This document shows positions 1-25,661 of a stretch of DNA of 25,661 bases, piece after piece (the first letter of the stretch is position 1; every line of letters begins with the position of its first letter). The stretch comes from a virus (Duplodnaviria; Caudoviricetes): IMG/VR virus record IMGVR_UViG_3300022868_000089, positions 1 through 25,661 of that record; one strand, written 5' to 3'. A program made the position numbers and the translations under genes. The notes below the pieces were generated by a model. The model had not been told where the DNA came from, searched no databases, and saw only the letters and a list, made by a program, of their open reading frames with translations.

Positions 1-1
1 C

Positions 2-2119
2 AAGAGCGCCAGTTGCTCCAGTAAAAAAAGCCAAATAGCAAGCCGTGTCTGCGCTTTCATCAGCAGCGGTTATATTGAGAGTCCCGGTTGTAATTGAAAG
101 CCCTGCGCCCTCAATATCGGTACAAGCAGTCGCGTCAGCTACAACGGTTCCGCTGAAGTCTGGCATTATCCACGCTCTATCATCCGTTATATTCAGATCA
201 AAGGTCCCGGTCTTAGCGGTAGTCATACCTGATAGTTCAAACTCAACCACCTTAGTTCCGTCACCTTCATCATAAACCTCAAACACATTATCAGCAAAAG
301 ACGATCCTACTACTGAAGTTGTGCCAGCGGAGGTGTTTGGGAAAGTACCTCTTAAATCATCTCCTGTTCCACTGTCTACTGTCCAAGTTGTGTCAGCATT
401 GTTGTAGATTACAAGACGGCGAATAAGGAACCCAGTGCCCTTGAACTCGGAAGGAATACTGTAATCAATTACCCTATTCTTATCCTCTCTCACCTTATCG
501 TATTTAGCCGCACCCTCAGAACTAGAAGGAAGGTTTATAAATAGTTTACACTCCCCCGACTTCTCACTTACTGCACCCCACAATACAATAGCGTATGTCT
601 TACCTTCAAGATCTGCACCAAGCGAATCAGCTACAATACTTTGAAGGTCTGCTACAGGCGTATAATCCGTTACGCTATTATTGACAACGTACATCGTCGC
701 TGGATTTGTGAACGCTGGGAAAGTGTGCGAATGTAGTTGATAAACATGTCCAGAAGCAGTTGATACAGTAACAGCACCGGTTCCGCTCCCCGTAATAGAT
801 ACTGCAACACCACCCTCATACGATGGATGACGTTGCCTAATCCATCTATTTATATGAGATAAATGGCCTTGTTCATCAGATCCCTTTAGATGGTCTGTCC
901 ACACATGGACTTTGTACGCTCCATCAGATGCTACCAGGGTATCGGAAGGGCAGAGGACAGTTGCAACAGGAGCATGTTCAGCACTAGGCCAGCCAGCCAT
1001 TGAGGCAGTCAGCGTTTTGTTACTTTTTAGAACATAGACATAATTAAGTTCAGGAGCAGCATCGGTGCCTTCTGTGAGCTGAACACTTTGAACCGGCGAA
1101 GTGCAATCAAGCGTAGTGTATTCATCAGAAAATAGAAGAGTTAAATCCCCAGTACCTTCTTTCTGCAATTGTAAATCGACGTTAGCCCCGTTTTGTACTA
1201 CATCAACGTCTATTGTTTCAAATATAGACCCGTTGAATGTGTGGTGGATATTAGCATAATTATCGCTGAAATACAAATTACCAGCAGTAATCGTGAAATT
1301 GTCTGTATTTGATACATAAAGCGCCCCTTTTGCTGAAGATGTAGCATCGTCAATAGAAGCTGTTTGCGTAGTATACGATAATGGAGCAGACCACGTATCA
1401 ACACGTTTGCTGTAGGCAGTATCCCAATTCGTATGCGAGTCAGTTATTGAAGATATCGTACCACCTGAAGCGGTTATGATACCTGTTTCAGCGGCAACAA
1501 CAGAGTCCGTTTCAGTACAATTAAGTATGTTACCGGATACAGAAAGTTTATCTCCTTCAATACTGGTACACGTATTAATGTTCGTTACGGCGTCAACACC
1601 AGCACCAAAGAAGTCAACCGCAGCGTCACCGCCAGCAGCAGTGGTTGCCGTTGAAGAATTACCTGTACACGAACCAGCCGAACCAGAAACATCACCAGTT
1701 ACATCACCAGTTATATTACCGGCAAAATTTGTATCTGCGGTAATTACCCCACCATCAATCTTTGAAGTTCCTACATCTATAGCCCCAAAGTTAGACGTTA
1801 TTGTACCTGCGTCTAAAGCTCCAACAGTAGTAAGATTTGAGCAAGTAGTAATATTGGCTTGTGTAGCCTGTGTGGTTGCCGTGTCAGGAGCTAAACCGGT
1901 GATGGTTGCTACGGTTGCTGACTGACCTGTACACGAACCCGAAGAACCTGTAGCATCTCCAGTTACATTACCGGTTACACCTACCGTGAAAGTATTATTT
2001 GCATCCCACGTATTTGCGTTCTCAAGGCTGGGAAGAGTAAGAGTACCGTCTGCATATCCATATGTCGCAATAGCCAAAACAACTAAAATTACAGTAGAAA
2101 ACTTCTGCCAATTATTCAT
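2..2119 (-). CDS. Tail-fibre/adhesin-like protein with N-terminal signal peptide; >706 aa, 3' end outside the window
   Basis: Manual translation from the ATG at 2119 is open to the window edge: MNNWQKFSTVILVVLAIATYGYADGTLTLP...GNVTGDATGSSGSCTG...GNITGDVTGDVSGSAGSCTG... It is Thr/Gly/Ser-rich with fibre-like GxVTG repeats. It is missing from the ORF track because there is no stop in the window. Confidence 0.75.
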   Translation of the reverse strand, partial: MNNWQKFSTVILVVLAIATYGYADGTLTLPSLENANTWDANNTFTVGVTGNVTGDATGSSGSCTGQSATVATITGLAPDTATTQATQANITTCSNLTTVGALDAGTITSNFGAIDVGTSKIDGGVITADTNFAGNITGDVTGDVSGSAGSCTGNSSTATTAAGGDAAVDFFGAGVDAVTNINTCTSIEGDKLSVSGNILNCTETDSVVAAETGIITASGGTISSITDSHTNWDTAYSKRVDTWSAPLSYTTQTASIDDATSSAKGALYVSNTDNFTITAGNLYFSDNYANIHHTFNGSIFETIDVDVVQNGANVDLQLQKEGTGDLTLLFSDEYTTLDCTSPVQSVQLTEGTDAAPELNYVYVLKSNKTLTASMAGWPSAEHAPVATVLCPSDTLVASDGAYKVHVWTDHLKGSDEQGHLSHINRWIRQRHPSYEGGVAVSITGSGTGAVTVSTASGHVYQLHSHTFPAFTNPATMYVVNNSVTDYTPVADLQSIVADSLGADLEGKTYAIVLWGAVSEKSGECKLFINLPSSSEGAAKYDKVREDKNRVIDYSIPSEFKGTGFLIRRLVIYNNADTTWTVDSGTGDDLRGTFPNTSAGTTSVVGSSFADNVFEVYDEGDGTKVVEFELSGMTTAKTGTFDLNITDDRAWIMPDFSGTVVADATACTDIEGAGLSITTGTLNITAADESADTACYLAFFTGATGAL

Positions 2120-2143
2120 TTTAATTCACTCACTTTCCAGCTA

Positions 2144-2404
2144 TTACGTTACGGGTGTTGTGTCGTAATCTACTCTTAACACTTTGTTAGAGTCGAGATA
2201 TACATTGGTAACTGTATAACCTCCTGAGGGAGCTGTACTAGGTACTCCACTACCACGTGTACCACTTGTAGTTTGAGTTGTACCGTCAGGAAACTTGAGC
2301 CTTGTTCCTGCAAGAGGCAGCTCTAACCCATCAGCATCCATATTGACTACTTTATTACCACCAGTGAAAAAATTTAATACACCTGCAAATGGGAATAGAG
2401 CCAT
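2144..2404 (-). CDS. Small hypothetical virion/fibre-associated protein (86 aa)
   Basis: ATG with an upstream GAGG RBS. The LKFPDGTTQTT motif resembles segments seen in phage fibre/structural proteins. It sits directly upstream of the fibre-like ORF. Confidence 0.55.
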   Translation of the reverse strand: MALFPFAGVLNFFTGGNKVVNMDADGLELPLAGTRLKFPDGTTQTTSGTRGSGVPSTAPSGGYTVTNVYLDSNKVLRVDYDTTPVT

Positions 2405-2440
2405 GCCTCATCTGCCCCTTTCTCTGCTTCTTAACCTACA

Positions 2441-2773
2441 TTAAAACTTCAAACTGGAAAATATCTTTGACAGCAGAATCTTGGCCGCAACATCTACTAA
2501 AGGCTTCCACTCATCATCAACCTTAATAGCTACTGCATTATTAATCGCCTTTTCAGCAGCACTCAGTCCAGAAACAGCCGCTAAATCTCTCGCACAATAG
2601 GTGCAGGTAATGAAACCACGAGCGCAAATAAGGAAATTGTCAAAAACATTTCCACAATGAGGACAGCGCATTTTTCTTTTTCCGTCAGGATACACAACAA
2701 TACGAAGTCCTGGGTCTATCTCAACACATTCTCCATTTGCTATTTGTGCGTCTACTCGATCTTTCTTTATCAT
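2441..2773 (-). CDS. Hypothetical zinc-finger protein (110 aa)
   Basis: Two CxxC pairs (CPHC ... CTYC). The start overlaps the stop of the upstream gene (TAATG). Confidence 0.6.
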   Translation of the reverse strand: MIKKDRVDAQIANGECVEIDPGLRIVVYPDGKRKMRCPHCGNVFDNFLICARGFITCTYCARDLAAVSGLSAAEKAINNAVAIKVDDEWKPLVDVAAKILLSKIFSSLKF

Positions 2774-3120
2774 TACTTTTCACTCTTCTCTACGATTATT
2801 GCCTTCTTCTTCTTTGGGATAAACCTACTGGTTATGTTTGCTGGAATAGTCAATGCAAATCCAACCGCTAACGCAGCTAAACATTTACCAAGAGCCTCAA
2901 CCAGCTCGATAGGCAATAAGACAGATGCCTTGTAGGAAACCCCCCACGCCACTAACAGAGCAACAAACCACGCCGGTTCGTCAATGAACCGCTCCAACTG
3001 CTTTACTAACTTAATCCTCTTTAAGAACTCAGTGGCTCCAGTAACAAATAGAATCACAATAATAACCAGAAGAGGATTCAAGCTCGAAATGAATGATGCG
3101 TCCGTTGGAATTGAAATCAT
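2773..3120 (-). CDS. Holin-like membrane protein (115 aa)
   Basis: About three hydrophobic segments (PLLVIIVILFVTGA; WFVALLVAWGV; LAALAVGFALTI), a 'TEFLKR' segment and a basic C-terminus (PKKKK). GGAGG RBS upstream. Confidence 0.5.
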   Translation of the reverse strand: MISIPTDASFISSLNPLLVIIVILFVTGATEFLKRIKLVKQLERFIDEPAWFVALLVAWGVSYKASVLLPIELVEALGKCLAALAVGFALTIPANITSRFIPKKKKAIIVEKSEK

Positions 3121-3132
3121 TATCCACGCCTC

Positions 3133-3573
3133 CTATTTCTTCAATAATACCTTCACGTAAACCTGCTTTTTATTACCTACACCAGAGCACACAAGACGTA
3201 GCACTCTGTTATAACAACTTACTAATCCACCAACAGCATTGATTAACTTCGCTATAGTGCTTGAACCATAAGCTGCACCAGCGCCTAAGAAGTAATCAAT
3301 CTCATCAACATCATAAAGGTAGGTACTCCAAGCATCAGTGGGTGTAGCAGTACCGGGTTTCAACACAGCACTATAAACATCTCTGTTCAATTTTCCATCT
3401 GGACCAAGTATACCGAGAGAGGTATCTGTAAGATCGGCTTCTGTCAATGTATAATCAACATCACCTGCTGCGTCTGAAGTACAATCAAAAATAAGCTCTT
3501 CATTCGGGCCATCTGATTCAGGTCCAGCAGCCTTAACCGAATATGTAACCGTTACCGTTCCCTTATTAGCCAT
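3133..3573 (-). CDS. Hypothetical (probably virion structural) protein (146 aa)
   Basis: AGGAG RBS, beta-rich acidic composition, directly downstream of the portal. Confidence 0.55.
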   Translation of the reverse strand: MANKGTVTVTYSVKAAGPESDGPNEELIFDCTSDAAGDVDYTLTEADLTDTSLGILGPDGKLNRDVYSAVLKPGTATPTDAWSTYLYDVDEIDYFLGAGAAYGSSTIAKLINAVGGLVSCYNRVLRLVCSGVGNKKQVYVKVLLKK

Positions 3574-3585
3574 TTCAATATCTCC

Positions 3586-5223
3586 TTAAAGATTCTTTAC
3601 TCGTTCCCACTCTAACCGCTCGTCTATCAACGTTCCTATATCCTCCGAAAGTAACTGACAATCTTTACTTTGGAGAATACGCCGTGCTAGATCCTCTTGA
3701 CTGACTTCAGGATTAGATGATTTCCTGTCTTTCCCACGCGAATCCCGAGCGTCTACGTTCATGTCACGTGACCCGGCGGTAGGTTCTCTATCTATGTCCG
3801 TTGTCTTGACTTTCCCACTGTCCCGCTTATCTCGCTCATCCCTCTTCTTCTCTTCCGCCTTATCATACTTAGCTATTTCCTTAATGGATTCTTCACTCAG
3901 GCGTAGTATATGACGATAAATCCACTCGGTAGGTATGTAGAAATCAGGATTGAACTCTTTAATAATCTGTGCTCTTAACCGCTCTGTCTGATACTTCCTC
4001 AACTCACCTACGGTTCCCATCGGTGGAAAGACAACACTCCACTTTAACTCAGATGGATTTATTCCAGCTAAGATAAATTGAATGCTGTACACCTTCTTAT
4101 GTCCAATGGATGTTGCCAATTGAACGTTCCTTATAGCTTTGGCAAATTCTCCGAGCTGTTCTACAAGAGTTGACTTGGAATTAATATCTCCAGCAAATCC
4201 AAGGAGTGCGCTTGGAACCTTTGGACCGGCGAGCATCTTGTTATGAAAATACCTTACATCTCGTATCTCACCTGTGTTATTGTCACCTTGAATAACCTGA
4301 ATACCTTGATGCTTTGCACCTTCACGAACAGGAACAAACAAATCTTCGTCATCAGTAAGAGGACTCATTTGCTGTTTCAGCATTCCAGTGGAAGGATCAA
4401 GGACACGTTTCTTTCTGTATTTCTTCTTCAATTTATCAATGTACGCTAATGCAGCATTCCCCTGCATGTTTCCTACATCAATCAACCATGCAAGGCGCAT
4501 CTGCGCTCTCCGTATGCGTCCAATGATAAGACTGTTCTCCAACGCATTTAATTGTTTCCATGCTTTTCTGGCAGCGTTTAATACACTTACACCATAGCCT
4601 GTTTTCCGATTCATGTTTATTGAATACTCTGCTATCTGCCACTCTCTAAACTTAGCAACAGCAGTATCCAAAGACAAATCCTTCTGTGTATAAGCATATT
4701 CCTCTAACCTACGGCGTATGTCATAATTTTTAACCATCTGATCGGCTGGGATAAACTTCAACCACCATACAGTTTTATTGGCTACTACAATCTCCTGAAA
4801 GTCCACTCCGTACTTAACTAACCCACGTACAATCTTCGGTGTGTCCTCTCGTATACCGGTGAGCCTATCCGTTCGATCAACCATCTGTTGCGCCTTTGTT
4901 TTGATAGCATCACTCGGTGCGTCCTCAATGACCACCTTATATGTCTCTCCGATTTCCTGTCCGTACACAACATTGTTAGTATAAATATCAAGAGCAGCAC
5001 TTATCTCTGGAATCTCTTCATCCATAACATCAAAATCTTGATACTTAGCAAGTCTTTCTCTTCCAATTTTTAATGAATCTAAAATAGACTGACTTATACT
5101 ATCATATCCTGTGTAAACATTAGGTTCTGGATCTGATGTTTCGGTTGTCTTTTCTCCTCTTGAAGGTGATTCAGACATACCGAAATCCTGAAATCTTTTA
5201 CTAATCCACGATAATATATTCAA
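3586..5223 (-). CDS. Portal protein, T4 gp20-like
   Basis: IGRIRRAQMRLAWLIDVGNM...KRVLDPSTG and EDLFVPVREG...DVRYFHNK parallel T4 gp20 motifs. It follows terminase. The probable start is TTG at 5223, with a GGAGG RBS 9 nt upstream and a TTGA overlap with the TerL stop; the ORF track starts at 5253. Confidence 0.88.
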   Translation of the reverse strand: MNILSWISKRFQDFGMSESPSRGEKTTETSDPEPNVYTGYDSISQSILDSLKIGRERLAKYQDFDVMDEEIPEISAALDIYTNNVVYGQEIGETYKVVIEDAPSDAIKTKAQQMVDRTDRLTGIREDTPKIVRGLVKYGVDFQEIVVANKTVWWLKFIPADQMVKNYDIRRRLEEYAYTQKDLSLDTAVAKFREWQIAEYSINMNRKTGYGVSVLNAARKAWKQLNALENSLIIGRIRRAQMRLAWLIDVGNMQGNAALAYIDKLKKKYRKKRVLDPSTGMLKQQMSPLTDDEDLFVPVREGAKHQGIQVIQGDNNTGEIRDVRYFHNKMLAGPKVPSALLGFAGDINSKSTLVEQLGEFAKAIRNVQLATSIGHKKVYSIQFILAGINPSELKWSVVFPPMGTVGELRKYQTERLRAQIIKEFNPDFYIPTEWIYRHILRLSEESIKEIAKYDKAEEKKRDERDKRDSGKVKTTDIDREPTAGSRDMNVDARDSRGKDRKSSNPEVSQEDLARRILQSKDCQLLSEDIGTLIDERLEWERVKNL

Positions 5224-7247
5224 ACTCTCCCGCCTCCAAGCCACGAGTACCATTCAGGAACTTCTATATCTGGGCGCTCAGGTTCTTCTTCAACCTCGTC
5301 CAATTCTTCTGCCTCTTTTATATCTTCTTGGCCCTCGCCCAAAGGTGTTACTCCGTCCATCAACCCAAGGCTTGGTTCTAACCATCCACCTATACCTAAA
5401 TAAGCTCCATGGTGCGCTCCCGCTAGCGCATCAGCAATATCTTTATGTGCGTTGGGTCCATAAGAAACGTGATCTATTTTTCCTTTTCTTCGATCATCCT
5501 GTAAACCAAGCAATTCATCAATCACTGGTTGGTAGTAATACATTACCAACCGCCTATCCTCAATACATCGTTTTAACAAGTAGTAAGCCGCTGGACTACG
5601 ATCAACACTAAGGTATGTTGCATTGAATCCTAATTTATTAAGTTCTTGCAGAGATCCTTTTGAGTTCCACCAGTCATATGTTATCCCGGCCAAAGGTATA
5701 CCAATTTCTCTCAGCTCAGTAAACAATCCACGAACGGCAGCAAAATCAATCTCTGCTCCTTTCGGATGCACAATCTGGAGCATGAAATCGACATAGACAA
5801 TCGGAAGTTTTTCTACAACAGTGATTACTCTACCTGTCAGCCGATCAAAGACATCTCTCTCCGGTATGGTTCTCCTGTGAGTACGCTCTCCTGCTTTATG
5901 GCACACGGAAACACCACAAGCATCTCCACTGGCGGCAAGATCGACGTGAGCGTATCGTGGTGCGTCTGGATGTAGGATAGGAATACGGAATCCGTCTTTA
6001 TCAATACGAACTAACATCTCTTGCAGGAAATACGCGCCATCCTGTAGATTAGTTTTTAGGGCGGAATAAGGATGTTTAATTGAGAGGTCAAGCTTAGTAC
6101 ATTCATAAATACGTTCTCTTTTTGTAATGAGAGGACTGATAGCCACAGTGCTTCTACCTGCAATATCTCTTATGGCTCTATCTATGTCATCAACGAAGTC
6201 AGGATAGAAATCCATTGGTACGGAGAGTACTTCCATCCCAGGTTTTATATCTGCGTCAGTCTCAATAATACAAGAGGACATCATGCTGTTACCTAGACCA
6301 ACACGGAACTCTTCCTTCATATACCTCTCCCGAGGACGTGTTTCCCACGTAGCGTAACTCCTCACAAACACCGTGTCACGCTCTCCTACCTCTTTAACTC
6401 TTCGCTCCAAGTAGGCGTCCTCTGTGGTCTTGGATGATATAATAACAAGCTTTCCTGGGATATGGCCTTGCTGCACGAATCTACTCTTCAACCTCGTCCT
6501 GAGTGCGTTTACCAATACCTCTGCTTGATGGAACTCGCTGGTTGCTTCTCTGGACCGACTTGAATCCATAACACGGGCCATAAAGTTTGCCTCATCCACG
6601 ATACCACCAAAAATTGTTTTACCAATGGCAGATAGTTCAGTGGAGTTACCGGGCATGGCAACGATGTTCTTTGGAAAATTTAGGCTGGATTTGATTCTTT
6701 TATCAGGAGGATAGTTACGCTGGAACCATGGAGACAGTCTTACCATATCTGATAGTTCAGCAAATATCTGTGTTTTGGCTTGAGCACCTGTGATAGACAG
6801 GTTCATTATTGTGATAGTTGAAGAAGGTGAAAGACTATAAAAAGACTGTGGTGACTTTAAGCATAGGAGTTCGTAAATCATCCTTGCCTCTATCAAAGCC
6901 CCTAGGAACGATTTCCCATACCCAATGCCACCAGCTAATATTACCTCAAATACAGTTGGATCGTTAAATAAATCTATGAAATCCTTTTTTAGTACGTCAA
7001 ATACTTCAACAGCATCTCCAAGATAATAAGGATCGAGGAGAAAGGTTTCTGGGTCTACAGGTATTTCATCATAATCTTCATCGTAAAGGTCTTGAAGAGT
7101 TTCTGAATCGCCTTCTTCTGCTATTTCATCAATAACGGATAAAAGAGCAGCACGTTCTTCAGGAGTTAGACTCTCGTATTCCTTATCAGTCAGAACTCCC
7201 GCTAGTGGATGATCGCCGTTTTTTTGTTTTTTGTTTATCTTTGGCAA
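5220..7247 (-). CDS. terL: Terminase large subunit
   Basis: Walker A GGIGYGKS, Walker B GGIVDEANF, coupling motif VIISS. RNase H-like nuclease acidic motifs HVDLAASGD, ITYDWWNS and KDIADALAG. Lies upstream of the portal. Confidence 0.92.
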   Translation of the reverse strand: MPKINKKQKNGDHPLAGVLTDKEYESLTPEERAALLSVIDEIAEEGDSETLQDLYDEDYDEIPVDPETFLLDPYYLGDAVEVFDVLKKDFIDLFNDPTVFEVILAGGIGYGKSFLGALIEARMIYELLCLKSPQSFYSLSPSSTITIMNLSITGAQAKTQIFAELSDMVRLSPWFQRNYPPDKRIKSSLNFPKNIVAMPGNSTELSAIGKTIFGGIVDEANFMARVMDSSRSREATSEFHQAEVLVNALRTRLKSRFVQQGHIPGKLVIISSKTTEDAYLERRVKEVGERDTVFVRSYATWETRPRERYMKEEFRVGLGNSMMSSCIIETDADIKPGMEVLSVPMDFYPDFVDDIDRAIRDIAGRSTVAISPLITKRERIYECTKLDLSIKHPYSALKTNLQDGAYFLQEMLVRIDKDGFRIPILHPDAPRYAHVDLAASGDACGVSVCHKAGERTHRRTIPERDVFDRLTGRVITVVEKLPIVYVDFMLQIVHPKGAEIDFAAVRGLFTELREIGIPLAGITYDWWNSKGSLQELNKLGFNATYLSVDRSPAAYYLLKRCIEDRRLVMYYYQPVIDELLGLQDDRRKGKIDHVSYGPNAHKDIADALAGAHHGAYLGIGGWLEPSLGLMDGVTPLGEGQEDIKEAEELDEVEEEPERPDIEVPEWYSWLGGGRV

Positions 7248-7944
7248 TGGTTCTCGATCTTTGCTTTCTCAGCTCCCGCAAAGAAGGTTCCTTTACCTCT
7301 TCTATAGGTAAAGGAGCATTGCCCTTGATATTCTCGTCCATCCGCATCTCTTCATCCAAAGATGTATCAGTGATTAATGGTTGTTCAGGTTCAACATCAA
7401 GAAATTCATCTATCTTCTTCGACATTTCTTTATGATCTTCCTCAACACTACGTCCCACCAATTGCTCATCAACCGTGCGAGACATGATTAACTTCGCCAT
7501 CTTTCTTACTTTATCACGACCTGCTTTTGGTAAGGCTGTCTGTTTAGTTACAGAGCGAGTTTCAATCTCCAAGCCGAGCGTTTTGACTCTATCAAGATCC
7601 ATCACAGTGCTTGTTCCCACAGCAATATACGCCTTAGCAGCAATGTCGTAAGCCAATAATAGCTGTTGTACTGAAACGGACTCTGGATCGTCTTTGAGTC
7701 TTCTATCTATCTCGTTACCAATGGTATCCATCTTATCAAAGAGCATACCTAAAACATCGAACCGCTTCTTCAACGACTCCTGCATAAGGACATCTAGCTT
7801 CTTGTCCTCCTGCCTTAAAGTTCTAACAATGACAGCTTCTGCTCTCATCTCTAAATGCTCGTCACCGTTAGCGAGAGCACGAATCTCTTCACGTATCTGC
7901 TCCAACATTTCTTTTTCTTTTAGTAGTTCCGCTGGCCTAGACAT
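7186..7944 (-). CDS. Helical hypothetical protein, candidate terminase small subunit
   Basis: Charged helical protein with a basic C-terminal tail, immediately upstream of and overlapping terL by 62 nt. The function is positional inference only. Confidence 0.45.
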   Translation of the reverse strand: MSRPAELLKEKEMLEQIREEIRALANGDEHLEMRAEAVIVRTLRQEDKKLDVLMQESLKKRFDVLGMLFDKMDTIGNEIDRRLKDDPESVSVQQLLLAYDIAAKAYIAVGTSTVMDLDRVKTLGLEIETRSVTKQTALPKAGRDKVRKMAKLIMSRTVDEQLVGRSVEEDHKEMSKKIDEFLDVEPEQPLITDTSLDEEMRMDENIKGNAPLPIEEVKEPSLRELRKQRSRTIAKDKQKTKKRRSSTSGSSD

Positions 7945-8137
7945 TAGTATTTACCTTTCTAAAACCAATCTTCCTGCGTGGTCTTGCTAATTTATTTCCG
8001 TTACAGTCTAGTAACCTAGAATCATCAGCAGAATCATCAACAGAGCAAGGAGCATTTATCGCTGTATTTCCTATGTGCTTACTATACATAAGATCTCCTG
8101 GTGTATGAGTCCAGCGTCTAATATTTTTTATACTCAT
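7937..8137 (-). CDS. Small hypothetical protein (66 aa)
   Basis: Fills the gap between neighbours, overlaps the next start and has a GGAG RBS. Confidence 0.45.
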   Translation of the reverse strand: MSIKNIRRWTHTPGDLMYSKHIGNTAINAPCSVDDSADDSRLLDCNGNKLARPRRKIGFRKVNTNV

Positions 8138-8141
8138 GGTA

Positions 8142-8405
8142 TTAATCTCCTATCAACTGGTCGTGCTTGGCTACTTTGGAATACCTAGCGATCTCATTTA
8201 TACCTGCATGCTTCTTATCTGCGTCCATATCCTTCTGTGTCTTTGATCCTCTTTGGGAATCACCGGGAATGATAGGTACAGAGAATACCTTTTCCATTGC
8301 TATACCACACTTAGAACACATAGGTAAATCAACATTTCTATCTACCACGAATCTATCCTCTACCAATTTGATACCACAGCACGGACACTTATACTCGTAG
8401 GTCAT
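8142..8405 (-). CDS. FmdB-like zinc-ribbon regulatory protein
   Basis: MTYEYKCPCCG...PMCSKCG...MEKVFS matches the FmdB CxxC_CxxC_SSSS zinc-ribbon pattern. ATGA coupling with the upstream gene. Confidence 0.75.
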   Translation of the reverse strand: MTYEYKCPCCGIKLVEDRFVVDRNVDLPMCSKCGIAMEKVFSVPIIPGDSQRGSKTQKDMDADKKHAGINEIARYSKVAKHDQLIGD

Positions 8406-8875
8406 TTCTTACTCCTTTTTTTCTCTAATTTTTTTAGCTTCTTACGATGATTAGCTCTATCTTGAGCTTCCTTCTTTCTTCTCTGTGCTTCTTCTGTTGC
8501 ATATTCAGCAGCTGCACGATGTGCCATTGAAGGATTGATTCTAGTCTTTCCAATCCCAAACAACCTGCGTATCCTGTTGTACTGATGAATCACACCACAC
8601 GGAGTAAGGTCGTACTTCTTACACATTGCCTTTACTACTGCCAATGATTCTGTATCAGTACGTGTTTGCTGAATGGTGCGGTATATTTCTACATCACGCG
8701 CTACCTTATTCAGATCGTGTCTTGATGGGATTGGGATCGTTGTACCACCAAAAACTCTAATGAACTTCTTCGTTGTGTCCCATCCCATTATCTCAAACAA
8801 TTCCACAAAAGGGGTGTCCTTGAATAGGGTTAGGAGAAGTGATATCTCATCTACCGGATCGTCTATTGGGTTCAT
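8402..8875 (-). CDS. Mor/C-like transcription activator
   Basis: LFEIMGWDTTKKFIRVFGGTTIPIP...RDVEIY followed by an HTH-like segment (MCKKYDLT) resembles the Mu Mor family. Basic C-terminus. Confidence 0.65.
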   Translation of the reverse strand: MNPIDDPVDEISLLLTLFKDTPFVELFEIMGWDTTKKFIRVFGGTTIPIPSRHDLNKVARDVEIYRTIQQTRTDTESLAVVKAMCKKYDLTPCGVIHQYNRIRRLFGIGKTRINPSMAHRAAAEYATEEAQRRKKEAQDRANHRKKLKKLEKKRSKK

Positions 8876-8881
8876 TATTAT

Positions 8882-9223
8882 TTACTCCTTGCTTAGTAAT
8901 TCACCAACAAAAGAAGATGCTGCTTTATATTTTGGCAACCACTTGTTAAGTTTATCCAATGCTGATTCAACACCTCTATGTGTTCCTAATCTATAAGCAC
9001 GGAGAAGTGTCTCCTTACCATTGATAACGTGTTGCGCAGAATCTAACAAGTCTTTTACAACACTAGCAGGAACAGTGGTGGAAAGTTCTCTTTCAAGTTG
9101 ACGAGCGAACTCAATCTTTATTGACTGACTCTGCCCAACCACTATAGGATAACAATCACCGCCACCATCATCCATTATGTCTTTAACTATGATATTGGAA
9201 TCGGTCCTGGGCGTTTTACTCAT
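8882..9223 (-). CDS. Hypothetical protein (113 aa)
   Basis: ATGA overlap with the ruvC-like stop. MSKTPRTD...FARQLERE is a phage-type small protein pattern. Confidence 0.6.
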   Translation of the reverse strand: MSKTPRTDSNIIVKDIMDDGGGDCYPIVVGQSQSIKIEFARQLERELSTTVPASVVKDLLDSAQHVINGKETLLRAYRLGTHRGVESALDKLNKWLPKYKAASSFVGELLSKE

Positions 9224-9777
9224 CTTGTTTCTCTCCTAAGCCACTCCGCCATCAATATAGCGTCAGTCTTGTTGTCATCCAGCTTCTTTGCACGTGCTGT
9301 CTTTCCGATTCTAAAATCTACAGAAGGCCATTGCTGTGTAGCTGCAAGAGTGCTTCGTCTTTTTATCTCTTTACGTTTCCTAGCGTTTTGCTGCTTCTTG
9401 TTTTCTCCGTCCTTCTTTATGATTTGAAAGGCTCCTATCATAGGTGCTTGCCATACCTTCGGCTTGACCATGACCAACGGAACCCCCATACAGGCAGTCC
9501 AAGTTTTCCAGAATTTAACTGCGCCTAAGAATGTAGCGGTTGCTTTTATTCCTCCGCGCTTCTGCTTACCATTATCAGTCAATCCCATGTATGTCCCAAC
9601 GTCCTCCAACACCACTCTAAGCGGAGGTCTTTTACCGAGCATAACCTTCAGCTTCTTTACAGACGGTACATCTAATGTCGTATCTATAGATGCCATTCCT
9701 GCAAATGTTCCATCAGGTGCCAATATCATTACCCAAGATACCGTACCCGGATCAATTCCCCAAAAATACTTAATCAT
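9220..9777 (-). CDS. ruvC: RuvC-like Holliday junction resolvase
   Basis: FWGIDPG, VVLEDV, VKPKVWQ and DNKTDAILMA motifs. The likely start is ATG 9777, in an ATGA overlap with the sigma stop, rather than 9822. Confidence 0.85.
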   Translation of the reverse strand: MIKYFWGIDPGTVSWVMILAPDGTFAGMASIDTTLDVPSVKKLKVMLGKRPPLRVVLEDVGTYMGLTDNGKQKRGGIKATATFLGAVKFWKTWTACMGVPLVMVKPKVWQAPMIGAFQIIKKDGENKKQQNARKRKEIKRRSTLAATQQWPSVDFRIGKTARAKKLDDNKTDAILMAEWLRRETR

Positions 9778-10490
9778 CTTTTTTCCATCTTTCCTTGTCT
9801 GATGCCTAACAAGTATCCCCAACGGACGCTTATGATAACTATATTTTTAAGTCGTATAGCTATATTGTTTTGCATCGCGTACTTTCGTTTCAACTCATAA
9901 TACTCTTCCGGCATGTTCTTTCCATAGTTGGAATAAGTTATTAAATTTAGTTCCTTATCCAATATCAAACTCAAAACATCCAAGGAGAAGTTTAGCCTAC
10001 GTCCCGCCTTTATCCGCCACTTCATACGGTCAGTAACGTACTCGCGCACATAGTCAAGTAACCGCTGGTCATAAACATTCTGTATAGCGAGTTCACTTGG
10101 GATAGGAAATGTACCGTAACTAGCGAGATGGCACCTTGTCAGAACATCAACTTTATCCGCATCGTCCAACATGAGCTGTGCTCTATTAAATGTGTGTTCA
10201 GGCATATCTTTCGCTAGCGCATTTCGTGCTTTGTAAAGAGTAATAGTTATGATGTTACCTCTTTTAACATCGAACTTCTTCTTCTTCAAGAATCCCCACA
10301 ATGATATAGCTGTCTCCTGAACGATGTCCTCAATCATTGACAGGTTAGATACGCTTCTCTTCATCTGGTACTGAACCAATCTTGGTAGGTACTTGTAGAG
10401 CATTTCAAAACACTCATTCAGCACCTCCTCATTATCGTTAGCTGCATAGTCTAAATACAGTTTGTTAAACGCCTTTTTATCTAGCGACAT
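9774..10490 (-). CDS. RNA polymerase sigma factor (sigma70/ECF-like region 2)
   Basis: DNEEVLNECFEMLYKYLPRLV...IEDIVQETAISLW...KFD resembles sigma region 2. Region 4 is not clearly recognisable. Confidence 0.7.
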   Translation of the reverse strand: MSLDKKAFNKLYLDYAANDNEEVLNECFEMLYKYLPRLVQYQMKRSVSNLSMIEDIVQETAISLWGFLKKKKFDVKRGNIITITLYKARNALAKDMPEHTFNRAQLMLDDADKVDVLTRCHLASYGTFPIPSELAIQNVYDQRLLDYVREYVTDRMKWRIKAGRRLNFSLDVLSLILDKELNLITYSNYGKNMPEEYYELKRKYAMQNNIAIRLKNIVIISVRWGYLLGIRQGKMEKR

Positions 10491-12405
10491 CTACTTGTAC
10501 CTTCGTCTCACCCTTTATTTTCGTAACGGTAATAATCTTATCAAAAATTCCACTATCTGCCAAGTCTTTATTGTGGGTAATAACAAATACACCATCTCGC
10601 TCTGCCTTTTCTCTACCAAGCAAAGATAGTGTCCAGTCAAGATTTTCATCATCGAGCACCTTGAACAGTTCATCGAATATTAATATATTGAGCCGCGAAT
10701 GTCCAACACACTGTGATAAAGAGCAGAGCGTCAGTAGAACAGGCATGTCTATTATATTCTTTTCTCCTCCTGATAGCTGCTCGTAGCTTTTAGATCCATT
10801 CTGCATATCTACCTGTACTTCAAACTTTTCTCTCAACTCACCGCTCTTTAATTTCCTCTGTGTGTTGAATGTTACTTCTACTCCTTCAGGCAAGTACTGA
10901 CGTATCCGGTCATTCATAAACGGTGTTATAGACTTCAACACCAATGACCGTATTCCGCTGCCTGAGCACATACTCTGCACGAACCATAATGCTTCTACCT
11001 CTTCGTCTACACCCACAAGCGTTTCGTTTACTACACTTATCTTGGTTTTGATGTCCTTTATAATCTTGCGAAGAGAATTGATTGTTTCTTTATGTGGGTT
11101 AGGGGCTTTCTTCAACATCTTTATACTTTCAGTCACAGTTGAAATGTCTTTATCAAGAGAATTAACGGCAGTGGTATATCTCTTTTTTACTCTTTCAAAC
11201 TCATCAAGTTCTTTGTCCAACTTACCGATTTGTATGATAGTAGCTTTGTACAGTTCCTTATGATGGAGAATCTTTTTTGCTAATTCCTTGTATTCCTTAT
11301 CATCGGATTCCTTACGATTTGATAGTTGTTCATGGCGTTTTTCTGCTTTTTCTAATTTTCCGTATGCGTCACTGTGTAGCACATCTTTGGATTCAGGTGT
11401 TATTGTTGACCCACAATTACCACAAGTAACATCTTCATCAAGACTATTAATCCTGTCCAGTTCAGTGTTCGACTCTTTAATAATAACCTCTTCCGCCTGG
11501 ATCTTAACACCAAATACCGAGAGTGACGTTTTAACAGTAGCTAAAGCTATATTGTGCTTTTCCATCTGAGCAAACTCATCGTCCTTTTTCTTCTCTAAAG
11601 ACTTTCCTTTTTTGAGTATCTTTGTTTCTTTACTGGTAACAACTTGCAAGCTATCCTGCACAATTACAAGCTCCTTCTTCATGTTTGATAAATCTTGCTG
11701 TTTGCTCTTTACCTCTTTAGCTCTATCTGCGTTATACGTGGTTTCTTTTTGTTGTGCTTCTTTGCCTAACTTTTTCTTAGATAAAATATCAGCGTTTAAC
11801 TCAGCTATTTTCTCTTCTGAACTTTCCTTATCCATCTGCTTTCCTTCAGCTAATCGACCAGCAGCGCGGGACATATCAGTTAGATGAGTGAATAAACCTG
11901 CTGCTTTCTCAACAATTTCTTTCTGATCTTTATCGGTACATCCAGAAAAGAACTGTGTACTCTGCTGTGAAAACAGGAATGAATTAGTGAAGGACAGCAA
12001 CGTGCAACCGATTACTTCCTGGATATAGGCGTTTGTTTCCTTGTTATCTTTTCTCGTAATATCATCCGAGGTTCCATCATCACCCAAAACAGTAATCTTA
12101 ACATTGTTTTCATGGACGCTATGCTTCCTGTATCGAGATATTCGATAGGTATAATCGCCGTCTTCAACCCAAACACTAACCTCACAGTCCTTACCAACAG
12201 CTTCATTTACTACTTCATCTTTACCGGGACCGCGATCTGTCTTACCAAATATGCACCACAATATGGCTTCTGAAAAGATAGTTGATTTTCCGGCACCGTT
12301 CTTACCAACTATCATACACGCTGTTCCTACCTTGAAAACGTCATCACCAAGAATTACTTCTTTCACTCGGCAGAAATTACGAATCTCTAATCTGGTTATC
12401 CTCAT
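10477..12405 (-). CDS. sbcC: SbcC/Rad50-like (gp46-like) ATPase
   Basis: Walker A GKNGAGKST, Q-loop FSQQ, coiled coil with CGNC zinc hook, signature LSGGEK, Walker B ILIFDE, H-loop VITH. Confidence 0.95.
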   Translation of the reverse strand: MRITRLEIRNFCRVKEVILGDDVFKVGTACMIVGKNGAGKSTIFSEAILWCIFGKTDRGPGKDEVVNEAVGKDCEVSVWVEDGDYTYRISRYRKHSVHENNVKITVLGDDGTSDDITRKDNKETNAYIQEVIGCTLLSFTNSFLFSQQSTQFFSGCTDKDQKEIVEKAAGLFTHLTDMSRAAGRLAEGKQMDKESSEEKIAELNADILSKKKLGKEAQQKETTYNADRAKEVKSKQQDLSNMKKELVIVQDSLQVVTSKETKILKKGKSLEKKKDDEFAQMEKHNIALATVKTSLSVFGVKIQAEEVIIKESNTELDRINSLDEDVTCGNCGSTITPESKDVLHSDAYGKLEKAEKRHEQLSNRKESDDKEYKELAKKILHHKELYKATIIQIGKLDKELDEFERVKKRYTTAVNSLDKDISTVTESIKMLKKAPNPHKETINSLRKIIKDIKTKISVVNETLVGVDEEVEALWFVQSMCSGSGIRSLVLKSITPFMNDRIRQYLPEGVEVTFNTQRKLKSGELREKFEVQVDMQNGSKSYEQLSGGEKNIIDMPVLLTLCSLSQCVGHSRLNILIFDELFKVLDDENLDWTLSLLGREKAERDGVFVITHNKDLADSGIFDKIITVTKIKGETKVQVDVAR

Positions 12406-13535
12406 TTTAATACACCGGCCACTTTCCTAACAAACTTACGTGTTCCTGTTAATCCTTTATTTGTGAGATGTACTTCTTCCATAACTTCTTTTACAGCAGC
12501 GGATACCGAGGAGTGGGACAAATCGGTGGGACAGTAGTCTGTAATGTATTGCTTGACACATTCATCGAAGCCAAGGCCGTAGTACTCTTTCCCAGCCAAA
12601 CCCGCGTCTTTATCTGCTTCATCTGTAGCTCTCACCAGTAGCACTTCAACATCTCTGGCTCCTGCTCTCAATAATTGACTCTTAATCTCTTCTGGAGTAG
12701 TGTCTTTATTTCCCATTGGCAAAGCTACTGTATAGAAATGTTCTCCTACGCAACTTGGTTCAAGATCATCGTAGTTTTTCCTTATGAACTTTGGAAACTG
12801 TAACGGCACTCTTGATACCTTCTTACCATCCAGCAACCATAGATATCTATCTCCATCTTCTTCTGAACTTACGCTATCGTTTCTATCCATATGTAAACCA
12901 GCACCAATAAAGATAGTACTCTTCTTAACTGAAGGATGATGATAGTGAGCGAAGAAACAGATAACAGACTTTGCTCCTTCTTGCTTGAGGACTGTCTTTA
13001 ACTCTTTGACACTTATCCCTTTTTCACTTTTTACTCCGGTAGCGAATCTCGCTCCTTTAACCTCTACATGACCAATAACAACAATATCCTTGCCGTGTAT
13101 TTGATTGTCCATCAAGAATCCTTTTGTTATTTCTGAATCATACGGCAGAGCAAGGACATGTCTGCCATCAACCTCAATAAGTTCTGGCTCATCATAGACA
13201 TTTCCAATATCAGCAAAAGGCGCTATTGAAGAGTGCTTACAGGATTCTCTAAGGAAAAGATCGTGGTTTCCTACAATGAAATGCAACTTAATTCCAAGGC
13301 AAGAAACAAATCGTAACGCTTTCCATACAGCATGATACACCGGAACATCTATCCTATATCTGTTATGGAAGATGTCACCACCAAGGAAAAGCTCATTAAT
13401 TCCTTTACTGTAACACTCTTTACCGGCCTGTTCAATAACACTGACGATATCATTCAGCCTAGCATCTTTTCCATCAACTATAGAGTTGAATGTCTGATAT
13501 CGCCTACCGTGGAGATCTCCAAGTATTGCAATCAT
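12402..13535 (-). CDS. sbcD: SbcD/Mre11-like (gp47-like) nuclease
   Basis: Metallophosphoesterase motifs GDLH, GGDIFH, GNHD, GH and AHYH. Coupled to sbcC by ATGA. Confidence 0.93.
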   Translation of the reverse strand: MIAILGDLHGRRYQTFNSIVDGKDARLNDIVSVIEQAGKECYSKGINELFLGGDIFHNRYRIDVPVYHAVWKALRFVSCLGIKLHFIVGNHDLFLRESCKHSSIAPFADIGNVYDEPELIEVDGRHVLALPYDSEITKGFLMDNQIHGKDIVVIGHVEVKGARFATGVKSEKGISVKELKTVLKQEGAKSVICFFAHYHHPSVKKSTIFIGAGLHMDRNDSVSSEEDGDRYLWLLDGKKVSRVPLQFPKFIRKNYDDLEPSCVGEHFYTVALPMGNKDTTPEEIKSQLLRAGARDVEVLLVRATDEADKDAGLAGKEYYGLGFDECVKQYITDYCPTDLSHSSVSAAVKEVMEEVHLTNKGLTGTRKFVRKVAGVLK

Positions 13536-13978
13536 TCTGTGCGTTTACCATCCTTTGAGTACTCTAGCGCATTATCTATCTGCTCCTGCCGAGGCCACAT
13601 CCACCTAAAACAGTACCCCGGATGTTGATAACGAGCCTCTATTCTAGCCATATCCTCGTCAATACTTTTAATGATTATTGCTTCTCTTTCTGCTGAAAGA
13701 TTTATTGTACCATCTTCATCCGGTTTACCTGCGCTATTTATCAAGTAGAAAACAGACGCTTGTGACGGCATGACAATCTCTTTCCCGCCACCAAGAAATT
13801 GATATTTTTCTTTTTCAAGGAAATCAAGAAGAGTTCGCATAGCAACATAATAATCCGCTCCTTCAACAGAGGCCAAAACTACATCATCATCCATCAATGA
13901 TGCAATTACAAGTGCGCGTTTATCGGGATCAAAAGTGTCTGCCGTAACCTTTTCATACTCTGCAACTAACTTAATCAT
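13532..13978 (-). CDS. Hypothetical protein (148 aa)
   Basis: Translationally coupled to recA (TAATG) and sbcD (ATGA). No recognisable motif. Confidence 0.65.
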   Translation of the reverse strand: MIKLVAEYEKVTADTFDPDKRALVIASLMDDDVVLASVEGADYYVAMRTLLDFLEKEKYQFLGGGKEIVMPSQASVFYLINSAGKPDEDGTINLSAEREAIIIKSIDEDMARIEARYQHPGYCFRWMWPRQEQIDNALEYSKDGKRTE

Positions 13979-15009
13979 TACTTTATCTCCTTTAAATAGT
14001 ACTTCCAGCTATCAGGCAATAACTTATCAGCGTTATCAGCTAACACAGTCTTGAGATTAGTAGACTGAAACTTATCTTCCTCACCGGGAATTGAATACCA
14101 ACTACCATTTTGCTCCAGCAGTCCTTGTTGCACCATAACGGGCAATCCACATTTATACCGCATTATACCTCTATCAAAAAGAGTAATGAAATTAGCTTTC
14201 ACATACGGAGGAGAGAACTTATTCTTCGTAGTGGTCATAGCTCCTTCCAAACCGATAACTGGAGCACCTTCTTTTTTTCGTACTCTCTTACCCATGCGTA
14301 ACCAAAGGCGTAAGGTGGAATGAAACTTAATCGCTCTACCGCCCACTGTAACAATGTCATCACCATACATAACTCCGACATTATCACGTGTCTGGTTTAC
14401 GAGCACAAGGCAAACACGAGACTTAGATAATGCTCCTGTTACCTTCCGTATGTGACCCATGGCTCTTGCTCTTGCTGCCATCTCAGCGCCGAACTTTACA
14501 TTACCTTTCTTATCAACCTCCAGCTTTGCTACCGACCCAGCAACTGAATCCCACACAATAACTCCAGGTTTTTTATCCTTTTTTCGCGCCGCCAAGAATA
14601 TTTCTATTTCTTCCCAACACTCTTCAATCAAGATTCCTGGTGCGACATATACAAACCGCTCTTTATCAATTCCAAGAACTCCTATGAAATGTGCCGGGTG
14701 GGAGCCTTCAATATCAAGGTACATCCCATATCCTCCCATGCGCTGTACCTCTCTAATAGCGTGGATACCTAGTAGAGTCTTGCCTGTGGAAAAATCACCA
14801 TAAACCTCAACCACTCTACCGAACGGAAATCCACCACCACAGGCAATGTCAATAGATAGCACTCCGGTAGAAACTAATTCTTTAATATCTGATGTGTAAA
14901 CCTTTTCATCTGAAAGGAGAACGGCTCTCTTACTTCCGCCTAATATCTTAGATGGAGGTTTCGGTTCTATTACACTTTCCTTCTTGCTGACTGCTTTTCG
15001 TTTTACCAA
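13978..15009 (-). CDS. recA: RecA/UvsX recombinase
   Basis: STGVLSIDIACGGGFPFGRVVEVYGDFSTGKT, YLDIE, IVWDSV, VNQTR, GGRAIKFH and KNKFSPPY motifs. TTG start. Confidence 0.95.
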   Translation of the reverse strand: MVKRKAVSKKESVIEPKPPSKILGGSKRAVLLSDEKVYTSDIKELVSTGVLSIDIACGGGFPFGRVVEVYGDFSTGKTLLGIHAIREVQRMGGYGMYLDIEGSHPAHFIGVLGIDKERFVYVAPGILIEECWEEIEIFLAARKKDKKPGVIVWDSVAGSVAKLEVDKKGNVKFGAEMAARARAMGHIRKVTGALSKSRVCLVLVNQTRDNVGVMYGDDIVTVGGRAIKFHSTLRLWLRMGKRVRKKEGAPVIGLEGAMTTTKNKFSPPYVKANFITLFDRGIMRYKCGLPVMVQQGLLEQNGSWYSIPGEEDKFQSTNLKTVLADNADKLLPDSWKYYLKEIK

Positions 15010-15040
15010 TTAAATCACGCTTTCATTTTGCTTCTAGTAG

Positions 15041-15128
15041 TGGACCGGATGGGGGTCGAACCCACGTCCTCCCTGTTTTCCGTCTATTTCGGAACACATC
15101 AGGCGCTCTCCCTTTGAGCTACCGGTCC
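15041..15128 (-). ncRNA. tRNA-like RNA with an extended (32 nt) anticodon arm; no assignable anticodon
   Basis: Minus strand reads GGACCGG TA GCTC AAAGGGA GAGC G [CCTG ATGTG TTCCG AAATAGA CGGAA AA CAGG] GAGGAC GTGGG TTCGACC CCCAT CCGGTCC A. It has a perfect 7 bp acceptor stem, a D arm and a T arm with TTCGA. It is followed by CTA, not CCA. Confidence 0.8.
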
Positions 15129-15206
15129 GTTTAAAACTTACTTCTTGCGCTTCACGCCACGCTTAACCTTTTTCTTGGGTGGCGGATCATCTTCTTCCTC
15201 GTCCAG

Positions 15207-16241
15207 TCATGCTTGAACATCATCCGCGAGATCATCGAAATCGAAATCCAAATCATCACTATCAAAATCTATGTCATCGCTGGAGTCAGCGTCATCAGCC
15301 TCGTCCGTCTCGAAAGGAGCCTCCTCATCATCTTTGCCTAAGTCAAATTCATCTTCATCCTCGACAGGTTCTTCTTTCTTAGGCTTAGGCTTTTTAGCCT
15401 TTGGCTTCTTTGCCTTCGGTTTTGGCTTGGGCTTCTCTTCAACCTCGTCCTCTTCACCATCTATGTTGATATCGTCATCATCAACGTCAACGAACAAATC
15501 GTCCTCGTCAATAACTACCTCTTTCTTTGCCTTCGGCTTCCTTTCAGACTTAGCTGTATCATAGGACTCATCAACATCGTCATCCTCGTACAAGATTCCT
15601 TTTATCTCTTCGGTGGTAAGGAACTCTGCCTCTTCATCAAGGTTATTAAGTTTCTTGAGCAAGGACTTCCACGCTTTGGTATTCTTAATAGAAGACGGCT
15701 TACCACCAGCGCGGATATCGTAGTTAGGCCATTCACGCTTGGACTTGGGATCTTTGACCATCGTTTTTGTGATAGTCAAAACTCGTCCGGTGAGCTGGTC
15801 AGTAATGTCACCAAAATCAGGATCGTTGATGATACCGAGAATGGGATTAAGAGTCTTGATACCAAACTCAAACTTCTGCACCCCAGCTTTAGTATCGTCA
15901 ACATCTATGACATTACACAGATAGCGGGACTTAGCGCCGATGCGACTAGCGAACTCTCTATCCTGTGAATCTCCACTCTTGTAACGCTTCTTGACATAGG
16001 AGCATACAGGACACTTTTTACCGTCCATCTTCGGACAATAAATCTTTTCTTCATCCTCACCTACTCCGTAATGTACTCTGATTTCCGTAAAGAATCTACG
16101 CATGTCTTGATGCGGAGGCATAATTCGTATCCGCGTTTTATCACTCAGGCTGATGTAACCTGGGCGACCGGCGGATTCTCCAGCCAGCTTCTTTTCTACC
16201 TTTGCATGATACTGTTTCAAATCATCTAAATCTAGTCCCAT
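15207..16241 (-). CDS. Single-stranded DNA-binding protein, gp32-like
   Basis: RIRIMPP, H...CP...CPVC zinc motif, RYLCNVID and DITDQLTGR motifs. Long acidic/Lys-rich C-terminal tail. Lies between the UvsY-like gene and recA. Confidence 0.85.
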   Translation of the reverse strand: MGLDLDDLKQYHAKVEKKLAGESAGRPGYISLSDKTRIRIMPPHQDMRRFFTEIRVHYGVGEDEEKIYCPKMDGKKCPVCSYVKKRYKSGDSQDREFASRIGAKSRYLCNVIDVDDTKAGVQKFEFGIKTLNPILGIINDPDFGDITDQLTGRVLTITKTMVKDPKSKREWPNYDIRAGGKPSSIKNTKAWKSLLKKLNNLDEEAEFLTTEEIKGILYEDDDVDESYDTAKSERKPKAKKEVVIDEDDLFVDVDDDDINIDGEEDEVEEKPKPKPKAKKPKAKKPKPKKEEPVEDEDEFDLGKDDEEAPFETDEADDADSSDDIDFDSDDLDFDFDDLADDVQA

Positions 16242-16256
16242 AATAATTCCTCTTTC

Positions 16257-16802
16257 CTATTCATCGTCCTCATCTGAATCGTCAGTTAAATGACTCACAA
16301 TCTTTGACGCCTTATCAGCCAATGCCTCTATGTCTGACGCATGCTCCTTTCTCTGCGTTGCTCCAAGACTGATGAGCATGTTGGCTCGTTGTTCAAACGA
16401 CTTCTTGGCTACCTTCAGTAACTTCCATTGAAGTTCTGCCTTACGAAGAGTAGATGTTGCCTGTTGATACGACTCATCCTGATTCACTGTATTCTTAATT
16501 TGCGCCTCTGTAGGAGGCTTTGGTTGTTCTTCCTTCAGTGTGGCACGAGTCTCTTCACCTAGAACGGCAAACATTGCATTTCGCTCGTCCTCCAGCTTGT
16601 TCACAAGACCTTCAGCATTAGCTTCTAAACTTGCCCAATATGCGTATTTGCCAGACTGCTCCGCGAACTCCTTGGACAAATCCTCGGCGTTGACTTTGAT
16701 CTCTTCACGCAAATTGATCTTCTTCTTCATGTGGAGAAACGGTAACATGACAGAAAACAATAACGGATCTCTCTCCTTTTGCTGTTTTTTATCCTTTGGC
16801 AT
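16257..16802 (-). CDS. UvsY-like recombination mediator
   Basis: Helical protein with EFAEQSGKYAYWA, PTEAQIKNTV and SFEQRANML patterns. Adjacent to SSB and recA. Confidence 0.6.
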   Translation of the reverse strand: MPKDKKQQKERDPLLFSVMLPFLHMKKKINLREEIKVNAEDLSKEFAEQSGKYAYWASLEANAEGLVNKLEDERNAMFAVLGEETRATLKEEQPKPPTEAQIKNTVNQDESYQQATSTLRKAELQWKLLKVAKKSFEQRANMLISLGATQRKEHASDIEALADKASKIVSHLTDDSDEDDE

Positions 16803-16848
16803 AATTTATTCCATTTCCTTCCTCTTACTATAAAGATGTGCCCACGCG

Positions 16849-19365
16849 TTACCCGCTTACATTCAAATCCTTTAAGGCTCCCCAACGCTTACCGACAGCC
16901 ACATCAGCCACCAGCGGGATCCCTCTCATAAACGGTAGATCAACACTTTCCATCTTCCGCTTAATTACAATAATTACCTCCTTTGCTCTTGATCGTAGAA
17001 CCTCAAAATACAGAGCGTCATGGTTTTCATTGACCGGAATTACAATGTTCTTCCAACCCAACCAATCCCTCTGCCTAAACTCTCTCATTATGGCTATAAA
17101 TGCAAGCTTCAATATATCTGCTGCTGTACTCTGGATTCCGGTATTCTTACATTGCCTGATAGCGTGACCGAAATGTTTCTCTGCTATCCTCCTATTCATT
17201 CCTTTCAAATCCTTCAGTTGCCTTCTCCTACCAAACGGATTTGTTGTGTATCCATTCTTCAACGCCTCGGCAATAACAGTTTTCCAATAAACTTCTTCGA
17301 TGCTTGGATAGGTATCAAGGAACTTCTGTAGTTGCTCCTCAGCCTGTTGTAACGTTGTTTCTCCATCAAGATTAAATCCTTTTCGATCATCAACCAAGCC
17401 GTGAGCTGTTCTACCATACAAGACACCGAAATTGAATCCTTTAGCCTTTACTCGCTGCTCTTTTGTTAATTCATCAACAGACACACCAAATATTCCACAG
17501 CCTGTATTACTATGAATATCTCCTCCTCCCATAAAACATTTAATCATATTTTCATCACCTGACAGTGCTGCCATAACACGAAGCTCTACCTGAGAATAAT
17601 CAGGACTAACTAGAATGTAACCGGGACGAGCGACGTACAAGTTTCTGAGGAAAGAACCGCGCTCGATGTTTTGAAGATTTGGATCTCTTGTAGCAGTCCT
17701 TCCAGTGTCAACAAACCTATACCGTGGGTGAATGCGATTCTCTGTTGTTATCCTTCTACGCTCAACTATCGGAGTGACATAGGTATTCAACCGCTTTGTC
17801 TGCTTTCGGTACTTCAATAGAACCTCAGCGAACTTTGAATTGTAATCATCTACCAGCACCGTAAGGACTTTCTCATCAACCTGAGCCTTACCTGACTCTG
17901 TAGTTATAATCACCGGTAGACCCATTAATCCAAATAGTATCTGCGCCATCTGGTCATTTGACGAGAACTTAAAAGACGCTCCTTTCCTCATCATGTACTG
18001 AAAAACTTCAGGAAACTCAAACATCTGCTTCTCAAACTTCTTTATTTTCTTCAGTATGTGCCGTTCTACCTTCTTTGCATAAACCGGATCAGCAGCCAAT
18101 CCGTAATACATAAGGTCAGCATATCCTTCTGCAACAGATGGTGATACGATTTCTGAATAGAGATGCCACATCTTTTCTTTCTTCAACTGCTTCTCTACCA
18201 CTCCAGCTATTCTAAATGTCATATCGCAGTCGGTGCAGTTGTAATTCGACATTGCCATGAGCGGAATGTTACACATCAAAAGACCTGAGTACTTTTTCCA
18301 GAATCTATCTTTGTATCCGCCGTACTCTGAAAAATACTCCCACACCATTGATTCCAAACCGTTATTTCCTGTTTCATCTAGGAGTCGATGCATTTCCATC
18401 GTGTCCAGAACTTTACCTTGTATCTCAATATCAAACTGTCTTCTTAGTTCAACCATATCAAACAATACGTTCTGTGCAATGAATGTTTTGGTTTCATCCT
18501 CAAACAAATCCTTCAAGTGTGTGATAATAGCTTGTTTGTGTTCAAGAGTTATTTCACTATGATGGACTGGAATACAACACGCTTCTCCAGGTGCCCAGCT
18601 AAACCCAATGCACACAATAGTACTATCTGTCTTGCTCATCGTCTCTATATCGAAACTGAGCCTGTCATACTTCGATAGCTGTAGGATATGTGAAATAGCT
18701 GAACTATCATCACGAGAGCACTTGTATCCTTCATGTAACTTACTCTGAGGCTGTTCGATCTCCTCACCTTTTAATACAGACACAACCTTCTTCAAATCGG
18801 CACGGAAAAGTTTAAGCTGCTCCTCGTGCTCTTCTCTATAACCTTTTCTTAAAATGAACGCTGGATGGACGGTTGGAACTACCGGAATGTTACTCAGGCC
18901 AGCAACCTTGTTACTATACCTCAAGACATTGCCTCTAAACCTTTGAATCCCCTTCAAACCCATTAGGCTACTCAACGCAACACCACCAAGAGGTACAATG
19001 ACCTTCAATGTATCTTTGTACTTCACCAATTCAGCTATAAGTTTAGGATTACAAGCAATGATTTCCTTACTCGTTGGTTGTCTATTTTTATCATTAGGTG
19101 TAGTTGGCCGACAGCGAACAGCGTTGGTTATAATGTATCCTTTAGTTATTCCTACTTTATACAGAGCCTTTCTGAGGAGCTTGCCACTTTTTCCTACAAA
19201 TATTTCTCCTTCCTCATCCTCGTGTTTACCGGGAGCTTCTCCAATGAATATAATCTCTACAGGACCACCACTTGAATACGGAGGTATACACGGATGATTG
19301 ATGCCGGATGCACTTAATTCACACTTAGTGCATCCGGCCATCTTGTTACCAAACAAATCCTGCAT
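16849..19365 (-). CDS. polA: Family A DNA polymerase with N-terminal family-4 uracil-DNA glycosylase domain and 3'-5' exonuclease
   Basis: UDG: CTKC, GEAPG..ED..G..FVGKSGKLL, TNAVRCRP, HPAFILR. Exonuclease: FDIET, NVLFD, YNCTD. Polymerase: TGR, PNLQNI, motif A DYSQVELR, motif B KAKGFNFGVLYG, motif C NHDALYFE. Confidence 0.95.
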   Translation of the reverse strand: MQDLFGNKMAGCTKCELSASGINHPCIPPYSSGGPVEIIFIGEAPGKHEDEEGEIFVGKSGKLLRKALYKVGITKGYIITNAVRCRPTTPNDKNRQPTSKEIIACNPKLIAELVKYKDTLKVIVPLGGVALSSLMGLKGIQRFRGNVLRYSNKVAGLSNIPVVPTVHPAFILRKGYREEHEEQLKLFRADLKKVVSVLKGEEIEQPQSKLHEGYKCSRDDSSAISHILQLSKYDRLSFDIETMSKTDSTIVCIGFSWAPGEACCIPVHHSEITLEHKQAIITHLKDLFEDETKTFIAQNVLFDMVELRRQFDIEIQGKVLDTMEMHRLLDETGNNGLESMVWEYFSEYGGYKDRFWKKYSGLLMCNIPLMAMSNYNCTDCDMTFRIAGVVEKQLKKEKMWHLYSEIVSPSVAEGYADLMYYGLAADPVYAKKVERHILKKIKKFEKQMFEFPEVFQYMMRKGASFKFSSNDQMAQILFGLMGLPVIITTESGKAQVDEKVLTVLVDDYNSKFAEVLLKYRKQTKRLNTYVTPIVERRRITTENRIHPRYRFVDTGRTATRDPNLQNIERGSFLRNLYVARPGYILVSPDYSQVELRVMAALSGDENMIKCFMGGGDIHSNTGCGIFGVSVDELTKEQRVKAKGFNFGVLYGRTAHGLVDDRKGFNLDGETTLQQAEEQLQKFLDTYPSIEEVYWKTVIAEALKNGYTTNPFGRRRQLKDLKGMNRRIAEKHFGHAIRQCKNTGIQSTAADILKLAFIAIMREFRQRDWLGWKNIVIPVNENHDALYFEVLRSRAKEVIIVIKRKMESVDLPFMRGIPLVADVAVGKRWGALKDLNVSG

Positions 19366-20243
19366 CAGTTATTTCCTTTGAGAATGCGCTGAATCTTGCA
19401 GAACAATCCTTGTAGCTGGAGTACTTTCGTTGTTCCTTGTGCCATATAGAACTCTGTCTCGGCAATGAACGGTAGTATTTCTGCACGTTGCTCAGTCTTT
19501 ACCGCTTCATGCCAGATTCTATCAAGGATAATGTGTGTCTCTCCGCTGTTCTTGAACGTCAAGTCGATGAACTTCTTTATCCCCATAGTTAATACGTCCT
19601 CATCGAACTGTAACTTGGAGATTTTACCACCATTAAGATACCGCTCAAGGATAGTCATGGCCTTCCGCATATCTCCACCACTCAACTTAGCCGCTTTTAT
19701 TGCAACCTCCTTCTTTGGTTTTCCGGCCTTTTTCATCAACCTGAAGATATGCTTTGCTACGAGCTTGATAGGAATGTAATCGAAATGGCACTCCACACAA
19801 CGGCTTACCAGCGGCTCAATAAGTTTCTGTTCGTAATTAGCTGAAAGAATAAACCGGCAATTCTTAAAATTGACTTCCATTATTCTACGAAGAGCATTCT
19901 GTGCGTCTTTCGTGAGTGAATCCGATTCGTCAAGGAACACCACCTTGGGTTTGCCTTGGGCTAGGCCAACTGTACGGCAAAAATCTTGTACCTTTCCTCT
20001 GATGACCTGTATACCTCTTTCCTCACTAGCATTCATCTCCAAGAAATTGCCTCGCCATGATTTACCAAACATTGCTTTTGCCAAGATGAGCGCCATTGTT
20101 GTCTTACCTGTTCCTGCCGGTCCGTAGAACAGGAGATGTGGAATGGTTCCATCCTTCTCTAACAATGTCTGTAGCATCTCCTTTGTATCTTCGTGTCCCA
20201 CAAATCCATCAAAGGTAGTCGGACGATAATCTTCAATGAGCAT
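19365..20243 (-). CDS. Clamp loader AAA+ subunit (RFC small subunit-like)
   Basis: EDYRP, PHLLFYGPAGTGKTT, LEMNASEERGI, FLDESDSLTKDAQNALRR, SRC motif and GDMRKA are the canonical RFC boxes. Confidence 0.93.
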   Translation of the reverse strand: MLIEDYRPTTFDGFVGHEDTKEMLQTLLEKDGTIPHLLFYGPAGTGKTTMALILAKAMFGKSWRGNFLEMNASEERGIQVIRGKVQDFCRTVGLAQGKPKVVFLDESDSLTKDAQNALRRIMEVNFKNCRFILSANYEQKLIEPLVSRCVECHFDYIPIKLVAKHIFRLMKKAGKPKKEVAIKAAKLSGGDMRKAMTILERYLNGGKISKLQFDEDVLTMGIKKFIDLTFKNSGETHIILDRIWHEAVKTEQRAEILPFIAETEFYMAQGTTKVLQLQGLFCKIQRILKGNN

Positions 20244-20259
20244 AGTTATATTCCTTCCT

Positions 20260-20856
20260 TTATTTCAACATCAACTTGAAAAAGATTCTTCTTTTATTCT
20301 CAACTGATTTAAATCCGTAGGCCAACATACGGCTGATAGATGTATTTGAGCCTTTGCCTAGCAGGTATCTATCAACCGCATCCAGCACATCGGCGTTCTC
20401 AGGATAGTGCATGATGCTGCTGATGAGAAACTTCACAGCGATATACAAAGCTCCGGTATTCTCTTCCAATATCTTGAAAACAGCATCTCTATCTTTATTA
20501 AACACCACAGCGTTCAACAGAGCAAACAAGTCCTTCTTATTCCCCCATACATCACCGTACTGAATCTTGACCAAATCAGAATTGACGCCTTTTAACAGCG
20601 CAGCACTCTTTGCGTTTGACACGCGCACAACAACCGGAAGGACAGTATTATGTAACATCCATTTGAACTGCTTAGGTGTCAGTCCTGTCAAATCGGCGTC
20701 GATCAGTACGGTAGACGGAATGAGTGGTTTACACAGGAACATATCCTGCCGAAACACGGACACATCAGAAAGGCTCTTATCATCCGTGAGATCAACATCT
20801 CCCACAATGACCGTAGTTAAAGGCCGCTTAGGCTTTCGTTTCTTCTTCACCGTCAT
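20260..20856 (-). CDS. Hypothetical protein, candidate second (non-ATPase) clamp-loader subunit
   Basis: Sits between the clamp and clamp-loader genes. Helical C-terminal half and no Walker motifs. The function is positional inference. Confidence 0.4.
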   Translation of the reverse strand: MTVKKKRKPKRPLTTVIVGDVDLTDDKSLSDVSVFRQDMFLCKPLIPSTVLIDADLTGLTPKQFKWMLHNTVLPVVVRVSNAKSAALLKGVNSDLVKIQYGDVWGNKKDLFALLNAVVFNKDRDAVFKILEENTGALYIAVKFLISSIMHYPENADVLDAVDRYLLGKGSNTSISRMLAYGFKSVENKRRIFFKLMLK

Positions 20857-21658
20857 CAGGTGATTCTCCCGTCTGAACGATATATGAAAATGAACCGTTC
20901 TCTATCCACACCGGCATTTGCTCCTGCTTGAAATTAGCCTTCGGATTGAAGAACATGGTAACATCTCCATCACAATTGCTGATAACTTCCTTGAAACCGA
21001 AACCGAGCGACATTGAGAAATCCTGTGAACACTCTATCTCTGACGGAACGAGCTTGGTAATAAAACGAGCACTGCCAGCAGCATTGTCGGTACTGACCTT
21101 TACCTTGCCGTCCTTGGAGATACTAAACGTATACCACTCTTCTCCAACCACACCAGCATCTCCAACCAGACTCTTTAGTAAACTGGTGTCGATGACCAAC
21201 ATATTCTTCTTGGAAAACTTTATCTCTTTCACATCATCATCATCATTCTTGAGACGAAAGATTCTCTTCTGGAAATCGGTTGTTTCAATTAGTTCAAGTC
21301 CTTGCGTGCTTTCTATCAAGTCATCACTCACAACAGCAAACTGACCTTGCTTACCTTTCTGGGTCAACGCAACATGCTTTCCGGTAAACTGCATTCTGGT
21401 CTTACTCTCGTAATCAAACCTTGAGAGGATTCCGGCAAACGTAGGCAACGCAGGTATTGTAATCCGTCCAGGTTTTTTAACTACTGCTTCTGCTTCTCCA
21501 TAAAAACAAACGACACGTGTTCTGTTGACTCCCATGGCGCTGATCTTTCCGTCCGCAGCTTCGATAATACAATCTGGAACTAATCCGTTCAACGCCACCT
21601 TCGCCGCAAACTCTTTCAAATCTGCGTGGTTGACTATAACTGTAGCTTTGCTTCCCAT
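20828..21658 (-). CDS. Sliding clamp (PCNA/gp45-like)
   Basis: 276 aa with a two-domain alpha/beta pattern. The N-terminus LKEFAAKV...CIIEAADGKISAMGVNRTRVV resembles PCNA. Adjacent to the RFC-like gene; GGAGG RBS. Confidence 0.7.
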   Translation of the reverse strand: MGSKATVIVNHADLKEFAAKVALNGLVPDCIIEAADGKISAMGVNRTRVVCFYGEAEAVVKKPGRITIPALPTFAGILSRFDYESKTRMQFTGKHVALTQKGKQGQFAVVSDDLIESTQGLELIETTDFQKRIFRLKNDDDDVKEIKFSKKNMLVIDTSLLKSLVGDAGVVGEEWYTFSISKDGKVKVSTDNAAGSARFITKLVPSEIECSQDFSMSLGFGFKEVISNCDGDVTMFFNPKANFKQEQMPVWIENGSFSYIVQTGESPDDGEEETKA

Positions 21659-21671
21659 ACTAGACCCTCCT

Positions 21672-22661
21672 TTAGAACAGCCTGTTAAGACTCTTAGCTT
21701 CTCCTATGTCACATACTCCTGGTTGCAGACGTTCCTCAAGCTCTTTGAAGAACAAAATATTTACCTCATATCTCAACGCTAACGCGGCACTCCTCTCTTC
21801 TTCCTCTTCGTACTTACCTAACTTCTCTATGGTATATCTCTCTCCATCATCGAAATGTCTTTCTCCTAACTCACGAAAATACTTCTCAACAACCTTACGC
21901 ACTCTCGGAGACCAATTACCTATGTACTCCTTTGTGTGCTTACTTGCTTCTGATACTGCTATGTGCGGTGTATTTCCATAGTTCGTGTCCCAGAACTTAT
22001 CTCTTATCAAGTCTTTCACCGGAACAAACACCAATCCATACGCCGCTCTCTTTTTCCACGTAGAGAAATCCACCGATCCCCATGGATGTTTCTTTAACAT
22101 ACCGAAACTACCCATTGCGAACCCGTGTACTTTTGTTTTCTCTTTCTCTGACACGGCAAAGAATTTCTCATTTCCATAAAGAGGCTTTCCTTTAAAAGAG
22201 TAGCCCACGTACCTATTACACTTGCACATCTCTCTCCACCTATTGAAACCTCGCTGCTTATGCCACACAGGAACGATGTCTCTACCGACTTGTTCTCTTA
22301 ACTTCTCTGTCATTTTGTCAACAGTAGCAAGTCCTATGTATTCCTCAACATCGAGTTCGATTATCCTGGAGAACATGTAATGATATTCTTTTAGATATTT
22401 AATATATAGATCAAAGAACTCATCTATCTCTGAAAGATTACCTCTGCTGGTGTAGAAGCTATGTGTACCACTATCAAGCATTATATTAGCACCGTGCTTA
22501 TGTGCTTCGACCAATGCTCGATGTGTTTTACTATCGTTTCCATTCCTATACGCCTTGTACAGGTAATAGAACGACACCAGCATATTCTTATGCCCGCACC
22601 GCATCATAGCTTCAATGGAGTACGGACAGTCAGTAACAAGATAAATCTTTTCCACGGACAA
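21672..22661 (-). CDS. dpdA: TGT-fold base-exchange transglycosylase (DpdA-like)
   Basis: MLVSFYY, IMLDSGTHSF, ELDV, IVPVWH, KVHGFAM and SVDFSTW match the phage queuine-tRNA-ribosyltransferase-like/DpdA motif order. Clustered with folE and a QueD-like gene. Confidence 0.75.
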   Translation of the reverse strand: MSVEKIYLVTDCPYSIEAMMRCGHKNMLVSFYYLYKAYRNGNDSKTHRALVEAHKHGANIMLDSGTHSFYTSRGNLSEIDEFFDLYIKYLKEYHYMFSRIIELDVEEYIGLATVDKMTEKLREQVGRDIVPVWHKQRGFNRWREMCKCNRYVGYSFKGKPLYGNEKFFAVSEKEKTKVHGFAMGSFGMLKKHPWGSVDFSTWKKRAAYGLVFVPVKDLIRDKFWDTNYGNTPHIAVSEASKHTKEYIGNWSPRVRKVVEKYFRELGERHFDDGERYTIEKLGKYEEEEERSAALALRYEVNILFFKELEERLQPGVCDIGEAKSLNRLF

Positions 22662-22663
22662 TG

Positions 22664-23794
22664 CTATTCACCACAGTCCTTCTTTATTGCTTCAATGATA
22701 TTGGGTAACGCTTCAATGCATCTTGAGGCGTAATGTGCAACAGCTATAGGATTATCTAATCTATCCTCAACCAGATTAACACAATCCGTGAGACTGTACC
22801 TTTTGTAGAGTAACTGCTTGTTGTTGCCAAGCAATTCAGGATGAGAAAAAGCATCTGGAACTACCGGCTGGCAACCGAAGTTACACGCCTCAATAACACA
22901 ATAACCAAAATTCTCTTCCGCCGTGTTTGAAACCATTACCATAGACAGCACAAGAAGATTGTAATATTCTTTCTTTGATATTCCTTCATGTAGTTCAATA
23001 ATGCCTAAATCAACCAGCTCCTGTGCGTAAGCTCGTAATTCATCATCTCCCCATTGTTTACGCGCTGTGCAAAATACCATATTAACATCAGGCCGGATCG
23101 CTTTTAACTCAATTGCTACCTGAAGAGAGTCAACAGGACACTTCTCTAGATCGGGGCGGTTAGGAAAAATAACCTGCTTAACTTTTGTATAACCATCCCC
23201 ATCTAATTCATCCCATGCGTCTAATCCATCCCATGGATTACCCGACACCACGATCTTGTTTCTGTGCCACTCCACAGCCTCTGCTTCATCTTTAGCTCTA
23301 CATCTAATAATCTTTCTCTTATGATAGTTAGAACCCACAAACACCTTGTCACAAATATTTATCCAACCTCTTTCAAATATCTGCGCGAACTCAGCGCACG
23401 GTTCCATGAAATCTCCTTTTGTATAGCTGGCAGCATGAAGGAATCCATATATCTTGACAGGTATCTTATTGAGTACGGAAAGGTATCGGATGCTCTCTAT
23501 CCCCCAAAACTCCAGATCACTGACAAAGAATATATCACCTGGGTTAATCATCTTCTTGTAAAACATCTTTGCAATTCCGGCTAATTGTGTAGCTTTATAA
23601 TGTAGTGTAGAGTTTATGTCCAAGAAGGTTCCAGTTTCAATATGATCGGTTAAAGGACAACCATTGATAACGCCGCCGTCATATCCTGCTGCTGAAAAAG
23701 CTGTAGGAATCCAACGTGCCCACTGAGCACTGTAGCGAGACTCTAAAGGTTCTATCGGAAGTAAAAAAACTTTTCTTTTATTATTCTGCATCAT
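22664..23794 (-). CDS. GT-B (GT4-like) glycosyltransferase
   Basis: N-terminal LPIEPLESRYSAQW, FLHAASY and FPNRPDLEK, plus the ExFG..xxEA motif EENFGYCVIEA followed by PVVPD..S.PE. Confidence 0.85.
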   Translation of the reverse strand: MMQNNKRKVFLLPIEPLESRYSAQWARWIPTAFSAAGYDGGVINGCPLTDHIETGTFLDINSTLHYKATQLAGIAKMFYKKMINPGDIFFVSDLEFWGIESIRYLSVLNKIPVKIYGFLHAASYTKGDFMEPCAEFAQIFERGWINICDKVFVGSNYHKRKIIRCRAKDEAEAVEWHRNKIVVSGNPWDGLDAWDELDGDGYTKVKQVIFPNRPDLEKCPVDSLQVAIELKAIRPDVNMVFCTARKQWGDDELRAYAQELVDLGIIELHEGISKKEYYNLLVLSMVMVSNTAEENFGYCVIEACNFGCQPVVPDAFSHPELLGNNKQLLYKRYSLTDCVNLVEDRLDNPIAVAHYASRCIEALPNIIEAIKKDCGE

Positions 23795-24392
23795 TATTTA
23801 CTCCTCTTGCGTGCCGAGCACATCGTCTTTTCCACACTGAAGGTTTTGAAGGACTCTGAACGAAGTGTGTTTCCTGATAAGTTAATTCTTTCCCGCATAC
23901 CTCACATTTGGCTATGGGGTAAGACAGATAATGGTGATCTGGATTTACACAGCCCTTATTCCCGCAGCTACTTCTCAGGCTAACTCCAAAAGGTATCGGT
24001 CCTTTTTCCTTTTTATACTCATTCTTTGCAATCCGGAAACCTGCTGAAAGTGGATAACCATCTTTGTCGTGATAAGACGTAGGACAGGTAATGCAATCGT
24101 CAGATTCTCTTTTAGGTGTAAAACGTAGTTTACGCCGAATAGGAATAGGCTGAGATTTTATCTCTTTAATTATCGCAGCAAGACTCTTTCCTCTTTTCTT
24201 CTCTATAAGTATCCTTTCTATAAAAGCTATATCATTCAAGGTGAAGAACATCTTATTATGATTTCCGCGAGGAAGGTCTGGAAAATGTAAACCAAGTTTA
24301 TGCGTAAGCTGATACACTAACGCCTTAGTTATTCTGAACGACCGGGTAACTTGGTTTACATTCCATCCTTGTATAATTTCTTTTCTTTTCAT
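23781..24392 (-). CDS. MerR-like HTH fused to a degenerate HNH endonuclease domain and a C-terminal CxxC
   Basis: N-terminus WNVNQV...ALVYQL...MFFTLNDIAFIERI...GKSLAAI is MerR-like. The middle DCI...DKDGYP...GPIPFG.SLRSSCGNKGCVNPDH is HNH-like with the usual His replaced by Ser. CEVC near the end. AAGGA RBS. Confidence 0.6.
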   Translation of the reverse strand: MKRKEIIQGWNVNQVTRSFRITKALVYQLTHKLGLHFPDLPRGNHNKMFFTLNDIAFIERILIEKKRGKSLAAIIKEIKSQPIPIRRKLRFTPKRESDDCITCPTSYHDKDGYPLSAGFRIAKNEYKKEKGPIPFGVSLRSSCGNKGCVNPDHHYLSYPIAKCEVCGKELTYQETHFVQSPSKPSVWKRRCARHARGVNNDAE

Positions 24393-24496
24393 TTAATTCA
24401 TCCTTTCTTTTTAGGTAAAAATGTCAAGCGGGCAAAATTTCTGGTGGGACGCTTAGAATCATTAAAACTGTCGAGGAAGTAAAGCTTGAAAAGGTG

Positions 24497-24561
24497 CACC
24501 GCTCTTAAATTATTCCCATTTGTTTATTTATTTATTAATAATGAGTCGCCCACCGCTCTTA
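24497..24561. repeat. 11 bp direct repeat CACCGCTCTTA (24497-24507 and 24551-24561) in the only large intergenic gap
   Basis: Exact match seen by eye, flanking an AT-rich TTTA-repeat spacer. Confidence 0.55.
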
Positions 24562-24613
24562 GGAGTGGGTTCCTTAAACCGATTATTAAACCCACAAAGA
24601 CCAAAGTGAGCAA

Positions 24614-25441
24614 TCATACTATCAACGCTCCGTTCTCACCATCTTCCAAAACCTCAACTTTAATTTCTCTGCGAGGAAACCTTTGAATATACCATCTTCT
24701 TATCAATAATGCTATATCTTCACAGGAGGACGAAGGAGCCATTGTATGGAGCAGTCCTTCTAATTTAGTGGTAAGGTTACGCTTCTCCTCCAGGTACTCT
24801 ATATCCCTGTCAATCCCATTGCTCTGTTCGATTCTTACAGTGACATGGAACACGTGTCTGTGGAGATTCTTTAGATAATAGAAACTACCACGAGCTTCAG
24901 GATATTGGTGACAGCCTTCCGCAGAGGTTTTAATTGTGGCAAAGGTTTTATAATCATATTTTGTTATTCCTTCAAACAGATAGTACTTGGCATTGCTGTG
25001 CCATAAGTTACGCTGTGAGGTATAAATTTTGGACATCCAATGTTTCTTTTGTTCACATAGATAATGTGAAAGAAGAGTCAGGTCGTTTCTGTTCATTTCA
25101 ACTGAGTAATATCGAATATCCTCGACTGGACTACCAGCGAGTAGATTATAAACTGCAAGATGATGCGGATGGTATTCAGTAGGAGCAGGTATGTACAAAG
25201 TTTCTGCATTGTAAATTTCCGTTACCAGACTATCAGCAAAAAATGGATCACCAGGTAGTGGCATAAATACAGGCTTAAAACAGAAAGCCTTTGCGCAGTA
25301 TAACGCTTCGTATCGTCTATCACGATTATCGTAATCATAAAAGTATAGAACCTTATCTATGCTGTTAGATTCAAATAAAGAAAAACAACCAATGAGTTCA
25401 TCGTCTGGATGTGGTGCAGCTATAATCACTTCTTTTCGCAT
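24614..25441 (-). CDS. Fusion of a PIG-L/LmbE-family de-N-acetylase and a QueD-like T-fold domain (DpdL-like)
   Basis: N-terminal AAPHPDDELIG and HPHH are the PIG-L metal-site motifs. The C-terminal ~110 aa (EGCHQYP...LKNLHRHVFHV...DRDIEY...SCEDIA...EVLEDGENGA) is a QueD paralogue with LxxxHRHxF. Confidence 0.8.
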   Translation of the reverse strand: MRKEVIIAAPHPDDELIGCFSLFESNSIDKVLYFYDYDNRDRRYEALYCAKAFCFKPVFMPLPGDPFFADSLVTEIYNAETLYIPAPTEYHPHHLAVYNLLAGSPVEDIRYYSVEMNRNDLTLLSHYLCEQKKHWMSKIYTSQRNLWHSNAKYYLFEGITKYDYKTFATIKTSAEGCHQYPEARGSFYYLKNLHRHVFHVTVRIEQSNGIDRDIEYLEEKRNLTTKLEGLLHTMAPSSSCEDIALLIRRWYIQRFPRREIKVEVLEDGENGALIV

Positions 25442-25661
25442 AATTTCAAAAACTCCGATTTCACTCCAGGCTGTTCAAAAGATCCTCTGACAGCAGATGT
25501 CACCATTTCCGAATGAGCATTCTTTACTCCACGTATCGACATGCACATATGACGAGCTGTTACTTTTACCATCACTCCATGTGGTTTGATTATCCTGTAG
25601 AAATTATCAGCGATTTGAGAGGTCATATTCTCCTGAATCTGTAATCTCCTTGCAAAGACCT
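25426..25661 (-). CDS. folE: GTP cyclohydrolase I, C-terminal part (5' end outside the window)
   Basis: The frame extends to the edge: VFARRLQIQENMTSQIA...GVMVKVTARHMCMSIRGV...MVTSAVRGSF...EFL. These are canonical FolE C-terminal motifs. Confidence 0.95.
   Translation of the reverse strand, partial: VFARRLQIQENMTSQIADNFYRIIKPHGVMVKVTARHMCMSIRGVKNAHSEMVTSAVRGSFEQPGVKSEFLKLCEKK

What the first reader, a model, noticed from the sequence alone, without database searches (positions are those of the whole stretch)
24614..25441. Unusual domain fusion: PIG-L de-N-acetylase joined to a QueD paralogue with the LxxxHRHxF motif
Seen: one uninterrupted 275 aa frame carries HPDDE/HPHH (N-terminal ~165 aa) and LKNLHRHVF...SCE...EDGENG (C-terminal ~110 aa; motif at ~24848-24874). 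Canonical QueD has CxxxHGH. From recall of the phage deazaguanine literature, LxxxHRHxF marks DpdL, the proposed CDG decarboxylase giving unsubstituted 7-deazaguanine. The fusion physically links sugar deacetylation to deazapurine synthesis, which is the strongest argument that the GT and deacetylase belong to the base-modification pathway. T-fold oligomerisation would also cluster the deacetylase domains.
Basis: partly seen in the sequence, partly recalled or inferred. Interest (0 to 1): 0.8.

Follow-up and report, generated by a model that had tools for sequence, protein, structure and literature searches.

The report
Swappable deacetylase fused to phage DpdL
A phage gene joins a stripped-down deacetylase-type metal enzyme to DpdL, the proposed maker of the DNA base 7-deazaguanine, beside a predicted sugar-adding enzyme that travels with both, which likely means these phages carry an amino-sugar-bearing guanine analogue in their DNA.

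Summary
The fusion is real. One intact 275-aa frame folds (pLDDT 93) into an LmbE/PIG-L zinc-hydrolase domain and a T-fold domain that keeps 12 of 12 pocket residues of phiST DpdL. It recurs: 48 clusters at 90% identity. Cultured phages BUDD, X1 and BCSR5 carry the two parts unfused in one operon.

Gene context is a stronger argument than the fusion. A virus-specific GT4 glycosyltransferase accompanied the deacetylase in 24 of 24 viral loci, and 76 of 80 glycosyltransferase loci held deazaguanine genes. DpdL also fuses to several other partners, and the deacetylase is optional and also occurs with QueC. dDG has been measured only in DpdL phages where I found no glycosyltransferase.

Best reading (about 50%): GlcNAc is added to 7-deazaguanine and deacetylated to glucosamine. 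No step is shown biochemically, and DpdL itself is unproven.

Within this phage population the deacetylase core exists as two in-frame alleles, 50% identical, inside 11 kb of near-identical DNA. The scan noted this fusion and module before on other genomes. I found no paper describing them.

The parts
24614..25441 (-). PIG-L/LmbE-like hydrolase - DpdL fusion gene, 275 aa
24962..25441 (-). N-terminal trimmed LmbE/PIG-L domain (residues 1-160): H11, D13, D14, R42, E89, H91, H94, Y112, K132
24995..25381 (-). Exchanged core of the deacetylase domain (about codons 20-149): second in-frame allele 50% aa / 57% nt identical, bounded by the conserved HPDDE and KYYLFE motifs
24617..24949 (-). C-terminal DpdL T-fold domain (residues 165-275); LKNLHRHVF at 24848-24874
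25426..25659 (-). 3' end of folE (GTP cyclohydrolase I), overlapping the fusion's start; canonical queD and queE lie upstream in relative L002
23781..24392 (-). HNH-like endonuclease gene between the fusion and the glycosyltransferase
22664..23794 (-). GT4-like (GT-B) glycosyltransferase of a virus-specific clade; invariant R213, K218, E294-x7-E302
21672..22661 (-). DpdA/TGT-like transglycosylase, subfamily not assigned

Best explanation
The gene encodes one phage protein with a trimmed LmbE/PIG-L zinc-hydrolase domain joined to a DpdL T-fold domain, and it likely supplies two non-consecutive steps of a DNA-modification pathway that would end in glucosaminyl-7-deazaguanine. Steps: FolE, QueD and QueE make CDG (established chemistry; genes shown in the window or relative L002). 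The DpdL domain would decarboxylate free CDG to 7-deazaguanine (proposed by Cui et al., unproven). DpdA would exchange it for guanine in DNA (inferred from family). The GT4 enzyme would add GlcNAc, most likely to the 2-amino group, the handle that DG and preQ0 share (inferred; huimycin precedent). The PIG-L domain would remove the acetyl group and leave a cationic amino sugar (inferred). Whether sugar addition precedes or follows insertion is open; I favour after insertion. The gene sets suggest three tiers: DpdL alone (dDG, measured in phiST), DpdL + GT (glycosylated), DpdL + GT + PIG-L (deacetylated). The fusion likely reflects co-expression in a tight operon more than channelling.
For: Both active sites are intact. 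H11, D13, D14 and H94 are in 93 of 93 phage domains, H91 in 90, R42 in 81, matching the HXD1D2+H motif, His144 and Arg68 of the LmbE review. All 12 phiST DpdL pocket residues are kept. Deacetylase-seeded viral loci: GT 24 of 24, at least one deazaguanine gene 24 of 24. GT-seeded: deazaguanine gene in 76 of 80, DpdA 64, DpdL 53, PIG-L 49; all 11 fused loci have DpdA. DpdL-seeded: GT 63 of 80, DpdA 77, QueC 0. Unfused parts share one operon with GT and DpdA in BUDD and BCSR5. Whole-genome searches fit the tiers: no GT in phiST, RHph_I1_18 or Roos; no phage-type PIG-L in ACP17, PA5oct, Phosso, BUCT-ZZ01 or phiST. Two complete fusion-bearing genomes lack QueC and any thymidylate-synthase-family gene, so no such hydroxymethylase offers another acceptor. 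PA5oct DNA resists enzymes in a pattern read as modified G (PMC12191111). A glycosyltransferase is proposed to add GlcNAc to N2 of a 7-deazapurine in huimycin (PMC7439116).
Against: No biochemical step is shown and no glycosylated deazaguanine has been measured. DpdL gave no dDG in E. coli. The phage domain has no conserved equivalent of MshB Asp146 or of the Asp95 loop, and its metal-ligand spacer is shorter (median 72 against 97-148), so GlcNAc specificity is inferred only from the neighbour. The sugar donor of the GT is unknown. DpdL fuses to many partners. Locus counts are redundant (80 DpdL loci = 14 clusters at 70% identity, GT in 10), are the best-scoring part of truncated scans, and the GT seed was built from GTs beside PIG-L. 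8 of 11 fused loci also carry a PP-loop gene that this scheme leaves unexplained.
Confidence: 0.5

Rival explanations
1. Mycothiol/bacillithiol-like logic: the GT makes a GlcNAc conjugate, the PIG-L domain frees its amine, and a PP-loop ATPase or QueC joins that amine to the CDG carboxylate as an amide. DpdL would then bind or route CDG and need not decarboxylate it.
For: A PP-loop gene lies in 22 of 80 GT loci and 8 of 11 fused loci; QueC lies in 16 others. QueC homologues that form amide bonds are mentioned for roseomycin (10.64898/2026.04.15.718813). DpdL activity is unproven.
Against: The window, L001/L002, L219 and L026 show no PP-loop or QueC gene in the cluster (the relative is only 32% complete). 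Most DpdL + GT loci have neither PIG-L nor PP-loop. phiST, with DpdL, has fully dDG DNA.
Confidence: 0.15
2. The GT and deacetylase make a free glycoside (deazapurine or pterin) or modify a protein or RNA; DNA carries plain dDG, and the fusion is an operon-packing accident.
For: DpdL fuses with kinase, MazG, YhhQ-type and unknown domains. Known GT4 + LmbE pairs act on small molecules. Huimycin is a free glycoside. 4 of 80 GT loci show no deazaguanine gene within 8 kb.
Against: The GT clade is viral, lies directly upstream of DpdA in the window and many loci, and is tied to deazaguanine genes in 76 of 80 loci.
Confidence: 0.17
3. The base is glycosylated with an ordinary sugar, and the PIG-L domain hydrolyses or hydrates a non-sugar group on a pathway intermediate or on the modified base.
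For: Loss of the Asp95 loop and Asp146 equivalents. The fold also includes the hydratase GalB (Z 13.7). The GT occurs without PIG-L in most DpdL loci.
Against: The domain was with the GT in 24 of 24 viral loci, whether DpdL or QueC was present. The review states that characterised LmbE-like enzymes act on GlcNAc-core substrates or their conjugates.
Confidence: 0.13

Closest known systems
DpdL of Cellulophaga phage phiST (YP_007673448) and Acidovorax phage ACP17 (YP_009609725), Cui et al. 2023, PMC10516641
   Same: LxxxHRHxF motif, 12 of 12 listed pocket residues, 35 of 99 aligned residues identical to phiST, T-fold, context of FolE/QueD/QueE/DpdA without QueC.
   Different: Fused behind a PIG-L-like domain and encoded with a GT4 enzyme. 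phiST has neither. The paper's main text has no hit for glycosyltransferase, deacetylase or PIG-L, and its supplement none for deacetylase or fusion.
LmbE-like deacetylases BshB, MshB, BtrD with their GT partners (review PMC4101496; the pairing with BshA/MshA is recalled)
   Same: Fold, HXD1D2+H metal site, Arg68 and His144 equivalents, pairing with a GT4-like enzyme.
   Different: About 160 aa, short spacer, no conserved Asp95 loop or Asp146, phage-borne, inside a DNA-modification cluster, sometimes fused to a T-fold.
Huimycin pathway, HuiG (PMC7439116)
   Same: A glycosyltransferase proposed to put GlcNAc on the 2-amino group of a 7-deazapurine made by FolE/QueD/QueE.
   Different: Free natural product from preQ0; no deacetylase or DpdL in its seven-gene set. 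I did not compare HuiG with the phage GT.
Unfused operons of Xanthomonas phages BUDD and X1 and Burkholderia phage BCSR5
   Same: PIG-L-like gene, GT, DpdL; DpdA, FolE and QueE in the same cluster (regions read for BUDD and BCSR5).
   Different: Separate genes, plus a PP-loop gene and a small unknown gene; most are annotated as hypothetical.

Membership tests
DpdL | LxxxHRHxF in place of QueD's CxxxHGH | tested here: met
   L190-KNL-H194-R-H196-V-F198; 46 of 48 fused clusters
DpdL | Pocket residues G15, H17, L33, H37, R38, H39, F41, R54, E57, S83, E85, E104 of phiST | tested here: met
   12 of 12 align
DpdL | T-fold | tested here: met
   3qn0 Z 11.6, rmsd 2.8, 109 aligned
DpdL | Encoded with DpdA, FolE, QueD and QueE | tested here: met
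   Window has folE and dpdA-like; near-identical L002 adds QueD (CxxxHGH) and QueE
DpdL | QueC absent from the genome | tested here: inconclusive
   None in the 44.8-kb relative, 32% complete; none in two complete fusion-bearing genomes
DpdL | Homohexamer | not tested
DpdL | CDG decarboxylase activity | not testable with these tools
   Unproven for any member
QueD (CPH4 synthase) | CxxxHGH with catalytic cysteine | tested here: not met
   0 of 48 fused clusters; a separate canonical QueD lies upstream in L002
LmbE-like / PIG-L superfamily | HXD1D2 + H metal motif | tested here: met
   H11, D13, D14, H94 in 93 of 93 domains
LmbE-like / PIG-L superfamily | Rossmann-like LmbE fold | tested here: met
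   The seven top structural hits, Z 12.3-16.3
MshB/BshB-type GlcNAc deacetylase | Arg68 and His144 equivalents | tested here: met
   R42 81 of 93; H91 90 of 93
MshB/BshB-type GlcNAc deacetylase | Asp146 equivalent and Asp95 loop | tested here: not met
   Position 93 is not conserved at 70%; the loop region is mostly gaps in 93 domains (by alignment only)
MshB/BshB-type GlcNAc deacetylase | Hydrolysis of a GlcNAc conjugate | not testable with these tools
   Needs an assay
DpdA3 (neighbour 21672-22661) | Similarity to phiST DpdA3 | tested here: inconclusive
   Matches TGT-like phrog_887 at E 2e-26; profile against phiST CGPG_00065 gave probability 1.7%

The most novel reading that the evidence does not exclude
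A widespread group of phages replaces guanine with an amino-sugar-bearing 7-deazaguanine, a glycosylated purine analogue in DNA that I found in no paper. It is built in tiers (DG, GlcNAc-DG, GlcN-DG) on either the DpdL or the QueC branch, and populations exchange alleles of the deacetylase domain to vary how the base is finished.
Probability: 0.45. Interest if true: 0.85.

Novelty: new variant of a known kind. Interest (0 to 1): 0.62.

Why it matters
Cui et al. list eight 7-deazaguanine derivatives in viral DNA and none carries a sugar. The gene tiers predict one, and cultured phages exist for each tier, so a few LC-MS runs can settle it. A positive result would add a DNA-acting or base-acting glycosyltransferase and deacetylase, would show that DpdL phages such as PA5oct and Paride need not carry plain dDG, and would bear on which modification-dependent nucleases recognise them.

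Tried and rejected
Read-through artefact: rejected. Ordinary QueD: rejected. Three-domain or longer forms: none among 918 candidates of 483-2000 aa, weak evidence. Fusion in annotated phages: 0 of 50,697 records cover 80% of the query by tblastn. 36 weaker metagenome hits were mostly longer ordinary PIG-L proteins without this GT and were left out of phage-type counts. Campylobacter phage LmbE genes are weak hits beside an epimerase and a polysaccharide deacetylase, a different context. One origin or many: a quick tree of 93 domains needs 9 changes for the 29 fused rows, but well-supported branches force only 1, so it is unresolved. The unknown ORF upstream of PIG-L in QueC loci looked T-fold-like by eye, but the Atlas model was poor and the profile comparison with DpdL was not significant; a fold job could not be run. 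No RNA holder listed. Iyer et al. 2013 (NAR, DNA base modification systems; recalled) is not held and may describe parts of this module. Supplements of bioRxiv preprints could not be seen.

Full report
Observation. The window is a phage fragment, all on the minus strand: folE, the fusion, an HNH-like gene, a glycosyltransferase (GT), a TGT/DpdA-like gene, then clamp loader, PolA, RecA, SbcCD, terminase and portal. G000 is only this 25,661-base virus record. The runs that hold half or more of the stretch's words are labelled salt lake metagenome; the host is unknown.

The fusion is a family. 20 of 36 homologues span at least 95% of the query. Over all sequences fetched there are 56 fused records, 48 clusters at 90% identity and 20 at 50%, always PIG-L first, with HxDD in 48 of 48, LxxxHRHxF in 46 and CxxxHGH in none. 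The model is confident. Against 48,161 solved chains the seven best hits are LmbE-like folds and the next twenty are almost all T-folds.

C-terminal domain. Cui et al. 2023 (PMC10516641; I read passages, section 16 and supplement parts 1 and 9) define DpdL by LxxxHRHxF and list twelve pocket residues; all twelve align. The domain's tblastn hits include ACP17 YP_009609725 and RHph_I1_18 QIG70625, both named DpdL in their Data S1. The near-identical relative L002 has a separate canonical QueD and QueE upstream of folE. So this is DpdL. Its activity is only proposed; expression in E. coli gave no dDG, and the model pocket fits a free base only.

N-terminal domain. In 93 phage domains H11, D13, D14 and H94 are invariant, H91 is in 90 and R42 in 81, which fits the metal motif and two of three substrate residues named in the LmbE review (PMC4101496, passages). 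The domain is trimmed: median 158 aa, ligand spacer median 72 against 97-148, no conserved Asp146 or Asp95 loop. It is an LmbE-like metal hydrolase; GlcNAc specificity is inferred.

Context, seeded three ways in IMG/VR with home-built profiles. Deacetylase seed, all 24 loci: GT 24, at least one deazaguanine gene 24, DpdL 7, QueC 7. DpdL seed, best 80 of 581 from a truncated scan: DpdA 77, GT 63, PIG-L 1, QueC 0; these collapse to 14 clusters at 70% identity, 10 with the GT. GT seed, best 80 of 104: deazaguanine gene 76, DpdA 64, DpdL 53, PIG-L 49, PP-loop 22, QueC 16, DpdL with QueC 0, fusions 11, of which 2 are near copies of this phage. That seed was built from GTs beside PIG-L, so its PIG-L count is inflated. 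In 23 phage-type metagenome loci the GT was seen in 16; six of the other seven are contigs under 3 kb and one ends close behind the gene. The GT is a viral GT4-like clade with an invariant E-x7-E motif.

Tiers in cultured phages. phiST, RHph_I1_18 and Roos have DpdL and no GT. ACP17, PA5oct, Phosso and BUCT-ZZ01 have DpdL and GT but no phage-type PIG-L. BUDD, X1 and BCSR5 have all three unfused. dDG was measured in phiST, phi19:2 and phi13:1, none of which was hit by three GT queries. For PA5oct I found restriction resistance read as modified G, and no mass in the passages seen (PMC12191111). Two complete fusion-bearing genomes lack QueC and thymidylate-synthase-family genes.

Against over-reading the fusion. 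Of 120 listed DpdL proteins of 269 aa or more, 28 carry PIG-L, 32 a domain resembling the small unknown gene of the GT module (motif by eye; 2 of 32 pass a profile test), 30 a cluster whose annotated members are P-loop kinases, 13 an unknown N-terminal domain and 3 a YhhQ-type domain. The deacetylase tracks the GT on both the DpdL and QueC branches. A C7 substituent is absent in DG, so a handle common to both branches, N2, is the simplest acceptor. Huimycin gives a proposed precedent (PMC7439116, passages). The PP-loop gene in 8 of 11 fused loci keeps an amide-ligation rival alive.

Allele exchange. Window and L001 are 98.2% identical over 11,058 bases, nearly all 200-base bins at 97-100%, except 25000-25399 at 58-61% and 21800-21999 at 94%. 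Codons 20-149 are 50% identical in protein and 57% in DNA; codons 150-275 are 98% and 99%. Both alleles stay in frame, fused and catalytically intact. Contigs of both occur in runs X2 and X3 at similar depth; X4 showed the other allele across the joint. The breakpoints lie beside the two most conserved motifs, as expected of homologous exchange (inference). QueE differs likewise between L001 and L002 (95 of 194 residues), so the cluster is mosaic in general, and selection on the deacetylase is not shown.

What is known. Searches for DpdL, deazaguanine with glycosyltransferase or deacetylase, hexosamine hypermodification and Paride/PA5oct (listings) found no paper on this fusion or on a glycosylated deazaguanine in DNA. 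Term searches in PMC7824862, PMC6884629, PMC13326640 and 10.64898/2026.04.15.718813 (passages) showed none either. Iyer et al. 2013 could not be read. The scan's own earlier notes describe the same fusion and module on other genomes; my reading was set before that look-up, and they are not independent support.

Verdict. A real, recurring fusion of a true DpdL domain with a divergent LmbE-like hydrolase. It is a new variant of phage deazaguanine systems that predicts an amino-sugar-bearing base, at about even odds, and it can be tested in cultured phages.

Noticed in passing
window:16849-19365 (-): Family A DNA polymerase with an N-terminal uracil-DNA-glycosylase-superfamily domain, next to a clamp loader and two unassigned genes.
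   Followed up: no
L001:340-933 versus L002:4273-4884: QueE alleles only 49% identical in two otherwise about 99% identical contigs; the modification cluster is mosaic.
   Followed up: partly
window:21800-21999: A second, small divergent patch (94%) against L001 in the 3' part of the DpdA-like gene.
   Followed up: no
L002:2913-4270: QueD at the end of a long acidic frame, followed by a gene with a weak dATP/dGTP diphosphohydrolase match (PF18909, E 1e-4, below cut-off).
   Followed up: no
L007:4915-5325 and relatives: Conserved unknown ORF in QueC-type loci (17 of 80 GT loci), usually just upstream of PIG-L and often with a second radical SAM gene; no family found.
   Followed up: partly
L003:9430-10981; BUDD and BCSR5: PAPS-reductase-like PP-loop gene and a small unknown gene flank PIG-L in DpdL-type loci; a similar small domain appears fused behind DpdL in other proteins.
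   Followed up: partly
L006, L016 and related 220-250 kb phages: Large phages (L006 carries ribosomal protein S21) have PIG-L + GT with QueE, QueC and a TGT-like gene but no FolE found, plus a divergent thymidylate-synthase-like gene about 8 kb away.
   Followed up: partly
P0115, P0072, P0083 and relatives: DpdL fused to a P-loop kinase, a YhhQ-type transporter, or MazG/dUTPase domains.
   Followed up: no
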